From: an uncultured Dehalococcoidaceae bacterium | GTDB taxonomy: Bacteria > Chloroflexota > Dehalococcoidia > UBA2979 | Direction: 5' to 3' | Assembly: GCA_964479165.1 (NCBI GenBank) | Contig: CAYZJO010000005.1 | Location: forward strand, 30,659 to 94,658 | Length of the DNA: 64,000 nucleotides | Shown here: piece after piece, positions 1 to 64,000 of the stretch | How the letters are laid out: every line of letters starts with the position of its first letter | Position numbering within the stretch: the first letter of the stretch is position 1 | Notes under the pieces: model-generated | Told to the model about the DNA's origin: nothing | Seen by the model: only the letters and a program-made list of their open reading frames with translations | Databases searched by the model: none | Program-made: the position numbers and the translations under genes

Positions 1-411
1 GATCACCGGACGGGCGATCAGCAGGCAGTCCTCCCATGGCTCATCGCCGGACAACTGCACGATGTCGACGCCCGCCTCGAGCGCGATCTCGTTCACTTCG
101 TCGACCGACTGGTCCGCGAAGACTCCCACCGTCAGCGGCCGCTTTACCTCGAGGTGCCCCTCGAGCACCCGGGAGCCGTGGCGGAACCACTCGTCGATCT
201 GCTCGCGGACATGAGGCAGTGCAGGTGGGGGAACGGCCATCTCGTGCTCAACGAGCGGGGCGCCGAGCGCACGCACCATCGCCTGCGCCTCGGCAACGTC
301 GACACGCCGCTTCGACTCCGCAAAGATCATCCCGACGAAGTCCGCTCCCGCCTCGGCAGCGGCGAGGACGTCCTCGGGCGTGCGGTTGCCGCAGATCTTG
401 ACGAGCGTCAC
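1..411 (-). CDS. trpF: Phosphoribosylanthranilate isomerase, N-terminal part (runs off window start)
   Basis: Manual translation from GTG at 409-411: VTLVKICGNRTPEDVLAAAEAGADFVGMIF...TVGVFADQS...DIVQLSGDE; GTGA overlap with trpC stop. Confidence 0.85.
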   Translation of the reverse strand, partial: MTLVKICGNRTPEDVLAAAEAGADFVGMIFAESKRRVDVAEAQAMVRALGAPLVEHEMAVPPPALPHVREQIDEWFRHGSRVLEGHLEVKRPLTVGVFADQSVDEVNEIALEAGVDIVQLSGDEPWEDCLLIARPVI

Positions 412-1283
412 GACGCCACCTCGGAGCCTGCGAGCAGCAGCTCGCCTGCCTTCGCGTCGATGTCGCCGCTGAGGACGAGCGCCTCGCCAACGAGCAGCGC
501 GTGCGCCCCCGCGGCGCGCATCCGCTCTGCGTCGGCGGCGGTCTTGATCGCGGACTCGGCAACGAGCACGACGTCCGGCGGCGCGAGGGCCGCGAGACGC
601 TCGAACGTGCCAAGGTCCTCCGAGAACGTGCGCAGGTCGCGGTTGTTCACCCCGAGCACGGTCGCGCCCGCCTCGACGGCGGTCGCCAGTTCCTCCTCGT
701 TGTGCACCTCGACCAGCGCCTCGAGGCCGTGCTCGCGCGTGCAAGCGAGGAGGTCGCGCAGCGCCTCGGGCGTGAGCATCATCGCGATGAGCAGCAGCGC
801 GTCCGCTCCGTGCGCGCGCGCCTCGAGCACCTGGTACGCGTCGAAGATGAAGTCCTTGCGCAACAGCGCCGGCCTGTCGGCGTCGTCGCCGAACGCAGTC
901 CGAGCGGCGCGCAGGTCGTCGAGACTGCCTCGGAAGAAGTTCGGCTCCGTCAGCACCGACACCGCCGAGGCCCCTGCGTCCGCGTAGGCACGTGCCTGCT
1001 TCGCAGCGTCGAGGTCGGCGTCGAACACGCCCTTCGAGGGGGAAGCGCGCTTGATCTCGGCGACGAGTCGCAGCCGCGCGCCGGGCAGTGCGCCCGCTCG
1101 CCCTCGACGCAGCCGCTCGGCAAAGTCGACGCGCGCGCCCGGCAGCTCCGAAGCGAGCCGCCCGAGGTGCGACTCGGGCACGTCGTGGCGAGATCGCGCG
1201 ACGTCCCCACGACGCCGCGCCACGATGCGGTCGAGCACCGTGTCGGTCGTGCGGACGCCGGCGCCGTTGGTCGCCTCGGACAT
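408..1283 (-). CDS. trpC: Indole-3-glycerol phosphate synthase
   Basis: LVAEIKRASPSKG, SVLTEPNFFRGS, LRKDFI, GVNNRDL motifs; start reassigned to ATG 1281-1283 (MSEATNG). Confidence 0.95.
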   Translation of the reverse strand: MSEATNGAGVRTTDTVLDRIVARRRGDVARSRHDVPESHLGRLASELPGARVDFAERLRRGRAGALPGARLRLVAEIKRASPSKGVFDADLDAAKQARAYADAGASAVSVLTEPNFFRGSLDDLRAARTAFGDDADRPALLRKDFIFDAYQVLEARAHGADALLLIAMMLTPEALRDLLACTREHGLEALVEVHNEEELATAVEAGATVLGVNNRDLRTFSEDLGTFERLAALAPPDVVLVAESAIKTAADAERMRAAGAHALLVGEALVLSGDIDAKAGELLLAGSEVAS

Positions 1284-1288
1284 CGCGC

Positions 1289-2314
1289 CTACCCCGTGGC
1301 CCGGCGCGTCGCCTCGACGAACGCACCCACGCGTGCGGCGGCGTCGCCGCTGTCGATGGCCTGCTTGGCCATCTCCACCCCCTGCGTGAAGGACGAAGCG
1401 AGACCGGTGACGTAGAGGCCGGCTGAGGCGTTCGCGAGGATAAAGTCCCGGATCGCGGCCGAGCCGGTGCCCGCGAAGGCAGCCCGCAGGGTCGCCGCGT
1501 TCTCCTCGGGCGTGCCGCTCATGAGCTCCTCGAGCGGGTGGATCGAGACGCCGAAGTCGGCGGGGCGCAGGGTGCGCTCCGTCACGATGCCGTTCTTCAC
1601 CTCCCAGGCGTAGGTCGGGGACGAGACGGATATCTCGTCGAGACCCTCCTCCGAAGAGACGACGAGCGCGTGCCGCATCCCCAGCCGCCCGAGCACTTCG
1701 GCCATCGTCGCCGCGCGCTCTCGGCTCGGCACACCAAGGACGTGGCAGTTCGCCGAGGCGGGGTTCGTGAGCGGGCCGAGGATGTTGAAGACGGTGCGGA
1801 TGCCGATCTGCGGGCGTAGCGGCCCCGCGAACTTCATCGCCGGGTGGAACGCCTGCGCGAACATGAAGCCGACGCCGGTCTGCTCGATGCACTCCGCGAC
1901 CTGCGTGGGGGTCAGCGCGATCTTCGCTCCGAGCGCCTCGAGGATGTCGGCAGACCCGGACTTCGAGGTAGCAGCGCGGTTGCCGTGCTTCGCCACGGTT
2001 GCCCCACACGCCGCCGCCACGAAGGCTGCCGCCGTCGAAACGTTGAACGTCTTGTGCTGGGCCCCGCCGGTGCCGCAGGTGTCGAGCAGCGGACGGCGCT
2101 CGACTCGCACCTGGAGCGCCTTCTCGCGCATCACGCGGGCCATCCCGGTGATCTCGTCGGCGGTCTCACCCTTGAGACGGAGGGCCGTGACGAACGCACC
2201 GAACTGCGCCTCGCTGGCCTCCCCCTCCATGATCTCGCGCATCACGGCTGTGGCCTCGTCCTCGGTCAGACTCCGCCCCTGTTCGACGAGGGCGATGATC
2301 GCGTCTCGAATCAC
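1289..2314 (-). CDS. trpD: Anthranilate phosphoribosyltransferase
   Basis: [40 protein letters not shown] motifs. Confidence 0.97.
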
Positions 2315-2898
2315 GCCGTCACCTCCTCGGCGACTCGCATCTTCAGGAAGTTGCGCAGCAGATCGTGGCCGACCTTCGTCATGATCGACTCGGGATGGAA
2401 CTGGACGCCCTCAATGGCGAGCGCCCTGTGTCGCACGCCCATGATCACGCCGCTTTCGGAGCGCGCGGTGACCACGAGCTCGTCGGGCAGCGTGCTCGGT
2501 TCGATGGCGAGCGAATGGTAGCGAATCGCCTCGAACGGGTTCGGCAGCCCTTCGAAGACCCCCTTGTCGTCGTGGGACACCATCGAGGTCTTGCCATGCA
2601 TGATCTCGCCGGCGGAGACCACGTCCCCACCGAACGCCTGGCCGATCGCCTGGTGCCCGAGGCAGACCCCGAGGAGCGGCACGGTGCCGGCGGCGGCTTT
2701 GATGAGGTCGACCGAGATGCCGGCCTCATTCGGCGTGCACGGCCCGGGCGAGATTACGATGTGGTCGGCCCCCATCTGGAGGCAGTCCTCGACCGTGATC
2801 TCGTCGTTGCGATGCACCTCCACGTCCGCGCCCAGCTCGGCAAGGTACTGGTAGAGGTTGAAGGTGAACGAGTCGTAGTTGTCGATGAGCAGAAGCAT
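2311..2898 (-). CDS. trpG: Anthranilate synthase component II (glutamine amidotransferase)
   Basis: [33 protein letters not shown] motifs; inside trp operon. Confidence 0.95.
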
Positions 2899-2904
2899 CT
2901 TCGG

Positions 2905-3849
2905 TTAGTCCCTCTGATCGAGGCGTGACTCGGGCATGCCGCCCTGCGCAGCCTCGTACATGCGCGCGGCGTCGCGCATCCGGTGCAGTTGCCCGGCGTG
3001 CTCGAGGTCGTGGCGCGCGATCTGCTCGATGCGGTCGCCAACGGTGACGACTCCCCGCTCGAGGTGGTTACCGAACGTGGCGAGTTGCTCAGGCGTCGCC
3101 TGCGCGAGCCACGCCTCGGTCTGCGCGCGCACTTCCGCGGCACGCGCTCGCAGTGCGACCTCGTCGAGTTGCGGCAGGGAGCGGTGCACGGCCTCCCACT
3201 GGTCGACGTTGAAGGACCGCCAGGTGTGGCCCGGCGTCAGGAGTTGCAGCGCCTCCTGCCGGTAGTACGCCTCGACGGCCGCGACGTGCGCGAGGACGTC
3301 GAGCGGCGACCAGCCTTCGTCCAATGGCCGCATCCGTGCAGCCACCGGGATCGCCTCGAACGCGGCGAGCAACTCGCTCCGCGCGGCCGTGAGTGCCTCC
3401 TGGACCGTCGCCGGATCGATGCCGACGCCATCGCCTTCGGGCTCGGCGGCGTCGAAAGCTTCGAACAGCCATGCGCGGAGCTCGGCGACCACGTTGATGC
3501 CACCCGCGCTGCCGGGATTCGTCCAGGCCGCGTCGGCATACTCATGTTCGCTGTAGCGCGGATCGCCGCGCCATTCGACGCAGGTGAAGACGTTGACGAT
3601 GTAACGCGCGCCCGCTCCGCCCGTGAGGTACACCGTCTCGGCGAACTCGAAGGGACCGGGCGTAACGTGCAGCAGGTCGCGCAGCACGCGTTCGACGGCG
3701 TCCTCGGCGACCTCCTCGTCCCGCACGACGGCCATCGGCAGCGACCACTGTCCGGCGAACTCGCCATGGTGACCGTGGTGCTGCACGAGCATCACACGGC
3801 CGTCCTCGCGGAGCAGCAGCGCGGCGGCGGCGATCTCGGGACCGGGCAT
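2905..3849 (-). CDS. Nudix-like domain fused to DinB/YfiT-like domain
   Basis: N-half Nudix-like (VMLVQH...WSLPM...VERVLRDLL, degenerate Nudix box); C-half WSPLDVLAHV...RHDLEHAGQL DinB His motif; start ATG 3847-3849 after GAGGAGG-like SD. Confidence 0.75.
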   Translation of the reverse strand: MPGPEIAAAALLLREDGRVMLVQHHGHHGEFAGQWSLPMAVVRDEEVAEDAVERVLRDLLHVTPGPFEFAETVYLTGGAGARYIVNVFTCVEWRGDPRYSEHEYADAAWTNPGSAGGINVVAELRAWLFEAFDAAEPEGDGVGIDPATVQEALTAARSELLAAFEAIPVAARMRPLDEGWSPLDVLAHVAAVEAYYRQEALQLLTPGHTWRSFNVDQWEAVHRSLPQLDEVALRARAAEVRAQTEAWLAQATPEQLATFGNHLERGVVTVGDRIEQIARHDLEHAGQLHRMRDAARMYEAAQGGMPESRLDQRD

Positions 3850-3872
3850 ACGTTCCTCCTCTTCGCCTGCCG

Positions 3873-5360
3873 CTAGTAGCCGAGGCTCCCCGAGGGCGCG
3901 CCGCCCTCGGAGCGCTCGGCGTCGTCGATGGCGCGCAGCAGAGCGCGCGCCTTGTGCTCGGTCTCCTCGAACTCCTTCACGGGGTCGGAGTCGTAGACGA
4001 TGCCACCCCCTGCCTGGACGTGCGCCCAGCCGTGCTTCATCACCAACGTGCGGATGGTGATGCACGTCTCCAGGTTGCCCGACATGTCGAAGAAGCCGAC
4101 TGCCCCGGCGTAGGGGCCGCGCTTGTCCGGCTCTAGTTCGGCCACGATCTCCATCGCACGGATCTTCGGTGCGCCGGAGACGGTGCCCGCCGGGAAGCTC
4201 GCCCGCAGCGCGTCATAGGGGGAGAGCCCCTTGCGCAGCCGTCCCTCGACGTGGCTCACGAGGTGCATCACGTGCGAGTAGAACTCGAGGTCGAGCTGCT
4301 GCGTCACTTCGACGGAGCCCGCCTCGGAGACGCGGCCGACGTCGTTGCGCCCGAGGTCGAGCAGCATGACGTGCTCGGCGATCTCCTTCGGGTCGTGGCG
4401 CAGTTCCTCGGCGAGCCGCTCGTCGTCGAGGGGCGTGGCGCCTCGAGGCCGCGTACCGGCGATCGGGTGGTTCTCGACGCGCCCGTCCTCGACCTTCACC
4501 AGCAATTCGGGCGACGCTCCGACGATGTACGTGTCGTCGAACTGCAGGAAGTACATGTACGGCGACGGGTTGATCGCGCGCAGGCTGCGGTACACCTCGA
4601 ACGGATGCGCACCGGTCGGCTTCGAGAAGCGCTGCGAGATCACCGCCTGGATGATGTCGCCCGCGCGGATGTACTCCTTCGTCCGCTCGACCGCGGCGAG
4701 GTAGTCCTCGCGTTTCCAGTTCGACTCGACGGGACGCCCGGCGGGGCCGTCGAACGGCACGTACGGGAGCCCCGCCAGCGGCTGTGACAGACGCTCGACC
4801 AGCTGCTCGATCTTCCACTGCGCCTGCTCGTACGAGGCCTCGATGTCACCGTCGAGGCGGACGTGCGAGACGACCTTGATCGTGTGCATCAGGTGGTCGA
4901 ACACGAGCAGCGTGTCCGTGAACATCAGCCACGACTCGGGCACGCCGAGGGCGTCGCGCTCCGGCGCGCCAAGCCGCTTCTCGAAGTGCCCCGCGATCTC
5001 GTAGCCGAGGTAGCCGACCGCGCCGCCGTGGAAGCGCGGCAGCCCACGCACATCGAGGCTGCGCAACCGGTCGAGCTCCGCCTCGACGTGGACGAGCGGG
5101 TCACCGTCGTCGTGGTCGAGCGCGAGTACGCGGTACGGCTCGGTGCCGATGAAGGAGTAGCGCCCGACGCGCTCGCCGCCCTCGACGGACTCGAGCAGGA
5201 ATGAGTACGGCCCGCGCGCGATCTTGAGGAACGCGGACACCGGCGTCTCGAGGTCGGCGCGCACCTCCCGGAAGATCGGCACCACGGTGCCGCTGCCGGC
5301 CATGCGTTTCACATCAGCCAGGGCGGGGGTGAAGTCGGTAAAGGCTGCTGCGGTGGTCAT
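3873..5360 (-). CDS. trpE: Anthranilate synthase component I
   Basis: FLLESVEGGERVGRYSF, NPSPYM, PIAGTRPRG, EHVMLLDLGRND, GTVSGAPK, QAGGGIV motifs; start ATG 5358-5360. Confidence 0.97.
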   Translation of the reverse strand: MTTAAAFTDFTPALADVKRMAGSGTVVPIFREVRADLETPVSAFLKIARGPYSFLLESVEGGERVGRYSFIGTEPYRVLALDHDDGDPLVHVEAELDRLRSLDVRGLPRFHGGAVGYLGYEIAGHFEKRLGAPERDALGVPESWLMFTDTLLVFDHLMHTIKVVSHVRLDGDIEASYEQAQWKIEQLVERLSQPLAGLPYVPFDGPAGRPVESNWKREDYLAAVERTKEYIRAGDIIQAVISQRFSKPTGAHPFEVYRSLRAINPSPYMYFLQFDDTYIVGASPELLVKVEDGRVENHPIAGTRPRGATPLDDERLAEELRHDPKEIAEHVMLLDLGRNDVGRVSEAGSVEVTQQLDLEFYSHVMHLVSHVEGRLRKGLSPYDALRASFPAGTVSGAPKIRAMEIVAELEPDKRGPYAGAVGFFDMSGNLETCITIRTLVMKHGWAHVQAGGGIVYDSDPVKEFEETEHKARALLRAIDDAERSEGGAPSGSLGY

Positions 5361-5461
5361 CGGATCTCTCCGTGATCGATGGTGGACTGGGCGAAGGCGG
5401 CGCGCCACCACCAACGGCGGCCGGACGCGAGGATGCGCTGTCTCGCCATGCTGGTGCTCAT
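5357..5461 (-). CDS. Putative Trp-rich leader peptide MSTSMARQRILASGRRWWWRAAFAQSTIDHGEIR
   Basis: AAGGAG SD about 7 nt before ATG 5459-5461; three tandem TGG codons at 5405-5413; TGA overlaps trpE ATG (ATGA). Confidence 0.65.
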   Translation of the reverse strand: MSTSMARQRILASGRRWWWRAAFAQSTIDHGEIR

Positions 5462-5489
5462 CCACCTACTCCTTCGTCTCGCTCGTCCA

Positions 5490-5825
5490 CAGAACGAAAA
5501 AGGACCATCGCCTACGGGGCGATGGTCCTCGCGGTGCCACCCGTGTTTCGCGCCCGGCGACTCCGCCCGGCGCGCTCTTCGAGGCACGGCCACCGCTCGT
5601 ACGCTCGCGACTCGGCTAGCGGTCGCACGCGTACCTCGGGGCGATGCCCTGGGCCTGGATAACGGCGCCCACACCGCCGACGCCTACTGGATGCGCTGAC
5701 GCACCGTTCGGGCCGGAACTCCCGGGTCCATTCGGCCGCTGCTCGTCGGGCGCCGGGCTCTCACCTACCCCGGCTCTCTGGTGCCCCGCGTGACGGCGTA
5801 CTCGTCCCGTTCAACGTCGCTGCTA
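5490..5825 (-). promoter_or_regulatory. T-box riboswitch, Trp specifier (UGG)
   Basis: Minus strand: AGUA (5799-5802), CAGAGAGC AG-box, GGUGAGAGCC distal motif, GAA-UGG specifier (UGG 5728-5730), CCGUUA motif, T-box GGGUGGCACCGCG (about 5530-5542), then terminator. Confidence 0.85.
5497..5529 (-). terminator. Intrinsic terminator of the T-box leader
   Basis: 12-bp perfect stem AGGACCATCGCC/GGCGATGGTCCT, 5-nt loop, followed by a U-tract on the minus strand. Confidence 0.9.
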
Positions 5826-5991
5826 TATCAGCCGTGTCCCCCGCGGTACCCGCGGTCGAGCGATCATAATGCCACGAACCGCTCCCTGTCATGCAACCGG
5901 TGTCGACGGGATCCCCGATTGCGACTGAACCGTGAGGTGACTCGGCGCCGCTTGAGCATCTTCAGATGCGGTCGCGCAGATACTCGCGACC

Positions 5992-6666
5992 ATGGCAGTC
6001 GTCGACGGCCCGCTACCGGCCCCTCCGGGGAACGAGGACAACTCGGCGACCGTCGAAGGGCGCGCTACGGCGCCTCCCTCGAACGGCTTCGGGCAGTTGT
6101 GGCGCAAGGAGATCTCAGCCGCGCTTGGAGGCGGTCCGAGCGCAGCGGAACTCATGGCCCACTGGAAGGAGCACCTGACAGAGCTCTGGCCGGACGCCGG
6201 GGAGCTGTATCGATCGTACGGAGACATCCGGCGCGGCGACTTGCTCGGGATCGACTTGGGGGTGGGACCCGTCAAGCTCGCGACGGGCGTGGTGGTCATC
6301 GAGTCGAGCGACACGTCCTTCACGGTACTGTCACCCGAGGGACACATGCTGGCCGGCTGGAACCGCTTCACGACCGAGGACGCGCCGGAGGGGACCGTTG
6401 CCGCAGTGACCATCGAGATGCGCGCCTCTGACCCGTTCTACGAGGCCGGTCTGCTGTTCGGTGGCCACCGAGCCGAGGAGCGCTTCTGGGCGCAGATGCT
6501 GTGGAACCTCGCAGAGCGCTTCGGGCAGCAGCCCGAGGTGCGTGTGAAGCGGCGCCTCCTCGACCGGCGTCGCCGGTGGCGTAACGCGGGCAACATCCGC
6601 CAGAACGCCTTCCTGCGAACGAGCGGCCGTCGGATGCTCAGAGCGCTGGGGTTGGGCGGACGTTGA
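5992..6666 (+). CDS. Hypothetical protein, possibly DUF1990/SRPBCC-like
   Basis: Clean ORF with SPEGHMLAGWNRF motif; stop overlaps next gene. Confidence 0.55.
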   Translation: MAVVDGPLPAPPGNEDNSATVEGRATAPPSNGFGQLWRKEISAALGGGPSAAELMAHWKEHLTELWPDAGELYRSYGDIRRGDLLGIDLGVGPVKLATGVVVIESSDTSFTVLSPEGHMLAGWNRFTTEDAPEGTVAAVTIEMRASDPFYEAGLLFGGHRAEERFWAQMLWNLAERFGQQPEVRVKRRLLDRRRRWRNAGNIRQNAFLRTSGRRMLRALGLGGR

Positions 6667-8087
6667 GTCGCTACGACGCCGTCGTCGTCGGCTCCGGGCC
6701 CAACGGCCTGGCCGCCGCGATCACAATGGCGCGAGCCGGTCGCACCGTCCTCGTACTGGAGGGCGCTGACGCAGTTGGCGGCGGGATCACCTCGAGCGAA
6801 CTCACGCTCCCGGGATTCATCCACGACTGCTGTGCGGGCGTCCACCCCCTCGGGGCGTCGAGCCCGCTCTTCCGCCGGCTTCCCCTCGACGAGCACGGCC
6901 TCGAGTGGGTACATCCCCCGGCGCCGCTCGCCCACCCGTTCGACGACGGTGATGTCGCCGTCCTGCATCGATCTCTCGATCGCACCGCGGACGAGTTTCC
7001 CGAGGACGCGGCCTCGTACCGCAGGCTGTTCGGGCCGCTCGTTAGCCGGTGGCAGGCGTTGATGTGGGAGGTGCTGCAGCCGATCACGCACATCCCCCGT
7101 TGGCCGCTCCTGCTTGCGCGGTTCGGGCTGCCGTCGCTGCTCAGCGCCTCCGGACTCGCGCGCGTGGCCTTCGGCAGCCCAAAGTTGCAGGCGTTGTTCG
7201 CGGCGTCTGCCGGTCACGCCATCCTGCCGCTGGACCAGCCTCTCACCGCATCGTTCGCGCTCGTATTAAACGGGGCAGCGCATGGCGCCGGCTGGCCGAT
7301 CGCGCGGGGCGGATCGCAGCGACTGGCGGACGCCCTTGCGTCCTACCTCCGCAGCCTCGGCGGCGAGATCGAGACGCACCGCCCTGTCCGCACGCTGGAC
7401 GACCTGCCCGAGCACCGCGTCGCGATGTTCGACACCGCGCCACGGCAGTTGCTCGCGATCGCCGGTGACCGCATGAGCGACCGCTATCGGCGGCGGATCA
7501 TGGGCTTTCGCCGCGGGGACGCGGTCTTCAAGGTCGATTACGCGCTGTCCGAGCCGGTGCCATGGCGGGCCGAGGAGTGCGCAGACGCAGGCACGGTGCA
7601 CCTCGGCGGCAGTCTCGAGGACCTTGTCGCGGCCGAGGACGAGGTCGCGCACGGTCGAGTGCCCGAGTCACCGCTGGTCCTTGCGGGCCAGCCGACAGGC
7701 ATCGACCCGAGTCGAGCACCCGAGGGACAGCACACGTTCTGGGCCTACTGCCACCTCCCGCGCGGCTCGAGCGAAGACATGACCGACCGGATCGAGCGGC
7801 AGATCGAGCGCTTCGCGCCGGGCTTCCGCGACGTCGTCCTCGCGCGCTCGTCGCTGTCGCCCGAGCGACTCGAGGGGCTGAACCCCAACCTCGTCGGCGG
7901 GGACATCACGGGCGGGTCGAACGGTGGGTTGCAGTTGTTCTTCCGGCCGGGCGTGACGCTGTGGCCCTACAACACGCCAGCCAGGGGCGTGTACCTCTGC
8001 TCCGCATCGACGCCTCCGGGTGGCGGTGTGCACGGCATGTGCGGCTACTGGGCTGCGCGCGCCGCTCTGAAGCGCGAGCTGCGTTAG
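6663..8087 (+). CDS. Phytoene dehydrogenase-like FAD-dependent oxidoreductase
   Basis: VVVGSGPNGLAAA FAD motif, GGSQRLADAL, YLCSASTPPGGGVHGMCGYWAA C-terminus. Confidence 0.9.
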   Translation: MSRYDAVVVGSGPNGLAAAITMARAGRTVLVLEGADAVGGGITSSELTLPGFIHDCCAGVHPLGASSPLFRRLPLDEHGLEWVHPPAPLAHPFDDGDVAVLHRSLDRTADEFPEDAASYRRLFGPLVSRWQALMWEVLQPITHIPRWPLLLARFGLPSLLSASGLARVAFGSPKLQALFAASAGHAILPLDQPLTASFALVLNGAAHGAGWPIARGGSQRLADALASYLRSLGGEIETHRPVRTLDDLPEHRVAMFDTAPRQLLAIAGDRMSDRYRRRIMGFRRGDAVFKVDYALSEPVPWRAEECADAGTVHLGGSLEDLVAAEDEVAHGRVPESPLVLAGQPTGIDPSRAPEGQHTFWAYCHLPRGSSEDMTDRIERQIERFAPGFRDVVLARSSLSPERLEGLNPNLVGGDITGGSNGGLQLFFRPGVTLWPYNTPARGVYLCSASTPPGGGVHGMCGYWAARAALKRELR

Positions 8088-8090
8088 CCG

Positions 8091-8774
8091 TCAGACCTCG
8101 ACCGGCGCGCGGTCCGGCCGCGCACGTTCCGCCTCCACGAGCGCCCAGACCGTGTCGACGGTCGCGTCGAGGTCGCCCTCGAGGTTCGTCACGACGTGGT
8201 CAAAGTGTGTCGCCTCATGCACCTCGCGCTCGGCGGCGGCGAGGCGGCGCTGGCGCTCCTCGGGAGTCTCGGTGCCGCGGCCGTTGAGGTGCTCGGCCAG
8301 GCGATCGGGACTCTCCGGCACGATGAAGATCGACAGGGCGCCGGGCAGCACCGTGCGCAACGAGGCAGCACCCTGGACGTCGACGCGGATGAAGACATCG
8401 TTGCCGGTGGCCAGCGCCTGCCGCACCTGCGAACGCGGTACGCCGTAGAGATTACCGTAGACCTCGGCATGCTCGAGGAGCTCACCGCTCTCGACGTTAT
8501 GCAGGAACTCGTCGCGGGCCACGAAGACGTGGTGGACCCCGTCGACTTCGCCCTCCCGAGGGGTGCGCGTGGTCATCGTGGCGGGGACGGCGACCGGGAA
8601 GCCACGTTCGCGAAGCCGACGCATCACGGCGTCTTTGCCGGCGCCGGACGGGCCTGAGAGCACCACGACAAGGGGAGCGCGGTCCTCGGATGGGCTGGCG
8701 TGCCCGACGCTGGACGTGATGGGGCTCTCCTCAGCGGTCGCGGCGGTCGCCCTGCTTACGGTCGAGCTCGGCAA
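8091..8774 (-). CDS. gmk: Guanylate kinase (true start probably downstream of 8774)
   Basis: LSGPSGAGKD P-loop, TTRTPREGEVDGVHHVF, EHAEVYGNLYG. Confidence 0.92.
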   Translation of the reverse strand: MPSSTVSRATAATAEESPITSSVGHASPSEDRAPLVVVLSGPSGAGKDAVMRRLRERGFPVAVPATMTTRTPREGEVDGVHHVFVARDEFLHNVESGELLEHAEVYGNLYGVPRSQVRQALATGNDVFIRVDVQGAASLRTVLPGALSIFIVPESPDRLAEHLNGRGTETPEERQRRLAAAEREVHEATHFDHVVTNLEGDLDATVDTVWALVEAERARPDRAPVEV

Positions 8775-9762
8775 GCCGTTCCTCGGACCGCCTGGTGATC
8801 TCGCGCATCTTCTCGGCGGCGTACGTCCCGAGCAAGAAGTCAGTCAGGCCGCCTTCGGGGATCTGCGAGCCCTTGGCTTCCACCTCGACGCGTCCGACCT
8901 GCCCGGACATGAACGCGTCGTGCTCCATGCTGGTCTGCGCGAGGTAGCGGAAGAGATCCTCGTCGCTCTCGACCTCCGCCAGGTGCTGCTGCAACTCGCG
9001 GAGCGCCTCGCGGTAGCGCTCGAGCCAGTGGATCAACTGGATGCGGTTCGTGACGGCGATGTCGAACGCCATGTCCGGATGCGTGCCGGCGACGCGCGTC
9101 GTGTCCTTGAACCCGCCTGCCGCCAGCACGGACATCTCCGGCCACGCCTCGGAGTCTCGCGCAAGCCGGAACAGCGCCGAGGCGGCGAGCAGCGGGAGGT
9201 GCGAGATGGCGGCGACATAGGCGTCGTGCTCTTCGGCGTCCATGAACCGCGGGACCGCTCCCACGGTCTCCGCCAGTCCGGCGATCGCCTTCACGGCGCC
9301 CTCGGTCGCCTCGACCGACGGGACCACGACCCACTGCGCCCCCTCGAAGAGCTCGGGCGTCGCCGCGGACGGACCGCTGTCCGTCTTGCCCGCCATCGGG
9401 TGCCCGCCCACGAACGAGACGGACCGCGGCACGAGGTTCCGTGCCCAGCGCATGATCTCAGTCTTGGTCGATCCGGTGTCCGTCACCACTGCCCCGGGCT
9501 CGAGCGCGTCAGCGACTTCCTCGAGCAGGTCCTCGACGGCGAGCACTGGGACGGCAAGCACCACCATCGAGGCGCCACGCACGGCCTCGCGAGGGTCGCT
9601 CACGGGCACGTCGATGGCTCCGACGCGCTGCGCCTCGCGTAGGTGGTCGCGGTTGCGGTCGTAGCCGACGACCTCCAGGTCCTTGATCTTGCCGGACGCC
9701 TTGAGTCGCAAGCCGAGCGAGGCGCCGATCAATCCCGTTCCGAGGATGGCGATGCGCGTCAT
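8731..9762 (-). CDS. tyrA: Prephenate/arogenate dehydrogenase
   Basis: IAILGTGLIGASLG, TDTGSTK, VGGHPMAG, EEHDAYVAAISHLP, FKDTTRVA; start ATG 9760-9762. Confidence 0.88.
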   Translation of the reverse strand: MTRIAILGTGLIGASLGLRLKASGKIKDLEVVGYDRNRDHLREAQRVGAIDVPVSDPREAVRGASMVVLAVPVLAVEDLLEEVADALEPGAVVTDTGSTKTEIMRWARNLVPRSVSFVGGHPMAGKTDSGPSAATPELFEGAQWVVVPSVEATEGAVKAIAGLAETVGAVPRFMDAEEHDAYVAAISHLPLLAASALFRLARDSEAWPEMSVLAAGGFKDTTRVAGTHPDMAFDIAVTNRIQLIHWLERYREALRELQQHLAEVESDEDLFRYLAQTSMEHDAFMSGQVGRVEVEAKGSQIPEGGLTDFLLGTYAAEKMREITRRSEERLAELDRKQGDRRDR

Positions 9763-9845
9763 CGAGGTTCGCTCTGGATTCAGGAACCGTGGTGTGGCCT
9801 CGATGATAGCGCAGCGCACGGTCCAGCCGCCGACCACGCACTGGC

Positions 9846-10382
9846 TCAGTAGCGGTGGTCCACCGCCTGCAGCCGTGCCAGTTCGTCGTCGCCCGCCGGG
9901 TCGCCGTCGACATGGGCAGCGACCAGATCGATGACGCGGCGGCTCGATCCCTCCTCGGACAGTCGCTCTGCGCCGAGACGCGCGTGGTGCCGCAGCCGCC
10001 AGATGCCGTTGCGCCACCTCGGGCGGGGGCTCCCGACAAGGTCGACGAGCCGCGAGGACACCGCCGCGAGCAGCACGTATACGACGCGCTCGGTCACAAG
10101 CAGGTCGCCCTTGCCGACGTCGTGAAGGAGTGCCGCTGCGAGGAGGTCGGGCGGAGCCTGGGCGTCACCCTCGTCACGCAGGGCGGCAGCGACCCGGAGC
10201 GAGTGCCGCTGGTCGCGCGCCTGCATGCCTGCGAAGAGCGCCAGCTCGCCCCTTGTGAGGACGCCACGAACAAATGCGAGTTCGTCCGGCGTGAGGGTCG
10301 CGCGAAAGCCGCCGAAGAACTGGCCCGCTCGGTAGCGCGCGCGGCCGAGGAGGGAGCGACGAGGGGCGGGTACCTGGGCCAT
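9846..10382 (-). CDS. HD-domain protein
   Basis: RHSLRVA...ALLHDVGKG...HHARLGA motifs. Confidence 0.75.
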   Translation of the reverse strand: MAQVPAPRRSLLGRARYRAGQFFGGFRATLTPDELAFVRGVLTRGELALFAGMQARDQRHSLRVAAALRDEGDAQAPPDLLAAALLHDVGKGDLLVTERVVYVLLAAVSSRLVDLVGSPRPRWRNGIWRLRHHARLGAERLSEEGSSRRVIDLVAAHVDGDPAGDDELARLQAVDHRY

Positions 10383-10387
10383 ACGCC

Positions 10388-11131
10388 TCAAAAGATCCGG
10401 AGCGGTTCTGCTCCGCCGACGAACAGGTTGAGGAAGAAGTTGATCACCGGACTCATCACGTCGAACAGCGGACTGAACTCACCCTGCGTGATGAAGGGGA
10501 GCATGATCAACAGCAGCAGGATGCCGGGGCCCCACGGCTCGAGGCGGGCGAGCGGCCTCGATAGCTCGTCCGGCAGGATGCCGACGAGCACGCGAAACCC
10601 GTCGAGCGGCGCGATCGGGAAGAAGTTGAACACCGCGAGGATGACGTTCAGCAGCACCACGGTGCCGAGGAAGAGCCCCAGCAGGTTCTCCGGCGACTGC
10701 GTCCAGATCTGTGCCCAAAACCTGGCGTCCAAGGGCGCGATGAACGGCTGAAAGAACGGCACCAGCCCGAGCTTGATCGGGATCGAGGCGAGTCCCGCGA
10801 CGACCAGGTTCGAAGCCGGCCCTGCCCCGGCGATGAGCGCCATGCTCGTCTTCGGGTTCTTCGTGTTGTACGGGTTCACGGGCACCGGCTTCGCCCAGCC
10901 GAAGCCCACGAAGAAGATCAGCGCCGAGCCGATGGGGTCGAGGTGTGCGACCGGATTGAGCGTGAGCCGCCCGAGCATCGCGGGCGTGCGGTCGCCGAGA
11001 CCGTTCGCGACGAACGCGTGGCAGAACTCGTGGAACGCGAGCCCGACCAGCATCGATGTCGCGAACGCGCCGATCAGGACGAAGAACGCCAGCGGCTCCT
11101 CACCCAGCACCTCGATGTAGCGCAGGAGCAT
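10388..11131 (-). CDS. Site-2 protease family (M50) membrane metalloprotease
   Basis: FHEFCHA (HExxH), AGPASN, FNFFPIAPLDG (NPDG motif); hydrophobic. Confidence 0.9.
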   Translation of the reverse strand: MLLRYIEVLGEEPLAFFVLIGAFATSMLVGLAFHEFCHAFVANGLGDRTPAMLGRLTLNPVAHLDPIGSALIFFVGFGWAKPVPVNPYNTKNPKTSMALIAGAGPASNLVVAGLASIPIKLGLVPFFQPFIAPLDARFWAQIWTQSPENLLGLFLGTVVLLNVILAVFNFFPIAPLDGFRVLVGILPDELSRPLARLEPWGPGILLLLIMLPFITQGEFSPLFDVMSPVINFFLNLFVGGAEPLRIF

Positions 11132-11292
11132 GACGGGCAGCGTACAGGACAGTTGCGTTGACTGGCGCGGCGGGCGTCCGTATGGTGAAGGAGCCTTAGT
11201 CGTTTCGCCGTTCCAGTCGGCGAGCCGAGGCATACGCGCACCGGGCCGGCGGGGGCCAGCGGTGTGGCGTCGGACCAACTGGACGACCGCCG

Positions 11293-12429
11293 GTGCACGT
11301 CTCCCGTTTCCCGCGCTCGCTCTTCCTCAGCCTTCCCGTGCTGCTCCTCGCCCTCGGGGCAGCTGCTGTCCTGCTCACCCTGCGCGATGGCTCGTCTCCC
11401 GCGCCTGTGCGAATCGGCGGCGAGGCGACGCTCGTGTTCGCCGAGTTCGGTCCGTCCGAGGACCGCGTCTACGCCGCCCCGGCCGCCAACCCTGCCGAGC
11501 GTACCCTCGTGGCCACCGTTCCCCACGTGGGCGGTTGGGGCATCAACCCTGCCCCGTCGATGGTCGGCTCACTCGTGGTGTACACGGTGCTGCCGCCCGA
11601 GGCGGAACCACGGCGCGACGCCCCGGCGGAACTCTGGCTACTCGACGTCAGCACCGGAGCGAGCGTCCGTCTCGCAAGCGACGCCGACCTCCTCGCGCAG
11701 CCCCGCTTCGACGCCACCGGATCGCAGGTCGCGTACCGCGCCACGACTCCCACTGGCGAGCAGGAGCTCGTGCGCGTCGACCTCGATACGCGCCTCCGGC
11801 GCGTGCTGCACACGAGCGCGGGCGGGTTCGGCGTGTTCCCGATCGGCTTCACGAACGACAGCGCCCTGATCTTCGCCGCGCTCTCCATCTCCGGCACCGA
11901 CATCTACCGCGTGCGCGATCGGGAGGCGCCCGAGTTCCTCGTCCACGCCTCCGATAACATCGCCCGCGACTGGACGATCTCGCCCGACGGCCGCGAGCTG
12001 TCGTACCTCGCTCCGGAGTTGCACCGGGAGCGCTACGTTCACCGTCTCCACGTCGTCTCCACCGAGGATGGGCGGCCGCTCGACGAGAACCGCACAGCGG
12101 TCGCGTCGAACGAGCAGTTCAGCCCGGTGTGGACGCCCGACGGGGACGCGATCACCGTCGGCCAGGAGGCGTACCCCGACTCCAGCGCGCCGGCGATGAC
12201 CCTCTCCCAGACCGGCGAGACCGAGGCGCTCACGCCTCCGGCGGCCGGCTTCGATGTCCCGCTCGCATGGAGCCCGGACGGGCGCTATCTCGTCGCACGG
12301 TCGTTCGACGGGGTCAGTGCACACGAACCCGGCCGCGAGTCGATCGTCGTGATCTCGAAGGAAGGGCAACGCCTCCCCGTCGAAGGGCGGAGCGAGGTGA
12401 TCGTCATCGGATGGGTCGGCGATGGCTAG
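11293..12429 (+). CDS. Exported beta-propeller (TolB/PD40-repeat-like) protein
   Basis: N-terminal hydrophobic segment; repeated ISPDGR, WTPDGD, WSPDGR motifs. Confidence 0.65.
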   Translation: MHVSRFPRSLFLSLPVLLLALGAAAVLLTLRDGSSPAPVRIGGEATLVFAEFGPSEDRVYAAPAANPAERTLVATVPHVGGWGINPAPSMVGSLVVYTVLPPEAEPRRDAPAELWLLDVSTGASVRLASDADLLAQPRFDATGSQVAYRATTPTGEQELVRVDLDTRLRRVLHTSAGGFGVFPIGFTNDSALIFAALSISGTDIYRVRDREAPEFLVHASDNIARDWTISPDGRELSYLAPELHRERYVHRLHVVSTEDGRPLDENRTAVASNEQFSPVWTPDGDAITVGQEAYPDSSAPAMTLSQTGETEALTPPAAGFDVPLAWSPDGRYLVARSFDGVSAHEPGRESIVVISKEGQRLPVEGRSEVIVIGWVGDG

Positions 12430-13750
12430 GCGCCTGCTCGCCGGGGTCCTGCTGGCGGTCGTCTGGGGACTGGGGGCGCCGCTGCTGCCCGGCGCAGACC
12501 GCGGCGTTCCGGAGGCCGACGCCTGCGCCTTCCTCCGCCGGCCACACGCTTACGAGGCCGACCGCAGCCGCTCGACCTACCTCGCGACGCTCGATGCGGC
12601 ATCGGTCAACGCGCTCTTCCCGGGCGACCCGTTCTTCGGGCTCCCGGCAATGAGCGTGGGGCCTCGAGGCGCGCGTACTGCCGGCGAGGCGCGCGTGCCC
12701 GCCACCCTGCTCAAGGCGATCGCCTGGGTGGAGTCGGACCTCACGATGGCCTCCCGATCGGTGCCATTCGAGTCGGGCGGGGCCGCCCTCGTCTCCTTCG
12801 ACTGCGGGCACGGCATCATGCAGGTGACGACGGGGATGACCTCGCCGCTTGGTGACGGGAACCAGCCGAGCGCGAGTCAGACCGGTGTCGCCACGCACTT
12901 CGCCTACAACATCGGCCGAGGCGCTGCCATCCTCGCGGAGAAGTGGAACCAGGCGCCGGAACTCCGCCCGATCGCGGGCATCGACACGAATTCCGACCCC
13001 GGCATCATCGAGAACTGGTACTACGCGGTCTGGGGCTACAACGGCTTCACCGGTCCCGGCGCGAACCGCTCGAACCATCCGATGGACCCACAACACGGCG
13101 CCTGGCCACGCGGGCAGTTCCGTTGCGACGGCGGCCAGTCGCGCAACCGCTATCCGTACCAGGAGCTGGTCTGGGGCTGCGCGGCGAACCCACCGCAGGG
13201 CCTCTGGGCGCCCGTCCCGGCGTCACTGCCCAATCTCTCGCTGCCGCAGTGGTTCGAGCCGCTCGCGCTCGCGAACTTCAAGTTCCCCTATGCCGCGATG
13301 GACATGCCGACACCTCAGCCGTTGCACGCGGATGCCTTGCCGCAGGTGCAGCCCGGATTCCGCGACCGCATCCTCGGAGCGCCCGCATTGAGCGTGGGCC
13401 AGGACGTGGTGCGCGTCAGCCTCGATGGGGTGGCACAGGGAGCGCAGGCCCGCGTCCGGGTCGCCAACGCGGGGACGGGCATCCTGTCGTGGTCCGCGAC
13501 GTCCTCGGACAACTGGATCGTGGCGGACCCGCCGGCAGGGGTGGCCCTCGGGCCAGACGTTGGATGCGGCGCGTCCTGCAGCCGTGATGGCGAACTCACG
13601 ATCACGGTGAATCCGACGCTGCTCAGCGGCTCCACCGCGAGCGGCTCGCTCATCATCTCCTCGCCGAACTCCAGCGTCACGCGCACGATCCGCGTCGAGG
13701 TGAACGCCGACTTCGGTGTGGGCGCGCCGGGTACCAGTCGCGCATACTGA
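12422..13750 (+). CDS. Secreted lytic-transglycosylase (SLT)-like protein with C-terminal BACON/Ig-like domain
   Basis: Signal peptide; LLKAIAWVES, GHGIMQV, YNIGRGAAIL, AVWGYNG match SLT motifs I-IV; VANAGTGILSWSATSSDNWI BACON-like. Confidence 0.7.
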   Translation: MARRLLAGVLLAVVWGLGAPLLPGADRGVPEADACAFLRRPHAYEADRSRSTYLATLDAASVNALFPGDPFFGLPAMSVGPRGARTAGEARVPATLLKAIAWVESDLTMASRSVPFESGGAALVSFDCGHGIMQVTTGMTSPLGDGNQPSASQTGVATHFAYNIGRGAAILAEKWNQAPELRPIAGIDTNSDPGIIENWYYAVWGYNGFTGPGANRSNHPMDPQHGAWPRGQFRCDGGQSRNRYPYQELVWGCAANPPQGLWAPVPASLPNLSLPQWFEPLALANFKFPYAAMDMPTPQPLHADALPQVQPGFRDRILGAPALSVGQDVVRVSLDGVAQGAQARVRVANAGTGILSWSATSSDNWIVADPPAGVALGPDVGCGASCSRDGELTITVNPTLLSGSTASGSLIISSPNSSVTRTIRVEVNADFGVGAPGTSRAY

Positions 13751-13795
13751 GTCTCGAATCCGCACTCCCACCGCACATCCTGAAACGGTGACTCC

Positions 13796-14299
13796 ATGCA
13801 GCTCATCGGCACTCTCCGAGGGTGGGCCGACTCCGTGCGACGCAATCACGGCCTCGAGCACGCCACGGTGGCCGTGCTGCTCGCACGCCACGGCCCTCGA
13901 CGTATCGCGGGTCGTGCATCGGTCGACGGGTTCTTCATCCTGGGCGACGTCGACGCTGCCGAGCTGCGCTCATGCGCGGACGAGGCCCTCACACGGCTGA
14001 ATCGCGGGCAGTCGAACCTGGCGGTCTCACCCCTCTGTGGCACGAACATCGCGATGGCCGGGCTGCTGGCGGCGACGGGCGCCACTCTCGTGCTCTCGAG
14101 GGGACGCCGGATGTTCGGGAACGCATTCACCGCAGCCATGGTCGGCGCTCTGCTCTCGCAACCGGTCGGCCGCGTTGTGCAGCAGCACGTGACGACGAGT
14201 CACGACCTCGCCGGCGTCGAGGTCCTTGGGGTGCGGGAGGTCTTCAGGAACCTGAAGAAGGTGGATACTCGGCGCCGAGCGGACTACCCCGAAACGTAG
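13796..14299 (+). CDS. DUF6391-like protein
   Basis: RRNHGLEHAT and LAVSPLCGTN motifs. Confidence 0.6.
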   Translation: MQLIGTLRGWADSVRRNHGLEHATVAVLLARHGPRRIAGRASVDGFFILGDVDAAELRSCADEALTRLNRGQSNLAVSPLCGTNIAMAGLLAATGATLVLSRGRRMFGNAFTAAMVGALLSQPVGRVVQQHVTTSHDLAGVEVLGVREVFRNLKKVDTRRRADYPET

Positions 14300-14801
14300 T
14301 CGCACGACCGTCCTCGGGTTGGTCGCCCGCCGCGACGGGCACGGCGCCGAACCGCACGCCGAGTACGCGCCTGCGGAAGTCGAAGATCCATTCGAGGCGG
14401 CGCCGCACCACGAGGACCTGCACCGCATCGCCCAGGGGACCGAACGGCATCGCGTACTGCACGAGGTCGCGCACCTCGACGCCGCCGTCAGTCTCGCGGA
14501 AGTGGTGCTCGTGGTGCCAGAGGCGGTAGGGCCCGGCGCGTTGCTCGTCGACGAAGAGCCGTCCCTCCACGAGGTGCGTGATCTCAGTCACCCAGCTCGC
14601 GGCGACGCGAGGGAACGGCCGCAGGCGGTAGGTGATGAGCAGGCCGGGGTAGATGCGCCGCGGCGGCTCATGCGTCAGTTCGAGGCGCAACGCGGGAGGC
14701 GTGATCACGGAGAGGTTGCGCGGATCGGCGAAGAAGTCCCAGGCCTCCTCGAGGCCCACTCCCGGCAGCAGTTGTCGCTCGTCGATGCGGTGGAGCCGCA
14801 T
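14244..14801 (-). CDS. SRPBCC family protein
   Basis: WDFFADPRNLSVITPP, FVDEQRAGPYRLWHHEHHF, IFDFRR. Confidence 0.8.
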   Translation of the reverse strand: MRLHRIDERQLLPGVGLEEAWDFFADPRNLSVITPPALRLELTHEPPRRIYPGLLITYRLRPFPRVAASWVTEITHLVEGRLFVDEQRAGPYRLWHHEHHFRETDGGVEVRDLVQYAMPFGPLGDAVQVLVVRRRLEWIFDFRRRVLGVRFGAVPVAAGDQPEDGRATTFRGSPLGAEYPPSSGS

Positions 14802-15697
14802 CAGTTCTCCCGTCGGAGCGCGGCTTCGAGGCCGGCGTCGATGTCGGCGTGGCGGAACTCGAAGCCGCTCGCCAGTAGTTTTCCCGGGTCAAGGCGCTGG
14901 CTGTAGAAGAGCGTCTCCTCGCCCATTTGGCCGTAGAGCAGGTTCAGCGCGAACCGCGGGATCGGGAAGATCGTCGGGCGTCGCAACGCGCGTCCGAGCG
15001 CCTTCGTGAAGTCCGCGTTGCGCACGGCCTGTCCTACGTTCACCGTACCCACGAGGTCGGAGTCGATGGCGTGCAGCAGCGCGCGCACCTCGTCCTCGAG
15101 GCTGATCCACGCCATCCACTGGCGCCCGCTGCCGAGGCGTCCGCCGACGCCCAGCCGGAACGGCAGCAGCATCTTCTTCAGCGCACCCCCTCCCCGATCG
15201 AGGACCACCCCGGACCGCGTCTGCACGACGCGCAGCCCGAGCCCGGTCGCCTTCGCGGTCTCTGCCTCCCAGTCCCCGACGAGTTCGGCGAGGAAGCCCT
15301 CGCCTCGGGGTGCCGATTCCGTGAGGACATCGTCGCCCCCGTCACCGTAGTAGCCGCTCGCGGACGCCGCGACGAACACGCGCGGGCGGCGGTCGGCGGG
15401 GAGCCGCTCGATGCCGATCAGTAGGGTGCGGCTCGCTGCGATACGGCTGTCCCTCAAGAGGCGCTTTCGCGACTCCGACCAGCGCGCACCACCGATGTTC
15501 GCGCCTGCGAGGTGTACGATCGCGGCGAAGTCGTCGACCGCGTCCTCGCGTATCCACCCGGTTCGCGGGTCCCAGTCCGCACCAGTTGCAGACTGTTCGC
15601 CGCGACGCAGCGTCACCGCCTCGTCGCCACGCGCCGTCAGCGCACGGACGAGCGCACTGCCGATCATCCCTGAGCCGCCGGTCACCAGCACTCGCAT
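14801..15697 (-). CDS. TIGR01777-family NAD-dependent epimerase/oxidoreductase
   Basis: VTGGSGMIGSAL, HLAGANI, SASGYYG, GSGRQWMAWI motifs. Confidence 0.88.
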   Translation of the reverse strand: MRVLVTGGSGMIGSALVRALTARGDEAVTLRRGEQSATGADWDPRTGWIREDAVDDFAAIVHLAGANIGGARWSESRKRLLRDSRIAASRTLLIGIERLPADRRPRVFVAASASGYYGDGGDDVLTESAPRGEGFLAELVGDWEAETAKATGLGLRVVQTRSGVVLDRGGGALKKMLLPFRLGVGGRLGSGRQWMAWISLEDEVRALLHAIDSDLVGTVNVGQAVRNADFTKALGRALRRPTIFPIPRFALNLLYGQMGEETLFYSQRLDPGKLLASGFEFRHADIDAGLEAALRREN

Positions 15698-15825
15698 CCG
15701 AAGCCTCGATTCGGCCCTCGTATCACCGCGAGCTATCTTCCCATGCCGTGCATGTGGCCCATTGATGCAGGATGGGCCACCATCGAGTCCTGCTCGTGCC
15801 CCACCCCAAGCGGAGCTGAGACTCG

Positions 15826-17577
15826 ATGTTCCTACTCGCCGTGACCCGGCGCCCTCTCCCCGCGCTCGCCGGCCTCGCGACCCACGCGTCCGAGGCGAAC
15901 GGGTGGCACGTAACGGCAGCCACGGACGGCTTGTGGTCGAATCACGGGCTCGAGGGCGATCGGCTGCGCGTGCGCGAAGCGGTCGCGACGGACGAGGGTG
16001 CGGAGGACCTCGCCTTCGTTGACGCGACGTTCGACCTCGCGCAGGGATCGGTGGAGATCGAGCACCACTTCATCTCCGGCAAGGCGCTCTACCACCACCT
16101 CAACGCGGATGGCGAGTTCTTCGCCTCGACGCACGTCAGGCTCCTGCGCGACGCAGGCGTGACGTTCGAAGAGGACCGGGCGCGCCTGCCCGAGTTCTTC
16201 ATTTACCGTTTCGTCACGCCCCCGCTGACGCTCTTCCGCGGTATCCGCCGTCTCTCCCGAGGCAGCAGCCTGAGCGTCCGCCTGACACCACAGGGCTGCG
16301 AAGTCCGTGAGTCGGATCCGTACGTGCCGCGCGTGAATGCGCCGGCGACGGATGACCGCGACCGCGCAGCCCGCGAGTCACGTGACCGCGTCCTCCAGGC
16401 GGTAGGCCACCTCAAGCCGGCCGCGGACCGCGTGTCAGTGCTGCTCAGCGGTGGAGTAGACTCCTCGCTGCTCTTCCGCTCCGCCCAGCGCGAGCTCGGC
16501 GTGCTCGACAGCTTCGCGTCGGGCTTTCCCTTCGAGGAACCGGAGCAGAACGAAGAGCTCCGCTACTCGGAATCGGCCGCGCGGGCCTTTGGCTCGCAGC
16601 ACCATTACTTCGAGCCCGACACCGCGGCGTACCTCCGCGGTGTCGTGACAGCCATCGCGGCCGCCGAGGAGCCGCTGCACCACCTTCAGACGGTGCTACT
16701 GCACCTGCTCTTCGCAAGCGACACCCTGGGCAAGCGGCGCGTGGTGATCTGCGGCGACGGGGCGGACAACCTGTTCGGTCTCTCGCTCCACCGCTGGATC
16801 CACCGCTGGAACAGCCGGCCTCTGCTGTTCGGCGTCGCCTCTCACCCAGCCATCCGGCCACTGGTCGATGCCGCACTGCGTGCTGCCGGTCGTGGGGGCA
16901 CGCTGCGCACGGTGCTCGCCTCGAAGGTGAGCCCGAGGGAACTTGCGCATCCGCAGCACGTGACGTGGCAAGCCGACATGTCGGGCTCGATCGCATGGGT
17001 CGAACAGCACCTCGGCGCGTCGATGCGCGACGTCATCGCGAACCCTGTCGCTGTCCTCCGCGCATACGGCACGCGCAGCACCTCCGATGTGATCGCCCTG
17101 CGCTCGATGACGGGCGACACGCTCGCAACCCAGGGCATCTGGAGCAAGGTCGGCGAGGCGGGCGGCCACATCCTGCATTACCCGTTCAATGACGCCGCGT
17201 TGACCGACTACGCGTTCTCACTCCCATGGTCACTCAAGTCCGATCCGCCCAAGCTCGTACTCCGCGACGCCGCGCGCCTCCTCGATGTGCCGTCCTTCAT
17301 TCTCGAGCGGCCGAAGCGCGGCTTCGGTATCCAGCCCGAGCGCTGGGCGCTGCCCGGCGGCGTCTTCGAGCCGCTCATCGGCCTCGCGACCCCCGTCTAC
17401 GAGAAACGGGAGTTGCGGGCGCTGCAGTCGGGGGAGCCGGAGCTGGCGTTCACCCTGTGGAGCGCGATCAACCACGCGCTGTGGTGGCGTCTCTGGGTGA
17501 ACGGAGAACCGGTCGAGACGCTCCTCGGTGAGCTCGATGAGGCGCTGCTGCGAACGCCCGTCCCCGCTGTCTCCTAA
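15826..17577 (+). CDS. Asparagine-synthase-related ATP-dependent amide ligase lacking N-terminal Cys
   Basis: LLSGGVDSS PP-loop, ICGDGADNLFG, YPFND, ERPKRGF; N-terminus lacks catalytic Cys1 of the glutaminase domain. Confidence 0.8.
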   Translation: MFLLAVTRRPLPALAGLATHASEANGWHVTAATDGLWSNHGLEGDRLRVREAVATDEGAEDLAFVDATFDLAQGSVEIEHHFISGKALYHHLNADGEFFASTHVRLLRDAGVTFEEDRARLPEFFIYRFVTPPLTLFRGIRRLSRGSSLSVRLTPQGCEVRESDPYVPRVNAPATDDRDRAARESRDRVLQAVGHLKPAADRVSVLLSGGVDSSLLFRSAQRELGVLDSFASGFPFEEPEQNEELRYSESAARAFGSQHHYFEPDTAAYLRGVVTAIAAAEEPLHHLQTVLLHLLFASDTLGKRRVVICGDGADNLFGLSLHRWIHRWNSRPLLFGVASHPAIRPLVDAALRAAGRGGTLRTVLASKVSPRELAHPQHVTWQADMSGSIAWVEQHLGASMRDVIANPVAVLRAYGTRSTSDVIALRSMTGDTLATQGIWSKVGEAGGHILHYPFNDAALTDYAFSLPWSLKSDPPKLVLRDAARLLDVPSFILERPKRGFGIQPERWALPGGVFEPLIGLATPVYEKRELRALQSGEPELAFTLWSAINHALWWRLWVNGEPVETLLGELDEALLRTPVPAVS

Positions 17578-17629
17578 TCCACGCGGCCTATCCCAATCGC
17601 ACACGTGTTCATACACCGTGGACGCGTTA

Positions 17630-17657
17630 TTGACAGCCTGTGGATAGGTGTTACGTT
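17630..17657 (+). promoter_or_regulatory. Candidate sigma-70/SigA promoter
   Basis: TTGACA (17630-17635), 16-nt spacer, TGn-TACGTT extended -10, upstream of the small ORF. Confidence 0.5.
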
Positions 17658-17715
17658 CGCCCCTCAGGACTAGTAGGAGGTGCACGGACGCACGGGCATT
17701 GGCGGGGGGCCAATC

Positions 17716-17901
17716 ATGTCCGATCGGAAGGTGTACGACCACGCCCGAGGCAAGTACGGGATCATGGAGAGTCTCCGCGACCTCCCCGTGCCGCGAATAC
17801 CCGAGGTCCAGAGCGTCGAGAGCGTCGCCGCAGCGGTGATGGTAGCGTTCGGAGCAGGCCTCGTCGCCGCCTACGTCCTCGCGACGTACATCCTCGCGTG
17901 A
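17716..17901 (+). CDS. Small single-pass membrane protein
   Basis: Hydrophobic C-terminus VAAAVMVAFGAGLVAAYVLATYILA; start may be GTG 17680. Confidence 0.5.
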   Translation: MSDRKVYDHARGKYGIMESLRDLPVPRIPEVQSVESVAAAVMVAFGAGLVAAYVLATYILA

Positions 17902-17942
17902 AGTTCCCCGGAGGGCGGCTCCTGTTCAGCCGCCCTCCGACT

Positions 17943-18923
17943 TCATGCGCCGGCGGTCGTCAGCACGACCTTCCCGGTTGCGGCCCGGTCGAGCAACAGC
18001 TGCATCGCTTCGGACGCGCGCTCGAGCGGCAGGACGCGCGACACGTGAGGACGCAGCCGTCCCGCCGTGTGCCACTCGAACAGCTCGCTGAACGAGTCGC
18101 GCACGAGGTCCGGGGCGTTCCGCCGGTAAGCCCCAAGTGTGTACCCGATCACCGCGACGTTCTTCACGAGGACGTGGTTCGCCGGGATCTGGGGCACCTC
18201 GCCCGAGGCAAACCCGACGACCAGCAATCGCGCACCCCAGGCAACGCAGCGCAGCGACTGTGCAAAGACGTCGCCGCCGACCGGGTCGTAGACCACGTCA
18301 ACGCCGCGCCCACCGGTCAACTCCAGCACGCGGTCGCGGACTGACTCCGTCCGGTAGTCGATGCCCTCATCCGCGCCGTGCTCACGCGCGATGGCGAGGC
18401 GCTCGATGCCGCCCGCGGTGGCGATCACTCGAGCTCCGAGCGCGTGCCCAATCTCGACGGCGGTCAGTCCGACGCCGCCCGCCGCCCCGTGAACCAGCAG
18501 CGTCTCGCCCTCGCTGAGCCGCGCGAGCCGCAGCCCGAGATGCGACGAGCCGTAAGCGACACCGAAGCCGGCCGCATCGACGAAGTCGAGGCCCGGAGGG
18601 AGCGCGTAGCAGTCCTCGGCGCGAGCGACGGCTGACTCTGCGAACCCGCCGGAGTCGAGGAGCGCGAAGACGCTGTCTCCCCTGTTCCAGCCCTCGACGC
18701 CCATCCCCACCTCGACGACCACTCCGGCCGCCTCGAGGCCCGGCACGAGCGGGAACCTGGGCTGGTCCTGGTACGTGCCACGGACCATGAGCGTGTCCGC
18801 GAAGTTCACGCCGGCGGCTCGAACTGCGAACCGGACCTGTCCTGCCTCGAGCGGCGGCTCGGGGACGTCGGTGATGGTGACAGCCTGCGGATCACCCGGC
18901 TCGTGGCAGACGACTGCGCGCAC
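17943..18923 (-). CDS. NADPH:quinone oxidoreductase (MDR family)
   Basis: AAGVNFAD, VPGLEAAG, HGAAGGVG, DVVYDPVGG, ATGKVVL. Confidence 0.92.
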   Translation of the reverse strand: MRAVVCHEPGDPQAVTITDVPEPPLEAGQVRFAVRAAGVNFADTLMVRGTYQDQPRFPLVPGLEAAGVVVEVGMGVEGWNRGDSVFALLDSGGFAESAVARAEDCYALPPGLDFVDAAGFGVAYGSSHLGLRLARLSEGETLLVHGAAGGVGLTAVEIGHALGARVIATAGGIERLAIAREHGADEGIDYRTESVRDRVLELTGGRGVDVVYDPVGGDVFAQSLRCVAWGARLLVVGFASGEVPQIPANHVLVKNVAVIGYTLGAYRRNAPDLVRDSFSELFEWHTAGRLRPHVSRVLPLERASEAMQLLLDRAATGKVVLTTAGA

Positions 18924-19019
18924 AGCATGCTCCGTGGCTCATGGCTCCATCCGGCTCGCCGCGTACGATAGCCTCCCGCGCGAGCGGGCTACACTGCGTC
19001 CGTTGCGGAGGGAGGCGTC

Positions 19020-19640
19020 ATGCCGCCAGAGGCCTACTACGTCGAACCGATCGAGCGGCCGCTGCGCCACTTCGTCGAGGATTTCCGCAACATCGTGGCG
19101 AGGGAGAGTGGCTCGCCCCAACTCCTCGATTCGCTGCGGGGCCCCGTCCAGCAGCTCATCGGGGACATGTCCTGGCTCGGCGAGGAGTTCCTCGAGCCGG
19201 CGCCGGGGCAGGTCGCCGCGTGGGCTGTATACCGCAGCCAGGATCCGGACCTCTGCATCTTCACGATGGTCGTGCCGCCGGGGGCGGCGACGCAGGTGCA
19301 CAACCACCTGACGAACGGCTGGGTCGGGCTGGTGCAGGGCGGGCAGGTCGAACGGCACTTCCGCCGTCACGACGACGGCTCGCGGCCCGGTTTCGCCGAT
19401 GTCCGCCTGGTCGAGGAGCAGCCCATCCTGCTCGGGGAACTGACGCCGATCATCCATCCCGACGCGGACATTCACCAGATCCGAACCACCTCAAGGCAGC
19501 CCTCCGTCTCGCTCCACGTGCTGTGCAACGACCTCGGGACCGTCGAGCGCCAGTCGTTCGTGCCGGAGCGGCAGCAGGTCACGAACTTCGTCTCCGGCTA
19601 TACGAACGTCGATGGTGCATCGCTGATCGGGGCGCGCTGA
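19020..19640 (+). CDS. Cysteine-dioxygenase-like cupin
   Basis: TQVHNH, DIHQI, SLHV motifs typical of CDO-type cupins. Confidence 0.75.
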   Translation: MPPEAYYVEPIERPLRHFVEDFRNIVARESGSPQLLDSLRGPVQQLIGDMSWLGEEFLEPAPGQVAAWAVYRSQDPDLCIFTMVVPPGAATQVHNHLTNGWVGLVQGGQVERHFRRHDDGSRPGFADVRLVEEQPILLGELTPIIHPDADIHQIRTTSRQPSVSLHVLCNDLGTVERQSFVPERQQVTNFVSGYTNVDGASLIGAR

Positions 19641-19793
19641 CTTCCTCATCACCAGTTGGTATCTCGCGAGGAGATTCATATTCGTCATTGATACTCGCGG
19701 CCCTCGACTACGCCACGGTTTCACGGGTGTCGCCGCGTACCGACGAACGCGGCGACACCCCCCAGCACTTGTCGCAGGCGCCAAGGAGCGGAT

Positions 19794-20981
19794 GTGACAG
19801 CTACCGAGACGACGACCGAGTCTGAACGAGACCCCGACAGACAACAGTTCCGTCCTCCCGCACGCGGGGAGCACGTCCCCGATGTCCTCGAGTTCCCGGT
19901 CGGCCCGATCCACTTCCGGTTCGCGCAGCGCGGCGACGAGCCGGCACTCCTGGCCGCAGTCGACCGAGGCTTCGAGCGGTGGCCACCCTTCCCGGTGCAG
20001 GGCACCCGCGAGGACCACGTGGGTTGGTTCGTGGATTCGTGGAAGCCCGGAGAGAGCCTTACGTGCGTCGCGGAGCACGAGGGGCGCATTGCCGCGTTTG
20101 CCCTCGGCTACCGGCGCGAGATGTGGATCCGAGGCGAACGGCTGACGGGTGGCCTCGGCGCGTACGGCGCCGTCGACCCCGACTACCGCCGGATGTACCT
20201 CAATCACTGGTTCGGCGAATGGAAGCGCGAGCGGGACGGGCGCGATATCGGCGGCGCGTTTTCACAGGTCGAGGGCATCCTCCGGACGCGGGAGCGTCGA
20301 GGGACCTCGGTGCCTCTCGGGAACCCGCTTACCGTCTTCGCACGTATCTTCGACCCGCTGCACGCGTCGGGCCACGAGGGCTTCGAAGCGCTGAAGCGCA
20401 CGCCGGGCTACCTGGCATTCAGCCTGCAAGGAAGCCTCCGACAGCGACGCGTTCGCCGCCGGTACTGGGCGATCCGCACAGTGGACCGGTTCGACGAGCG
20501 GGTGGACGCCCTCGTCGAGGAGTCGGCTCGAGCCGAGTTCGACTACCTCCCGGGCCGCAACCACCAGTTCCTCAACTGGCGCTATTTCGATCGGCGCACC
20601 GGGCCGGCGATCGGCCTCGTTGCCGAGGACGGCGACCAATTGCTGGGTTATGCGGTGCTCCGTCCCATCAAGATGCGCGGCCACATCGCCGACGTGCTCG
20701 CCCGTCCCGGGCGTGCCGACGTGGCCCGGTCGCTCATCGACCAGGGACTGCGTCGCTTACGCCTTGATGGGCTGGCTGGCGTCGAATGCACGCTCCCACA
20801 GCATCATCCCTACATCGGGGCGCTGCGGTCGGCGGGATTCGTCCGCCTCCCCGAGCGCTCACGGGTGATGGCGCTGAAGTTCAGCGTGTCGAAGCGCCTC
20901 GGATCGGATGTCGACCTCGCGTTCCTCGCCGATCCTCACGCGCGGATGCACGTCACGATGGGCGACTCTGACATGATCTAG
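19794..20981 (+). CDS. Tandem-GNAT-fold protein, paralogue 1
   Basis: VDPDYRR acetyl-CoA-type motif, FLNWRYFD, GYAVLR, GHIADVL; AAGGAG SD before GTG. Confidence 0.75.
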   Translation: MTATETTTESERDPDRQQFRPPARGEHVPDVLEFPVGPIHFRFAQRGDEPALLAAVDRGFERWPPFPVQGTREDHVGWFVDSWKPGESLTCVAEHEGRIAAFALGYRREMWIRGERLTGGLGAYGAVDPDYRRMYLNHWFGEWKRERDGRDIGGAFSQVEGILRTRERRGTSVPLGNPLTVFARIFDPLHASGHEGFEALKRTPGYLAFSLQGSLRQRRVRRRYWAIRTVDRFDERVDALVEESARAEFDYLPGRNHQFLNWRYFDRRTGPAIGLVAEDGDQLLGYAVLRPIKMRGHIADVLARPGRADVARSLIDQGLRRLRLDGLAGVECTLPQHHPYIGALRSAGFVRLPERSRVMALKFSVSKRLGSDVDLAFLADPHARMHVTMGDSDMI

Positions 20982-21031
20982 CGACGCTCCCGCCCAGACC
21001 AGGCACGCTCCGCGCAGCAAGGAGGCGCATC

Positions 21032-22213
21032 CTGAACGAGGTAACAGCGACCGCACAGTCCCCCCAGTCCCTGCAAACGGGCACCCCTCCGGCTCCAGAC
21101 GAGCGGGTCCCCAACGAGGTTGAGTTCTCCATCGGTCGAGTTCGGTTCCGTGCTGCGGAGATGGACGATGTTCCAGCGCTCCTGACCTCGGTGAAGCGGA
21201 CCTTCCCCGGGTGGCCGCCCTATCCCACCGGCGGCACTGAAGAAGACTTCATGCGCTGGTTCATCGACTCCTGGCGTCCGGACCAGCGCCTGACGTGGGT
21301 CGGGATGCACGAGGGCCGCGTCGCCGCACTCGCGTTGGGCTACTGCCGGCCGACCTGGCTGCGCGGGCAGCTGATGGAGGGGAGCCTTGGCGCGTACGGG
21401 GGCATCGATCCCGACTACCGACGCATGTACCTGTACAACTGGTTCCGCCAGTGGAGAACCCAGAACGACGGCCGCGAGCTCGCCCTCTCGTTCACGCAGG
21501 TAGAGGCGGTCCGGCGGACGCAGTCGCACGTGGGCGACTACCGCCCGGTCGCGAACCAGCTCGGGGTGTTCGCCCGGATCTTCCGGCCGCTGGAGGCGTC
21601 CGGCCGTGGCGGCTTCCAGGGGTTCAAGCGCGCCCCCGGCTACTTCGCCCTGAAGGGGGAGAGCAGGATCCGGCAGCGTCCGCCCGCCATTCCGGCGACG
21701 TGGACCATCCGAGAGGTCAGCGCGTTCGACGAGCGAACCGACCGGCTCGACGAGGTCTGCGCCACGGAGTTCGACCTGCTCCCGTGGCGGGGCCACGAGT
21801 TCCTCAACTGGCGCTACTTCGACCAGCGGACCGGCCCGACGGTCGGGTTCGTGGCGGAGGACGGTGGCGAGCTGCTGGGCTACGCGGCGCTCCGCACGGC
21901 GTGGAGCCGCGCCAATCTCGCCGACCTGCTCGTGCGGCCGGGCCGGAGAGACGTGGCCCGCTCACTGATCGATGCGTGCGTCGCACACGCGGAGGCAGCG
22001 GGTGCCGCCGCCATCGAGTGCACGCTGCCCTGGCACCACCCGTACCTCCCGGCGCTGCGCACGGCCGGCTTCGTGAACCTGCGTAACCGCTCGCGTGTGA
22101 TGGCCTACAAGTTCAACGTGGCAAGCTGGCACCCGGACCCGCACCTGCTCGACTTCCTCGCGGACCCGCACGCGCGCATCCACGTGATGATGGGCGACTC
22201 CGACATGGTCTAG
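21032..22213 (+). CDS. Tandem-GNAT-fold protein, paralogue 2 (probable non-AUG start)
   Basis: Colinear with paralogue 1 to the C-terminal DPHARxHVxMGDSDM; homology extends 5' of the ORF-track ATG 21161; AAGGAGG at 21019-21025 precedes in-frame CTG 21032. Confidence 0.72.
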   Translation: MNEVTATAQSPQSLQTGTPPAPDERVPNEVEFSIGRVRFRAAEMDDVPALLTSVKRTFPGWPPYPTGGTEEDFMRWFIDSWRPDQRLTWVGMHEGRVAALALGYCRPTWLRGQLMEGSLGAYGGIDPDYRRMYLYNWFRQWRTQNDGRELALSFTQVEAVRRTQSHVGDYRPVANQLGVFARIFRPLEASGRGGFQGFKRAPGYFALKGESRIRQRPPAIPATWTIREVSAFDERTDRLDEVCATEFDLLPWRGHEFLNWRYFDQRTGPTVGFVAEDGGELLGYAALRTAWSRANLADLLVRPGRRDVARSLIDACVAHAEAAGAAAIECTLPWHHPYLPALRTAGFVNLRNRSRVMAYKFNVASWHPDPHLLDFLADPHARIHVMMGDSDMV

Positions 22214-22248
22214 GTTGAAATGCCACGACAGTCGGCGGAGGCACAGAG

Positions 22249-22274
22249 GGCGAGGCCCGCTCGGGGGCCTCGCC
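22249..22274. terminator. Hairpin between convergent genes
   Basis: 10-bp stem GGCGAGGCCC/GGGCCTCGCC, 6-nt loop. Confidence 0.6.
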
Positions 22275-22290
22275 GTCGCGTCAGGCCGGC

Positions 22291-22872
22291 TCAGGCGCCG
22301 TGATCGAGCTTCTCGAGGGACTCCTGCATCGAGCGGACGATTTGGCTCATCACGACGAGGTCGTGCGTCTCGCCGCTCGCGTCGATGACGTGGTCCGCGA
22401 GGAGGGCCTCTGGGCGGAAACCGAGACGGCGGAAGACCGCGAGCGCACCCGCCTGGTTCAGCGTCATCTGCGCGATCATCTTCTCGACGCCCATGTCAAC
22501 CGCGATCTTGAAGGCCGCCTCGGTGAGCGCGCGGCCGAGGCCGAGGCCGCGCGCCTCGGGGCCGACGACCACGCGCAGCTCCGCGAGATGACGCTGCCAG
22601 TTGAGTGACGCGCGTGAGACAGAGGAGTAGCCCAGCACCTCGCCCTCCCCGGTCACGGCCAGGACGGTGCTGGTAGTCCCCTGCCCGATCTCGCGCATCC
22701 AGGCGTCGATCTCGGCGGGATTCGTGATGTCGCGGCGGAGAAAGAGCAGGTCCTCCGGCGGCAGCGACACCGCGAAACGATGCAGCCGCAGCGCGTCGGC
22801 CGGGCCTGCGTAGCGCAGGTCCACCGGCGTGCCGTGGTAGTTGAACGTGCCGACGGAGGGCGTCTCCTTCAT
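22291..22872 (-). CDS. GNAT N-acetyltransferase
   Basis: LRVVVGPEARGLGLGRAL motif; start ATG 22870-22872. Confidence 0.85.
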   Translation of the reverse strand: MKETPSVGTFNYHGTPVDLRYAGPADALRLHRFAVSLPPEDLLFLRRDITNPAEIDAWMREIGQGTTSTVLAVTGEGEVLGYSSVSRASLNWQRHLAELRVVVGPEARGLGLGRALTEAAFKIAVDMGVEKMIAQMTLNQAGALAVFRRLGFRPEALLADHVIDASGETHDLVVMSQIVRSMQESLEKLDHGA

Positions 22873-22885
22873 CAGTTCGTCCCGC

Positions 22886-23680
22886 TCACGCGACGCCAGC
22901 CTTCTGCAGCAACGGCTTGTCGAAGAGCACGTTGCCGGTGAACTGCTGCGGCGGCTGCTCGCAGATCCAGACCGCCGCCTTGCCCATGTCGTCGGCAGTC
23001 TCGAAGTTGAGGTCGGGGTTCTCGCGGTCGTTCGATGCCATACGGTTGCCCGGCGTCCGCACGCCACCCTCGGGCGAGAGGATGTTCACCGAGATGTTGT
23101 CCTTCTGCAGCATCGCGGCCTGGCGCTGCGAGAAGTGCTCGAGGCCGATCTTCTCGGCGCCGTAGAAGATGTCACCGCTGCGGTTCTGCTGCTCCTCGGT
23201 GTACGGACCGGGGCCAAGGGGAATCGCGCCACGGGAGGAGATGTTGATAATGTGGCCGCCGCCGGCCGCCCGCATGTGCGGCACCACCTCCCGCATCGTC
23301 AGGATGTAGCTCCGGAAGTTGACCTCCATGCTGAGGTCGATGTGCCGCTCCTGCACGGTCTCGAGGTCGCCCGGCACAAAGATCGCCGCGTTGTTGATGA
23401 GGATGTCGAGGCGTCCCCACTCGTCGACGACCCGCTTCACGGCCGCCTTGATGCTCTCGGGGTCGCGCATGTTGAGCACGACCGGGATCGCCGTCCCGCC
23501 CTGGTCCTGAATCTCCTTGGTCACCGAGTGGATCGTGCCGGGAAGCCGCGGGTCCTTCACCTCCTCGGTGCGCGCCGCAACCGCCACCTTCGCCCCGGCC
23601 GCCGCGAGGTATTTCGCGATGTCCGCCCCGATCCCGCGGCTCGCGCCCGCGACCAGAGCCACCTTCCCGTCGAGTGCCAT
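22886..23680 (-). CDS. Short-chain dehydrogenase/reductase
   Basis: VAGASRGIG, LINNAAI, IINISS, YGAEK (YxxxK). Confidence 0.92.
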   Translation of the reverse strand: MALDGKVALVAGASRGIGADIAKYLAAAGAKVAVAARTEEVKDPRLPGTIHSVTKEIQDQGGTAIPVVLNMRDPESIKAAVKRVVDEWGRLDILINNAAIFVPGDLETVQERHIDLSMEVNFRSYILTMREVVPHMRAAGGGHIINISSRGAIPLGPGPYTEEQQNRSGDIFYGAEKIGLEHFSQRQAAMLQKDNISVNILSPEGGVRTPGNRMASNDRENPDLNFETADDMGKAAVWICEQPPQQFTGNVLFDKPLLQKAGVA

Positions 23681-23780
23681 GTTCTCCGCCTATCCAGCAG
23701 CTCGTCCTCGCACTCACGTTGGTGTCGAGGCAGGCCGCAACGAGCCGCATAGTACCCGATCGATCTCCCCTCACCTCAAT

Positions 23781-23809
23781 CCTCTCCCACAAGGGGAGAG
23801 GAGGCCGGA
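23781..23809. repeat. REP-like palindrome family A, intergenic copy
   Basis: CCTCTCCC-ACAAG-GGGAGAGG-AGGCCGGA; identical outside the loop to 30029-30057. Confidence 0.75.
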
Positions 23810-23852
23810 CTCCTGCTCCCCCACCGAAGGAAGCCAGCGCGCCTCGGACACG

Positions 23853-25118
23853 TCAGCCGGCTGAGACGTCCGCCCGGAGCGCCAGCTCGCGCTCCTCGGC
23901 GGCCTCGTCGTGCACGTCGGCGCGGGTGAGGCCGGCGAGCAGCCAGCCGAGGACGAGGACACCGCAGCCGAGGGCAGCCGCGGCGAAGTAGAACGCGGCG
24001 GTCGTGCCGAACCAGCCCGCGAAGACGCCTCCAGCCACACCTCCGACGAGGATGCCCGTACCGTCGCCGGCCGCACCGAGTCCGATCACCGTGCCCATGC
24101 CCGCCTGGCGACCCGCGACCACCTGGATAGCCGAGGCCGCGACCCACGCCGCAGAACTCGCAACCGCGAGGAGCGCGAGCAGCGTCAGCACGACGGGATA
24201 CGACGGCGCGGCACCCACCGCCCCGAGCAGCACCGCGCTCGCTGCCAGCCCGCCGAGGAGCATGTAGCGCCGGTCGATGCGGTCGGCGAGGCGCCCGAAG
24301 AGCGGCTGCGTCACCACGCCGGTGACCGCCTGCGCCCCGAGGGCGACTCCGATCGCCGTTCCCGAGACCCCGCGGGCGTCGAGGAAGACCGCGAGGAAGG
24401 AGTAGAGCGAGCCGTAGGTCAGCGAGGTCAGGCCCATGAAGAGCACCAGTGCCACGACCACGCGGTATCGCAGCGCCGCGACCATGCCGCCGATCGCCGA
24501 GCTCGATGTCGACGAGGCGTGGCGCGTCTCGGCGGTGTCGGCGGGCAACAGGGTCTGGAGGACCAGCGCGCCCGCTGCCATCAGGACAGCCATTCCGAGG
24601 AAGACCGAGTCGAAGCCGAAGGCGTCGTGCAGCGCCCCGGAGAGCACCGGGCCTGCGCCGAACCCTGCGATGTCCGCGAGCGCGAAGACGCCGAACCAAC
24701 GGCCCTCGTGGCCCTTCGGCACGATGTCGCCGAGGTACGCCTGCCCGACAGCAAAGATGAGGCTCGTCCCGCAGCCGGAGAACGCCCGGAAGGCCAGCAC
24801 CTGCACGAACGAGTCAGCGGTGAGGTAGCCGAAGGCAGCGATGAAGTAGATCAGCAGTCCGACGATGATGAACGGCTTGCGGCCGTAGCGGTCCGACCAG
24901 CCGCCGGCGAACGGGCTGACCAGCGTCTGGCTCACGGCAAAGATCGAGAAGGTGAGGCCGGTCCAGATGCCCGTCGCGCCCAGCTCCTCGGCGTAGACCG
25001 GGAGGAACGGGCTGACCATCGAGATGCCGAGGTTGGCGAGGAAGACGGCGCCGAAGAGCGTGAGGAACGGGCGAGAGAGCAATCGCGCCTCCTCTCGCCA
25101 CCTTACGGGGGCGGGCAA
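23853..25118 (-). CDS. MFS transporter
   Basis: About 12 hydrophobic segments; GGWSDRYGRK and GRLADRIDRR motif A. Confidence 0.92.
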   Translation of the reverse strand: MPAPVRWREEARLLSRPFLTLFGAVFLANLGISMVSPFLPVYAEELGATGIWTGLTFSIFAVSQTLVSPFAGGWSDRYGRKPFIIVGLLIYFIAAFGYLTADSFVQVLAFRAFSGCGTSLIFAVGQAYLGDIVPKGHEGRWFGVFALADIAGFGAGPVLSGALHDAFGFDSVFLGMAVLMAAGALVLQTLLPADTAETRHASSTSSSAIGGMVAALRYRVVVALVLFMGLTSLTYGSLYSFLAVFLDARGVSGTAIGVALGAQAVTGVVTQPLFGRLADRIDRRYMLLGGLAASAVLLGAVGAAPSYPVVLTLLALLAVASSAAWVAASAIQVVAGRQAGMGTVIGLGAAGDGTGILVGGVAGGVFAGWFGTTAAFYFAAAALGCGVLVLGWLLAGLTRADVHDEAAEERELALRADVSAG

Positions 25119-25202
25119 CCCTCCGCTCTTCCCTCCGCGGACACACTCGCGCCGGCGACGTGTGCATCGCCGGCGCGAAGTTGTGGGCTTCGAAGGCTGG
25201 GA

Positions 25203-25553
25203 CTAGGCGTCCTGAGGCGTCCAATCGATGCGCGTGAGCGCGGCGTTCGCCGCAACTACGGAGGGCATGCCGCCAGCGCCGAAGCGGTAGGAGCCCGGGG
25301 CAGCACCGCCGCCGGTGTCGTTGCCACCGCCGTTGTCGCCGTCGTCAGCCCCGCCGCCGCCGGGCAACGTCTCTTCGATCACGCCGCCAGCGCCCCCCAC
25401 ATCGCGATCGGACGTGGTGTCAGCCCATGGCTGCCACATGAACAGCGCAAGGACCAGGATCAGCAGAACTAGTCCGATGAGCATGAACATGGTTGCGGAC
25501 ATGCCGGCCATGAACCCCGCGCCGGTCGTGTCCTCGTGATGGTGATGTGCCAC
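25203..25553 (-). CDS. Small membrane protein with His4 N-terminus and Gly/Asp-rich tail
   Basis: GTG after GGAGGG; AHHHHED, one TM helix, GGGGADDGDNGGG tail. Confidence 0.55.
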   Translation of the reverse strand: MAHHHHEDTTGAGFMAGMSATMFMLIGLVLLILVLALFMWQPWADTTSDRDVGGAGGVIEETLPGGGGADDGDNGGGNDTGGGAAPGSYRFGAGGMPSVVAANAALTRIDWTPQDA

Positions 25554-25894
25554 TGCGCATCCCTCCGTGTTCCATGGCGGGAGTGTTGCGTGATCACCAT
25601 CGGATGGTCGCAACAGCAGGCGCATCAAGGGCTTTGGCGAGCGGGTTGCTTGTCCGTTACAGCGGGGACATCAGATAGAGCAGGAATGGGAAAGGCACCG
25701 ATTGCTCGGTGCCCCTCCGACTCGCCACCCTTTGGACCGGCCGACTCGGGAGCAATCGTCCTTCGTCGGTATTTACGAATCGTATACGTAGAGCCGCGTT
25801 TGCGAAACCCCGACAACCGTTCCCAACTGTAGCGCTACGGGCGGGCGGCCGCTGCGACAAAGTTCCGACAATCGCGTAGGAAAACGGTAGGAGC

Positions 25895-26686
25895 TCAGTC
25901 AGCCTCGACCACAGCGAGCGCCTCGCCCGGCGCGAGCACCCGCACGTCGACCTCCGGGGCGGCGAGCGCCGCGGCATCGCGGAAGGCGGGGCCGGGAAGG
26001 TGGAAGCGGTGCGGGCGGACACGCGCGAGACCGCGTGGCCAGAACGTGCCCCAGTGGATCGGCACCGCAACGCGCGGCCTCAGTAGGCGGAGCGCCGCTG
26101 CCGCGCGATCAGGGTCCATGTGTCCGCCTCGGAGCGTCGGCCCCCAGCCACCGACTGGCAGCAGCGCGAGATCGAGCCGGCCCCCCGCCACGCGCGGGAT
26201 GTCCTCCATCTCCAGAAACAAGTCCGTGTCGCCCCCGAAGTAGACGCGCTCGTTCCCCTCGATGGCGTATCCCAGCGCGACGGCCGCGGGACCGAGAGGC
26301 AACCGCGTACCGTCATGAGCGGCGAACGTCGCGTGGACGCGCACCGCGCCGACGTCAAACTTCCCATCGACAGCGAGCTCCTCGACGTGGCCGAAGCCAT
26401 GGCGCTCGACCCAGCGGCCGGCCCCCTCGGGCACGAGGAGCAGCGTGCCCTCCGGCAGCAGTCGCAACGACGGCAAGTGGAGGTGGTCCTGGTGTGCGTG
26501 CGAGATCAGCACGACATCGGGCGCCACCACGTCCTCGAGCGCCACCAGCCCGGAGGCGCGGCGACGGACCATGCCTCGCAGCGGACTGCCGATGAGCAAC
26601 GGATCGGTGAGCACGTGCACGCCGTCGATCTCGACGAGCGTCGTCGCGTGCCCGACCCAGCGGACGTTCATGAGGGTTTGCCCCAT
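25895..26686 (-). CDS. Metallo-beta-lactamase-fold hydrolase
   Basis: WVGHAT, SHAHQDH, FGGDT, PIHWGT motifs. Confidence 0.88.
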   Translation of the reverse strand: MGQTLMNVRWVGHATTLVEIDGVHVLTDPLLIGSPLRGMVRRRASGLVALEDVVAPDVVLISHAHQDHLHLPSLRLLPEGTLLLVPEGAGRWVERHGFGHVEELAVDGKFDVGAVRVHATFAAHDGTRLPLGPAAVALGYAIEGNERVYFGGDTDLFLEMEDIPRVAGGRLDLALLPVGGWGPTLRGGHMDPDRAAAALRLLRPRVAVPIHWGTFWPRGLARVRPHRFHLPGPAFRDAAALAAPEVDVRVLAPGEALAVVEAD

Positions 26687-26772
26687 GCCTCTGAAGCGCG
26701 TGGACGCCTAGTATCTCGCAGAGCCGGCGCTGACGTCGGTGCTCAGGCGTGAGGGGCGGGAGGGCGGACGGC

Positions 26773-27291
26773 GTGAACATCGTTGCGATCGCCCTGATCG
26801 TCGGCGCCAAGTACGGGTTACCGGTCCTCCTCGTCCGGTTCCCGTTCGCCGCCGGCTGGGCCAACTTCGTCCTGGACACTCTCGACGGCGACATCCTGAT
26901 CCCGCTGGGGCTCTCGGACCCCGTTTACCAGAACATCGACAAGTCGGCGGACTGGGTTACGTACGTCTTCATGGTCGTGGCGGCGTGGAAGTGGCCGCTG
27001 CGGAACTGGATCGTCGGGCTGTTCCTGTTCCGCTCGGTGGGGCAGGCGCTCTTTTTCATCACCCAGGACGAGTTGATGTTCTTCTTCTTCCCGAACTTCC
27101 TCGAGCCGCTGTTCCTCGCCTACGCCACCATCCTGCACTTCAAAGGCGGCGAGGCGTTCGCGTTCTTCAGGCGGAACATGGTCTGGATCCTGGCGATCGT
27201 CATCCTCTACAAGTTGCAGGACGAGTACATCACCCACGTGGGCAACATCGACCGCTCGGAGCTGATCGCGCGCCTGCTGCCTCCCTGGTAG
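26773..27291 (+). CDS. Hypothetical integral membrane protein
   Basis: Strong codon-like pattern, multiple TM segments, LDTLDGD motif. Confidence 0.65.
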   Translation: MNIVAIALIVGAKYGLPVLLVRFPFAAGWANFVLDTLDGDILIPLGLSDPVYQNIDKSADWVTYVFMVVAAWKWPLRNWIVGLFLFRSVGQALFFITQDELMFFFFPNFLEPLFLAYATILHFKGGEAFAFFRRNMVWILAIVILYKLQDEYITHVGNIDRSELIARLLPPW

Positions 27292-27394
27292 GGGTCGACG
27301 GAGGCGACCGCGGGCACCTCGAAAGATCGGGGAACGCACCGAGCCGCCTCCGGAGGTCCCCTACCCCTGCACGGCCCGCGTCCGTCAGGATTAT

Positions 27395-27634
27395 GTGGTG
27401 AAACTCTGGAAGCGTGCCGCCACCGAGCGGACGGAGCCGGCCGAGTCCGAGCGTGAGTGGACGCGACGCCCGCCGGTGCAATGCGCCGGGTGCAAGCGCC
27501 CGTCGGACCGCTACGTATACCTGCAGAACGGTAAGGACTATTGCATCCCGTGTGCGCTGGCGGTGCGAGCGTCGCTGGGCATCCGGCCCGCAGGCCGGCG
27601 CGCGGACGACATCACCGACCTCGATAGCGTGTGA
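27395..27634 (+). CDS. Small C4 zinc-finger protein (CX2C-X16-CX2C)
   Basis: CAGCKRPSDRYVYLQNGKDYCIPC. Confidence 0.55.
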   Translation: MVKLWKRAATERTEPAESEREWTRRPPVQCAGCKRPSDRYVYLQNGKDYCIPCALAVRASLGIRPAGRRADDITDLDSV

Positions 27635-27641
27635 GTTGCTG

Positions 27642-27727
27642 ACGCGGCGCCGGGGAATCGAACCCCGCTGGACTGCGTCTGGCCCCCGAGATAGCGGAGC
27701 GCAGCCTGCTCCCAGAGCTCGCCGCGT
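27642..27727 (-). ncRNA. tRNA-like structured element (non-canonical; possible pseudo-tRNA)
   Basis: 8-bp terminal stem ACGCGGCG/CGCCGCGT, GCTC-TGG-GAGC D-like arm, expanded anticodon-position arm, canonical T-arm CGGGG-TTCGATT-CCCCG; no encoded CCA. Confidence 0.5.
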
Positions 27728-27817
27728 GACCTCTCAAGCGTAGTCGTACCAACCTCAACATCCGGTGCGAGCATCGTCGGGAGGCGCAAGGGTCGCGCCG
27801 ATCGCGGCGATCGCGCA

Positions 27818-28840
27818 CTACCCCGGCCGGCGCTCCTCGACCTCGACCCGCCATGTGTTGATGTCCCCGTGCTCGGGCATCGTCACCCGGAACGCGACAG
27901 CATCTCCCTCGACATAGTCACGGAACGGCACACGCAGGAGCCTGTTCGTCCAGTGCGTCCGCCGGTGCAGCGGCGACGTGTCGAACGCCAGCGTCTCGTC
28001 GAATCTGACGCCGAAGTACACGCAGAATCCGTCCAAACGACCCGCACGCGTGACCGTGCGGGTGGCCTCGACGACGTGCGGCGGCTCGTCGCCGCTGCGC
28101 ATCTCGTTCAGGTCGAACGAGAGCACCGGAGTCGGTTCGCCGAGGAAGTGGCTCACGGACGATGGCAGCGCGTGGATGGACTCGTAGTTCGGCGTCCGAT
28201 AACGCTCGAGGAACGGCTCGTCCTTGAGCATCGAAAAGTCGAGGCCGTGCGGCCGCTGCTCCCAGATGTAGGGAACGCGGTGCTCCGGACACATCTGGAC
28301 CGGCTCGATGAAGAGGTCGAAGTGTCCCGGCAGAATCCTGCCGCCGGGCTTGAGCACGCGCTGCTTCAAGTCGAGGAGGTTCGTAATCATGTTCTCCTCG
28401 AAGAGCGCGTCGCCCATCTGTTCGTGGATGACGAGGTCCACCGGCTCATCGGACACGAAGTCGCGGCTGTTCACCGGTAGGAAGCTGACGTTCTCGACGC
28501 CGTTCGCATCGGCAATGCGTCGCGCGACCTCGATGAATGGCGAGTGGTCGAGCGCGTACACCTGCTTCGCCTGCTGCTGAGCCGCGAACAGCGCGAGGAT
28601 GCCGGTGCCTGTGCCGAGGTCGACAACCACATCGCCCGGACGGACGTGCCGTCGGATGGCCTCGTGATACGAATCCACCCGCACGGCGTCCGCGACCATC
28701 TCTTCGTGGACCTGCAGGCGGGTGAAGTTCTTGCTGTTGTCCACGTCGCTGATGAGGTTGCGAATCGTGGGGTTCGACTTCAGCGTCCGCTTCGCGAACC
28801 TGATCGACGACCGTAGCGCGGCTTGAACAGGAACGGGCAT
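27818..28840 (-). CDS. SAM-dependent methyltransferase colinear with type I protein arginine methyltransferases
   Basis: VHEEMVADAVR, VVDLGTGTGIL, HEQMGDALFEE (double-E loop), LKPGGRILP, TSPLHRRTHW (THW loop); start may lie up to 28897. Confidence 0.8.
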   Translation of the reverse strand: MPVPVQAALRSSIRFAKRTLKSNPTIRNLISDVDNSKNFTRLQVHEEMVADAVRVDSYHEAIRRHVRPGDVVVDLGTGTGILALFAAQQQAKQVYALDHSPFIEVARRIADANGVENVSFLPVNSRDFVSDEPVDLVIHEQMGDALFEENMITNLLDLKQRVLKPGGRILPGHFDLFIEPVQMCPEHRVPYIWEQRPHGLDFSMLKDEPFLERYRTPNYESIHALPSSVSHFLGEPTPVLSFDLNEMRSGDEPPHVVEATRTVTRAGRLDGFCVYFGVRFDETLAFDTSPLHRRTHWTNRLLRVPFRDYVEGDAVAFRVTMPEHGDINTWRVEVEERRPG

Positions 28841-29110
28841 GGCGAGACGGCTCACAATCCAGAGGGCGATGGGGTTCGCCGATCGCGGCGCGCTCAAGCA
28901 CCGGGTTCAAGGGAATTGTCGGCTGCGCAGCGTTCGGGCTACAGCGCCAGGGTTGACCCAAGCTGCGCGGCAACAAGGGCAAGCAAGCATCCATCTCCGA
29001 GTCGCCTGCCCGCACGCGCAGCGTAAAGACCCAACCCTCAACGTCGCGTCCGAGTTGTGTCGGGAGACGCAGGAGTGCGCGGGCGTCGCGTTGAGACCGA
29101 CACTCACGTC

Positions 29111-29470
29111 ATGAGGACGGCGTGGCGCGTGGGTCGGAGTTGGCTAAACGACGAAGCCCATCGCTGGCGATGGGTGCCCGCAGCATGGGCGACCTGGTCG
29201 ATTTGCGCCACGCTGGGGACGTACGTCCCGATCTTCGGCTCGGTGCGCGACGAGAGCTTCGCGATGGGTTACAACCCACTTCCGTGGTTGGCGCTCGGCC
29301 TAGTGGCAGCCGCCGTCAACTGGACGTTCTGGTTCGCGATCGGGTGCGCATCCCAATGGTTCCACTCGGCGCCTGACTACCGGAACGCTCGACGATTGCC
29401 GACCACGATGCACCTCGTGGGGGGTCCAGTTCATCTCCTGTCGCTCCTCGTCTTCTGGGCCTGGCAGTAA
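29111..29470 (+). CDS. Trp-rich hypothetical membrane protein
   Basis: 119 aa with about 12 Trp and several hydrophobic segments. Confidence 0.45.
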   Translation: MRTAWRVGRSWLNDEAHRWRWVPAAWATWSICATLGTYVPIFGSVRDESFAMGYNPLPWLALGLVAAAVNWTFWFAIGCASQWFHSAPDYRNARRLPTTMHLVGGPVHLLSLLVFWAWQ

Positions 29471-29522
29471 CCGACCCTCGCCCCTCCCCGCTCGCGCCGC
29501 CTAAGATCGAGCCAACCCTCGC

Positions 29523-29598
29523 GCCCTCGTAGCTCAGGGGACAGAGCAACGGACTTCTAATCCGCAGGTCGGAGGTTCGAATCCTCCCGAGGGCGCCA
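29523..29598 (+). tRNA. tRNA-Arg(UCU)
   Basis: Full cloverleaf: GCCCTCG/CGAGGGC acceptor, CT-TCT-AA anticodon loop (29556-29558), GGAGG-TTCGAAT-CCTCC T-arm, encoded CCA; TAAGAT -10 at 29502-29507. Confidence 0.97.
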
Positions 29599-29619
29599 CG
29601 AGATTTCCGAGGAGCAGCG

Positions 29620-30507
29620 ATGGCCCCGGCCCGGGACGGCAGCGAGCGTGGCGAGGTGCAGGTCGACGGACGCGTCATCGGCTACCGCGTGGTCCGCAGC
29701 AAGCGCCGCCGCCGGACGTTCGAGATCGCGCTCCGGCCTCGCGAGGGCGTCGTCGTCGCCGCGCCGGCGCGCGCGTCACGTCGCGAGGTGGCGGAGGCGG
29801 TGCTGCGCCACGCCGGCTGGATCCTCCGCACGAGCGAGCGCGCCGAGCTCGAGCCTCGGAGGCCCTTCGCCGACGGGGATCCGCTCCCGTTCCTCGGTGA
29901 GACGCTGGCCCTCGGCATCGAGCGTGGCCGGGTGCGTCGTGCGAGGGCTGAGCGCGTGGGGCAGCGGCTGGTGGTGACGCTGCGGGCGCCCTCTCCTCAG
30001 TCCGCCGAGCGCGGGGATACCCCGCAGGCCTCTCCCTTTATGGGAGAGGAGGCCGGAATCTCCTCGGCTATCAATGGTGCCGAGGTCAGAGCGCTCTCCC
30101 TGTTCGACTGGGGAGGTGCTTCGGTCGCCTCTCTCGCCTTCGACTCCGACTCCGACGCAGACATCGAAACCGCGCTTGAGCGGTGGTACCGCGAGAGGGC
30201 TGCGGAGGAGTTTGCGGCGCGCGTCGGGCGGTGGGCGCCCGAGGTGGGTGCGGCGCCCTCGAGGGTGCTCGTGCGGGCGCAGCGGCGGCGGTGGGGCAGC
30301 TGCGCCGCTGACGGGTCCCTCCGCTTTAACTGGCGGCTGATGCTCGCGGACGCGGACATCGTGGACTACGTCGTGGTGCACGAGCTGGCGCACCTCCTCG
30401 TGCCCAGCCACGCGCAGGCGTTCTGGAACGTGGTCGCGCGCGTGCTGCCGGACCACCGCACGCTGCGGCGGCGGCTGGTTGAGGCAGGGCCTAGCCTGTA
30501 CATGTGA
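29620..30507 (+). CDS. YgjP/SprT-like (DUF45) zinc metallopeptidase with internal insertion
   Basis: RRWGSC, FNWRL, DYVVVHELAHL, HAQAFW; extra about 45 aa near 29995-30150. Confidence 0.88.
   Translation: MAPARDGSERGEVQVDGRVIGYRVVRSKRRRRTFEIALRPREGVVVAAPARASRREVAEAVLRHAGWILRTSERAELEPRRPFADGDPLPFLGETLALGIERGRVRRARAERVGQRLVVTLRAPSPQSAERGDTPQASPFMGEEAGISSAINGAEVRALSLFDWGGASVASLAFDSDSDADIETALERWYRERAAEEFAARVGRWAPEVGAAPSRVLVRAQRRRWGSCAADGSLRFNWRLMLADADIVDYVVVHELAHLLVPSHAQAFWNVVARVLPDHRTLRRRLVEAGPSLYM
30029..30057. repeat. REP-like palindrome family A, intragenic copy
   Basis: CCTCTCCC-TTTAT-GGGAGAGG-AGGCCGGA inside the peptidase CDS. Confidence 0.75.
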
Positions 30508-30537
30508 CTCCGGCCGCAGCACGCGAGAGGAACGCAC

Positions 30538-31233
30538 GTGCCCGACACTGCGAACGAGGGCTTTGGAGGTATTCCGCCCGACGATATCGACGCGCTCCTC
30601 GAGCGGGCCGGTGCATTGATCGCTGCCGAGCGAAGGCTCCCCAGGTCCGCGCTCCAGCCGCTGCACGATGGCATCGAGCGTGGACGCTCCAACCATGTGC
30701 GCGCCGCTTTCTCGCAATCGCTCGTGGTACTCGCGCAGGCGGACGATCTGCCCGCGCTGTCGAGCGACCTACTGCACCACGACCGCAGCCAGGTGCGTGA
30801 GGCCGCCTACGACGGGCTGATCGAGCGCGGTGTCGAGGCGCTGGCCGCCCTCGAGGCGCTGGCGACCGATGAAGGGCGGGAAGTGCGCTGGTTCGCCTAC
30901 CAGGCGGCGGCGCGCCTCGAAGACCCCGCGGCCGTCCCGCTGCTCGTGCGCGGGCTGCGCGACGACGACTTCTCGATCCGCTGGACCGCCTCGAACGCGC
31001 TCATCGAGCGCGGTCCGCTGACGGTGCAGCCCATCCTCGAGGCTGTGGCGAGCGAGCGTCCGTCGATCCCGTTCCACGAGGCCGCGCGGCGGGTGCTGTC
31101 GCGCATCGAAGCGGCGCCTCCGCTCGACGAGGAGGTGGCCCGACTCGTGGACGCGCTCGGCCGCGAGACGACGAGCGTGGAGTCGCCGTCGCTGGCGCGC
31201 GACATCGTGAAGCGGCTCTGGCCGCGGCCGTAG
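30538..31233 (+). CDS. HEAT-repeat protein
   Basis: Repeated VREAAYDGL, VRWFAYQAA, IRWTASNAL units. Confidence 0.75.
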   Translation: MPDTANEGFGGIPPDDIDALLERAGALIAAERRLPRSALQPLHDGIERGRSNHVRAAFSQSLVVLAQADDLPALSSDLLHHDRSQVREAAYDGLIERGVEALAALEALATDEGREVRWFAYQAAARLEDPAAVPLLVRGLRDDDFSIRWTASNALIERGPLTVQPILEAVASERPSIPFHEAARRVLSRIEAAPPLDEEVARLVDALGRETTSVESPSLARDIVKRLWPRP

Positions 31234-31318
31234 TCTCGGGACCTACTAGACAGAAGATCGGGGTTATCCCCGACGGCCGGTGGGCCGGCGGCGCACTACG
31301 TTAATGATGCGCAAGGCC

Positions 31319-31418
31319 GATACGCCGGCCCGCAGGGCCCGCCGTAGACCCCCCGCCACGGCGGGCCTTCCCACGACTGAACGCCCGCCGACCGTACCCG
31401 GCGGGCGTTCGGCGTATC
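31319..31418. repeat. Nested double-hairpin element between convergent genes
   Basis: 10-bp (31336-31367) and 12-bp (31379-31410) perfect hairpins sharing a GCCCGCCG core, enclosed by 9-bp GATACGCCG/CGGCGTATC. Confidence 0.6.
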
Positions 31419-31434
31419 TGGGCCCGGCCCGCGA

Positions 31435-32112
31435 CTAGCCTTGGCAGCGCACGAAGAACGGCGTCGAAGCCTCGAGTGGGGAGGGGAAGCGCGTGTTCAC
31501 GGCGGACGGTGCTCCGGCCACATAGACCCGCCACTCGCCGCTCACGATGACCGCGATCGACTGCACCCGGCAGCCCGCCTGCAACAGCGACGACCCTACA
31601 TCGGCAACCGTCGCGACCCGCGCTGTCACCAGGAGACCCACACTCCCCGCAGGGGGCGCCGTGCCGCTGAAGGCGCGGGTCGACCCGTTCGGTGCCGGAC
31701 CGTCGACCGCACCCGGTGGAAGCGGCTCCGATGACACCTCGGCAGGGTCGATGCCACCGGCCGCGAAACCGGCGGCGTCAACGGCTGCGTGGTAGCGATA
31801 GGCGATCGATCCGGCCTGCGCCCAGACCACCCAGCCCGGGACGAGCGCAAGCGTGCAGGCAACACCCGGTCGGTAGATGCCGACACACCCGTCGCTCCAG
31901 GTCACTTCATCGACTCGCACGAACGAGACGTCTCCGAGCGCCACGCCGGTGCGCTCGGCGAGGTCGGTGCGGATCGTGTGCGCAACGCTCTCAGGCACGC
32001 CCATGTCGCCCGGCTGCTGTGCGTTGACACGATCAGTGACTACGGCCAACGCAACGAGGATGGCGAACAGTCCGGCGGCCATTAATCGTGTCGTGCGCGC
32101 GTGCGCTTCCAT
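31435..32112 (-). CDS. Secreted hypothetical protein
   Basis: Signal peptide; VTWSDGCVGI...CTLALVPGW motif. Confidence 0.6.
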   Translation of the reverse strand: MEAHARTTRLMAAGLFAILVALAVVTDRVNAQQPGDMGVPESVAHTIRTDLAERTGVALGDVSFVRVDEVTWSDGCVGIYRPGVACTLALVPGWVVWAQAGSIAYRYHAAVDAAGFAAGGIDPAEVSSEPLPPGAVDGPAPNGSTRAFSGTAPPAGSVGLLVTARVATVADVGSSLLQAGCRVQSIAVIVSGEWRVYVAGAPSAVNTRFPSPLEASTPFFVRCQG

Positions 32113-32186
32113 CGGCAACTCCTCGCGCACATCTTGCCACGATGCGCGCCAGTGAGCGCATCCACTCTCGTGCGCCGCGAGGCCGG

Positions 32187-32507
32187 CTACGGCTCGCCGA
32201 TCTCGGAAGGACGCTCGCTGTCGTCGGGGGGCGAGGGTTCGCCCGCTCGGCGGACGCCCCCGGCACCCTCGTCCGTGCTCCCCACCAACTTCGACTGGTC
32301 CGGCGTCTGGCCGCTCGTGCCGCCGTAGGCGTCCGTTTGCGCGCGCTCGGCCGCCTCGAACTGGTCCCGGCCCTCCAGGAGGCCGATGAGCGCGTCGCGG
32401 TCCGGAGCTTCCTGAACGGAGAGTCCACGCTCCTCCGCCAGCTTCCGAAGCTGCGCCTCGTCCATTTCCGTGTATCGAACGCGCCGCTGCTCTGGGTTCA
32501 TCGTCAC
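32187..32507 (-). CDS. Small hypothetical protein (possible HeH/Rho-N-like helical motif)
   Basis: QLRKLAEERGL...DRDALIGLL. Confidence 0.5.
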   Translation of the reverse strand: MTMNPEQRRVRYTEMDEAQLRKLAEERGLSVQEAPDRDALIGLLEGRDQFEAAERAQTDAYGGTSGQTPDQSKLVGSTDEGAGGVRRAGEPSPPDDSERPSEIGEP

Positions 32508-32613
32508 CTCCCGACTCGGTTGTACGTGCGGCGCCGATGCACTCGCGACGCAGCAGCTCGGTTGCGGCGTGGCGGATTGCTTACAGGACGGGGGCGCCGA
32601 GCTGAGTCGGAGG

Positions 32614-33816
32614 TCAAACGACGATGAGCGGGATGCGCATCTCCTCGGGCGTCAGCCCGGAGTGCTGCGACGCCTGCCGGAGCGCGTCGCGACCGCCGTT
32701 CGCGTCGAGGTAGGCGAGGATGTCGGCCCCGAGGGAGATCGCGACGAAGTCGCCGAGACGGAGGCGGGTTTCCTCGGTGAGCGGGTCCGGGCCAAACAGG
32801 CGCAACTCGTCGACCTCGTCGACGGTGAGCAGCGCGAAGCGCTCTGCGAAGCGCGAGCGGAACTCGTGCGCGAACTGCTCCTCGCGCCCGGGACGCACGT
32901 GGAAGTGCAGCGTCCGCGGATCGCCCGCGGGCGCGGTCTTGAGTAACGAGGAGAACCCGTCGCTCGAACGGATCCGATGCCGCCCGCTCTGCGGCGCAGG
33001 CAGATGTCCGTGGTCCGCCGTGAGCACGATCCGTGCACGCCCCTCGAGCGCCTCGGCAAGCAGCCGGACCGTCATGTCGACGGCCAGAAGGGCGGCGCGG
33101 AGCTCTGGTGAGTTCAGCCCGTACTCGTGCGAAGCCCCGTCGACATGGGGGATGTAGAGGTAGGTGTACGTCGGCGTTCGGGCCTGGTCGACGTGCCCCA
33201 GGACGGCGTTCACACCCTCGCGGAGCGCGTTGTAGCCGGCGAACCGGCTACCGGCCGTCGAGTACTGCGAGTACACCGAGCCAGCGATCCGGTCCGGCTG
33301 CACGCAGAGGACGTCTCGTGTCATCCGCTCCCAGAGCGAGGGCACCGGAAACGTCTTCTTGATGTCGACCTCGAGGTCGACGAGTGACCGCTCATCCGAC
33401 CGCCGGATGAACGGCAGGATCGTGGCGGCGCTCCCGATCTCGGGGAGATGGGTCCACCACCCCGTGATCGCGTGCTGCGCCGGCCACGCCCCGGTGGCAA
33501 GCGAGGTCAGCGCGACGGCGGTGGTGGCGGGAAAGAGACTGCGCAACTCGCGCACGTAGTGCTGGTGCAGAAAGGTGGCGTCAGGCTCGGCGTCGAGCGT
33601 CGTACACCCGAGGCCGTCCGCCATGATGAAGACGAGGTGGTCCGGCTCGCCGACGATCGAAGCGACCTCCGCCGCACCTGCCTCGAAGTGGAGTCCATCG
33701 GCGCCCGCCACCGCCGCGAGCACGCGCGCGAGGTCGACGAGCGACGGCTCGGAGGGGGTGGGGCGCAGCAACGTTCCCGCCTCGAACGCCGCTAGCAGCC
33801 GCTCGACGTCAGTCAT
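32614..33816 (-). CDS. Alkaline phosphatase superfamily (nucleotide pyrophosphatase/phosphodiesterase-like)
   Basis: FIMADGLG, FPATTAVALTSLATG, DGASHEYG, LTADHGH, HSGLTPEEM. Confidence 0.85.
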   Translation of the reverse strand: MTDVERLLAAFEAGTLLRPTPSEPSLVDLARVLAAVAGADGLHFEAGAAEVASIVGEPDHLVFIMADGLGCTTLDAEPDATFLHQHYVRELRSLFPATTAVALTSLATGAWPAQHAITGWWTHLPEIGSAATILPFIRRSDERSLVDLEVDIKKTFPVPSLWERMTRDVLCVQPDRIAGSVYSQYSTAGSRFAGYNALREGVNAVLGHVDQARTPTYTYLYIPHVDGASHEYGLNSPELRAALLAVDMTVRLLAEALEGRARIVLTADHGHLPAPQSGRHRIRSSDGFSSLLKTAPAGDPRTLHFHVRPGREEQFAHEFRSRFAERFALLTVDEVDELRLFGPDPLTEETRLRLGDFVAISLGADILAYLDANGGRDALRQASQHSGLTPEEMRIPLIVV

Positions 33817-33906
33817 CCCTCCCCCTGCCCAGGGGGCCTGCGACCCGGCGTGTCGGGGCCGACCCGTGCTCACGCTATCATGACGGCGCAGGCCCGGAGG
33901 CATGCG

Positions 33907-36234
33907 ATGTCCCCCTCGGCGGGCCCCGTGCAATCGTTGACCCCCGAGTCGCTGCGCGCGCTCCTCGGCGAAGCGTACGACCGTTACACGTTGGAGGAGC
34001 GACGGCGACACGTCGAGATGCTGCAACGCGTCAGCGCCGCTCGGGATGCCGTGGTCGAGGTCGAGTCGCGCGGGACGGAGGGGTGGCGCGTCACCGTCGC
34101 CGCGACTGATCACGTAGGCCTGCTGGCGAGCATCGCCGGCCTCATCTCCGCCTCCGGCGGCGACATCGTCTCGTGCGACGCCTTCACCCTCCCTCCTCCG
34201 CAGTCCGCGCCGAAGCCGAGCGAGCCGCCCGCGGCGCGCGCTGCACGCGGGCCAGCAGCGCGGCGCTTTCGCGGCGCGCCCGGTCGCGCTGCGAGAGCCA
34301 CGGCCGGCCCCGGCGCCTCGAGCGCATCCTCCGAGCGTGGCCTCATCCTCGACGTCTTCGACATCGCCATGCGGGAGGGCGCCGAGGGCGGCACCGCGGA
34401 CGGCATCGAGGTGTCGTGGGATGCGCTGCCGAGCCTCATCCAAGAGGTGTCCGCACTACTCGGGGAGCGGCGCGCGGACGACGCCCGCGAACGCGTGCTC
34501 ACCCTCGTGTCCGCCCGACCCGAGCCACCCTCTCCCGACGGGGCGGAACAGCTCTACCCCGTCCAAGTCGACATCGACAACGAAACGTCCGACGAGTGGA
34601 CGCAGCTGACGATCCGCTCGGCCGACACCCGTGGCTTCCTCTTCGAGTTCCTCAGTGCGCTCGTGACGCTCGACCTCAGCGTCGCGCGGGCGGAAGTCCG
34701 AACCGTCGACGGCGAGGTGCGCGACACCTTCTGGGTCACCGATGCGCGCGGACGCAAGATCACGGACACCCACCGGCTCGACGAGCTGCGAGTGGCGGCG
34801 GCGTTGATCAAGCACTTCACCCACCTCCTCGGCCGGTCGCCGGACCCCGCGCAGGCGCTCCGACAGTTCGGCTCCCTCGCGCGCTCGACCCTCGCACGCC
34901 CGGACTGGACGTCGCGGCTCTCCGACCTGGAGTCGGAGGACGTGCTCGAGGTGCTGGCGGGGATGCTCGGGGTGAGCCGCTTCCTGTGGGAGGACTTCCT
35001 GCGCATGCAGCAGGAGAACCTCTTCCCGGTCCTCGCCGATGCGCAGGCGCTCGACGGTCGGAAGTCGCGCGACGAGTTCCGCGAGGAACTCGCGGCAGCC
35101 TGTGCCGCTGCCGGTTCGCACGAGGAGGCTGTGCGCCTGCTCAATCAGTACAAGGACCGCGAGATGTTCCGCACGGACCTGCGACACATCACGCAGCGTG
35201 TCGGCTTCCTCGACTTCTCGCGAGAACTCGCGGACCTCGCCGAGGCGGTGGTCTCGGTTGCGAGCGACCTCGCACACCGACGTCTCGCCGCGGAACACGG
35301 CGCTCCGCAGATCGAGGACGGGACCTCGTGCGGCTGGGCGATCGCCGCTCTCGGAAAGTTCGGCGGCCGGGAGCTCGGCTTCGCGTCGGACATCGAGCTG
35401 CTCTTCCTCTACGAGGGCGACGGTCGGACGGAGGGGGCGAAGCCGCTGACGAACGCCGCTTACCACGAGGAGTGGGTGCGCACCGTCCGCGACTCGATCG
35501 CAGCGCGGCAAGAGGGGATCTTCGAGATCGACCTGCGGCTGCGTCCCTACGGGGCGAAGGGAGCGCTTGCGACCTCGGCGGCTGCGTTCGCGGCCTACTA
35601 CTCGGAATCGGGACCAGCGCAGCAATTCGAGCGGCTCGCCCTCGTGCGGCTGCGTCCCATCGCCGGTGACGAGGCGCTCATCGGACGTTTCGTCGCGCAG
35701 CGCGACGACTGGGTGTACTCCGGCGCCCCGATCGATGTCGGCGACATCCTCCACCTCCGCGAGCGCCAATCCGCCGAGTTGGTGCCTTCGGGCCAGGTCA
35801 GCGCGAAGTACAGCCCCGGAGGTGTCGTGGACATCGAGTACTTCGTGCAGGCGCTGCAGATCGAGCACGGACACGCTGACGCCTCGATCCGGGTCCCCGG
35901 AACGCTGGAGGCCGCACAGCGGCTCGCCGACGGCGGTTACGTGCCCGAGTTGTTCGCCGCGAAACTGCAGGACGCCTACGGCTTCCTCCGAAGGCTCATC
36001 GACGCCCTGCGTGTCGACCGCGGTCACGCGAAGGATCTCACCATTCCACCGAGCGACTCGAAGGCGTTCGCCTACCTCGCGCGGCGGCTGTACTTCGAGA
36101 GCCCGGACCACCTCGCGCAGGCCATCGAGGTGCGGATGCGCTTCGGTCGCGCGCTCTGGGAATCGTTCGAACGCCTCCGGCCGGGGTCCGAGATCGGTTT
36201 CCGGCCACCAACTCAGGGTGCGACCCGGCTATAG
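33907..36234 (+). CDS. glnE: Glutamine synthetase adenylyltransferase-like protein with two N-terminal ACT domains
   Basis: ACT-like DHVGLLASIA and DTRGFLFEF...VRDTFWVTD; NTase LGKFGGRELGFASDIELLFLY, IDLRLRPYG, GGVVDIEYFVQ. Confidence 0.8.
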   Translation: MSPSAGPVQSLTPESLRALLGEAYDRYTLEERRRHVEMLQRVSAARDAVVEVESRGTEGWRVTVAATDHVGLLASIAGLISASGGDIVSCDAFTLPPPQSAPKPSEPPAARAARGPAARRFRGAPGRAARATAGPGASSASSERGLILDVFDIAMREGAEGGTADGIEVSWDALPSLIQEVSALLGERRADDARERVLTLVSARPEPPSPDGAEQLYPVQVDIDNETSDEWTQLTIRSADTRGFLFEFLSALVTLDLSVARAEVRTVDGEVRDTFWVTDARGRKITDTHRLDELRVAAALIKHFTHLLGRSPDPAQALRQFGSLARSTLARPDWTSRLSDLESEDVLEVLAGMLGVSRFLWEDFLRMQQENLFPVLADAQALDGRKSRDEFREELAAACAAAGSHEEAVRLLNQYKDREMFRTDLRHITQRVGFLDFSRELADLAEAVVSVASDLAHRRLAAEHGAPQIEDGTSCGWAIAALGKFGGRELGFASDIELLFLYEGDGRTEGAKPLTNAAYHEEWVRTVRDSIAARQEGIFEIDLRLRPYGAKGALATSAAAFAAYYSESGPAQQFERLALVRLRPIAGDEALIGRFVAQRDDWVYSGAPIDVGDILHLRERQSAELVPSGQVSAKYSPGGVVDIEYFVQALQIEHGHADASIRVPGTLEAAQRLADGGYVPELFAAKLQDAYGFLRRLIDALRVDRGHAKDLTIPPSDSKAFAYLARRLYFESPDHLAQAIEVRMRFGRALWESFERLRPGSEIGFRPPTQGATRL

Positions 36235-36322
36235 TTGCGACCCGCCCGCCCGCGACGCGCGCCCGTGCTTGGCGTCGATGGGTCGGGCGCTCCCGTGAGT
36301 GCGACAGCGCCGAGGAGGACCA

Positions 36323-36637
36323 ATGCCGTACATCCGAGTCTCGCTCATGCGATCGAAGGATCCCGCGTCGGCGGAAGCGGCCGGGATCGTCGATGAGTTG
36401 ATCACCTACATGGCCACTCAGCCGGGCTACGTCACCGGTTGGCGCATGACGGCACACGACGGCACCGGCCTGCTCGGCCGCATCACCATCTGGGAAACAG
36501 AGGCGGACGCCGATCACGCGGCTCAGACGGACCGCGTGCTGTCGCTCCGTTCACAGCTCAACCCGCTCGTCGAAGAAGGCTCGCACGAGGAACACGCCCT
36601 CGAGGGGCACGAAGTGAGGTCCGGCGGGGCAGCCTAG
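36323..36637 (+). CDS. Antibiotic biosynthesis monooxygenase (ABM)-like protein
   Basis: GAGGAGG SD; QPGYVT...ITIWETEADA. Confidence 0.65.
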   Translation: MPYIRVSLMRSKDPASAEAAGIVDELITYMATQPGYVTGWRMTAHDGTGLLGRITIWETEADADHAAQTDRVLSLRSQLNPLVEEGSHEEHALEGHEVRSGGAA

Positions 36638-37101
36638 AACCGACGGTCCATCCAGCGGTGCTCAATGCCGGCGTCGAGGAAGACGTCACCGCGCGCGACG
36701 TACCCAAGTCGCTCGTAGAAGGGGATGGCGTGGAGCTGGGCGCCGAGCGTGATCCCCGGGAAGCCTCGGGTTCGCGCCTCGGCCTCGAGCGCTGCCATCA
36801 CCTCGCGACCCACGCCGTGCAGCCGCCACTCGGCCAGCACCGCCACCCTACCGATGTGCGCGTTCTCGCCGGGCGGCTCGCCGAGTAGCAGCCGCCCGGT
36901 GCCGACCGCTCGACCGCCGACCCGCGCGAGGACGTAGATCGCCGCATCGCGGGCCGCGGGGTCGGTGTCGTAGCGGTCGATCTCCTCGGACTCCGGCACG
37001 AGCTGCTCCTCGATGAAGACGATCCGGCGGATCGCGAGCGCCTCCGTGCGCTGCTCGGCGGTCCGCACGACCTCGACGACGACTTCGGCGCGATCGCTCA
37101 A
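36634..37101 (-). CDS. GNAT N-acetyltransferase (ElaA/YjcF-like)
   Basis: IRRIVFIEEQ, IGRVAVLAEWRLHGVG, LGAQLHAIPFYERLGY, DAGIEH; TTG start inferred. Confidence 0.85.
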   Translation of the reverse strand: MSDRAEVVVEVVRTAEQRTEALAIRRIVFIEEQLVPESEEIDRYDTDPAARDAAIYVLARVGGRAVGTGRLLLGEPPGENAHIGRVAVLAEWRLHGVGREVMAALEAEARTRGFPGITLGAQLHAIPFYERLGYVARGDVFLDAGIEHRWMDRRF

Positions 37102-37170
37102 TCCGTGGTCCCTCGTGCCACCAGCAGCCGCACCCCGTCTGCTACGGTCGCGCCCACGAGAGGGGGCACG

Positions 37171-38490
37171 ATGACGCAGTCCGCGGCCGGGATCGACTGG
37201 ACGGCAGTCCACGACGAGGCGCTCGACATCTTCGTCCGCTACCTCCGCATCGACTCCTCGAACCCTCCCGGCCGCGAGGCCGAGGGGGCACGGTTCCTCC
37301 AGGGGATCATCGAGGCCGACGGTATCCCCTGCGAGTCCTTCGAGTCGGAGCCGGGTCGCGCCTTCGCCGTCGCACGCCTCGCCGGCGACGGCACCAAGCG
37401 CCCGCTGATGCTGTGCAACCACATCGACGTGGTGCCCGTCGAGGAAGCGTACTGGGACTACCCGCCGTTCGGTGGCGAGGTGCACGATGGCCGCGTCTAC
37501 GGCCGCGGCGCCGTGGACATGAAGGGCGCGGGAGTCATGCACCTCATGGCGCTGCTCCTGGCGAAGCGGCAGGGGCTCCGCCTGACGCGCGACATCGTCT
37601 TCGCCGCCGTGCCCGACGAGGAGGCCGCGAGCGTCCTCGGGATGGTCTGGCTCTGCGAACACCGGCCGGACCTCGTCGACGTCGAGTTCGCGCTCTCCGA
37701 GGGCGGCAGCGGCCAGCCCGACTTCGCTGGCAAGGACGCGCGCCTCTTCGGCGTCGCGACGAACGAGAAGGAGATCTGTTGGCTCCGCGTCGAGGCGGTG
37801 GGCACGCCCGGGCACGGCAGCCTGCCCCACGCGGACAACTCGGCGGTCCACCTCGTGCGCGCGCTCACGCGGCTCGCGGACTGGGACCGGGGGATCACCT
37901 TCACCCCGGAGACGCTCGCCTATGTCGGGCGGCTTACGGAGGCTGGCCTGCTCCCCGGCGACGACCGTGCGGCCATCGAGGCGAAGATCGCGACGCGTCC
38001 CGAACTGCTCGCTTCCTTCTCGAACACGCTCAACGTCACGATGATCGACGCCGGCGTAAAGGCGAACGTTATCCCCGCTCGCTCGTCGGCCGTCCTCGAT
38101 TGCCGGCTGCTGCCGGGACAGTCACGCGAGGAGTGGCGGCGTGACGTTGAGGCGCGCGTCGCCGACCCGGGCATCGAGGTAACGTTCCACGAGCAGACGC
38201 TGGCCGAGCCGCCCACTCCCGTCGAGTGGGATACCGAGCTCTACCGCGTCATCGAATCGGTCGTTCACGAGGCCGTCGAGGACGCCGTCGTCGTGCCCTC
38301 GATGAGTGTCCTCGGAACCGACAACCGCTTCCTGAGGCGTGCCGGCATCCCCGCCTACGGCTTCATTCCCTGTCTGCTCAGCCCCGAGGAGCGCGCAGGC
38401 TTCCACGGCAATAACGAGTTCCTGACGGTCGAGAACCTGCGCATGGGCGTGGAGTTGATGTACGAGATCGTGCGGCGGATGTGCACGTAG
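37171..38490 (+). CDS. M20/M25/M40 family metallohydrolase
   Basis: NHIDVVP, GRGAVDMKG, PDEE, SEGG, GHGS, FHGNNE. Confidence 0.9.
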   Translation: MTQSAAGIDWTAVHDEALDIFVRYLRIDSSNPPGREAEGARFLQGIIEADGIPCESFESEPGRAFAVARLAGDGTKRPLMLCNHIDVVPVEEAYWDYPPFGGEVHDGRVYGRGAVDMKGAGVMHLMALLLAKRQGLRLTRDIVFAAVPDEEAASVLGMVWLCEHRPDLVDVEFALSEGGSGQPDFAGKDARLFGVATNEKEICWLRVEAVGTPGHGSLPHADNSAVHLVRALTRLADWDRGITFTPETLAYVGRLTEAGLLPGDDRAAIEAKIATRPELLASFSNTLNVTMIDAGVKANVIPARSSAVLDCRLLPGQSREEWRRDVEARVADPGIEVTFHEQTLAEPPTPVEWDTELYRVIESVVHEAVEDAVVVPSMSVLGTDNRFLRRAGIPAYGFIPCLLSPEERAGFHGNNEFLTVENLRMGVELMYEIVRRMCT

Positions 38491-38524
38491 AGCGAACCTC
38501 GCCGGGCGGCAGGGAGCTCCACTC

Positions 38525-38597
38525 CCGTTCGTACTGACCTTGTCGAAGTACGCGTCCGAGCGATGCGGGCGCTCTTCAAGAGCCTCGCGGCGAACGG
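38525..38597. repeat. REP-like family B, degenerate intergenic copy
   Basis: CGTACT-GACCTTGTCGA-AGTACG hairpin (38530-38552) plus outer CCGTTCG/CGAACGG inverted repeat. Confidence 0.6.
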
Positions 38598-38612
38598 ACG
38601 GATCCGGCTGAA

Positions 38613-39668
38613 CTACACCATCCCGTGGTGCGTGAGGAACTGGCGCACGATGCGCTGGTGTATCTCGGCGCGGCGGCTCTCGGGCTGATCCTGCTGCCCC
38701 ATCTCGATGAGGATCGCCGTGGCTCCGTTGACGGCCATGCCGATTCCGAGGGAACTGCGGCTGCGACCCTGCCCGAAGGGGTCAGCCTCCTCCGGAGCTG
38801 TGATGCGTGCGCCTTCGGGCAGCTCGGGCGTCGGCGAGGGCGTGGGAAGCGTACCGTCCGGGAGCCGCCGGACGCTGCGATCGCGCACCACGAGGCGCTC
38901 GCGATGTGTCAGCTCGTGGTTCACCGCCTCGACAACCCGGGCGAGGTGGAACATGTCGTACGGGCCGGTGCCGCGCGTGACGGTCTGGCCGAGGAACGCC
39001 GTCCCGTTCTGCGTACGCTCGTTGAAGAACCCCCACGACTCGTGCAGGTCGAGGACGAGGTCGATCCTGTAATCGCGCACGGACTGCACAATGGCGTGCG
39101 CCATCCGCGCCATCGGCAGCGTGTGGTGCTCGGAGCCGGGATAGAGGCGGTTGAGGTCGCCCAGTTCGGGCAGCGTGCGCTGGAACGCGATCGTCGCACG
39201 GAGGTTCGCGCGAGGCGCAACGAGCAGGCTGCCCGCCTCGACGCTCCAGTTCGCTATCTCGGTCGCCGCCGCCCAGCCACCGGGCTCGTTGCCGTGCACG
39301 CCGCCCAGCACGAGGACGTGCATCCCCTGCTTGCCCGAGTGCTTCACATGAAGTGGTGTTTGCCAGTCGGTCCCTGGCAACAGCGCGACCTCCTCGACCG
39401 TGGGCGGGAACACGACGCGGGGAGCGGGCGTCGGAGTGCGCGCCGGTGTTGGCGCCGCGGGCATCTGCGGCACCACCGCGGTCTGCGTGGCGAGGAGCGA
39501 GGACGGCCCGCTTCCGGACAGCGTGGACGCTGCCTCATCCTCCCCGGTACAGCCGACGAGCACGGACGCGGCGGCCCCCAGCGCCCCACCGCCGAGCAGC
39601 CGCAACGCTCCGCGGCGACTCAGCCTCCGCCGCGCGCGCCTTGCGGGCGCTCCCGGCCTGACCTTCAT
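38613..39668 (-). CDS. Succinylglutamate desuccinylase/aspartoacylase (M14-like) family, Tat-exported lipoprotein
   Basis: SRRGALRLL Tat motif, LVGC lipobox, GGVHGNEPGG, DLNRLYPG, LDLHES. Confidence 0.75.
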   Translation of the reverse strand: MKVRPGAPARRARRRLSRRGALRLLGGGALGAAASVLVGCTGEDEAASTLSGSGPSSLLATQTAVVPQMPAAPTPARTPTPAPRVVFPPTVEEVALLPGTDWQTPLHVKHSGKQGMHVLVLGGVHGNEPGGWAAATEIANWSVEAGSLLVAPRANLRATIAFQRTLPELGDLNRLYPGSEHHTLPMARMAHAIVQSVRDYRIDLVLDLHESWGFFNERTQNGTAFLGQTVTRGTGPYDMFHLARVVEAVNHELTHRERLVVRDRSVRRLPDGTLPTPSPTPELPEGARITAPEEADPFGQGRSRSSLGIGMAVNGATAILIEMGQQDQPESRRAEIHQRIVRQFLTHHGMV

Positions 39669-40666
39669 AGCAGCCGCCCCTGCTCAGAACCGGCGCCGTC
39701 GGAGCCGCCTCCGCCTGTTGTCTGGTCGGGCAGCGGCGGGGGCCAGGCGATCGTCGCGAGCCCGGCGGCCTCGAGGGTGTCGCGGAGCAGGTCGCTGTTC
39801 ACGGGACCCTGGTCGAAGTTGTTGGTGTTCATGATGAGGTGAACCTCGGCCGTCGCCTCAGCGAGGCTGCCGATTTTCGCCGTCCATTCGCCGAGTTCGG
39901 CGGCAGTGTAGTAGTAGTCGAAGCGCTCGGACGAGGTCCGCGTGCGCGCCTCCCACATCTCGGCGTTCCTGCCGTGGAAGCGGACGAACGAGCGCTCGGG
40001 GGTCGTCGCCACTGCAACGGGCGGCACCGAGGAGCGGAAGCCCTGCGGCTCGTCCACGCAGATGTATGTGAACCCGAGGTCGCCCAGCTGCTGGATCGTC
40101 GTCTCCTGGTGCTCGGCGTTCATCCAGAGGTCGTTGCGGAACTCCACCGCGGCGGCGTACGGCCCGAGGCGGTCGCGCACCTCCTCGAGGTAGTCGAACG
40201 TATCCTGGCCGGGGAACACCCACTTTGGGAACTGGAACACGATCACGCCGAGGCGTCCCGCCTCGTGCAGCGGCAGCAGCGCGTCGACGAACGTCGACCA
40301 GCACAGGTCGACGACCTGCTTCGGCGCCTCCTCGCGGTAGAACTGGCGCTTCCCCGCGAGCTTGCCCGGCAGCGCCTCCTGGATCGCCTTCGGCAGCCGC
40401 GCGACCGGCGTCGGGTGGTTGGTGAACAGCGAGTACGCCTTGACGTCGAAGGTGAAGCCGTCGGGTGTGCGCTCAGCCCAACCGCGGGCGAGCTGCTCAG
40501 TCGGGAGCCCGTAGTACGTCGTGTCCGCCTCGACGAGGGAGTAGCGCGAGGCGTAGTAGCGAAGCCGTGACTCGGGGGACTTCGCCTCGGGCGGATAGAA
40601 CGTGCCGCTCTCGATGAGCGGCTTATCGGTCCAGGATGCGGTGCCGAGTTTGATGACGCCCGCCAC
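39665..40666 (-). CDS. DUF72 domain protein
   Basis: GTASW, VEADTTYY, VFQFP, AVEFRN, VRFHGRN, YYYT motifs. Confidence 0.88.
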   Translation of the reverse strand: MAGVIKLGTASWTDKPLIESGTFYPPEAKSPESRLRYYASRYSLVEADTTYYGLPTEQLARGWAERTPDGFTFDVKAYSLFTNHPTPVARLPKAIQEALPGKLAGKRQFYREEAPKQVVDLCWSTFVDALLPLHEAGRLGVIVFQFPKWVFPGQDTFDYLEEVRDRLGPYAAAVEFRNDLWMNAEHQETTIQQLGDLGFTYICVDEPQGFRSSVPPVAVATTPERSFVRFHGRNAEMWEARTRTSSERFDYYYTAAELGEWTAKIGSLAEATAEVHLIMNTNNFDQGPVNSDLLRDTLEAAGLATIAWPPPLPDQTTGGGGSDGAGSEQGRLL

Positions 40667-40722
40667 AGCAAGAGGTTACACGGCTGCTGGCACGACGTGT
40701 GGATGTGACGTGTGGGTCGCAA

Positions 40723-41100
40723 CTAGTACGGCGGGACCAGGTCATGGAGCATCGGGAAGTGCCGAACGTTCTTCGTGAGCAGCGGTGCATCGAGCAACAG
40801 CGAGGTGGCTGCGATCATGTAGTCCGCGTCGCCGATGCCGCTGTAGGCGCGCCGATGCTGTCTCGCAAGCGCGCCGGCCGCCCTCGCGATCCACTCATCG
40901 ATCGGGATCCAGACGATTGACTCGAAAAAGCGCTCGAGCGGCTCCCGCTCGCCATCGCGCACGCCCGCGAGCAGCTCGAGTCGGACAACCTCGCTAGCCG
41001 CCAGCGTCTCGTCCGATTCGAGCAGCGAACTGAGCAAATCGACCGCTTCCGGGCGCCCGCGCAGGTGATCGATCGCGACGCTCGTGTCGAGCAGCCTCAC
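40723..41100 (-). CDS. vapC: PIN-domain toxin (VapC)
   Basis: [33 protein letters not shown]. Confidence 0.9.
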
Positions 41101-41357
41101 TCGAGTCCTAGCCGCCGAAGCCGCTCGTTCATGTCACCGCGGATCGAATCCACATACTCCTCACCGGTTTGCTCGCGAGTAACCCAGGCCCCGGCGGTTT
41201 CCCTGAGAGCGAGGAGCCTGTCGGACTTCGACGTGCTGCCGTACGCCTCACGAATGGCGCGGCGGATCAACTCCGAACGCGACGCCCCGGTCAAGCGCGA
41301 CTCGCGGTCAAGGAGCCTCAATTCGTCCTCGGTGAGGTAGATCTGTGTCCTGCCCAT
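41097..41357 (-). CDS. vapB: Ribbon-helix-helix antitoxin (VapB/CopG-like)
   Basis: RTQIYL...[10 protein letters not shown]; overlaps vapC start. Confidence 0.85.
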
Positions 41358-41416
41358 GACCGCACTATACACCATATGATGTATAGTGCGTCCCCACTGA
41401 ACGCCGAGCAGATGCC

Positions 41417-42103
41417 CTAGTAGGTAGAGACGTCCATCTCCGGCAGGGTGCCGGTGACCGTGAAGACGACACGCTCCGCGATGTTCGTCGCGCGGTCGGC
41501 GATGCGCTCGAGGTTGTGCGCGACCCAAAGGAGGTGCGTGCACGGCTCGATCGTCGAGGGGTCCTTGATCATGATCTCGAGCAGGTCGCGGTAGACGACG
41601 TCCTGGAGCCGATCGACCTCGTCGTCCTCGCGGCCGACGGCGTAGGCAGCCTCAACGTCGCCCTTCATGAACGCGTCGAGGGCCTGCTGGAGCATCGAGC
41701 GGCCCCTCTCAGCCATCAGCGGGATGTCGACGAGCGGCTTCACCAGCGGCTCATCGCGCATCAGCAGCACGATCCGCGCGATGCCCTCGGCGTGATCGCC
41801 CATCCGCTCGAGGTCCACGTTGATCGCGAGCACCGAGATGATCAGCCGCAGGTCCGTAGCCATTGGGGCCTGCTGGGCGAGCAGCGAGAGGCAGATATTG
41901 TCGAGGTGGAAGCGGCTGCGGTTGACCTCGGTGTCGTCGCGGACCACGGCTTCCGCGAGCGCGAAGTCACGTTCCACGAGCGCCTGCACCGCACGTGCGA
42001 TCTGCCGGTCGACCATCGAGCCCAGCTCGAGGACGCCATCCTGCAACGAGGTGATCTGGCGGTGAAAATGCTCCCGCAGCCGGTGGCGTCCCTCGGAGGT
42101 CAT
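41417..42103 (-). CDS. phoU: Phosphate signalling protein PhoU
   Basis: [35 protein letters not shown]. Confidence 0.95.
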
Positions 42104-42975
42104 TAGCCGAATCGCCCGGTGATGTACGCCTCGGTTCGCGAGTCGCGCGGGTTCCTGAAGATCTGCTCGGTCTCGCCGTACTCGACCAGGCGGCCGACCA
42201 GGTCCTCCTCGGCGAGCATGAACGCGGTGCGGTCGGAGACGCGCGCCGCTTGCTGCATGTTGTGCGTCACGATCACGATCGTGTAGTCAGCAGCGAGCTC
42301 GTTCATCAGGTCCTCGATGCGCTGCGTCGCGATCGGGTCGAGTGCCGAGCACGGCTCGTCCATCAGGATGACGGCCGGCCGGATCGCGATCGCGCGCGCA
42401 ATGCAGAGGCGCTGCTGCTGGCCTCCCGACAGTGCAAGGCCGGACTGGCCCAGCTTGTCCTTCACCTCGTCCCACAGCGCCGCCTGGCGCAGCGCTTCCT
42501 CGACGAGCGTGTCCATGTCTCCCTTGTAGCCGTTGATGCGCGCCCCGAAGGCCACGTTTTCGTAGATCGACTTCGGAAACGGGTTCGGCTTCTGGAAGAC
42601 CATTCCGACGTGACGCCTCACCTCGACGGGGTCGACGTCGGTTCCGAGGACATCGACGCCCTCGATCAGGATCTGGCCGGTCACGCGCGCGCTCGGGATG
42701 AGGTCGTTCATCCGGTTGAGGCTGCGCAGGAGCGTGCTCTTGCCGCAGCCAGAAGGACCGATCAGCGCCGTGATCTGGTTCCGCGGGATGCGCAGATCCA
42801 CGCCATCCACGGCCTGCTTCCGGCCGTACCAGACGCCGACACTGTTCAATTCGACAGCGGCGTCGCGGATGTCGACGTCGCTCGTGGGAGCGGGGATGCC
42901 GACGCGGGGTCCGGCTGCCAGGGTCACGGTCGGGTGCTCCGCGGTCTCGTCCATAGTCTCAGTCACACTCACCAC
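42103..42975 (-). CDS. pstB: Phosphate ABC transporter ATPase
   Basis: [48 protein letters not shown]. Confidence 0.97.
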
Positions 42976-43023
42976 AATACTCCGCTCGATCGGGCATCGC
43001 GAGCCGCGCCACGCTCCGCCGTC

Positions 43024-43917
43024 TTAACGGCGGAACCGCTCCCGAAGGAGCGCGGCGGCGAGGTTAAACGTCAGGATTGCCACCATCAGCACGATGATCG
43101 CCGCGGCGGCGTTCTGCCGGAACGCCTCCTGAGGCCGAGTCGTCCAGTTGTAGATCTGCACCGGCAGCGTTGTGAACGCATCAAAGATGCTCGTGTTGTC
43201 GAAGGCGATGAAGGAGAAGGCGCCGATCATGATCAGCGCGGCCGTCTCTCCCGCTGCGCGCGAGATCGCGAGGATGACACCGGTGAGGATGCCCGGGAGC
43301 GCCTGCGGCAGAACGTGATGCCACACGGTCTGCCACTCGGTCGCGCCGAGCGCGAGCGAACCCTCGCGGATCCCCGAGGGGACCTGCCGGATCGCTTCCT
43401 GCGCCGCGATCACCGTCATCGGCAGGATCATCAGCGAGAGCGTCAGTGCGCCGGCGAGGATGCTCGGGCCCAGCCCCATCAAGCGCGAGAACACCGCGAG
43501 ACCGAGGATGCCGAAGATGATGCTCGGCACGCCAGCGAGGTTCGCGAGGTTCAGCTTCACGAGCGACAGGAAGCGGTTGTTGGGAGCGAATTCCTCGATC
43601 CAGATCGCCGTGCCGATCGCGATCGGCACCGTGGCGATCACCGTCAGACCGAGCACCCACGCCGACCCGATGATCGACGAGCGGAGGCCGGCTCGCTCGG
43701 CGAACCTTGACGGGTAGCTCGTGAGGAAGTCCCAGGAGAGTCGCGGGCCGCCCTCGATCACCGTGTCGACGGCGAGTGCGAGCAGGATGAGCACTCCGAG
43801 GAGCGTCGCCGCGCCGAAGAGCCACGCGGAGGCGGCGGAGATCCGCTGGCGCGCCGGAATGCTGTTGGTGGCAATCTGGTTGGCCGCGCCGGGGATCGTC
43901 ACGTCGCCGTGCGCCAT
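43024..43917 (-). CDS. pstA: Phosphate ABC transporter permease
   Basis: NLAGVPSII, SRAAGETA, LPVQIY. Confidence 0.95.
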   Translation of the reverse strand: MAHGDVTIPGAANQIATNSIPARQRISAASAWLFGAATLLGVLILLALAVDTVIEGGPRLSWDFLTSYPSRFAERAGLRSSIIGSAWVLGLTVIATVPIAIGTAIWIEEFAPNNRFLSLVKLNLANLAGVPSIIFGILGLAVFSRLMGLGPSILAGALTLSLMILPMTVIAAQEAIRQVPSGIREGSLALGATEWQTVWHHVLPQALPGILTGVILAISRAAGETAALIMIGAFSFIAFDNTSIFDAFTTLPVQIYNWTTRPQEAFRQNAAAAIIVLMVAILTFNLAAALLRERFRR

Positions 43918-44873
43918 TACTCGTACACCTCGCGGAAGCGGTTCACCAGCAGCTGGGCGGAGATGTTGAAGATGAGCGTGATCAGGAACAACGACGCGCC
44001 GACCGCGAACAGGGATTGGTACTTGATGTCGCCGCGAGCTGCATCGCCGAGCCCAACCTGCAACATGTAGCCGGTCATCGTCTGGATGCTCTCGAGCGGA
44101 GACAGCGTCAGGTTCGGCGTCGAGCCGGCGACCACGCCGACGATCATCGTCTCCCCGACGACCCGCGCGATCGCCAGGAGCACCGACGCAACCACCCCCG
44201 AGAGCGCGGCCGGCAAGACGACCCGCACGGCCACCTCGAGGCGCGTCGCACCGAGCGCATACGCCGCCTCGCGCAGCTCTCGAGGCACGTTCGACATCGC
44301 GTCCTCGGAGATCGAGGCGATGGTCGGCAGGATCATGACCGCCATCACGATGCTCGCGCCGAGCGCGTTGAAGACAGAGATCCGCTCGCTCCCGAGCAGC
44401 GGGATGAGGATGTCGATGCTGATGAACGTCAGCGCGAAGTAGGCGTAGACCACCGTCGGCACACCCGCCAATGCCTCCAGCATGGGCTTCAGGACGCGTC
44501 GGATGCCCGGCGACGCGTACTCGCTCATGAAGACCGCCGCGCCGATGCCGAGCGGAAGCGCGAACAACAGCGACCAGATCACGATGTTCATCGTGCCGGC
44601 CACGAGTTCCCAGATGCCGTACGACACCGGGTTGAAGAGCGGCTGCCAGTTCGTGTCGAGGAGAAAGTCCGAAAGCGGGATCTCACGGAAGAACGTCGAA
44701 GCGCCCTCGAACAGAACGACCACGATGGCCGTGGTCGCTACCAACGAGACGACCGCGCAGAGGAGCAGGACGCCGCGGATCACCGCCTCTCCGGCGTGCC
44801 GCAGGGGCTTTCGCCGGAGATTCTCGCGCATGAGCACGCCGCGATCCGGCGGCTGGCCCGTCGCTATCGACAC
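43917..44873 (-). CDS. pstC: Phosphate ABC transporter permease
   Basis: LAGVPTVVY, ARVVGETM, YQSLFAVG. Confidence 0.95.
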   Translation of the reverse strand: MSIATGQPPDRGVLMRENLRRKPLRHAGEAVIRGVLLLCAVVSLVATTAIVVVLFEGASTFFREIPLSDFLLDTNWQPLFNPVSYGIWELVAGTMNIVIWSLLFALPLGIGAAVFMSEYASPGIRRVLKPMLEALAGVPTVVYAYFALTFISIDILIPLLGSERISVFNALGASIVMAVMILPTIASISEDAMSNVPRELREAAYALGATRLEVAVRVVLPAALSGVVASVLLAIARVVGETMIVGVVAGSTPNLTLSPLESIQTMTGYMLQVGLGDAARGDIKYQSLFAVGASLFLITLIFNISAQLLVNRFREVYE

Positions 44874-44940
44874 TCAGCGCTCCTCGCAGCCACCGAGCGC
44901 ACCTCTGCACTCGGCCCCCCGTGCCCTGTGAGGCGCACGC

Positions 44941-44972
44941 AGACGGGGGACGATGAAGATCGTCCCCCGTCT
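44941..44972. terminator. pstS-pstC intergenic stem-loop (terminator/mRNA stabiliser)
   Basis: 13-bp perfect stem AGACGGGGGACGA/TCGTCCCCCGTCT, 6-nt loop. Confidence 0.7.
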
Positions 44973-45016
44973 CTGTTAGCGGCACGTTAACCCGCTCGCC
45001 CGCTCCGATCGACCTG

Positions 45017-46021
45017 CTACGGGAGGAACCGCGCGATCTTCGCCATCTGCTCCTGCAATCGTTCATCGGGCAGTGGGATGTAGCCCACCTCGGGGGCGAG
45101 GACCTGCGCATTTCGCAGGTAGAACGTCACGAAGCCCAGCACCTCTGGTCGCTCCTCGAGCAGCGCCTCGCGCGTATAGATGAACAGCGGGCGCGAGAGC
45201 GGTTGGTACGAACCATCGAGCGCCGACTCGGAACTCGGCGCCACACATCCCTCGCCGCCGTCGATCTCGAGCGCCTTCAGCGTCTGGCCGGCCTCGAGGT
45301 AATACGCGAAGCCGAAGTAGCCGATCGAATACACGTCGTTCTGGATGCCCTGCACGAGGATGTTGTCGTCCTCGGACGACGTGCCGTCTCCGCGGTGCGT
45401 CGAGTTCTCCTCGACTCCCTGGAGGACTTCGACGAAGTAGTCGAACGTGCCGGAGTCGGTACCGGGGAAGTACCAGGAGATGGGGGCGTCAGGGAACTCC
45501 GGGCGAACCTCGTTCCAGTTCGTCACGCCGCCGGTCCGGAAAATGTCGTGCAACTCCTGGACCGTGAGGCAGGAGACGAAATCGTTGTCCGGGTGGACCA
45601 TCACCGTCAGCGCGTCGATCGCGATCTCGAGTTCGACGATGTCCTCGATGCCGCGCGAGGCACACGTTGCTACTTCACCGTCGCGAATCGGGCGCGATGC
45701 GCTCGCGACGTCGATCTCGCCTCGACAGAACATCTCGAGGCCACCGCCGGTTCCGGACGAGCCGACGTTCGTCCGGACGCGCGACACCAGGCTGAATTCC
45801 TCGGCTGCCGCCTCGGAGATGGGGAAGACCGTGGACGAGCCGTTGATGCGGACTTCGCCGGTCAGAGTCTCGAAACTGAACTCGCCGTCCTCGCCGACGA
45901 CGATCTCGCCTCCGCTCCCGACGCCGCGGCCCTGGCCGCAGGCAAGCGCGAGCAGCGCGAACACGAACACGCCCGTCGCCGTGGCCACGGCCCGCAACAC
46001 TCCCGACGAGAAGATCCCCAT
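45017..46021 (-). CDS. pstS: Phosphate-binding lipoprotein
   Basis: LALAC lipobox, INGSSTVFP, SGTGGG, ASRPI, DSGTFDYF, YQPLSRPLFIY. Confidence 0.93.
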   Translation of the reverse strand: MGIFSSGVLRAVATATGVFVFALLALACGQGRGVGSGGEIVVGEDGEFSFETLTGEVRINGSSTVFPISEAAAEEFSLVSRVRTNVGSSGTGGGLEMFCRGEIDVASASRPIRDGEVATCASRGIEDIVELEIAIDALTVMVHPDNDFVSCLTVQELHDIFRTGGVTNWNEVRPEFPDAPISWYFPGTDSGTFDYFVEVLQGVEENSTHRGDGTSSEDDNILVQGIQNDVYSIGYFGFAYYLEAGQTLKALEIDGGEGCVAPSSESALDGSYQPLSRPLFIYTREALLEERPEVLGFVTFYLRNAQVLAPEVGYIPLPDERLQEQMAKIARFLP

Positions 46022-46063
46022 GCGGCTTCCAGTCTGCTCGCACATGTCGAGTCACGTGTCGAG

Positions 46064-47302
46064 TCACGTCGATCGAGGTGTGACCGTATCGGTTGCCGTC
46101 GGCAGCGTGAAGCAGAACGTGGCCCCCGGCCCGGACTCGGCAACCCAGATTCGGCCCCCGAGCTGTCGCACCGTGTGACGAGCGATCGCAAGCCCCAGGC
46201 CGCTGCCCCCGCTGCCTTGCGTACGTGACCGGTCACCCGTGAAGAAGCGCTCGAATACGCGCTCCCGCTCCGCCGGCAGCACACCAGGACCCTCGTCCCT
46301 GACCTCGAAGCGCACGCTGCTGTCCTCGGCCTGCACGCGGACGGTCACCGTGCCGCCCTCCGGGCTGACGCGAATCGCATTCTCGATGAGGTTGGCGAGG
46401 ACCTCGAGCACCCGCTCGCGGTCACCGAGTACGACCGACGCCCCCGCCACTCCGACAAGGTCGGCCAAGTCCTCGACGAGCGAGACCCCGCGGCGCTGCG
46501 CGATAGGCCTCATCCGCTCGACGGCGGCAGTCGCGAGCCCCGCTGGCAGCAGAGGCTCGATCTCGAAGTCGACCGTGCCCGCCTCGAGGCGCGAGAGGTG
46601 CAGGAGCCGCTCGACCATCGCCGTGAGCCGGTCGATCTCGTCGAGCATGAGACGGAGGAAGCGTCCGCGTTGCGTGGCATCCTCGACGCCGTCCTCCAGC
46701 GTCTCCGCGAGTGCGCGGACCGCCGAGAGGGGCGTGCGCAGCTCGTGCGACACGTTGGCCACGAGGTCGGCGCGAGCCCGCTCGACGCGGCGCAGTTCCG
46801 TGAGATCCTCGACGATGACCAACGTCCGGATGGCGCCGATAGCGAGCGCGGCGGCGGTGACACGGAGTTGCTGCCCCGATGCCGTTTCCACCTCGCGCGG
46901 GTGACCTGTGGCCTCACGTGCCACCTGCACGACGCCGTGGTCGCGAACCGCGCGAATCAATGACACGCCGCTCAACTCCTCAGAACCGCGATCGAAGATC
47001 GCGTGAGCGCGCCCGTTCGCAGCCAGCACGCTCAGATCCTCGTCCAGCAGGAGGACGCCCTCCGCGAGGGGTGCGAAGAGCGAAGCGACGTACGGCAGCG
47101 GTTCCACGGGCGCCGCGTCGGGAGGGGGCGCGGTCGCCGCCCGCCGCGCGGCGCTACGCAGGCCGAACAAGGCAGCGCCCAGCACGAGAGCGGCAGTGAC
47201 CGTCCCGCCCACGATGCCCGAGAGCGCCCCGCCCGCGATGATCGCGGCGGCCGCCAGAGCCGCTACGCCCGTAACGAACACGACCGGGTGCGTGACGTTC
47301 AT
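46064..47302 (-). CDS. phoR: Sensor histidine kinase with PAS-like domain
   Basis: ANVSHELRTPL, NLIENA, DEGPG, GSGLGLAI; start ATG 47300-47302. Confidence 0.88.
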   Translation of the reverse strand: MNVTHPVVFVTGVAALAAAAIIAGGALSGIVGGTVTAALVLGAALFGLRSAARRAATAPPPDAAPVEPLPYVASLFAPLAEGVLLLDEDLSVLAANGRAHAIFDRGSEELSGVSLIRAVRDHGVVQVAREATGHPREVETASGQQLRVTAAALAIGAIRTLVIVEDLTELRRVERARADLVANVSHELRTPLSAVRALAETLEDGVEDATQRGRFLRLMLDEIDRLTAMVERLLHLSRLEAGTVDFEIEPLLPAGLATAAVERMRPIAQRRGVSLVEDLADLVGVAGASVVLGDRERVLEVLANLIENAIRVSPEGGTVTVRVQAEDSSVRFEVRDEGPGVLPAERERVFERFFTGDRSRTQGSGGSGLGLAIARHTVRQLGGRIWVAESGPGATFCFTLPTATDTVTPRST

Positions 47303-48003
47303 GGGACGAACTTGTAGCCGAAACTCCTGACCGTGGTGATGTGGTTCGGGTGGGCCGGGTCGTCTTCCAGCTTCTGGCGCAGCGAGTGAATGTGCACATC
47401 GACGGTGCGGGTGCCGCCGCCGTAGGTGTAGCCCCAAACGCGTTCGAGGATCAGGTCGCGCGAAAGCGCCTGGCCGGGATGGCTCATCAGGAACTCGAGC
47501 AGCTCAAACTCCTTGGGGCGCATCGGGACTGGCTCACCCGCGCGCCGCACCTCGCGACGTGCGAAGTCGAGGACGATGTCGCCAGCCTTGAGCTCGCCCC
47601 CAGCGGTCACGACCTCGGGCGAGGCGGCCTCGCGTGAGATGCGGTCGCGCCGCAGCATGGCGTTCACTCGTGCGACCAACTCGCGCATCGAGAAAGGCTT
47701 CGTGACGTAGTCGTCTGCCCCCAGGTCGAGCCCGTGGACCCGATCCGCCTCGGCGTCGCGGGCGGTCAGCATCACGATGGGGACCGGGCGTTCCTCCTCG
47801 CGGAGGATGCGGCAGACGTCCACGCCCGACATGCGCGGCAGCATGAGATCGAGCAGGATCAGGTCGGGCTCGGATTCGCGGGCGAGCTCGAGTCCGCGCA
47901 CGCCATCGGTCGCCGTCAGCACCTCGTGGCCGTCGCGTTCGAGGTTGTACGCGACGGCCGCGAGGATCGCCTCGTCATCTTCGACTACCAGCACCTTCGG
48001 CAT
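47299..48003 (-). CDS. phoB: OmpR-family response regulator
   Basis: LVVEDD, LDLMLP, DDYVTKPF, RTVDVHI; adjacent to pst genes. Confidence 0.88.
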   Translation of the reverse strand: MPKVLVVEDDEAILAAVAYNLERDGHEVLTATDGVRGLELARESEPDLILLDLMLPRMSGVDVCRILREEERPVPIVMLTARDAEADRVHGLDLGADDYVTKPFSMRELVARVNAMLRRDRISREAASPEVVTAGGELKAGDIVLDFARREVRRAGEPVPMRPKEFELLEFLMSHPGQALSRDLILERVWGYTYGGGTRTVDVHIHSLRQKLEDDPAHPNHITTVRSFGYKFVP

Positions 48004-48160
48004 CGTGGCACCAGTGTGGGACCGTCCTCGACGAACCGACAACTCGTCGCGCCCGCTGGCGGCACCAAGGGAGTGACATTCGCCCCTCGCCTCGGTGGAC
48101 CGCGCGACGCTATCCACAGTTGGACGATACGATGGGCGCCTCCCCGAACGAGATGACCGC

Positions 48161-50176
48161 GTGACGACTTCGCCCGCCACAGCCTCCGCACGCGACACGC
48201 TAACTCGCCACCGCGAGCGCATGCGGCAGGTCTTCGGCTACCCCGACTTCCGCGGAGGCCAGCCGGACGTGCTGCGCCTGCTCGACGACGGCGACGTCCT
48301 CGCCGTAATGCCGACCGGCAGCGGCAAGAGCCTCTGCTACGTGCTCCCAGCGCTCGATGCCGGACGGACGCTCGTCGTCTCTCCGCTCATCGCCCTGATG
48401 CAGGACCAGGTCGAGGGGTTGCAGCAGGTGGGCGTCGCGGCCTCGTTCATCAACTCAAACCTCGGGCGCGACGAGCAGAACGAACGCTACCTCGATTTCA
48501 TCCGCGGCAAGACGGCGCTGCTCTACGTCGCGCCGGAGCGCCTGGCGAACCAGCGGTTCGTCGAGGGCCTGCGACGGGCCGGCCTCAACCTGCTGGCCAT
48601 CGACGAGGCCCACTGCATCTCCGAATGGGGGCACGACTTCCGGCCCGACTACCTTTCGCTGGGCGCGGTCCGCGAGCAACTCGGGCTGCCTCGAACGCTG
48701 GCGCTGACGGCGACCGCCGACCCTCGCGTGCGCAGCGACATCCGCCAGCGGCTCGGCATCGGCAGCGCGCGCGAGGTCGTCACGTCCGTCGACCGGCCGA
48801 ACCTCCGCTACGCCGCCGTGCGCATGAAGTCGGACGGGGACCGCCAGGCGTGGCTGCGGCGGTACGTCGTCGAGCGCAAGGGGCAGGCCGGCATCGTCTA
48901 CGCGGGGACGCGCAAGGCGACCGAAGAGCTCGCCGAGGAGTTGCGACGCGTCGGCGTGCGCGCCACGGCGTACCACGCAGGCATGGGCCGCGAGGAGCGG
49001 GCAACGGCGCACCGCCGCTTCACGACCGGCGAGACCCCCGTCATCGTCGCGACCAACGCGTTCGGCATGGGTATCGACAAACCGGACGTGCGCTACGTCG
49101 TGCACTACCGGATGCCGGGCCGCCTCGAGGCGTACTACCAGGAGGCGGGGCGCGCGGGCCGCGACGGCGACCCCGCGGAGTGCACCCTCCTCTACGCGCC
49201 GCTCGACCGCCAGCGCCAGCAGCGCTTCATCGACGAGTCACACCCCGACGACGGCACGGTGCGCGACGCGTGGCGGCGCATGGTCGAACGCCAGCAGGCG
49301 ATCAACGACGGCGAAATCGCTGGCCCCGAGGAGGACGAAACCTTCGCCCAGATCGTGGCGGCGCTGCGGGCGTCGGGCCTGGTCGCGCCCGTCGGTCGCG
49401 CGCTCCTCTCCACCAACCCCGAGGCGCCGATCGACACGCGGCCGATCACCGAGCACCGGCGGCACGCCGAGGCACGCCTCGCGGAGATGACCGAGTACGC
49501 GGAGACCTCCGGCTGCCGCCGCGCGATGATCCTCCGCTACTTCGGGGAGGACGCTGACGGCCGCTGCGAGGGCTGTGACAACTGCCTCGGGCTCTCCGAG
49601 GGCGGCGCACCCTCGTACCCGGAGGACCTCTACGCCGCGCTGCTCGCCGTGCGCGACCGTGCCGCTGAGCGGTCCGAGCGCGATCCGCTCACCGTGCTGG
49701 ACTCACGCGCGATCCGCGAACTCGCGACCTACCGGCCCCACGACCATCGCGAGCTGCTCGAAGTGCGCGGCATCGGCGAGGTGCGTGCGCGCTGGCTGGG
49801 CGACGACCTGCTCGCCGCTATCGAGGACTGGGAGTCGCGTCACCCACAAGCCGAGCGTCCGCAGCGTGGGACGTTCTCGCCATCGGAGCAGCGCCGGGCG
49901 CGCGGTGTCGCGGAGGCGTCCCCGTACGACGACATCTCGCCTGACGATCCGGTCTACCGCGCCCTGCGAGAGTGGCGAGCCGAGCGTGCCCGCCGCGAGG
50001 GAGTTCCCGCCTACACCATCTTCTCGGACAAGACGCTGCGCGAACTCGCCGGCCGGAAGCCCCGAGACGTCGGCTCGCTGCTCCAGACGTGGGGACTCGG
50101 CAGCTCGCGCGTGGAGCGCTTCGGGCACGACCTCCTCGTCGCCATCGCCGAGGCGAGCGGCAGCCGACGCGTCTGA
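48161..50176 (+). CDS. recQ: RecQ-family helicase with two HRDC domains
   Basis: MPTGSGKS, IDEAHCISEWGHDFRP, FGMGIDK, YYQEAGRAGRDG, CRR...CEGCDNC, two HRDC-like C-terminal repeats; start inferred. Confidence 0.92.
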   Translation: MTTSPATASARDTLTRHRERMRQVFGYPDFRGGQPDVLRLLDDGDVLAVMPTGSGKSLCYVLPALDAGRTLVVSPLIALMQDQVEGLQQVGVAASFINSNLGRDEQNERYLDFIRGKTALLYVAPERLANQRFVEGLRRAGLNLLAIDEAHCISEWGHDFRPDYLSLGAVREQLGLPRTLALTATADPRVRSDIRQRLGIGSAREVVTSVDRPNLRYAAVRMKSDGDRQAWLRRYVVERKGQAGIVYAGTRKATEELAEELRRVGVRATAYHAGMGREERATAHRRFTTGETPVIVATNAFGMGIDKPDVRYVVHYRMPGRLEAYYQEAGRAGRDGDPAECTLLYAPLDRQRQQRFIDESHPDDGTVRDAWRRMVERQQAINDGEIAGPEEDETFAQIVAALRASGLVAPVGRALLSTNPEAPIDTRPITEHRRHAEARLAEMTEYAETSGCRRAMILRYFGEDADGRCEGCDNCLGLSEGGAPSYPEDLYAALLAVRDRAAERSERDPLTVLDSRAIRELATYRPHDHRELLEVRGIGEVRARWLGDDLLAAIEDWESRHPQAERPQRGTFSPSEQRRARGVAEASPYDDISPDDPVYRALREWRAERARREGVPAYTIFSDKTLRELAGRKPRDVGSLLQTWGLGSSRVERFGHDLLVAIAEASGSRRV

Positions 50177-50301
50177 CGACCTCCGGCGACTGTAGACCGA
50201 CGTAAACGACTGTGACGAAATCCATACTTGACCGGTAGAAATTCTCGATTAACGTGACGTGGTTGGTCCTCCCGGGCCGCACGTTGCGCGTCGGAGCGAG
50301 C

Positions 50302-51450
50302 ATGACCGAGCAGGCTGCCCCAAGGCGAGCATCGCGACCGGGAGCGATCGTGCCTGTCGAGTCCCCCGTCGCCCTCGAGGTGCCGCGCCTGCGCGTCTCA
50401 CTCCGGTCACGGTTCCTGCGCATCGCAGGGGTAACCGTCGGGCTCGTCGGTGTCCTGTTCCTGTTCGTCCTTGCGCTGAAGCTGCTTGCGGCCTCGGCTG
50501 GCGCGGTCGGCACCGTGCTGCGCCAGTTCGCCGTCGAGGGCGTCGTCAACTTCGTCGGCTTCGGCTGGCTGCTCGCCTACGGCGCCTTCTCGGGCTCGCC
50601 GGTCGCCGCGCTGTCGCTCTCGCTGCTCGAGGGCGGCGCGGTCGTGTCCCAGGAGGCGCTCGCGATGCTGGCGGGTTCCCGCCTCGGCGCCTCGATGGTG
50701 GTGGTGGTCGTCGGCTTCATCGCTTATGTCACAGGTCGCCGTCGTCCGGACGGCATCTACATCGGCGTCGTGGCGCTGCTCACGACCGCCACCGTGTACA
50801 TCCCCGCGACGTTCCTCGGTGTCTGGCTGCTCGACACCGGTTGGCTCGAGGCCCCCGCGCGCGCCATCCCCACCGGTTGGACCGACGCGCCGACTGCCGT
50901 CGTCAACCCGATCGTCTCGGCGCTGAGCGAGCGCCTGCCGGGCGCCCTGCTCTTCCTCCTCGGCGTCGGGACCCTGCTGGGCGCGTTCGCCCTCTTCGAC
51001 CGGCTCCTCCCAAACCTCGACCCACCGTCCGCGCGCTTCGAGCGGCTCTCGAGGCGGTTCGCAGCTCCTCGCTCGATGTTCCTCTTCGGCGCGCTCGTCA
51101 CCGCGATCACGATGTCGGTCGCGCTTTCGGTGACGATCCTCGTGCCACTGGCGATGAAGAACATCGTGCATCGCACACACGTCGTGCCCTACATCATGGG
51201 TGCGAACATCACGACCTTCATCGACACGCTCTTCGCAGCGCTGCTGGTGGACGCAGATTCCGCGCCGGTCGTCGTGCTGGCCGAGATGCTCGCGGTGACG
51301 GCGGTGTCCGTGGTGGTGCTGGCCTTCGCCTACGAGCCGTACTCGCGCGCCATCCTCGCCGTCGCGCAGCTGGTCTCGTCGCGACGCAAGGCGCTCGCCG
51401 TCTTCCTGCTGGCCTTCGTCGGGACGCCGCTGCTCTTGATGGCGCTCTAG
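50302..51450 (+). CDS. Na+/Pi cotransporter-like membrane protein
   Basis: GSRLGAS and GANITT re-entrant-loop-type repeats; multiple TMs. Confidence 0.7.
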   Translation: MTEQAAPRRASRPGAIVPVESPVALEVPRLRVSLRSRFLRIAGVTVGLVGVLFLFVLALKLLAASAGAVGTVLRQFAVEGVVNFVGFGWLLAYGAFSGSPVAALSLSLLEGGAVVSQEALAMLAGSRLGASMVVVVVGFIAYVTGRRRPDGIYIGVVALLTTATVYIPATFLGVWLLDTGWLEAPARAIPTGWTDAPTAVVNPIVSALSERLPGALLFLLGVGTLLGAFALFDRLLPNLDPPSARFERLSRRFAAPRSMFLFGALVTAITMSVALSVTILVPLAMKNIVHRTHVVPYIMGANITTFIDTLFAALLVDADSAPVVVLAEMLAVTAVSVVVLAFAYEPYSRAILAVAQLVSSRRKALAVFLLAFVGTPLLLMAL

Positions 51451-51454
51451 CGCC

Positions 51455-52759
51455 CTACCCGCCCGACACGACCTCCCCGAGGGCCGCGCGCGCTGCCTCG
51501 ATGGTGGCGTCGATCGTCGCCTCGTCGTGCGCCAGCGAAACGAACCACGCCTCGAACTGGGACGGCGGGAGCAGGACGCCCTGCTCGAGCATCGCGGCGT
51601 GGAATCGAGCGAACGCGTCGGTGTCGGACTCGCGCGCCTCGTCATAGTTGTGCGGTGGCTCGCCGCGGAAGAACGGCGTCAGCACAGACCCCACCCGCGA
51701 CACCGCCAGCTGCACGCCGGCCTCTGCCGCCGCGCGCTCGAGGCCAGCCTGCAGCCGCGCGCCCAGCTCCTCGAGGCGTGCGTACGCTCCCTCCGTTGCG
51801 GTGATGGCATCGAGCATCGCGATGCCGGCGGCCATCGCGAGCGGGTTACCGGAGAGCGTACCGGCCTGGTAGACGTCGCCGGCTGGCGCCATGCGCTCCA
51901 TCAGGCGCCTCGGCCCTCCGAAGGCGGCGACCGGCAGCCCGCCTCCGATCACCTTGCCGAGCGCCGTGAGGTCGGGCATGACGCCCGTCCGCTCCTGCGC
52001 ACCGCCGTAGGCGAGGCGGAAACCGGTGATCACCTCGTCGAAGATGAGCAGCGCCTCGTGGCGGTCGCAGAGCCCGCGCAGTCCCTCGAGGAAGCCGCGT
52101 GCAGGCGGGACGACGCCCATGTTGCCCGCGACCGGCTCGACGATGACGCACGCGATCTCGCCCGGATGCGCCTCGAAGGCCCGCTCGACCGCCGCGAGGT
52201 CGTTGTACGGCGCGAGCACCGTCTGCGCCGCGAACGCGGCAGGCACGCCGGGTGAGTCCGGCAGCCCGAGGGTCGCGACACCTGATCCGGCGGATGCGAG
52301 CAACCCGTCCGAGTGGCCGTGGTACCCGCCCTCGAACTTCAGCACCAGGTCGCGACCGGTGACCGCTCGTGCGAGGCGAAGCGCGGTCATCGTCGCCTCG
52401 GTGCCGGAGGAGACGAACCGCACCATCTCGATTGAGGGCACGGCCTCGATCACGCGCTCGGCGAGCTCCGCCTCCGCCTCGGTGGGCGCGCCGAAGGAGG
52501 TGCCACGCAGGGCCGCCTCGCGCACCGCCTCGACGACGGGCGGGAACGCGTGCCCGAAGAGCAGCGGGCCAAACGAGCACACGTAGTCGATGTACTCGTT
52601 GCCATCGACGTCGCGGACGCGCGCCCCAGTGCCGGAGTAAAGCACCACCGGCTCACCTCCAACGGCGCGATAGGCTCGCACCGGTGAGTCGACGCCTCCG
52701 GGCAGCAGCCCGCGCGCCCTCTCCATCACCTCTCGGGAGCGCGTGTGGTTCAGGCGCAT
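51455..52759 (-). CDS. hemL: Glutamate-1-semialdehyde 2,1-aminomutase
   Basis: [47 protein letters not shown]; start ATG 52757-52759. Confidence 0.97.
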
Positions 52760-53109
52760 GGGATCAGCCTCGAGTCTGGCCCAGCGGGGTCCCCGAGAGT
52801 AGCTCTCCCCGCTCGTGGTGAGCCTGTCGAACCACGAGCCTTCGCAAGCGACGGGAGGCTCGCCCACTCCCCTCGCGCCAGCGCTTCCTTCTTGGCTCGA
52901 GTCCAACCCTTGATCTGGCGCTCACGTTGGAACGCCTCATCCCGCGTTCCCATTTCTTCCTGCCAGACGAGTGTTACGGGGCGTCGAGTTCGGGTGTATC
53001 CCGAGTACGCTCCCGTCTCGTGCCCAACGATTCGCGCCTCGAGATCATCTGTGTGCCCGAGGTAGTAGGACCCGTCCGAGCAGCGGAGCATGTACACCCA
53101 GAAGCTCAA
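52750..53109 (-). CDS. GIY-YIG nuclease (YhbQ/UPF0213-like)
   Basis: [17 protein letters not shown]...RPVTLVW...[16 protein letters not shown]. Confidence 0.88.
52811..52839. repeat. REP-like family B copy, 3' side of GIY-YIG gene
   Basis: GCTCGTGGT-GAGCCTGTCGA-ACCACGAGC, 9-bp stem, 11-nt loop. Confidence 0.8.
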
Positions 53110-53133
53110 CGGAAGGACCGCTCTCCGAACGCC

Positions 53134-53162
53134 GCTCGCCCTTCGACAGGCTCAGGGTGAGC
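53134..53162. repeat. REP-like family B copy, 5' side of GIY-YIG gene (inverted)
   Basis: GCTCGCCCT-TCGACAGGCTC-AGGGTGAGC; loop is the reverse complement of the 52820-52830 loop. Confidence 0.8.
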
Positions 53163-53272
53163 GGGAGAGGAAGGCTCAAGGTGAGCGCGCGGGAGGAGGG
53201 AGGCAGGGTGGGCGCGGAAAAAGGCCACCAGGCTCGGTCCCGTTGCGAAACGGTCGTGCCGTGCGACGACCG

Positions 53273-54277
53273 TCACGACTGCCCGTCCCCCAGCCAGCGC
53301 GCGGCCTCCTTCGCGTGGTAAGTGATGAGGATGTCTGCGCCGGCACGGCGGATCGAGGTGAGCGTTTCGAGGATGATGCGGCGCTCGTCCAGCCAGCCGT
53401 TCGCGGCCGCCGCCTTCACCATCGCGTACTCGCCGGAGACGTTGTAGGCGGCCAGCGGGAGGTCCGTGCGCTCGCGGACGCGGGCGATCACGTCGAGGTA
53501 GGCCAGCGCCGGCTTCACCATGACGATGTCAGCGTCTTCGAGGATGTCCGCCTCGACCTCGCGGAGGGCTTCACGCGCGTTGGCGGGGTCCATCTGGTAC
53601 CCGCGACGGTCGCCGAACGCCGGGGCGGAGTCGGCGGCTTCACGGAAGGGGCCGTAGTAGGCCGAGGCGTACTTCGCGCTGTAGGCCATGATCGGCGTCG
53701 CCTCGAAGCCTGAGTCGTCGAGGGCGTCGCGGATCGAGCCGACGCGGCCGTCCATCATGTCCGAGGGCGCGACGACGTCCGCGCCCGCTTCGGCCATCGA
53801 GACGGCCATCCTCGACAGCAATTCCAGCGACGGGTCGTTGTCCACCTCGCCCGAGGGCGTCAGCAAGCCGCAGTGGCCGTGGTCGGTGTACTCGCAGAGG
53901 CAGATGTCGGCGATGACGGCCAGCTCGGGGTCGGCCTGCTTCAGCGCGCGGATCGCCTGCTGCACGATGCCGTTCGCGTGGTAGCCCTCGGTGCCCTCGG
54001 GGTCTTTCGAGGCGGGGATGCCGAACAGCAGCACCGCGCGCACCCCGAGCCAGCGCAGCTCCGCGGCCTCGGCCTCTAGCTGGTCGAGCGAGAGCCGGAA
54101 CTGGCCCGGCATCGACTCGATCGGCTGCCGCACGTCCGCGCCATGGGTGACGAAGAGCGGGTAGACGAACTGCTCGGGATCGAGGCGCGTCTCGCGGACG
54201 AGGCCACGCAGCGCCTCGGTGCGCCGGGTTCGCCGTGTACGGGTGAATGATTGCGTCCGCCGCCCGACTGTCGTCAC
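53273..54277 (-). CDS. hemB: Porphobilinogen synthase
   Basis: [45 protein letters not shown]. Confidence 0.97.
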
Positions 54278-55854
54278 CGCACCACCTCCCGGGGCTTGCG
54301 CGCCTCGACGCGATCATCCGAGGCGAGCGCCCGCGCCGCAAAGCCGTCCCGCAACGCGTCAATGAGGCCGGGCACCGTGTGTTGGTCGGCGACGACGTCG
54401 GGCAGCAGTCCAAACTCGCGCGCCGTCGCCGCGGTCGACGGACCGATGCAGGCGACGAGCGCGCCCCGCAACGCACCGAAGTCTCCTCCGAGAACGGTGG
54501 CGAGGTTGCGCACGGTCGAGGACGAAGTGAATGTCACGGCGTCCATCTCGCCGGCGCGGACCAGCGCGAGCGCCTCGGCGGGTGGCTCGGCCGGGGGTGC
54601 TGCGACGTAGAGCCGCACCTCGTCGACTGCGGCGCCGGCGGCTCGGAGGCCGTCCGGGAGCGCCGCGCGGCCACCCTCGGCGCGCGGCAGCAGCACCGAG
54701 ACGCCCTCAAGGCCGGTGACGCCAAGTGCTTCGACCACGGATTCCGCGATTGCCTCCGCGGGCACGAGGTCCGCGATCAACCCGCGCGCCCGCAGCGCCT
54801 GCGCCGTCCCCGGTCCGATCGCACAGAGGCGCGTCGAGGCGAAGGCGCGCGCGTCCGCACCAAGGTCGGCGAGTAGGTCGAGCGTCGTCTCGACCGCATT
54901 GGCCGAGGTGAAAACGGTCCAGGCGTACTCGCCCGCGCGCAGCCTCGCGAGGGGAGCCGCGAGCGCGCCTTCTTCGGCGCGGCGCTCCAGCTCGATCGCG
55001 GGGAGCAGCACCGGATGCGCCCCTTCGGCGTGCAGCAACTCCGCGAGCGTCGAGGCCTGGCGCCGGGTCCGCGTGATCAGCACACGCTTCCCGGCGAGCG
55101 GCCCGCCCGCCTCCGCAATACGCGACTGCAACCCGACGACGTCGCCGACGACCAGCAACGAGGGCGCGCCGATCCCCGAGGTGCGCGCCGCCTCCGCGAT
55201 CGTCTCGAGCGTTGCGGTCACGACGCGCTGGCGGGGGGTCGTCGCCGCGTGCACGAGGGCCGCGGGGGTCGAGGCGTCGCGGCCACCATCGATGATGGCG
55301 CGCGCCAACTCCTCGAGGCGTCCGACGCCCATGAGAACGACGAGCGTGTCGGCGGCGTTCGCCATCCGCGACCAGTCGACGGACTGGCCGGGCTTCGTCG
55401 GATCCTCGTGGCCGGTGATGACGGCGAAGGACGACGCAACGCCTCGATGCGTCACGGGGATGCCTCCGGCAGCGACGCCGCCGATGGCCGACGTGATGCC
55501 GGGGATGACCGTGCAGGGGATACCTGCTTCGCCGAGCGCGAGCGCTTCCTCACCGCCGCGACCGAGGACGTACGGGTCACCACCCTTGAGCCGCACGACG
55601 CGCTTCCCCGCAAGCCCGTGCTCTACAAGCGCCGCGTTGATCTCGTCCTGGGTCATCGCGTGGTTGTTCGGCGCCTTGCCGGCGTTCAACAGCAACGCGC
55701 GGGGAGCGCACTCCTCGAGGAGCTCCGCGGGCGCGAGGCGGTCGTAGAGGACGACCTCTGCGCGACGCAGCGCCTCGAGGCCCGCGACCGTGATCAGACG
55801 CGGATCCCCGGGGCCTGCGCCAACGAGCCAGACGTGGCCGACTCGGCTGCTCAT
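54274..55854 (-). CDS. cobA-hemD: Uroporphyrinogen-III C-methyltransferase / uroporphyrinogen-III synthase fusion
   Basis: [21 protein letters not shown]; then VLITR, FTSAN, AIGPGTA, FTSSSTV, CIGPSTA. Confidence 0.95.
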
Positions 55855-56777
55855 GCCGCGCCTCCGACGGCCGCGAGCATCCGTGCTCCGAGTTCGCGGC
55901 CCAGCGCCTCGGCATCCTCAACCGCACCGGCGATCTCGTCGAAGCGCTGTGCGGAGTGCTCCGCGCCGTCGTCTGCCCCAAGGAAGCCGTGCAACGTGAG
56001 CGTTCCACCCTCGACGCGCGCGTACGCTCCGACGGGCAGCGAGCAGCCCGACCCCAGCGCCGCCAGGAAGCCTCGCTCGGCGTCGGTGGCGAGGTGCGTC
56101 TCGCGGTCGTCGATGGCCGCCAGGCGCTCGAGCGCGGCGGTGTCATCGGCGCGGCACTGCACGACGATCGCGCCCTGTCCGGGTGCGGGGAGGAAGCGCT
56201 CCGGCTCGAAGAGCTCCGTCGCTTCGGCGATACGGCCGAGCCGCTCGAGGCCGGCGGCCGCGAGGATGGCGGCGTCGTACTCGCCCTCGGCGACCTTGCG
56301 CAGTCGCGTGTCGACGTTGCCTCGGATCTCAGCGGTCTCGAGGTCCGGCCGCAGCGCGCGCAGGAGCGCGGCACGGCGTCGCGACGAGGTCCCGACGCGG
56401 GCGCCGGCCGGCAGATCCGCCAGCGCGCGCCCTTCCCGCCCGACCAGCGCGTCGCGGAGGTCGGCGCGCGGCAGTACGGCGGCGAGTGTCAGGCCGGGCA
56501 GTTGTGTCGTTGGCATGTCCTTGAGCGAGTGCACCGCGATGTCGGCGCGGCCCTCGAGCAGTGCCTCCTCCACCGCGCGCACGAAGACGCCACGGCCTCC
56601 GAGGACGGAGAGCGGCGTCGAGCGGTCGCGATCGCCCTCGGTCCGCACCTCGACGTTCTCGACGACGAGGGCGGGGTCGAGGGCGCGCAGCGCATCCGCG
56701 ACGAGCGCGGTCTGGATGAGCGCGAGCGCGGAACCGCGCGTTGCGGCTCGCAGGATCCCGGGGGCTGAGGTGATCAT
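55851..56777 (-). CDS. hemC: Hydroxymethylbilane synthase
   Basis: TRGSALAL, VHSLKDMP, GTSSRRR, IRGNVDTRL, PAPGQG, GSGCSLP. Confidence 0.97.
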   Translation of the reverse strand: MITSAPGILRAATRGSALALIQTALVADALRALDPALVVENVEVRTEGDRDRSTPLSVLGGRGVFVRAVEEALLEGRADIAVHSLKDMPTTQLPGLTLAAVLPRADLRDALVGREGRALADLPAGARVGTSSRRRAALLRALRPDLETAEIRGNVDTRLRKVAEGEYDAAILAAAGLERLGRIAEATELFEPERFLPAPGQGAIVVQCRADDTAALERLAAIDDRETHLATDAERGFLAALGSGCSLPVGAYARVEGGTLTLHGFLGADDGAEHSAQRFDEIAGAVEDAEALGRELGARMLAAVGGAA

Positions 56778-58087
56778 CCCTCGTCGCCAACGCTGATGCC
56801 GCCCGCCCAGGCATCGACGGTGTCCGAGTCGATCGTCGGGACAGGCGCTGTCGGGTCATCGAGGGCAAAGAGGCTGCGCGCGAGACTCACATACTCGTCG
56901 CGGTCGCCCCGTTGGCGGAGCGTCCGGATCGGGTCGTGCAGGATCTGGCGCACCAGCGCACGGGTGAGCGCGTCGAGTTGCTGGCGAACGTCCTCGGTGG
57001 GTCGGAGCGACCGCAACGTGCGCTCGAGTTGCTCCACCCGCATGCGCTCGGCGCGCTCCGTGAGCTCTGCGATCGTCGGAACGACGTCCAGTAGTTCCCA
57101 CCAGTCGCGGAAGCGTTCCGCTTCGGCACGCACGATGGAGCGCACCGCCTCGACCTCTGATGCCCGCGCCGCGCCGTTGCTCTCGGAGATGCGCTGGAGG
57201 TCGTCAAGGTCGCGGTAGACGACGCCGGGGAGCCACCGCACCTCCGGGTCGAAATCACGCGGTACCGCGATATCGATGATCAGCAGCGGGCGCTCGCCGC
57301 GCGACCGCAGGGCAGCCTCGAGTCCTTGCCTCGATACGAGGTGTTCCGCTGAACCCGAAGCCGTGATCACGATGTCCGCATCGCCGACCGCATCAAGCAG
57401 CCCGCCAAACGACACCACACGCGCTCCGAGGTCAGCCGCAAGCGCCTCGGCGCGCTCGCCGGTGCGGTTTACGACCGTCACATCCGATGCGCCTCGGTCG
57501 ATCAGTCCCTCGGCGGCCGCTCGCCCGGCTTCCCCTGCCCCAATCACGAGAACCTTCGCGTCTTCGAGGTGGTTGTGGAGGGCGAGCGCCTCGTGCACCG
57601 CGATCGAGGAGACCGACAACGCGTGGCGACCGATCCCGGTCTCGACGCGAGCACGACGTCCGACACGGAGCGCGGTGTGGAAGAGCCGCGACAGGAGTGC
57701 GTCATCGACGCCCGTGGCCACCGAGATCGAGAACGCCTGGCGCACCTGACCCAGGATCTCCGGCTCGCCGATGACCATCGACTCGATGCCTGCGGCCACC
57801 GCGTAGATGTGCTCGACCGCCTCGACATCCCGCCGGGCGTGGAAGTAGCGGTGCGCGAGCGTCCCGTCGAGGCCGGCCTGCGCCGCAACGAAGTCCGTGA
57901 CCTCCTCCCGCTCGTGATCGCCGGCGAGATAGATCTCGAAGCGGTTGCAGGTGTTCAGCACGGCGCAGGCGCCGAACCGCGAGTGCAGGTGATCGAGCAG
58001 CAAGGGGACGTTGTCAGCGCCGATCGCGAGGTGCTCCCGCACCTCTAGAGGAGCGTCGCGGTGGCTGGTGCCAACGAGCGTGAGCAT
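56774..58087 (-). CDS. hemA: Glutamyl-tRNA reductase
   Basis: TCNRFE, GEPEILGQ, IGAGEAG, DIAVPRD. Confidence 0.96.
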   Translation of the reverse strand: MLTLVGTSHRDAPLEVREHLAIGADNVPLLLDHLHSRFGACAVLNTCNRFEIYLAGDHEREEVTDFVAAQAGLDGTLAHRYFHARRDVEAVEHIYAVAAGIESMVIGEPEILGQVRQAFSISVATGVDDALLSRLFHTALRVGRRARVETGIGRHALSVSSIAVHEALALHNHLEDAKVLVIGAGEAGRAAAEGLIDRGASDVTVVNRTGERAEALAADLGARVVSFGGLLDAVGDADIVITASGSAEHLVSRQGLEAALRSRGERPLLIIDIAVPRDFDPEVRWLPGVVYRDLDDLQRISESNGAARASEVEAVRSIVRAEAERFRDWWELLDVVPTIAELTERAERMRVEQLERTLRSLRPTEDVRQQLDALTRALVRQILHDPIRTLRQRGDRDEYVSLARSLFALDDPTAPVPTIDSDTVDAWAGGISVGDEG

Positions 58088-58110
58088 TGGAGGCTACCCG
58101 ACCCCGCGGA

Positions 58111-58824
58111 CTACGCCCGCGCCAGTAGCGGCTGATCGATACCGAGCGACGCCACGAGGCGGGCCTTGGCGTCCTCGTAGCGGCCGTCGCGCAGGAGACT
58201 CATCAACTCGCCGTCGATTGCCTCCTGCCAGCGGTCGGCGGGGACGCGATTCGGGCAAGCATCGCACAGCAGCGGCGGCGGAGTGCGTACGCGGTCGCAT
58301 GTCGAGGCGCACTCGCGGTCCCGCGCACGAGCGAGCACGCGAACCTCGGCGAGCAGGTCCGCGAGCGCAACCACCTCCTCGGAGAGGAAGTCCTCCATGC
58401 GTTCCCGCAACCAGCGAGCGAGCGCCGGGCTCGAGCCCCCGGTCGAGGACGCGATGGCGATCTTCCCGCGCGAGGCGAGTGAGGGGAGGATGAAGTCGCA
58501 GTTGTCGACGTCGTCGGCGGCGTTCACCCAGATCTTGCGTGCGCGGGCCTCATCAGCCACGAAGCGGTTTACCTCGCCATCGTCCGTCGCGACCATCACG
58601 AGATCGTAGCCCTCGACGTCACCGGACTGGTACGTGCGGTCCAGCAGCCGCGCCCGGCCCTGATCGATAAACGCCTGGACCTGCGGAATGCGCTCGGGCG
58701 CGACGACGGTCACATCCGCCTCGGAGTCGACCAGCTTCCCGATCTTCTCAAGCGCGACGTGACCGCCGCCGACCAGGATGACGCGACGACCGCGCATTTC
58801 GACAAAGATCGGGTAATAGCCCAT
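58111..58824 (-). CDS. sirC: Precorrin-2 dehydrogenase / sirohydrochlorin ferrochelatase (SirC/CysG-N)
   Basis: VGGGHVALEK, ATDD, VNAADD, CDFILPS, STGGSSPALA; extra Cys4 segment near C-terminus. Confidence 0.85.
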   Translation of the reverse strand: MGYYPIFVEMRGRRVILVGGGHVALEKIGKLVDSEADVTVVAPERIPQVQAFIDQGRARLLDRTYQSGDVEGYDLVMVATDDGEVNRFVADEARARKIWVNAADDVDNCDFILPSLASRGKIAIASSTGGSSPALARWLRERMEDFLSEEVVALADLLAEVRVLARARDRECASTCDRVRTPPPLLCDACPNRVPADRWQEAIDGELMSLLRDGRYEDAKARLVASLGIDQPLLARA

Positions 58825-58890
58825 CGTTCCCTCTGACTCGGTCTGGTTTCTCGACGGACGCGACCGCTTCGGCCGCGATGCCTGCCTGTG

Positions 58891-59604
58891 CTATGCCCGC
58901 TTGCGGATTCCCCCTCGAAGGGGGAAGTCATTGGCGCGGTCGATCGGTGACACAGCGTTGTCGTAGGCGGCCGCGACCCCCAACAGCACGCGGTCCGCGA
59001 GCCCGGCGATCTCCGCGCGAGCCGTGGCTGAGTCCTCGGCGCCGAGCCGGCTGCGCTCCGCGAGCTGCTTCGCCGCGTCGTCGAGGGCACGCCGGAAGAA
59101 CGTGAAGCCCTTGAGCGCGGCCGAGAGCGGCGTCCCTCGCTGCCACAGGCTCTGTCCGTACGCCAGCCCGATCTCGTCCACCTCGCGCTCGATGGCGCCA
59201 CGTGGACGGCTGCGCACGATGTACTCACCGGCGAGCTCCACGAGCCGGCGGCCGAGGGGGCGCAGGGCGTCCCGGTCATCGTCCTCGAGCGCGCGGTACC
59301 AGGCGTTGTCGCCATGTGGCCGATGGAGCTGTCGGCGGATCCGGCTCACGGTTGCCGCCTCAAGCTCGTGCTCGGCGCGGTAGCGACCCTCGGTGAGCGC
59401 CATCAGATCGGACTCGGCGAAGCGGCGGTGGCCTCCGGGGGTCCGGAAACAGCGGATTTCCCCTGAGTCCGCCCAACGCCGCACCGTCGACTCGTTCACA
59501 CCCACGATCTCGCAGGCGCGCGCGAGCGTCACCCAGCGCGTGCCCATCGATTCACGGTCGGGCGTCTGGGTCGTGCCGTCGCGTTGATCGCTCCGGTTCG
59601 TCAT
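58891..59604 (-). CDS. MerR/Xis(BldC)-type HTH protein with C-terminal helical (globin-like?) domain
   Basis: WVTLARACEIVGVNESTVRRWADSGEIRCFRTPGGHRRF; C-terminal all-helical region. Confidence 0.75.
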   Translation of the reverse strand: MTNRSDQRDGTTQTPDRESMGTRWVTLARACEIVGVNESTVRRWADSGEIRCFRTPGGHRRFAESDLMALTEGRYRAEHELEAATVSRIRRQLHRPHGDNAWYRALEDDDRDALRPLGRRLVELAGEYIVRSRPRGAIEREVDEIGLAYGQSLWQRGTPLSAALKGFTFFRRALDDAAKQLAERSRLGAEDSATARAEIAGLADRVLLGVAAAYDNAVSPIDRANDFPLRGGIRKRA

Positions 59605-59624
59605 CTCGTTCACCCTCACCCCGG

Positions 59625-60491
59625 CTACGCTACCGAGGTCACCAAACCCACGTGGCGAAGCAGCGCGTCGACGCCCATCCGCCGACACGTGAACATCGGC
59701 GTGTCGCGCTCGGTGTAGGACGAGGCCTCGGAGTCGCGCAACTCACGGACGAGCGCGAGGAAGTCGCCCGGGGCATTCCCCTCGAATGCGACGACGAACT
59801 CCTGGTCGTCGAGTCCGTACGAGTACGTGGTGTTGATCTTGATGCCATGGTACGCGTGTCCGATGGCGATGTGCTCGTTCATCATGCGCTGCCGCTCCTC
59901 GACGGGGAGCTTGTACCAGGCGCGCGTCTTCACCATCGGGTACACGAACAGATACGCGTCGGTGCCACCGTCCGAGCGCAGGCGCTCGCGTTTGCTGGAA
60001 CCCGGGTGGATTTCATTCGTGTAGATCGAGCGCATCGTCATCGAGAGGTACGAGTGCGGACGCTCGAGCGCCGCGGCCACGGGCGAGCCGAGCAACTCCG
60101 CGTGCCAGTCCATGATTGGCTCAAGGTCGTCGTGGACCTGCCACACGAGGAAGTCGGTGTCCGCGCGCGTCCCCACGGTCGAGTAAACGCGAGTGAGCAT
60201 CCGCTCCGCCGACTCATCGAGCAGCGCGGTGAGCTGCTCGGCGAGGGACGCCCGCTGCTCCGCGGGCCACGTGCGGACCTCGTCGCGGACGCGGAAGAAC
60301 GTGAACTTGACCGACTGCACGCCGCGCGGGCCGGAGCCGTAGGCCTGGCCGCTCGCGTGGGTCGAGGCATGCGGCGATCCGCCGGGAGCATGGTGATGAT
60401 GGGCGTGCTCCGCGGCGGGGACAGCACCGTGCGGAACAGACGCCGGGGCCCCGGCGGGCTGGGTCTGGCTCGTCTGAATCTCGCTGGTCAT
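59625..60491 (-). CDS. chdC: Chlorite dismutase family protein, probable coproheme decarboxylase
   Basis: YPMVK, WYKLP, EHIAIG, YSYGLDDQEFVVAFE, YTERDTP; located in hem operon; His-rich N-terminus. Confidence 0.8.
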   Translation of the reverse strand: MTSEIQTSQTQPAGAPASVPHGAVPAAEHAHHHHAPGGSPHASTHASGQAYGSGPRGVQSVKFTFFRVRDEVRTWPAEQRASLAEQLTALLDESAERMLTRVYSTVGTRADTDFLVWQVHDDLEPIMDWHAELLGSPVAAALERPHSYLSMTMRSIYTNEIHPGSSKRERLRSDGGTDAYLFVYPMVKTRAWYKLPVEERQRMMNEHIAIGHAYHGIKINTTYSYGLDDQEFVVAFEGNAPGDFLALVRELRDSEASSYTERDTPMFTCRRMGVDALLRHVGLVTSVA

Positions 60492-61495
60492 CGGGCTGCG
60501 ACCCCCTGCTCCAATTCTCGCGGCAGACCGTAGTTCGCGTCGTACAGCTCTTCGATGCGTGCGGCCTCGTCCTCGGTGATGTCGGCGACGTCGGAGGCTC
60601 CGACGAACTCCTCGAGTTGGTCGAGGTCGTAGATGTTCGGGAGCGCGCTGGCGATGGCTTCGTCTCGGAGGGCAAAGCGGAGAGCGGCCTGTCCGAGCGT
60701 GCGCCCGTTGGTGAGGAAATCGAGCTGCTCGATCTTCTGCAGACCGTTCACCAGCCACGCCCGCGGGCGGTGGCGGCGGTGGTCGTTCTCCGCGAAGACG
60801 GTGTCGATGGTGTACTTGCCCTCGAGCATCCCGGAGGAGTGCGGCACGCGGACCAGCAGCGATCGGTTCGTGCGATTTGCCTCGGCGATGAGCGCCCGTC
60901 CCGGGTCGAGCTCGAGCGCGTTGTAGATCATGTGCACGATCTCGGCCTTGCGGTCGCGCATCGAGTAGAGGCCCTCATCGAGCCAGCCGATCGCCGGCCC
61001 GAGGGCGACGCCGACCGAGCGCACCTTGCCTTCGGCGCGCAGGTCGTCCAGCAGCGCCCAGAGGTCGTCGCGGAGCAGGTGCTCCATCCGCACGTTGTGC
61101 AGCTGCCAGAGATCGATGTGGTCCGCCTCGAGCCGGCGCAACGAATTCTCGAGCGCGCGCCTGACGAATGCGGGGTCGAAGTTGTGCGGCGCCTCCTGGT
61201 GCCCCTCCCGGCGCTCGGAGGGCGCAGCCTCCCAGTCGTAGCCGAACTTCGTCGCGATGACGAGGTCGGCGCGCTCAGCTGGCGAGAACGCCTTGGCGAG
61301 GATTTCCTCGCCGTAGCCGTTGCCGTAGGTGTCCGCGGTATCGAAGAAGGTGATTCCGAGTTCGCGCGCTGCCCGCAGCAGGCTGATCGCCTCGGCCTCG
61401 GTGTAGTTGCCCCACCATCCGGCGGTCACCGTCCACACGCCGAAGCCAACTTCGGAAACCGTGAGGTCCGTCTCACGGATGGTGCGGTAGCGCAA
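60488..61495 (-). CDS. Aldo/keto reductase
   Basis: SEVGFG, FFDTADTYG, IATKFG, SLRRL, IDLWQLHN; stop overlaps chdC start. Confidence 0.92.
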   Translation of the reverse strand: MRYRTIRETDLTVSEVGFGVWTVTAGWWGNYTEAEAISLLRAARELGITFFDTADTYGNGYGEEILAKAFSPAERADLVIATKFGYDWEAAPSERREGHQEAPHNFDPAFVRRALENSLRRLEADHIDLWQLHNVRMEHLLRDDLWALLDDLRAEGKVRSVGVALGPAIGWLDEGLYSMRDRKAEIVHMIYNALELDPGRALIAEANRTNRSLLVRVPHSSGMLEGKYTIDTVFAENDHRRHRPRAWLVNGLQKIEQLDFLTNGRTLGQAALRFALRDEAIASALPNIYDLDQLEEFVGASDVADITEDEAARIEELYDANYGLPRELEQGVAAR

Positions 61496-61580
61496 CGATT
61501 ACCTCCCCCGGCTTGCACGGTGGTCCAACTCGCAGGACCGAACCATCGTCGCACCAAGTCTTGCAAACAAGAGAACAGTC

Positions 61581-61620
61581 TGCAGATTTGTAGAGATTTG
61601 GGGTTTCGCAGAGTTTCGCA
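61581..61620. promoter_or_regulatory. Phased 10-bp direct repeats upstream of the AKR-chdC-hem operon (candidate operator)
   Basis: TGCAGATTTG TAGAGATTTG GGGTTTCGCA GAGTTTCGCA: two adjacent pairs of 10-bp-period repeats in an AT-richer intergenic region. Confidence 0.45.
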
Positions 61621-61797
61621 CCACGCGATTCCGTTCGCGCTTCGACGACTGCGGGAGAGGGCGCGAGTTGCGCGATCCACCATAACTCGCAGGTCGATAG
61701 CGGCACAGCCCTACGGGCGTGCGCGCCCGCCGCTCTGGCAGCCGTCCGGCGAGGGGCAGAGTTCGAGGCAGGCCCGGGAACCGAGTACACTTGCCTG

Positions 61798-63375
61798 GTG
61801 AACGCGCCCGCCCAACCGCGCGAGATCGAGTGGCAGTTCGAATGCGCCGACCTCGGCGCGGTCGAGCGTTGGCTCGGAGTCCGCACCACGGGGGGCGTGT
61901 ACACCGTCCGGCCGCGAGCCGAGACGCTGCTCGAGGACACCTACGCTGACACTGACGATTGGCGTATCTGGCGCTCCGGCTACGCCCTCCGCGTCCGCGC
62001 CAAGGGACCGCGCGCCGAGGCCACGCTGAAATCGCTGACGAAACGTTCCGGCGGCTCGGACGCGGTGGACCGCGAGGAGATCACCGAGCCGCTGACCGAG
62101 CCGCGGATCGCCGCACTGCTGCATTGCAGTGGTCCCGTTGCCGAACGTGTTCGAGTCGTCAGCGGGCCGCGTACCGTGGCCCGGCTGTTCTCGGTGCGGA
62201 CGCGACGCCGGACGTTCGAACTCGCGGTCGACGGCCGACCGGCGGCAGAGATCGCCCTCGACGAGTCGTCGTATGCCTGTGGCGCGAGCAGCGATGGCCG
62301 GCATGACCTCACGCGAGTCGAAGTGGAGCTCGAGCCCGGCGTCGATGCGGACGACGTGACGCCGTTCGTTGGGGCGCTGCGCGTCGCCGGCGGCCTCGTA
62401 CCCGCGGCTGCATCGAAGTACGAGGTCGGGCTGCGGCTGGCGGGTCTGACCCCGGTGGGCACTCCGGACCTCGGGTCTACCGACGTGTCGCTGGCGATGC
62501 CCACCGGCGAGGCTGCGTACGCGGTCCTGCGAAGTCAGTTCGCTGAGGCGCTGCGACATGAGCCCGGCACACGTCTCGGGGCGGACCCCGAGGAGCTCCA
62601 CGACATGCGCGTGGCGATCCGCCGTCTGCGAGCGGCCCTCTCGCTATTCCGCCCGTGGCTGGCACCGCAGTCGGAGTACCTACGAGTGGAGCTCGGCTGG
62701 ATCGCCCGCCTGCTCGGCGCCGTGCGCGATCTCGACGTGCAGATCGCGAGCCTCGAGCGCGTGCCGGAGCGCGAGGCGCTCGCCCCGCTGGTCGACCTGC
62801 TCCAGGCGCGACGCCACGACGCGCGAGAGCGGATGCTGGGCGCGCTCGACTCGCGCGCGTACACGCTGTTGCTCACGGACGTGACCTCGATGCTGAGCGC
62901 TGGGCCACCCCCCGGCAGCCCACCCGCGGCGCAGATTGCGCCGAGGTTGATTAAGAAGCGCTATCAGCGGTTCCGCTCGCTCGCCGATGCGCTCACGCCG
63001 GAGTCACCGCCAGCCGAGTACCACGCGCTCCGCCTACGCGGGAAGCGGCTACGCTACGCCCTCGAGTTCTTCGCCGACCCGTATGGCCCAGAGGCCGAGC
63101 GCGCGGTTCGCGCACTCCAGCAGCTGCAAGACGTGCTCGGCACGCACCAGGACGCCGAGGTGGCGAACCAGCATCTGCGTGAGCTGATCGAGGCCGAGCA
63201 GCAGTCCTTGCCCGTTCGCACGGCGTTCGCGATGGGAGCACTGGCGGAGCGCCAGCTGCTCGGAATGGCCGCGACGGCCGCCCTTGTACCCGACCTCGAT
63301 GCAAGGCTCACGGCCGAGTTCAAATCGCTGAAACGAACGATGAGGCGCCTCGCTCGCAGATCCCGCGAGGACTGA
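61798..63375 (+). CDS. CYTH + CHAD domain protein
   Basis: REIEWQF (ExExK-like), DTYADT, ALRVR, EIALDE, VEVEL; CHAD LHDMRVAIRRLR, LGAVRDLDV, HALRLRGKRLRYALE, LGTHQD. Confidence 0.88.
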   Translation: MNAPAQPREIEWQFECADLGAVERWLGVRTTGGVYTVRPRAETLLEDTYADTDDWRIWRSGYALRVRAKGPRAEATLKSLTKRSGGSDAVDREEITEPLTEPRIAALLHCSGPVAERVRVVSGPRTVARLFSVRTRRRTFELAVDGRPAAEIALDESSYACGASSDGRHDLTRVEVELEPGVDADDVTPFVGALRVAGGLVPAAASKYEVGLRLAGLTPVGTPDLGSTDVSLAMPTGEAAYAVLRSQFAEALRHEPGTRLGADPEELHDMRVAIRRLRAALSLFRPWLAPQSEYLRVELGWIARLLGAVRDLDVQIASLERVPEREALAPLVDLLQARRHDARERMLGALDSRAYTLLLTDVTSMLSAGPPPGSPPAAQIAPRLIKKRYQRFRSLADALTPESPPAEYHALRLRGKRLRYALEFFADPYGPEAERAVRALQQLQDVLGTHQDAEVANQHLRELIEAEQQSLPVRTAFAMGALAERQLLGMAATAALVPDLDARLTAEFKSLKRTMRRLARRSRED

Positions 63376-63383
63376 GGCCAGCC

Positions 63384-63887
63384 GTGAGGCTCTACCTCGT
63401 GCGGCATGCGATCGCGGAGGCGCGCGACTTCGAGCGTTGGGCGGACGACGCCGAACGCCCGCTCACAAAACGCGGTGTGAAGCGCTTCCGTAGGGCGGCG
63501 CGCGGGCTCGCGCGGGTTGTCCCCACGGTCGAGGTCACGCTCGCGAGCCCGTACCTGCGAGCGTGGCAGACGGCGCTCCTGCTCGCCGAGGAGTGCGGTT
63601 GGCCACCCCCCACGGTTGCTCCGTCACTTCTGCCCGGAAGCCTGCCCGTGCAGGCGGTCGCCAGCTTGCTCGCCCACCGCGAGGCAGCCACGGTGGCGAT
63701 GGTCGGCCACGAGCCAGACCTGCACCGCCTCGCGTCGCACCTGCTCACCGGCGACGAGAACCGCGCATTCCTGCAGTTCCGCAAGGGGTCGGTCGCCCTG
63801 CTCGAGTTGCCGCTGATCGAGGCGGGGCAGGCGTCGCTCGCATGGCTCATGACGCCAAGGCTGCTGCGACAGCTCGACGCCCCGTAA
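63384..63887 (+). CDS. sixA: Phosphohistidine phosphatase SixA-like
   Basis: LVRHAIA (RHG-like), RPLT, SPYLRAWQTA, VGHEPDL, KGSV. Confidence 0.85.
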   Translation: MRLYLVRHAIAEARDFERWADDAERPLTKRGVKRFRRAARGLARVVPTVEVTLASPYLRAWQTALLLAEECGWPPPTVAPSLLPGSLPVQAVASLLAHREAATVAMVGHEPDLHRLASHLLTGDENRAFLQFRKGSVALLELPLIEAGQASLAWLMTPRLLRQLDAP

Positions 63888-63895
63888 CCACCCGG

Positions 63896-64000
63896 TCAGG
63901 GCACGAACTCGGCGGGATCCATCAGGACGGAGCGCTCGAAGACACGCTCTACGCGCTCGATGACGGTGACCGGCAGGCGGCCGCTCCACCCGGGCGCGAC
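63896..64000 (-). CDS. C-terminal fragment of an unidentified protein (runs off window end)
   Basis: Open frame VAPGWSGRLPVTVIERVERVFERSVLMDPAEFVP ending at TGA 63896-63898. Confidence 0.4.
   Translation of the reverse strand, partial: VAPGWSGRLPVTVIERVERVFERSVLMDPAEFVP

Follow-up and report, generated by a model that had tools for sequence, protein, structure and literature searches.

A proposed double tryptophan sensor upstream of trpE

The locus analysed here raises the question of what a short, Trp-rich open reading frame is doing between a complete Trp T-box riboswitch and the start codon of trpE. An earlier note on this DNA had proposed that the two elements form a double tryptophan sensor, and we confirmed that a T-box and a leader ORF containing Trp codons are present before trpE as stated. 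Every element of the trp leader and operon is carried on the minus strand of the 64-kb window, the whole stretch of DNA that was analysed, and the leader was compared across 23 trpE loci, comprising the window and 22 related Dehalococcoidia genomes (uncultured MAGs). The operon and its start region contain the following features:

5863..5892, minus strand: promoter-like site (-35 ATGACA, 18 nt spacer, -10 TATGAT), about 40 nt upstream of the T-box; consensus match only
5368..5371, minus strand: trpE Shine-Dalgarno sequence (SD) GGAG, 7 nt ahead of the ATG and within the leader ORF; nearly all related loci have a GGAG-type SD 7-9 nt before trpE
3873..5360, minus strand: trpE, anthranilate synthase component I, 495 aa; TIGR00564 at 554 bits, Chorismate_bind and Anth_synt_I_N domains
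2905..3849, minus strand: NUDIX+DinB_2 protein, downstream operon gene
2311..2898, minus strand: trpG, downstream operon gene
1289..2314, minus strand: trpD, downstream operon gene
about 408..1220, minus strand: trpC, downstream operon gene; the operon beyond trpE spans 408..3849

The putative promoter matches the consensus at 10 of 12 positions, with one such site found against 0.1 expected in shuffled sequence. The trpE start at 5360 is backed by a Met-Thr N-terminus common to the relatives, in which the frame is closed shortly upstream. An N-terminally extended trpE was rejected: the frame is open in the window to a GTG at 5465, yet in three relatives (L006, L013 and L018) it closes 15-27 nt before the conserved Met-Thr start. 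The TIGR00564 match, which begins at residue 35 of the 495-aa form, likewise counts against an extension. A scan of the 64-kb window with Rfam models revealed no second T-box or other Trp sensor; the sole tRNA gene found in the window was Arg-UCU, and no tRNA-Trp gene was found there.

A divergent Trp T-box with an intrinsic terminator

The first sensor, which the earlier note had described as a complete Trp T-box with a UGG specifier, was recovered in full together with its terminator:

5512..5823, minus strand: T-box leader RNA with stem I, stem II/IIA-B, stem III and antiterminator (RF00230 match)
5728..5730, minus strand: Trp specifier UGG in the context GAA-UGG-A (5733..5727), placed by the RF00230 alignment; GAATGGA is invariant in 22 of 22 loci
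5530..5542, minus strand: T-box sequence GGGUGGCACCGCG, the UGGC bulge of which is predicted to pair with the tRNA 3' end GCCA
5490..5530, minus strand: intrinsic terminator with a 13-bp stem GAGGACCAUCGCC/GGCGAUGGUCCUU, a 5-nt loop and a U-tract (hairpin 5530..5500, then TTTTTCGTTCT)

RF00230 aligned over its full length (model 1-219) to 5823..5512 on the minus strand at 46.1 bits, with an E-value of 8.3e-9 in a local search and 5.9e-7 for the whole window. This score is below the Rfam gathering score of 93, and a scan in gathering mode gives no match. The T-boxes of the relatives scored 31-60 bits against the same model; since their E-values run from 1e-10 to 4e-3 and the matches are full-length in most loci, the sub-threshold scores are better explained by divergence of a high-GC lineage than by a false match. 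The internal motifs are consistent with this assignment. In stem I, the specifier loop has the S-turn GAA, the codon and a following purine, and the AG bulge and distal loop motifs (AGAGA and a GGUGNRA-type loop) align to the model as CAGAGAGCCGGGG-UAGGUGAGA-GCCCGG, with the bulge and loop motifs nearly invariant across the aligned T-box loci. The C of the UGGC bulge fits the G73 discriminator that is usual in bacterial tRNA-Trp.

Terminator and antiterminator compete, the 5' arm of the former sharing nucleotides with the 3' strand of the latter. The terminator fold is locally stable (-28.9 kcal/mol, z = -3.8) and is the sole terminator-like site between 5000 and 6100, where 0.2 would be expected; the earlier note had given its stem as 12 bp. 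Across the comparison set, all 22 T-box loci (the window and 21 of the 22 related genomes) retain the UGG specifier unchanged and share both GAA-UGG-A and GGGUGGC(A/G)CCGCG. An equivalent terminator hairpin is present in 22/22, with four or more consecutive T residues after it in 20/22, and compensatory changes were seen across these loci in the apex of stem II, in stem III and in the terminator. Judged by these shared features, the T-box is predicted to be Trp-specific and coupled to an intrinsic terminator wherever it occurs among the 23 loci.

A Trp-rich leader ORF ends on the trpE start codon

The second element lies beyond the terminator, where the earlier note had placed an SD-led ORF of 34 codons encoding RRWWWR, with a TGA that overlaps the trpE ATG; each of these features was found at the position given:

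5469..5473, minus strand: SD of the leader ORF (uORF), AGGAG, 7 nt before the ATG at 5461
5357..5461, minus strand: uORF of 34 codons plus TGA, encoding MSTSMARQRILASGRRWWWRAAFAQSTIDHGEIR; homologous uORFs in 20 related genomes
5405..5413, minus strand: three consecutive Trp codons (TGGTGGTGG), uORF codons 17-19 (RRWWWR), 44 nt before the trpE ATG

The uORF begins about 30 nt past the terminator U-tract, on the same predicted transcript, and its stop (5359..5357) overlaps the trpE start (5360..5358) to give the sequence AUGA. When the uORF sequence was shuffled by mononucleotide, at least three Trp codons within seven codons, in any frame, arose in 0.3% of cases.

Conservation of the tandem Trp codons in homologous leaders had been named beforehand as the test that could refute the double sensor, and the comparison did not refute it. 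A Trp-rich uORF ending on the trpE start was found in 21 of the 23 loci, between the T-box terminator (or trpS) and trpE, in genomes whose TrpE is 72-85% identical to that of the window. These uORFs are 34-48 codons long, 19 of the 21 are preceded by an SD, and every one of the 21 has clustered Trp codons (2-4 within seven codons), which lie 42-80 nt from the trpE AUG in the relatives. The uORF stop falls between -4 and +14 of the trpE start in all 21 loci, at +1 (AUGA) in 16 and at -4, +5 or +14 in the other five, so that a ribosome terminating on the uORF would cover both the SD and the start of trpE.

Could such a reading frame be an untranslated accident, with the TGG run serving as an RNA-level motif, or arising by chance in a GC-rich spacer, while the T-box alone regulates? 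Open frames are cheap at about 70% GC, and one relative (L005) has the T-box without a uORF. The frame itself, however, argues otherwise. TGG makes up 7.1% of codons in the uORF frame versus 1.2-1.4% in the other two (61, 12 and 10 occurrences), whereas base composition alone would predict a Trp share of 1.5%, and TrpE itself has 0.5%. An unbiased three-frame search of the stretch from the terminator to the first Trp codon, moreover, placed the best SD-led start in the Trp frame in 19 of 21 loci, with no competing SD-led start in those 19 save a weaker GTG in the window. The Trp-cluster uORF has also been kept across about 13 divergent lineages whose peptides otherwise differ, and an ORF of this kind ending at trpE is absent from 57 trpE loci of other phyla. 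We therefore consider an untranslated uORF improbable, and an RNA-level TGG motif unlikely because the TGG excess is specific to one frame, in which the SD-led start also lies.

Alignment of the peptides revealed no conserved features beyond the Trp cluster with its Gly/Arg flanks and the positions imposed by the trpE ribosome-binding site (RBS), and a functional small protein was rejected because nothing is conserved except the Trp cluster. The same alignment bears on whether the uORF might encode a TnaC-like arrest peptide, which would sense free tryptophan, stall at its UGA and block the trpE start when Trp is high. In keeping with this idea, the peptide contains Trp, and every uORF stop is a UGA (RF2-dependent) in a UGAC context on the trpE start. 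Yet the Trp cluster lies at anything from 14 to 27 codons before the stop, the C-terminus tracks the RBS of trpE instead of showing a peptide motif of its own, and there is no conserved Asp or Pro at a fixed spacing. With neither spacing nor C-terminus conserved, we rejected an arrest peptide as very improbable.

Two relatives (L002 and L020) have the gene order T-box, trpS, uORF, trpE, which implies that the uORF is a separable, trpE-specific module. L005, noted above, and L018, which has neither T-box nor uORF, imply that the second tier is dispensable.

A two-tier model for sensing tRNA-Trp charging

At the level of sequence, the analysis establishes how the leader is built, that its T-box appears specific for Trp, and that the Trp-rich uORF is conserved together with its reading frame. 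Translation of the uORF and stalling of ribosomes on it are steps that we infer, and so, most of all, is the direction in which it would affect trpE, taken here as occlusion that a stall relieves. The earlier note had argued that the peptide cannot govern the upstream terminator, and the layout bears this out: since the uORF lies past the terminator, and no second terminator was found between it and position 5000, it must act after transcription of the leader and not as a classical attenuator. Classical attenuation was rejected for this locus on the same absence of a downstream terminator and on the lack of a match to Rfam Trp_leader.

The reading we prefer, and to which we give a somewhat better than even chance, is that the trp operon is controlled by a two-tier sensor of tRNA-Trp charging, in which T-box antitermination is followed by control of trpE translation by the leader ORF. 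In the first tier, uncharged tRNA-Trp would pair with the UGG specifier and the UGGC bulge, stabilising the antiterminator and allowing RNA polymerase to pass the terminator at 5530..5490. The second tier would work on the read-through transcripts, onto which ribosomes would load at the strong uORF SD. When Trp-tRNA is plentiful, these ribosomes would cross the WWW codons, run over the trpE SD and terminate at the UGA on the trpE AUG, so that the trpE initiation site would be repeatedly occupied and independent initiation on leaky transcripts would be inefficient. Under a shortage of Trp-tRNA, the leading ribosome would instead stall on the Trp codons, which precede the trpE AUG by 44 nt (42-80 nt in relatives), and would leave the trpE SD and AUG free for translation of trpE from its own SD. 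Both tiers would then push the same way, as in the rtpLP-rtpA system of B. subtilis.

The geometry at the uORF stop also invites a different reading, in which trpE is made mainly by ribosomes that end at the UGA and re-initiate at the AUG. A stall would then lower trpE translation, with the uORF serving as an added brake or delay beyond the T-box, or simply as a means of delivering ribosomes through a GC-rich structured leader. The AUGA overlap in 16/21 loci, with the stop within -4 to +14 in all, is consistent with such coupling, as is a uORF SD (AGGAG, GGAGG or AGGAGG in 16/21) that is stronger than the trpE GGAG, and predicted folds leave the trpE SD accessible only in part (mean P(unpaired) about 0.2-0.8). 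Positive coupling clashes, however, with the first tier, because transcripts would arise only with uncharged tRNA-Trp, exactly when the uORF would stall. In addition, a pure coupler needs no conserved Trp cluster, trpE keeps a well-spaced SD of its own, and the low Trp content of TrpE (0.5%) fits an enzyme made during Trp shortage. We consider positive coupling rather unlikely. Against our preferred reading, all the same, a stop/start overlap of the AUGA kind is typical of positive translational coupling, which predicts the opposite sign, a stall reducing translation of trpE.

RNA folding around the Trp codons

Under a further alternative, a stalled ribosome would remodel the RNA in the manner of ermC, or would alter access of Rho or RNases, or mRNA stability, at the trpE 5' region. 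The earlier note had pointed to pairing between TGGTGG and a downstream CCACCA, and this pairing does appear in the predicted minimum free energy (MFE) structure of the window leader; the analysis does not support it as conserved, nor is it above chance, the region folding no better than shuffles (z = -0.4). MFE folds of the relatives usually pair the Trp codons with a nearby CCACC-type segment, which speaks for remodelling, but the side of the codons on which this partner lies, upstream or downstream, differs between lineages. Folding of the 21 uORF loci with the stalled-ribosome footprint blocked, a purely thermodynamic prediction, revealed no hairpin on the trpE SD that a stall would relieve and no consistent gain in predicted accessibility of that SD. 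Sequestration of the SD as in ermC, or by a conserved TGG:CCACCA hairpin, is thus unsupported, given the shifting partner, the z-score and the lack of a consistent effect of the simulated stall. The Rho-access idea of the earlier note is compatible with the sequence; the alternative as a whole we regard as unlikely, and a little more so than coupling. For the preferred reading, too, the simulated stall left predicted trpE SD accessibility unchanged, which gives a switch no support from structure.

Relationship to known tryptophan sensors

The arrangement most similar to the proposed two-tier sensor is the at operon of B. subtilis, and the comparison drawn with it by the earlier note agrees with the literature. 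According to the accounts of Chen & Yanofsky 2003 and 2004 in PMC2311275, PMC10327191 and PMC4027176, this operon consists of a Trp T-box, the leader peptide rtpLP with three Trp codons, and rtpA, which encodes anti-TRAP; full translation of RtpLP, downstream of the Trp T-box, prevents translation of RtpA (PMC2311275; PMC10327191 citing Chen & Yanofsky 2003 and 2004). In both cases a Trp T-box with its terminator, an SD-led short ORF with clustered Trp codons and then a gene follow one another on one transcript, the terminating ribosome reaches the initiation region of the downstream gene, and both tiers read tRNA-Trp charging, here as a prediction. The two differ in target, which is the biosynthetic trpE operon itself here and a regulator of TRAP in B. 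subtilis, and they lack sequence homology and belong to different phyla (Chloroflexota, class Dehalococcoidia, in the present case). They also differ in scale and geometry: rtpLP has about 10 codons versus 34-48 in the Dehalococcoidia uORFs, and its stop overlaps the SD region rather than forming an AUGA overlap with the start codon. It is likely that the Dehalococcoidia module originated independently of rtpLP-rtpA. To our knowledge, and in the literature searched, rtpLP-rtpA is the single studied example of tandem transcriptional and translational sensing of uncharged tRNA-Trp, and it controls a regulator and not the pathway.

The T-box by itself has close precedents. A Trp T-box ahead of trpE has already been reported in Dehalococcoides, a member of the same class (Wels et al. 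2008, PMC2494555), and single or tandem Trp T-boxes are found on trp operons of Bacillota (PMC12452182); as here, a T-box with a UGG specifier controls trpE transcription. These descriptions include T-boxes only, with any second tier being another T-box, and mention no uORF. The earlier note knew of no Trp leader ORF combined with a T-box on a trp biosynthetic operon, and the full-text literature searched likewise yielded no account in which a Trp uORF follows the T-box of trpE, though an earlier mention is possible.

The uORF in turn resembles the classical trp leader-peptide attenuators, such as E. coli trpL, the trpE leaders of Corynebacterium and Streptomyces, and Sinorhizobium trpL (PMC6614838; overview in PMC4833913). 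Like them, it is a short SD-led ORF that precedes trpE and carries two to three adjacent Trp codons. The uORF peptides, with their ...G-W-W-R-[ST]... pattern, are reminiscent of E. coli TrpL. Unlike the classical leaders, it is followed by no terminator or antiterminator and runs into trpE, it does not match Rfam Trp_leader, and transcriptional control is supplied by the upstream T-box. Translational attenuation of ermC and cat is similar in that a stalled leader ribosome would control downstream initiation, whereas here no conserved SD-sequestering hairpin was found and the proposed stall signal is shortage of charged tRNA, not a drug.

Implications of a possible second checkpoint

In an uncultured clade of high-GC Dehalococcoidia, this architecture is placed directly on the operon for anthranilate synthase. 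Because no sequence is shared with the Bacillus case and the uORF has been retained through substantial divergence, the comparison points to convergence on a design with two checkpoints for the amino acid that costs most to make. A more speculative possibility, which we hold to be doubtful but worth stating, is that the uORF is an independently evolved second checkpoint that distinguishes two causes of uncharged tRNA-Trp and that, more generally, a T-box plus a cognate-codon leader ORF is a recurrent convergent module rather than a peculiarity of B. subtilis anti-TRAP. If so, T-box read-through in the L002 and L020 operons would always yield TrpRS, while anthranilate synthase would be translated only when ribosomes still starve for Trp-tRNA at the uORF, in which case tryptophan itself, and not the synthetase, would be lacking.

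The related genomes offer natural variants in which the T-box occurs by itself, with the uORF, or with both trpS and the uORF. They raise the question of whether a stop codon that overlaps a start codon couples or occludes when the upstream ORF bears hunger codons. Finally, surveys of T-boxes that end at the terminator can miss a second regulatory layer.

Architecture of the trpE leader

The leader and the gene it precedes comprise the following elements:

5892..5863, minus strand: sigma-70-like promoter match (consensus match)
5823..5512, minus strand: T-box leader (alignment to RF00230, the Rfam T-box model)
5530..5500, minus strand: intrinsic terminator (terminator-like hairpin, by folding), followed by UUUUUCGUUCU
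5473..5469, minus strand: Shine-Dalgarno sequence AGGAG of the leader ORF
ATG at 5461 to TGA at 5359..5357, minus strand: leader ORF (uORF) of 34 codons, MSTSMARQRILASGRRWWWRAAFAQSTIDHGEIR
5360..5358, minus strand: trpE ATG, overlapped by the leader-ORF TGA
3873..5360, minus strand: trpE (TIGR00564, 554 bits; Pfam Chorismate_bind/Anth_synt_I_N)

This confirmed what the earlier note had read from the window: a T-box with a UGG specifier and a terminator, a Shine-Dalgarno-led ORF of 34 codons, and the overlap of its TGA with the trpE ATG. The Rfam scan that it had proposed yielded a match aligned end to end with the T-box model (E = 8.3e-9 local, 5.9e-7 for the whole window), but at 46.1 bits this lies below the gathering score of 93, and nothing was returned in gathering mode. 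The aligned features include the AG bulge (CAGAGAG), the distal loop, the specifier GAA-UGG-A, stems II, IIA/B and III, and the T-box sequence GGGUGGCACCGCG. Antiterminator and terminator have one strand in common, and the T-box terminator (-28.9 kcal/mol, z = -3.8) is the only terminator-like site within 5000..6100. The pairing of TGGTGG with CCACCA suggested for the leader ORF did appear in minimum free energy folds, but the region proved only as stable as shuffled sequence (z = -0.4).

On the 3' side of trpE the gene order is a NUDIX+DinB_2 gene, trpG, trpD and trpC. The first of these (window 2905-3849, minus strand; 314 amino acids), with NUDIX and DinB_2/mycothiol-S-transferase-like domains, has no obvious role in tryptophan synthesis. 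A divergent ORF of 224 amino acids (5992-6666, plus strand) begins about 100 nt past the putative trp promoter and is without an NCBIfam or Pfam match. The sole tRNA of the 64-kb window is a tRNA-Arg(UCU) (29523-29598, plus strand); tRNA-Trp, whose discriminator base would be expected to pair with the UGGC bulge, is absent from it.

Conservation of the T-box and of the leader ORF

Using TrpE as the query against one genome per species, we recovered 23 Dehalococcoidia (Chloroflexota) MAG loci of about 70% G+C, whose TrpE proteins are 72-85% identical to that of the window; other phyla come next, at 42-52%. One incomplete locus (L021) was excluded, leaving 22 relatives and the window for comparison. 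Another (L010, CAMDAY010000008.1) is labelled Dehalococcoides mccartyi, probably through taxonomic misassignment; it has 68% G+C and groups with the high-GC Dehalococcoidia MAGs.

The T-box sequence is found in the window and 21 relatives. All 22 loci carry GGGUGGC(A/G)CCGCG, a GAA-UGG-A motif 161-205 nt 5' of it and a hairpin of 11-14 bp directly 3' of it, which is followed by at least 4 T in 20 loci and by shorter runs in the other two (L012, L014). Of 18 relatives scanned with Rfam, 15 gave T-box matches, again sub-threshold (31-60 bits) and full-length except for that of L005. An alignment of the T-box leaders shows no variation in the UGG specifier or its context, and compensatory changes at the stem II apex, in stem III and in the terminator. 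In its T-box half the finding adds a further case to something already known, since Wels et al. (2008, PMC2494555) described a Trp T-box before trpE in Dehalococcoides.

The Trp-rich uORFs at the trpE start that the earlier note had suggested looking for in related genomes were present in 21 of the 23 loci. They span 34-48 codons in a frame differing from that of trpE, start 101-143 nt 5' of the trpE start, and contain 2-4 Trp codons within seven codons (WWW, WSWWW, WWRWW, WWRGW, WCW, WRW and others). The stop is a UGA overlapping the trpE start as AUGA in 16 loci and lies at -4, +5 or +14 in the other five; all stops read UGAC because trpE starts Met-Thr. In the interval from the terminator to the first Trp codon, we examined every frame for an ATG or GTG with at least 4 nt of AGGAGG 4-10 nt before it. 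In 19 of the 21 loci the best such start lies in the Trp frame and is the sole one in any frame, save that the window also has a weaker GTG, in frame with trpE; no Shine-Dalgarno sequence was found by this criterion in the remaining two. Together the uORFs contain 61 in-frame TGG codons, vs 12 and 10 TGG in the other two frames. Trp makes up 7.1% of their codons, vs 0.5% in TrpE and an expectation of 1.5% from base composition.

Apart from this, the peptides of different lineages are unrelated. Conservation in a MAFFT alignment is confined to the initiator, the Trp cluster with a Gly on its N-terminal and an Arg on its C-terminal side, and a C-terminal G-x-x-R; the last is conserved because the trpE Shine-Dalgarno sequence and the CGAUGA junction are encoded there. 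Gly usually precedes the cluster (5405-5413 in the window, and homologous uORFs), and the motif G-W-W(-W)-R-[ST] resembles E. coli TrpL. Arg follows the last Trp in 15 of the 21 uORFs (Arg being 16% of residues), and the codon after the last Trp begins with C in every case, giving UGGC. The L008 locus has about 200 extra nt (2690-2880) separating its T-box terminator from its uORF, perhaps an inserted repeat element, in which one frame reads ...PLSHKWERG...GGRGSE.... We found no Trp-cluster ORF ending at trpE in the upstream regions of 57 trpE loci of other phyla.

Natural variants

L005, which is basal on a TrpE neighbour-joining tree, carries a Trp T-box and a terminator about 55 nt before trpE, without a uORF (2620-3010). 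L018, nested inside the clade, lacks a uORF and, within 1.7 kb, a T-box, which looks like a loss. Given these two placements, the uORF looks like an add-on acquired a single time, retained as the lineages diverged, and lost a single time. In L002 (1465-3000) and L020 (1446-3000) the order is T-box, trpS (identified as tryptophanyl-tRNA synthetase from HIGH/KMSKS signatures), uORF and trpE; this position identifies the uORF as a separable module tied to trpE.

Proposed mode of action

Across the T-box family, antitermination by uncharged tRNA is established, and from anatomy and covariation we infer that uncharged tRNA-Trp would drive ordinary antitermination here. The uORF cannot affect a terminator upstream of it, so any second tier of control must act on read-through transcripts. 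A classical trp attenuator was rejected, as nothing terminator-like lies 3' of the uORF within 5000..6100 and Rfam Trp_leader gave no match. Likewise discarded were an N-terminal TrpE extension, since several relatives have that frame closed 15-27 nt 5' of the conserved Met-Thr start, and a TnaC-like peptide, the Trp cluster lying 14-27 codons from the stop without a conserved Asp or Pro. An ermC-type switch found no support when 21 loci were folded with a stalled-ribosome footprint barred from pairing, which gave no consistent change in accessibility of the trpE Shine-Dalgarno sequence; the segment predicted to pair with the Trp codons is found upstream or downstream of them, depending on the lineage.

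The uORF has a strong Shine-Dalgarno sequence, while trpE has its own GGAG 7-9 nt before the AUG, within the uORF. At high tryptophan, a ribosome terminating at the uORF stop would cover the trpE Shine-Dalgarno sequence and AUG. With the Trp codons 42-80 nt upstream, a ribosome stalled there would leave both open. On these sequence features, we favour, with moderate confidence, occlusion of the trpE start, relieved by stalling, since the geometry fits the logic of the B. subtilis at operon (Trp T-box, Trp-codon leader peptide rtpLP and the anti-TRAP gene rtpA), the closest precedent, in which full translation of RtpLP keeps RtpA from being made (PMC2311275, PMC10327191). Uncharged tRNA-Trp would then raise expression through both tiers, and abundant tryptophan would silence leaky transcripts. 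The reading that competes most with this one is positive coupling via the AUGA overlap, which would invert the sign of this control; it accounts for the AUGA geometry equally well, but is at odds with the T-box logic and does not explain why the Trp cluster is conserved.

The components of the arrangement are already known, as a T-box on trpE and as a T-box with a Trp leader ORF on rtpA. Our full-text literature search did not find the latter combination on a trp biosynthetic operon, though an earlier mention is possible; a recent survey of contiguous riboswitches lists trp operons with T-box/T-box tandems only (PMC12452182). The Dehalococcoidia arrangement has probably evolved convergently with that of Bacillus, and offers useful natural variants.

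Follow-up and report, generated by a model that had tools for sequence, protein, structure and literature searches.

The window, a 64,000-nucleotide stretch of DNA from an uncultured Dehalococcoidia (Chloroflexota) bacterium, carries a gene whose product aligns colinearly with the eukaryotic type I protein arginine methyltransferases (PRMTs) across both of their domains. Judging by its sequence and its predicted structure, we consider it probable, with some reserve, that the gene specifies a stand-alone, SAM-dependent, type-I-like arginine guanidino-N-methyltransferase that methylates proteins or peptides. Textbooks treat PRMTs as eukaryotic; the window gene, however, joins a widespread prokaryotic family, which is already catalogued computationally.

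The gene and its motifs

The gene lies on the minus strand (27818..28840) and encodes 340 residues, corresponding to aa 20–359 of a longer open reading frame that begins with TTG (27818..28897, minus strand, 359 aa). In the alignment of homologues, the start that is conserved across the family is M20, the ATG at 28840. Since the exact 340-residue product from this ATG has been gene-called on 18 metagenomic contigs, we take 27818–28840 as the gene, in agreement with an earlier, sequence-only reading of this DNA. Residue numbers follow the 359-aa frame and conservation was counted over 121 homologues.

All motif strings listed in that reading were recovered from the translation, among them VVDLGTGTG at aa 91–99, VDLVIHEQMGDALFEE at aa 153–168, LKPGG at aa 182–186 and LDGFCVYF...FDTSP at aa 288–309. 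The HEEMxxDxVRxxxY helix (aa 64–77; 28667..28708, minus strand), recognized from the PRMT6 alignment and from conservation, opens with HEEMVAD (aa 64–70), which aligns to HEEMIAD of PRMT6, and is close to invariant (H64 117/121, E65 119/121, M67 119/121, D70 120/121, R73 121/121, Y77 121/121). SAM-binding motif I, VVDLGTGTGIL (aa 91–101; 28595..28627, minus strand), was identified by alignment, Pfam and conservation; together with the VYALDHS segment it aligns to VLDVGAGTGIL and VYAVEAS of PRMT6. Residues D93, G95, G97 and G99 vary little or not at all, and the acidic post-I residue in VYALDHS, D117, is Asp in 114 homologues and Glu in the other seven.

The double-E loop, HEQMGDALFEENM (aa 158–170; 28388..28426, minus strand), was likewise delineated by the PRMT6 alignment and by conservation. 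Its glutamates, E159 and E168, have a spacing of nine residues, as in SEWMGYGLLHESM of PRMT6, and H158, E159, Q160 and E168 are each present in 121/121 homologues. The THW loop (T314, H315 and W316; 27950..27958), which reads ACG CAC TGG on the minus strand, matches THW of PRMT6 and is conserved at W316 (121/121) and T314 (117/121), with H315 in 91 of the 121 sequences and Ser in 20 (∼17%). By these counts, both loops are intact and under strong purifying selection. In the alignment, M67 and M170 fall on the Met residues of HEEM and HESM in PRMT6; the second of these type I methionines is kept in 113/121 homologues and is otherwise Leu. Their counterparts are presumably M48 and M155 of rat PRMT1, which are linked to asymmetric (type I) dimethylation.

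Helix αX does not carry the YFxxY motif. The window clade shows a reduced N...F in its stead, with the nearly invariant N54 (113/121) in the place of the first Tyr and the likewise nearly invariant F58 (119/121) aligned to the PRMT6 Tyr that forms the last aromatic of the motif, the first two positions of which are unconserved. The N-terminal region (aa 20–57; 28727..28840, minus strand) is specific to the family and basic, with a mean of 7.0 Lys and Arg against 3.2 Asp and Glu over the 121 sequences, and comprises two predicted helices (H22–41 and H43–57).

Fold and relationship to eukaryotic PRMTs and PrmA

In phmmer searches against the PDB, the window protein had PRMT6 as its best match (E=3.1e-32, over aa 58–339), followed by PRMT2 (3e-28), PRMT1 (1e-24) and CARM1 (6e-21), with PRMT3 and PRMT8 also found. 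Pfam PRMT_C (PF22528), described as an ‘oligomerization subdomain’, matched aa 211–324 with 29.8 bits (cutoff 27). The AlphaFold2 model (pLDDT 90.5, pTM 0.83) has strands over aa 192–353 at pLDDT above 90, and in a Foldseek search against the PDB the top 50 matches were all to PRMT2/6/3/8/1 or CARM1 (E∼1e-24, TM 0.65–0.80, 313–339 aligned columns). The Pfam, model and Foldseek results together define a C-terminal β-barrel (aa 192–353; 27839..28324, minus strand), including a predicted dimerisation-arm insert, for which the secondary structure of the model shows short helices at about aa 203–238, the position expected for the arm. The comparison with PRMT1 and CARM1 by HMM and Foldseek, proposed with the sequence-only reading as its check, thus returned a predicted PRMT β-barrel and nothing but PRMTs in the top 50, and the colinearity that this reading had claimed is borne out over both domains, well beyond chance, by phmmer, Pfam PRMT_C, AlphaFold and Foldseek.

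The similarity does not extend to membership in the crown group (PRMT1/2/3/6/8/CARM1): the window protein scored 115 bits to PRMT6, against 162–193 bits from the other type I paralogues to PRMT6. PRMT6 itself scored only 55–66 bits to PRMT7/9, so that, by sequence distance, the window protein is nearer to type I than types II and III are.

The window protein and PrmA have the class I Rossmann SAM-binding domain in common. In PrmA, this is combined with an N-terminal domain that recognizes L11, and the β-barrel, the double-E loop and the THW loop are absent; the C-terminal half of the window protein, in contrast, is formed by the PRMT β-barrel. Database names would nevertheless suggest a PrmA-type enzyme that methylates lysine in ribosomal protein L11, as NCBI calls three of the homologues (P0003, P0023, P0025) ‘50S ribosomal protein L11 methyltransferase’, owing to the sequence similarity of the Rossmann domain. 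Pfam PrmA does match the window protein with 42.6 bits, but within the Rossmann segment only (aa 80–188; profile positions 154–256 of 296) and not over the full length with its N-terminal L11-binding domain, and the NCBIfam prmA equivalog TIGR00406 reached 38.4 bits where its cutoff is 183. With a Pfam match confined to this segment, an equivalog score well under its cutoff, and a barrel that is absent from PrmA, this reading is effectively refuted and we assign it a negligible probability; the sequence-only reading was right to separate the two.

Distribution, neighbourhood and origin

We obtained 988 word-indexed homologues of the window protein and 254 representatives of 50% clusters at E<=1e-30. 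A scan of species-representative genomes with the single protein found no close relative; an alignment-based scan was required to detect relatives in these genomes and located homologues in at least 165 of them, spread over many bacterial and archaeal phyla. The motif set, which had been regarded as eukaryotic, is therefore not confined to eukaryotes, and the family is widespread in bacteria and archaea, as the 254 cluster representatives demonstrate. Nor are the homologues uncatalogued, as had been thought possible: JGI labels many of them ‘protein arginine N-methyltransferase 1’ or ‘type I protein arginine methyltransferase’, and bacterial PRMTs are described by Aravind et al. (PMC3417536, citing Aravind, Abhiman & Iyer 2011), who present their radiation as one of peptide methylases in antibiotic-like operons. 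Literature searches with phrases on prokaryotic and bacterial PRMTs returned nothing relevant, and we found no published biochemistry on any member of the window clade. Among longer homologues, fused domains are infrequent and of mixed kinds (nucleotidyltransferase, NUDIX, second methyltransferase), and therefore uninformative. A link to defence or phage systems was looked for as well and yielded generic Rossmann matches alone (mad2 methylase, phage tRNA/DNA methylases).

Hundreds of prokaryotic homologues, at 45–56% identity, form a coherent clade. Human PRMT6, whose core was the sole eukaryotic sequence in our NJ tree, falls outside this clade, for which reason we do not regard the window gene as a eukaryotic import; as the tree holds one eukaryotic sequence, distances to other eukaryotic PRMTs were compared by bit score. 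The tree further shows old transfers between prokaryotes. The best solved-structure matches, all of them eukaryotic PRMTs, might still raise the suspicion that the gene came recently from a eukaryote or that eukaryotic DNA contaminates the assembly. Yet identity to these PRMTs is just 22–30%, the GC3 of the gene (0.87) agrees with that of the flanking bacterial genes (0.75–0.96 in the other called genes of the window), and both the 18 contigs and a relative with 76% identity show the neighbourhood again. Together with the tree, these observations leave import or contamination effectively refuted, with a vanishingly small chance of being correct. The window gene is a resident chromosomal gene in housekeeping chromosome. 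What had been proposed as a genuine bacterial arginine methyltransferase, perhaps horizontally acquired, thus holds up in its first part, for a PRMT-fold enzyme with predicted catalytic motifs intact, on a bacterial chromosome and distinct from PrmA; horizontal acquisition has no local support, given the GC3 and the retained synteny.

The neighbours of the gene are an MBL-fold hydrolase, small membrane ORFs, a Zn-ribbon ORF, a tRNA-Arg, a YgjP-like gene and a HEAT-repeat gene. The Zn-ribbon (‘Zn-finger’) gene (27395–27634, CxxC...CxxC) is small, convergent with the PRMT gene, 69% identical in a relative and found in this lineage only, and the adjoining tRNA-Arg(TCT) (29523–29598) was confirmed as real. 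Just downstream of the PRMT gene, a tRNA-like element (27643–27726, minus strand) is strongly conserved in this lineage and occurs in 0/49 other loci. It stays below the thresholds of ARAGORN and Rfam (tRNA-Sec 21 bits, gathering score 47) and has a non-significant folding z-score (−1.15); relaxing the ARAGORN thresholds produces no more than an aberrant cloverleaf in which a loop has 6 nt. Scans for the element in a metagenome collection that evidently does not contain these contigs gave no match. A hand fold as an intron-containing tRNA-Arg(CCG) was rejected by ARAGORN at default settings, with or without introns. Scanning 27300–29700 for sigma-70 promoters and intrinsic terminators gave no hits. 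In an all-against-all clustering of the ORFs within 4 kb at 48 window-clade loci, we found no conserved operon partner, the most common neighbour family being present in 5/48 loci. The tRNA-Arg, the Zn-ribbon gene and the tRNA-like element, which the sequence-only reading had named as flanking features, do exist, but none is linked to the family; they are lineage-specific neighbours, not partners.

Probable substrates and comparison with known systems

In the enzyme that we propose, the HEEM helix and the Rossmann domain carry all SAM-binding motifs, and the barrel with its putative arm insert is predicted at high confidence and superposes on PRMT2/6/3/1 and CARM1. If it works as the eukaryotic type I PRMTs do, it would dimerise through the arm, E159 and E168 would hold and polarise the substrate arginine guanidinium beside the SAM methyl group, and M67 and M170 would bias the products towards mono- and asymmetric dimethyl-arginine. 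Since no operon partner is conserved in any phylum, the enzyme would act on at least one protein or peptide whose gene lies elsewhere in the genome, outside any local biosynthetic pathway. Reports on bacterial proteomes describe methyl-arginine without naming an enzyme that writes it (bioRxiv 10.1101/2023.06.29.546327; PMC8466066). Speaking against this explanation are the unconserved YFxxY, the HEQ in place of SEW at the first Glu and the substitution of Ser for the THW His noted above.

Deviations from eukaryotic PRMTs could be read as a PRMT fold that serves another acceptor, for instance lysine, the amine of an N terminus or a molecule that is not a protein; the clade-specific H158/Q160, the DHS segment after motif I, the missing YFxxY and the mixed fusions of a few members would all be compatible with this. 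However, the guanidinium-binding glutamates, their spacing and the THW Trp are kept in all of the 121 homologues (121/121), which a non-arginine acceptor could hardly explain, and we consider it improbable.

Two further prokaryotic clades bear on the nature of the arginine substrate. Members of clade C (P0244, P0222; loci L088, L089), which score about 142–156 bits against the window protein, are located among radical-SAM/SPASM, PqqD, ScmC, small-ORF and ABC-exporter genes, and from this context we infer that they act on ribosomal peptides. The window protein might likewise be an arginine methylase of RiPP or natural-product peptides, with a precursor encoded elsewhere or nearby. This would accord with what Aravind et al. 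state about the bacterial radiation, with clade C being as near to eukaryotic PRMTs (125 bits to PRMT6, compared with 115 for the window protein) and with the small conserved Zn-ribbon ORF adjoining the gene. That ORF, though, is convergent and confined to this lineage, no neighbour is conserved over the 48 loci, and neither in the window nor in its relatives are radical-SAM, PqqD, NRPS, exporter or protease genes found beside the PRMT gene. The window gene thus does not sit in a biosynthetic operon in the sense of Aravind et al., in contrast to clade C, and we judge the peptide-tailoring role to be unlikely, if worth bearing in mind.

Clade B comprises genes from Nostoc (L065), Achromobacter (L062) and Streptomyces (L056/L058/L063), with the motifs SEIMGNxADNE and SDSWKH and a score to PRMTs of at best 63 bits, confined to the Rossmann half. 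In Nostoc and Achromobacter these adjoin genes for a diiron oxidase of the heme-oxygenase-like kind, which in Nostoc carries a Rieske domain, and an aminotransferase, and clade B possibly acts on free arginine. Methylation of free L-arginine or of another small guanidino compound by the window protein would have a precedent in SznE/StzE, UniProt A0A411EW25, characterized as a bacterial ‘arginine-guanidino methyltransferase’ that supplies N-omega-methyl-L-arginine to the diiron enzyme SznF in streptozotocin biosynthesis (PMC11705231). But clade B, to which SznE may belong, is a different subfamily, and we found no RiPP, NRPS or diiron-oxidase genes, nor other pathway neighbours, near the window gene; this role seems quite unlikely to us. 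Methylation of proteins or peptides encoded elsewhere remains our preferred reading, with the proviso that a protein substrate is not guaranteed, as clade C is inferred to act on ribosomal peptides and clade B possibly on free arginine.

Many bacterial phyla have members of the stand-alone clade, as do methanogenic and halophilic archaea, and a type-I-like PRMT of this kind is the obvious candidate for the methyl-arginine writer in the lineages that carry it. More tentatively, and with considerable doubt, one may combine the observations into a single picture, in which this clade would be the missing general ‘writer’ of prokaryotic protein methyl-arginine and the free-living sister of eukaryotic type I PRMTs, distinct from the peptide-tailoring and free-arginine clades, its basic N-terminal helix would select substrates, and the downstream tRNA-like RNA may be a new structured RNA. 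The window gene itself is one more, uncultured, member of the family, but some carriers are cultured, including Methanosarcina mazei, Litoribacter ruber, Aquibaculum arenosum, Wenzhouxiangella sediminis and Salarchaeum japonicum. Characterizing one member would provide the first biochemistry for the clade, correct the widespread ‘PrmA’ misannotation and make clearer which of the prokaryotic lineages, the stand-alone, the RiPP-linked or the small-molecule one, lies closest to the origin of arginine methylation in eukaryotes.

Compared with eukaryotic type I PRMTs, the window protein has in common the two domains, HEEMxxD, motif I, the acidic post-I residue, the double-E loop with identical spacing, LKPGG, the barrel with a putative arm insert, FDTSP, THW and the two methionines. 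It differs by its low identity, by HEQ for SEW and N...F for YFxxY, by the additional conserved basic N-terminal helix, by its prokaryotic host and by being without the accessory SH3, zinc-finger and PH-like domains. Clade C is also prokaryotic and has the full PRMT core including PRMT_C, at a similar distance to PRMT6, but occurs in RiPP clusters, whereas the window clade stands alone and forms a separate group in the tree with its own N-terminal extension. Clade B shares the helix (as HELML), motif I and a double-E loop of the same spacing, yet has SDSWKH instead of THW, and oxidase and aminotransferase neighbours. SznE/StzE, finally, would by analogy share with the proposed enzyme the SAM-dependent N-methylation of the arginine guanidino group by a bacterial protein.

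Gene, fold and putative chemistry

The PRMT-like open reading frame extends over 27818..28897 on the reverse strand (359 aa from a TTG, the numbering used here), and an alignment of 32 homologues places the family-conserved start at M20, the ATG at 28840. Since this start is conserved and the exact 340-aa product is gene-called on 18 metagenomic contigs, the gene is 27818..28840 (−), as a sequence-only reading of this DNA had proposed. The strings quoted in that reading all occur in the translation (HEEMVAD, VVDLGTGTG, VDLVIHEQMGDALFEE, LKPGG, LDGFCVYF...FDTSP, THW); the double-E loop (28388-28426, −) and the THW loop (27950-27958, −) were confirmed on the DNA itself.

In a phmmer search against PDB, all 60 matches listed were to protein arginine methyltransferases, the best being PRMT6 (E=3.1e-32, aa 58-339) and PRMT2 (3e-28), followed by PRMT1 and PRMT3 (~1e-24) and CARM1 (6e-21). 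Pfam assigned generic methyltransferase domains and, above the gathering score, PRMT_C (PF22528, aa 211-324). An AlphaFold2 model computed with the 32-sequence alignment as input (pLDDT 90.5, pTM 0.83) consists of helices at 22-84, a Rossmann domain and a β-rich C-terminal half, and its top 50 Foldseek matches in PDB were exclusively to PRMT2, PRMT6, CARM1, PRMT3, PRMT8 and PRMT1 (E~1e-24, TM 0.65-0.80, 313-339 aligned columns). As structure prediction thus recovers the PRMT β-barrel, the fold assignment stands.

Models of PrmA matched just the shared Rossmann segment, and the NCBIfam prmA equivalog scored 38 bits against a cutoff of 183; a PrmA function of the window protein is effectively excluded. 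Several family members (P0003, P0023, P0025, P0238) are labelled '50S ribosomal protein L11 methyltransferase' by NCBI, which appears to be a systematic misannotation, because the curated PrmA models are missed in this way and a PRMT barrel makes up the C-terminal half.

Conservation was examined in 121 family members with 45-76% identity to the window protein. All of them have E159, E168, H158, Q160, W316, R73, Y77 and the glycines of motif I. M67 (119/121) and M170 (113/121) stand where type I enzymes have their two methionines, and in the THW loop T314 is found in 117 and H315 in 91 sequences, with Ser in 20 others; the window protein has His. The SAM site, double-E loop, THW loop and β-barrel of the window protein are complete and conserved. 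Its prokaryotic clade (clade A) differs from eukaryotic PRMTs in having the first Glu within HEQ instead of SEW, in keeping just N54...F58 of the YFxxY motif, and in an additional N-terminal helix that is basic and conserved (aa 20-57; mean K+R 7.0 vs D+E 3.2).

By analogy with the eukaryotic enzymes, the protein would dimerise via its arm and hold the substrate guanidinium between E159 and E168, while SAM would donate a methyl group to the substrate arginine; M67 and M170 may bias the products to mono- and asymmetric dimethyl-arginine. An acceptor other than arginine seems very improbable in view of the invariant glutamates and THW tryptophan, and the substrate class is far less certain than either the fold or the arginine-directed chemistry.

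Distribution and relation to eukaryotic PRMTs

A word-indexed search yielded 988 homologues. Many appear in JGI as 'protein arginine N-methyltransferase 1' or as 'type I protein arginine methyltransferase', and NCBI lists others as '50S ribosomal protein L11 methyltransferase' or as 'methyltransferase domain-containing protein'; among the hosts with names are Burkholderiales MAGs, Methanosarcina mazei, Wenzhouxiangella, Nitriliruptoraceae and Salarchaeum. An exhaustive search of 1.84 billion cluster representatives gave 9,151 matches at E<=1e-3, of which 4,668 pass E<=1e-10 and 254 pass E<=1e-30. At least 165 species-representative genomes encode a relative, from many Verrucomicrobiota to Planctomycetota, Myxococcota, Acidimicrobiia, Nitrospira, Geobacter, Bacteroidota, Ignavibacteria, Anaerolineales, and Methanoculleus and other archaea. 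Methyl-arginine has been detected in bacterial proteomes and is understudied (bioRxiv 10.1101/2023.06.29.546327; PMC8466066), and a full-text literature search yielded no experimental study of any PRMT-fold protein methyltransferase from bacteria. Database names and literature together thus indicate a family that is catalogued by computation and uncharacterised as far as the literature searched shows. The window gene is a new member, from an uncultured lineage, of this known prokaryotic PRMT-like family, and the value of the find lies in the whole clade as a candidate agent of protein arginine methylation in prokaryotes.

Human PRMT6 scores 162-193 bits to other type I paralogues and 55-66 bits to PRMT7 and PRMT9; the window protein reaches 115 bits to PRMT6. 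By this crude bit-score distance, clade A appears to fall a little outside the crown group of eukaryotic type I enzymes, much nearer to it than the type II/III enzymes. In a neighbour-joining tree of 46 sequences (318 columns, 50 bootstraps, rooted on clade B, another prokaryotic PRMT-like clade), which contains human PRMT6 as its one eukaryotic sequence and a few tblastn-derived sequences with frameshifts, clade A holds together, and PRMT6 falls outside it. Vertical blocks (Myxococcota 100%, Verrucomicrobiota 100%) occur alongside groupings of Geobacter with methanogens (L003 with P0023, L004 and L046; 96%), of Actinomycetes with Planctomycetota (96%) and of Pseudomonadales with Verrucomicrobiota (100%). 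The window protein joins its 76% identical relative at 100%, apart from the other Chloroflexota sequence, from Anaerolineales. The cross-phylum and cross-domain groupings make old prokaryote-to-prokaryote transfers likely; a eukaryotic origin of the window gene is not likely.

Chromosomal setting and flanking RNAs

The window is ordinary bacterial chromosome, encoding TrpE, RecQ, HemL, CobA/HemD, a GlnE/GlnD-like protein and a PhoR-type kinase, and the named relatives of its HemL (74-82% identity) are all from Dehalococcoidia or Chloroflexi MAGs. Eukaryotic contamination as the source of the gene is effectively excluded. The PRMT gene is accompanied by genes for an MBL-fold hydrolase, a 180-aa membrane ORF, a convergent 79-aa Zn-ribbon ORF (27395-27634, +), a divergent ORF of 131-137 aa, tRNA-Arg(TCT), a YgjP-like metallopeptidase and a HEAT-repeat protein. 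The relative L081 retains HEAT, YgjP, tRNA-Arg, PRMT (76% identical), the small ORF and the membrane ORF, so that the PRMT gene is a stable resident of the lineage. With this synteny and a GC3 of 0.87, inside the range of the other called window genes (0.75-0.96), a recent transfer is not borne out.

L081 also carries inserted OsmC and AraC/DJ-1-PfpI regulator genes (6002-7771, corresponding to window 28841-29056), absent from the window, which separate its PRMT gene from the small ORF/tRNA-Arg; this is a local indel within otherwise kept synteny. The Zn-ribbon ORF (CAGC...CIPC), 69% identical in the relative L082, has a conserved Arg-rich C-terminal tail, GIRPAGRRADDITDLDS, and gave zero matches in Pfam, PADLOC and PHROG. 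Elsewhere in the window, a 794-aa ORF (33850-36234, +) has a segment like the C-terminal part of GlnD (aa 27-316) joined to a GlnE-like adenylyltransferase segment (aa 313-764), every score being far under the equivalog cutoffs, so that its architecture is unusual for a nitrogen-regulation enzyme.

Of the RNAs said to flank the gene, tRNA-Arg(TCT) is genuine (69.7 bits) and lies beside YgjP in the relative too; its closeness to an arginine methyltransferase gene appears to be coincidence. The tRNA-like element also exists (27643-27726, −, with conservation to roughly 27745), ~90 nt 3' of the PRMT stop codon, but it was rejected as a tRNA by both ARAGORN and Rfam. Over ~105 nt it nearly matches the relative's copy (L081, about 9097-9190), whereas the PRMT proteins are just 76% identical, and the intergenic DNA beside it has visibly diverged. 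Folded by hand, it shows an acceptor stem, a small D arm and a canonical T arm (CGGGG-UUCGAUU-CCCCG), together with an anticodon arm that is over-long and ends in a 6-nt apical loop, the sole variable segment; its folding energy is unexceptional. It looks like a constrained tRNA-derived RNA. At 49 other loci the region 3' of the PRMT gene lacks the element, which is restricted to this lineage, and further copies were not found in the metagenome collection, which evidently lacks such contigs. It does not belong to the biology of the PRMT family.

Substrates and comparison with known systems

All-against-all clustering of the ORFs within 4 kb of 48 clade A loci found no neighbour family common to more than five, and no tRNA or tRNA-like gene recurs 3' of the PRMT gene: the clade A gene is stand-alone. 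From this gene context, the substrate would be at least one protein or peptide whose gene lies elsewhere, and a type-I-like arginine methyltransferase acting on such substrates is, by analogy with the eukaryotic enzymes, the probable overall reading. What the sequence-only reading observed is confirmed, and its interpretation is partly supported.

Clade B, found in Achromobacter, Nostoc, Streptomyces, Haliangiales and a Woesearchaeote, carries the motifs SEIMGNxADNE and SDSWKH, and its best score to any PRMT is 63 bits, restricted to the Rossmann half. Its genes adjoin those for a diiron oxidase that is heme-oxygenase-like and for an aminotransferase in Achromobacter (L062 4699-6951) and Nostoc (L065 5917-8916, the oxidase with a Rieske domain), and in actinomycetes (L056, L058, L061) a Rieske-like CPLHH motif lies directly upstream. 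In its gene arrangement, this recalls the methyl-arginine N-oxygenation logic of a characterised pair, the free-arginine guanidino methyltransferase SznE and the diiron oxidase SznF (PMC11705231). For the stand-alone window gene, free arginine as the substrate is quite unlikely.

Clade C (P0244, P0222, P0238, P0217; 98% bootstrap) branches between clade A and human PRMT6 and is slightly nearer to the eukaryotic PRMTs, with 125 bits to PRMT6 vs 115 for the window protein. P0244 and P0222 lie in RiPP-type clusters (L088 7001-13585; L089 1173-6484) with two or three radical-SAM/SPASM enzymes, a B12-binding radical-SAM enzyme, PqqD, ScmC, an ABC exporter and small ORFs of 36-62 aa, whose products are candidate arginine-methylated ribosomal peptides. 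With a stand-alone gene in clade A, a peptide-tailoring role of the window protein is unlikely, and action on proteins or peptides encoded elsewhere is preferred. According to PMC3417536, citing Aravind, Abhiman & Iyer 2011, the nearest bacterial sister groups occur in secondary-metabolite operons, a description that the RiPP-like setting of clade C fits.

Follow-up and report, generated by a model that had tools for sequence, protein, structure and literature searches.

Between hemB and hemL of an uncultured Dehalococcoidaceae bacterium, a short gene for a GIY-YIG nuclease lies within a pair of inverted hairpins, which raises the question of whether the nuclease and the repeats belong together and, if they do, what the one does for the other. 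The window, as the whole stretch of DNA analysed is called here, comprises 64,000 nt (GCA_964479165.1, contig CAYZJO010000005.1, 30,659-94,658 of the forward strand), and the features on which the argument rests are collected in Table 1.

Table 1. Genes, hairpins and partial repeat copies discussed in the text, in window coordinates
Feature	Position	Strand	Description	Basis
Whole unit (hairpin A, GIY-YIG gene, hairpin B)	52808-53165	.	358 nt; gene antisense to the A-to-B direction	
GIY-YIG ORF	52750-53109	-	119 codons, TTG start	Pfam PF01541, E 3.5e-17
Conserved core of GIY-YIG ORF	52834-53109	-	Residues 1-92	Homologue alignment
hemB (porphobilinogen synthase)	53273-54277	-	Upstream neighbour of nuclease gene, same operon	Pfam ALAD, E 1e-150
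hemL (glutamate-1-semialdehyde aminomutase)	51455-52759	-	Downstream neighbour	Pfam Aminotran_3 (class-III aminotransferase), E 1.3e-72
Hairpin A (left)	52810-52840	+	3' of gene; loop GAGCCTGTCGA at 52820-52830	
Hairpin B (right)	53132-53164	-	~25 nt 5' of gene start; loop GAGCCTGTCGA at 53143-53153	
Half copy	53172-53187	-	5' flank, 5' arm, GAGCCT (cgctcaccttGAGCCT on - strand); 8 nt outside hairpin B	
Weaker third partial copy	53204-53214	-	CGCCCACCCTG	
Degenerate solo copy	38522-38556	+	Intergenic; cccgttcgtact-GACCTTGTCGA-agtacgcgtcc	

The nuclease and its hairpins in the window

The original observation, that inverted hairpins with an identical 11-nt loop bracket the nuclease gene, was confirmed at 52811-52839 and 53132-53164. 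Hairpin A has a perfect stem of 9 bp (52811-52819 with 52831-52839; GCTCGTGGT/ACCACGAGC), which is identical in the orthologous loci L082 and L086, and hairpin B reads ccgctcaccct-GAGCCTGTCGA-agggcgagcgg on the minus strand, forming 10 of 11 pairs on this strand and 11 of 11, one of them G-T, on the plus strand; the ssDNA folding energy of the hairpins is -9.2 to -11.6 kcal/mol. The exact loop occurs in the 64 kb at these two sites only, with 0.04 occurrences expected from base composition, and when one mismatch is permitted it is found seven times in the window against 3.4 expected, which is not unusual. These are also the only two full hairpin copies in the window. The whole unit carries terminal inverted repeats (CCCGCTC... 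and ...GAGCGGG) with arms of 32 nt, and its boundaries are drawn by metagenome contigs that diverge immediately outside 52808 and 53164-53167.

Partial copies accompany the unit. The third copy suspected beside hairpin B is real, with 94% identity between 53172-53187 and 53148-53163, and half copies that likewise stop after GAGCC(T) occur in the related loci L005, L012, L025, L081, and L082. A further copy, unlinked to the gene and said to keep the loop (hairpin at 38529-38553), held up in part: it is intergenic and agrees with the family consensus in its 5' flank, CCGTTCG, but taken alone it is weak, with two loop mismatches, a stem of 6-7 bp, and a fold z-score of -0.9, and from its sequence it may be read as a decayed solo copy.

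The nuclease ORF runs on past its conserved core, residues 93-119 coming from read-through of hairpin A and spacer sequence, and it overlaps hemL by 10 nt (ORF stop at 52750-52752; hemL ATG at 52759, fixed by alignment with L085 and L086), so that its passage through the left hairpin and into the hemL start is as first described. A terminator and promoter scan found no promoter-like site for the nuclease gene, which lies in sense orientation in the hem operon and is therefore probably transcribed by read-through from it.

The only Pfam family matched by the protein is PF01541, which spans residues 3-74, and the GIY-YIG invariants are kept (Y6, Y16, R26, H30, and E63). In the AlphaFold model, pLDDT exceeds 90 for residues 1-80 and falls below 50 for residues 93-108, giving one compact domain (residues 1-92) with a disordered tail; homologues can be aligned as far as about residue 92, beyond which they diverge. 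The folds nearest to the model are UPF0213 proteins, followed by the structure-specific nuclease Slx1, and the best sequence matches among solved structures are the UPF0213 proteins BH0048 (PDB 1zg2, E 2e-13) and EF2693 (PDB 1ywl, E 3e-12). Neisseria gonorrhoeae SsnA is 41% identical over 76 residues (47.8 bits, pairwise E 2e-13), a match that by our own scaling becomes ~1e-9 in a proteome-sized search and is borderline for the SsnA homology criterion of the Ssn paper (blastp E < 1e-10, 75% coverage; PMC11893778); other members of the window-protein clade score 45-60 bits against SsnA. SsnA, unlike the window protein, is without a UPF0213 match, and there is no NCBIfam family for the window protein, which by sequence comparison is best placed between SsnA and UPF0213.

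Nuclease and repeat across genomes

Association of the nuclease with the hairpin extends across phyla. The comparison set consisted of 80 genome loci encoding a nuclease 50-68% identical to the window protein, from Dehalococcoidia/Chloroflexota, Sphingomonadales, Beta- and Gammaproteobacteria, and Thermodesulfobacteriota. A hairpin with the same loop lies within 300 nt of the gene in 59 of these loci (upstream in 49, downstream in 53, on both sides in 43), and with relaxed loops a hairpin adjoins the gene in 69 and does so on both sides in up to 47, which bears out the expectation that homologous nucleases would be flanked by the same hairpin; a gene-adjacent hairpin is absent in 11 to 21 of the 80. 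The ~8% of DNA adjoining the gene contains 149 of the 213 hairpins in these loci, the upstream hairpin typically beginning 40-50 nt before the gene, and gene-spanning pairs are arranged plus upstream and minus downstream in 37 of 45 cases. No hairpins or SRM were found beside more distant, plasmid-borne relatives (≤53% identity), which are thus of no help in linking clades to repeats.

The A and B hairpins form a fixed pair (GTGGT/ACCAC and CCCT/AGGG) in one defined doublet, their stems not being free. The consensus of this doublet is CCG(T/C)TC, hairpin A (GTGGT-GAGCCTGTCGA-ACCAC), a spacer, hairpin B (CCCT-TCGACAGGCTC-AGGG), and CGA(A/G)CGG, where the spacer holds the nuclease gene in the window and measures only 12-42 nt in copies at other places of this genome and in numerous other bacteria. 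The doublet is present in at least 120 metagenome contigs, with sharp ends and unrelated flanks, in hosts of 46-75% GC, and at 61 doublet ends no target-site duplication or target consensus was found beyond chance. When copies were selected by the loop only, 195 were present in 794 kb (~0.9 expected), with the inner four stem pairs 94-96% paired and CG/GC/TA swaps among them. The stem covariation that had been predicted is evident in 183 double-sided changes, where shuffles give 66.6 and none of 500 reaches 183. Neighbouring hairpins alternate in orientation in 54 pairs and share it in eight. Folding of the doublet as one long hairpin was also considered and is the minimum-energy fold, but it is disfavoured, and two small hairpins are favoured, because pairing is within the A stem and within the B stem rather than between them. 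As a candidate recognition element, the conserved 5' flank, CG(T/C)TC(G/A), is equal in merit to the loop. Loop variants in the hairpin family include GAGCGAAGTCGA.

In four independent metagenomes, the depth of the gene body equals that of the flanking genome and the hairpin stands at 14-49 times the genome baseline, so that hairpin copies appear to outnumber nuclease genes by far in this genome, as anticipated. Hairpins A and B are joined across 8-28 nt in at least 11 distinct contigs, each at about single-genome depth in all four runs. These metagenome contig depths suggest one nuclease gene but roughly 15-50 hairpin copies in this genome, many of them gene-less doublets, although some copies could be those of other organisms since the numbers are Logan contig depths in metagenomes.

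The hemB-hemL junction is filled in the window, L086, and L082 and empty in L085, L087, and L088, so that the empty site sought in relatives does exist (the HemB of L085 is 93% identical), and both of the relatives that have the gene at this junction, L082 and L086, retain the repeats. The inserted block measures ~500 nt against 358 nt for the unit, and comparison of filled and empty junctions found no clean footprint of insertion or excision and no obvious duplication. Divergence of the nuclease keeps pace with that of CobA-HemD (84 vs 88% and 69 vs 71%), and hence there is no sign of recent movement at this junction, where the element, judged from these alignments, looks old and vertically inherited. 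Between L081 and L086, the unit is 99.2% identical and the sequence beyond is wholly different, the shared block stopping at the unit ends.

Relation to known systems

The Ssn GIY-YIG nucleases cut ssDNA only, next to flanking hairpin repeats; the analogy with IS200/IS605 and REP elements was drawn for them by their discoverers' own report, and in Neisseria a role on incoming transforming or conjugative DNA has been proposed (Chenal et al., 2025, Nat Commun, PMC11893778). Like N. meningitidis SsnA (CDD cd10448), the window nuclease is a single-domain GIY-YIG protein of ~95 residues, within the ~90-150 residues expected of Ssn nucleases, its gene is bracketed by hairpin repeats of which many further copies occur genome-wide, the arrangement is found in several phyla, and each repeat has a conserved 5' flank, which gives it an orientation, followed by a hairpin. 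In N. gonorrhoeae, the ssnA gene sits among 11 NTS repeats. The idea of a RAYT-analogous GIY-YIG system with which this analysis began therefore had all its computable predictions borne out but is not new, being essentially that of Ssn and SRM (Chenal et al., 2025). The repeats are nevertheless built differently: in the NTS, conservation falls on the stem and the loop has 3 nt, whereas in the window repeat it falls on the 11-nt loop and the 5' flank, the short stem being variable; Neisseria NTS point their conserved 5' ends towards the gene, whereas the window unit carries its conserved 5' flanks at the outer ends; and the window repeats, unlike those of Ssn, pair up as A and B in a fixed, sharp-ended doublet. 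Moreover, the window protein is equally close to UPF0213 and SsnA. The SRM search sequence HGTCWYN(0-2)YYVSBRHN(0-5)WNVSBRGN(0-2)RNCYNB has no match in the window and, of its 13 matches in the 80 loci, not one flanks the gene; it fails at the window loop because GTCGA is incompatible with GTCWY. NTS-like SRMs coexist, as a separate family, with window-type hairpins in the same sphingomonad loci.

The REPIN-RAYT system, built on the REP-associated tyrosine transposase TnpA_REP (PMC5581495, PMC8266576, bioRxiv 10.1101/2021.07.10.451892), shares with the window a single-copy nuclease gene between inverted repeat copies, many gene-less inverted doublets, neighbouring repeats that alternate in orientation as in BIMEs, and long vertical persistence at one locus. 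It differs in its HUH/Y1 transposase, the window enzyme being a GIY-YIG nuclease, and in its lineage-specific populations, whereas the window doublet is common to several phyla, which suggests horizontal spread; the differing A and B stems also favour two small hairpins over one long hairpin. IS200/IS605 elements and their miniatures likewise have hairpin ends, lack a target-site duplication, and give rise to short gene-less derivatives, and their hairpin ends are recognised as ssDNA, a likeness that may by analogy extend to the window, but they employ a Y1 transposase and subterminal hairpins on one strand, in contrast to the GIY-YIG enzyme and inverted hairpins here, and no conserved target tetranucleotide was seen at the doublet ends.

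UPF0213 proteins and Slx1 provide the best fold matches and share the motif YTRxRxP; Slx1 differs by an extra RING domain and its requirement for Slx4, and no function or associated repeat is recorded for BH0048 or EF2693 in the sources searched. We know of no prokaryotic transposition system for which a GIY-YIG nuclease has been demonstrated as the driver. Literature searches with the loop sequence and for GIY-YIG together with REPIN, RAYT or MITE returned, the Ssn paper apart, only primers and unrelated papers, although the loop sequence could still figure in the supplement of the Ssn paper.

A proposed partnership and its alternatives

Because gene-less hairpin pairs number in the dozens in this genome and are found in several phyla, the locus can be understood as a variant of the Ssn nuclease/repeat systems, and we consider it probable that a minimal single-domain GIY-YIG nuclease of Ssn/UPF0213 type resides inside its own cognate hairpin doublet, which it is proposed to bind, to nick, and to help maintain. 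By analogy with these systems, we infer that the window nuclease may cleave and mobilise the repeat. On the model of Neisseria SsnA, the nuclease would bind the hairpin in its ssDNA state, as might arise in replication, transformation, or cruciform extrusion; recognition would lie in the conserved loop and 5' flank CG(T/C)TC(G/A), with the variable stem giving shape only; and the enzyme would nick the hairpin-bearing strand close by, with the inverted arrangement providing one recognisable hairpin per strand. More speculatively, such nicking might copy or maintain doublets in the way that REPINs depend on a single-copy RAYT, and the half copies that all stop after GAGCC(T) might indicate a break or joining point within the loop. 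A wider proposal, that cross-phylum miniature hairpin-doublets have this GIY-YIG clade as their transposase-like engine, a convergent second partnership of the REPIN-RAYT type with a near-universal code (CGYTCR flank and loop GAGCYTGTCGA) in hosts of 46-75% GC, is put forward tentatively, and we regard it as possible but doubtful.

The same observations can be arranged in other ways. The nuclease might serve its host only, cutting hairpin-marked ssDNA in the manner of Ssn, with the doublets spread by other machinery or ancient; for an Ssn protein no other role is backed by experiment (PMC11893778). It also agrees with a gene that is single-copy, resides in a housekeeping operon, appears vertically inherited, and has, on rough gene calling, a co-directional upstream neighbour in 43 of 57 loci, but it leaves unexplained why the gene is seated exactly inside the doublet in many phyla and why near-identical doublets with transposon-like sharp ends occur at 46-75% GC. 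Dehalococcoidia are, in addition, not known as naturally transformable, and we judge the host-only reading rather unlikely. That the gene sits precisely in the spacer of a doublet that is otherwise ordinary could also be the mark of a selfish gene of homing type, for which the doublet would be a pre-existing target and the GIY-YIG gene an invader that cuts empty doublets to copy itself in. Classic homing endonucleases occur among GIY-YIG enzymes, and I-TevI and I-BmoI share with the window nuclease the catalytic fold and a gene within sequence that also occurs gene-free; in addition, gene-less doublets of the same genome match the inner ends of the element over 6 nt and 16 nt, and L081 and L086 hold the same unit in two contexts, although the L081 context could be an artefact of assembly or recombination at the repeat. 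Homing endonucleases, however, carry a C-terminal sequence-specific DNA-binding domain, whereas the window protein is a catalytic core without an added DNA-binding domain, with nothing conserved or folded past residue 92 and a disordered tail; its gene, unlike theirs, has no intron or phage location and is single-copy despite dozens of empty doublets as potential targets, and a gene is near only 2 of 80 doublet loci, which makes homing quite improbable.

It might finally be supposed that the hairpins are terminators of the hem operon, mRNA stabilisers, or regulatory RNA, and that the nuclease is an unrelated repair enzyme of UPF0213 type, as the hairpins do lie inside an operon transcript and the nearest solved structures are UPF0213 proteins of no recorded function. 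No terminator was found by the scan at either hairpin, however, and no T-run follows hairpin A or B; Rfam matched only tRNA elsewhere when the whole window was searched at the gathering score, and nothing above noise in 52650-53300 at permissive thresholds. Being inverted, the hairpins would present different loops if read as RNA, close relatives manage without the whole block, and the association recurs among unrelated gene contexts, in 59-69 of 80 loci, so that this reading is already contradicted by the comparative data and is scarcely credible.

If the partnership of nuclease and doublet is confirmed, Ssn-type nucleases would gain a second, differently built hairpin pairing, in which the loop and flank are recognised and the stem is free. 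This bears on how a protein of 90 residues reads ssDNA and on the supply of further site-specific ssDNA cutters, a class proposed as tools, and the sharply bounded doublet would be a test element for the question of whether GIY-YIG nucleases can mobilise bacterial DNA. The doublet also accounts for a repeat by which gene predictions in many phyla are contaminated, showing up as predicted-protein tails such as GSTGSP, PSTGSGRTG, and VRPEPVEG.

The gene, its hairpins, and its protein

The GIY-YIG gene of the window shares one minus-strand operon with cobA/hemD, hemB, and hemL, all with unambiguous Pfam assignments, in DNA of 69% G+C. It is bracketed, as the original prediction had it, by inverted hairpins with the same loop (A on the left, B on the right), and the exact loop occurs in the 64-kb window in these two hairpins only, against 0.04 occurrences expected from base composition. 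Their folding energies as single-stranded DNA are about −9 to −12 kcal/mol. The partial third copy beyond the right hairpin is likewise present, and the 3′ end of the ORF does run through hairpin A, with a 10-nt overlap with the hemL ATG; the unlinked copy claimed near 38530 is intergenic and has the family 5′ flank, but is weak taken alone.

Features of the hemB–hemL region, in window positions
Feature	Position	Strand	Details
cobA/hemD	54274-55854	minus	Pfam
hemB	53273-54277	minus	Pfam
Weaker partial hairpin copy	53204-53214		immediately beyond hairpin B, outer side
Half copy of hairpin	53172-53187		immediately beyond hairpin B, outer side
Hairpin B	53132-53164	loop on minus	loop GAGCCTGTCGA; stem 10/11 pairs on that strand
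Hairpin A	52811-52839	loop on plus	loop GAGCCTGTCGA; perfect 9-bp stem
Whole unit	52808-53165		ends CCGCTC/GAGCGG
GIY-YIG ORF, 119 codons	52750-53109	minus	PF01541, E 3.5e-17
hemL	51455-52759	minus	Pfam

When copies were chosen by the loop only and the stem was ignored, 195 were found in 794 kb, where about 0.9 were expected, and their four loop-adjacent pairs were 94–96% paired through CG, GC, and TA alternatives. Stem covariation is evident among 126 distinct copies, with 183 double-sided changes vs. 66.6 in shuffles (0 of 500 shuffles as high), and the signal collapses once the partner column is slid. The hairpin is a conserved structure, beyond sequence alone. The 5′ flank CG(T/C)TC(G/A), outside the short stem, is conserved irrespective of pairing. 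Conservation thus resides in this flank and in the loop, and the stem is variable.

The nearest solved relatives of the window protein are the UPF0213 proteins BH0048 (1zg2; E 2e-13) and EF2693 (1ywl; E 3e-12), which are also the best fold matches of an AlphaFold model built from 16 homologues (pLDDT > 90 for residues 1–80; residues 93–108 disordered), followed by the Slx1 nuclease domain. Residues Y6, Y16, R26, H30, and E63 are conserved among homologues, and the alignment ends at ~residue 92. Many homologues bear C-terminal tails such as VRPEPVEG, which are translated hairpin sequence, and the tail is therefore incidental read-through. The family is large, with 10,903 clusters (50% identity) reaching at least E 1e-3 and 2,471 reaching 1e-10. 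Relatives in S. parapaucimobilis (L089) and S. paeninsulae (L090) lie in sense orientation within the conserved operons nrdR-GIY-YIG-RNA methyltransferase and rnc-GIY-YIG-era, with no hairpins at the gene, and this operon context may be why some relatives carry the JGI label “tRNA/rRNA methyltransferase.” On a Thermodesulfobacteriota contig (L026), a second GIY-YIG paralogue (331-561; 38% identical to N. gonorrhoeae SsnA) lies 4.5 kb from a clade member.

Association across phyla and comparison with Ssn

In a scan that used a single genome of each species, 80 loci were recovered whose products share 50–68% identity with the window protein; their hosts are Dehalococcoidia and other Chloroflexota, Sphingomonadales, Beta- and Gammaproteobacteria, and Thermodesulfobacteriota. 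Hairpins were defined by a loop at most two mismatches from that of the window hairpins and by 5 or more stem pairs. Within 300 nt of the gene, such a hairpin is present on the upstream side in 49 loci, on the downstream side in 53, and on both in 43, and 149 of the 213 hairpins fall in gene-adjacent DNA, ~8% of the total. Flanking of the nuclease clade is recurrent, and under a relaxed loop, GAG-N3-6-TCGA, a hairpin adjoins the gene in 69 of the 80 loci. The layout is the same throughout: on the upstream side the hairpin begins 40–50 nt 5′ of the gene start with its loop on the sense strand, and the downstream one overlaps the final codons with its loop on the antisense strand. A sub-family with a 12-nt loop, GAGCGAAGTCGA, and the main family’s 5′ flank CGTTCG (L011, L018, and L024) may point to a nuclease subclade whose specificity has shifted.

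The Ssn family (CDD cd10448) comprises single-domain GIY-YIG proteins whose genes are flanked by hairpin repeats, named NTS in Neisseria and, more generally, SRM; SsnA acts on single-stranded DNA only, binding and cutting it beside the repeat, whose direction is set by a conserved 5′ part, and the arrangement has been likened to IS200/IS605 and REP elements (Chenal et al., 2025; PMC11893778). The N. gonorrhoeae ssnA locus used here (L084; NZ_CP119142.1 1880219-1883440, from a 2.17-Mb chromosome recorded in PLSDB as a plasmid) has 11 NTS repeats within 3.2 kb around the gene. Where its ssnA frame would be expected to begin, an in-frame ATG is lacking (ATT ATA TGC ACG...), and this strain may have an unusual ssnA start or a frameshift. 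N. gonorrhoeae SsnA and the window protein share 41% identity (47.8 bits, pairwise E 2e-13), and SsnA scores 45–60 bits against other members of the clade, which is borderline for the E < 1e-10 homology criterion of Chenal et al. (PMC11893778). Among solved structures, the window protein matches UPF0213, whereas SsnA gave no match. The repeats also differ: no match to the SRM consensus was found at the window hairpins or the gene-flanking hairpins of the 80 loci, and the conserved 5′ repeat ends point toward the gene in Neisseria but form the outer ends in the window family. Inverted pairs of NTS-like SRMs (e.g., CGTCACCCCGGCGAAGGCCGGGGCCCAG) occur at L008 6474-6581, L019 1677-1814, L066 3394-3478, and L075 1758-1826; in sphingomonad loci they share genomes with GAGCYTGTCGA hairpins, so two separate repeat families coexist.

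Doublets, copy number, and insertion

The window region was found in activated-sludge, wastewater, and soil metagenomes, and contigs of four runs were aligned to window 52000-54000. The depth of the gene body equals that of the flanking genome (about 83, 15, 12, and 19), and contigs break at the hairpins, which are 14–49 times deeper. At least 11 distinct contigs join the hairpin A end to the hairpin B start through 8–28 other letters, each with a depth close to that of a single genome in every run. This proportionality across runs, although drawn from assembler depths in mixed communities and thus indirect, argues that a single nuclease gene shares its genome with many doublets (hairpin A, spacer, and hairpin B) that lack the gene.

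At least 120 metagenome contigs matched a pattern of hairpin A, 12–42 nt, and hairpin B. Among the matches listed, 77 instances read CCGTTC-GTGGT-GAGCCTGTCGA-ACCAC-spacer-CCCT-TCGACAGGCTC-AGGG-CGAACGG; the doublet ends are sharp with unrelated flanks, the G+C content of the host contigs spans 46–75%, no target-site duplication or strong target motif was found at the ends, and the retrieved stretch holds the nuclease gene in only 2 of 80 doublet loci. The window unit is the same doublet with the gene in its spacer, running antisense to the A-to-B direction. At the genome loci, neighboring hairpins alternate in orientation in 54 close pairs and do not in 8. The minimum-energy fold of the doublet is a single long imperfect hairpin; the A and B arms are complementary to themselves and not to each other, which favors two small hairpins.

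In the window and at L005, L012, L025, L081, and L082, a full copy has a truncated one in the same orientation a few nucleotides beyond it, and L015 and L052 have copies truncated in a similar way. All are made up of the 5′ flank and 5′ arm followed by GAGCC(T), and this common end point, in a handful of cases, suggests a site of breakage or joining within the loop. At L025, tandem ~24-nt units (gggctggctgtgggcacatggtt and variants) follow the half copies downstream of the hairpin (about 850-1000).

HemB homologues indicate that the organism belongs to the Dehalococcoidia. The hemB–hemL junction is filled by the window’s unit and stems in L086 and L082 (HemB 94 and 82% identical to the window); the empty site looked for in relatives is seen in L085 (93%; 13-nt spacer) and in L087 and L088 (83–84%; hemB/hemL overlap). 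The unit was inserted, and long ago. The nuclease and CobA-HemD have diverged at similar rates (identity to the window 84 vs. 88% in L086 and 69 vs. 71% in L082), which fits long vertical residence with losses, and separate insertions at the same junction are possible. The inserted block, about 500 nt, is larger than the 358-nt unit, and no clean insertion footprint was found between filled and empty junctions. The units of L081 and L086 are 99.2% identical over 377 nt and unrelated past the downstream hairpin’s outer end, where L081 continues into an uppP-like gene and L086 towards hemL, a pattern attributable to unit movement, recombination at the repeat, or a contig artefact. On the minus strand of the window, the hemB stop is immediately followed (about 53245-53272) by a hairpin with a 7-bp stem and then TTT (CGGTCGT-CGCACGGC-ACGACCG-TTT); this hairpin is missing from the empty L085 junction and may belong to the inserted block. 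The empty-junction relative L088 has a 125-residue Asp_protease_2 (retropepsin-like) gene between cobA/hemD and hemB (2627-3004).

Candidate mechanism and other repeats in the window

By analogy with Ssn, the best-supported reading is a cognate nuclease–hairpin pair, in which the protein would use the 5′ flank and loop to bind the hairpin folded in single-stranded DNA and would nick close to it, with one site per strand because the hairpins are inverted. Nicking could plausibly copy or maintain doublets, as RAYT does for REPINs; the single-copy gene, many gene-less doublets, sharp ends, and lack of target duplication all fit such copying. A protein confined to a host-serving Ssn role is an unlikely alternative to this doublet copying, and a homing-type gene that invaded a pre-existing doublet is less likely still. 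Coincidence, or an RNA role of the hairpins, is highly improbable, being contradicted by the comparative data, the inverted orientation, and the lack of terminator features at the hairpins.

The cognate-pair reading agrees in kind with the RAYT-analogous GIY-YIG system originally predicted, much of which had already been put forward in the Ssn work of 2025. New in the pairing are a nuclease clade between SsnA and UPF0213, a hairpin with conserved loop and flank beyond the published SRM consensus, and a sharply bounded A/B doublet common to several phyla. In the literature searched, which took in the main text of the Ssn paper, the loop sequence was not found in a relevant context, and no GIY-YIG protein linked to REPIN or MITE was found besides Ssn.

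Elsewhere in the window, a second, unrelated hairpin repeat, CCTCTCCC-N5-GGGAGAGG-AGGCCGGA(A/C)TC, has two copies (23780-23812 and 30028-30060), the latter about 430 nt downstream of a tRNA at 29523-29595. Two stretches 1232 nt apart (20535-20981 and 21767-22213) are 78–83% identical with alike ends and look like tandem paralogous genes.
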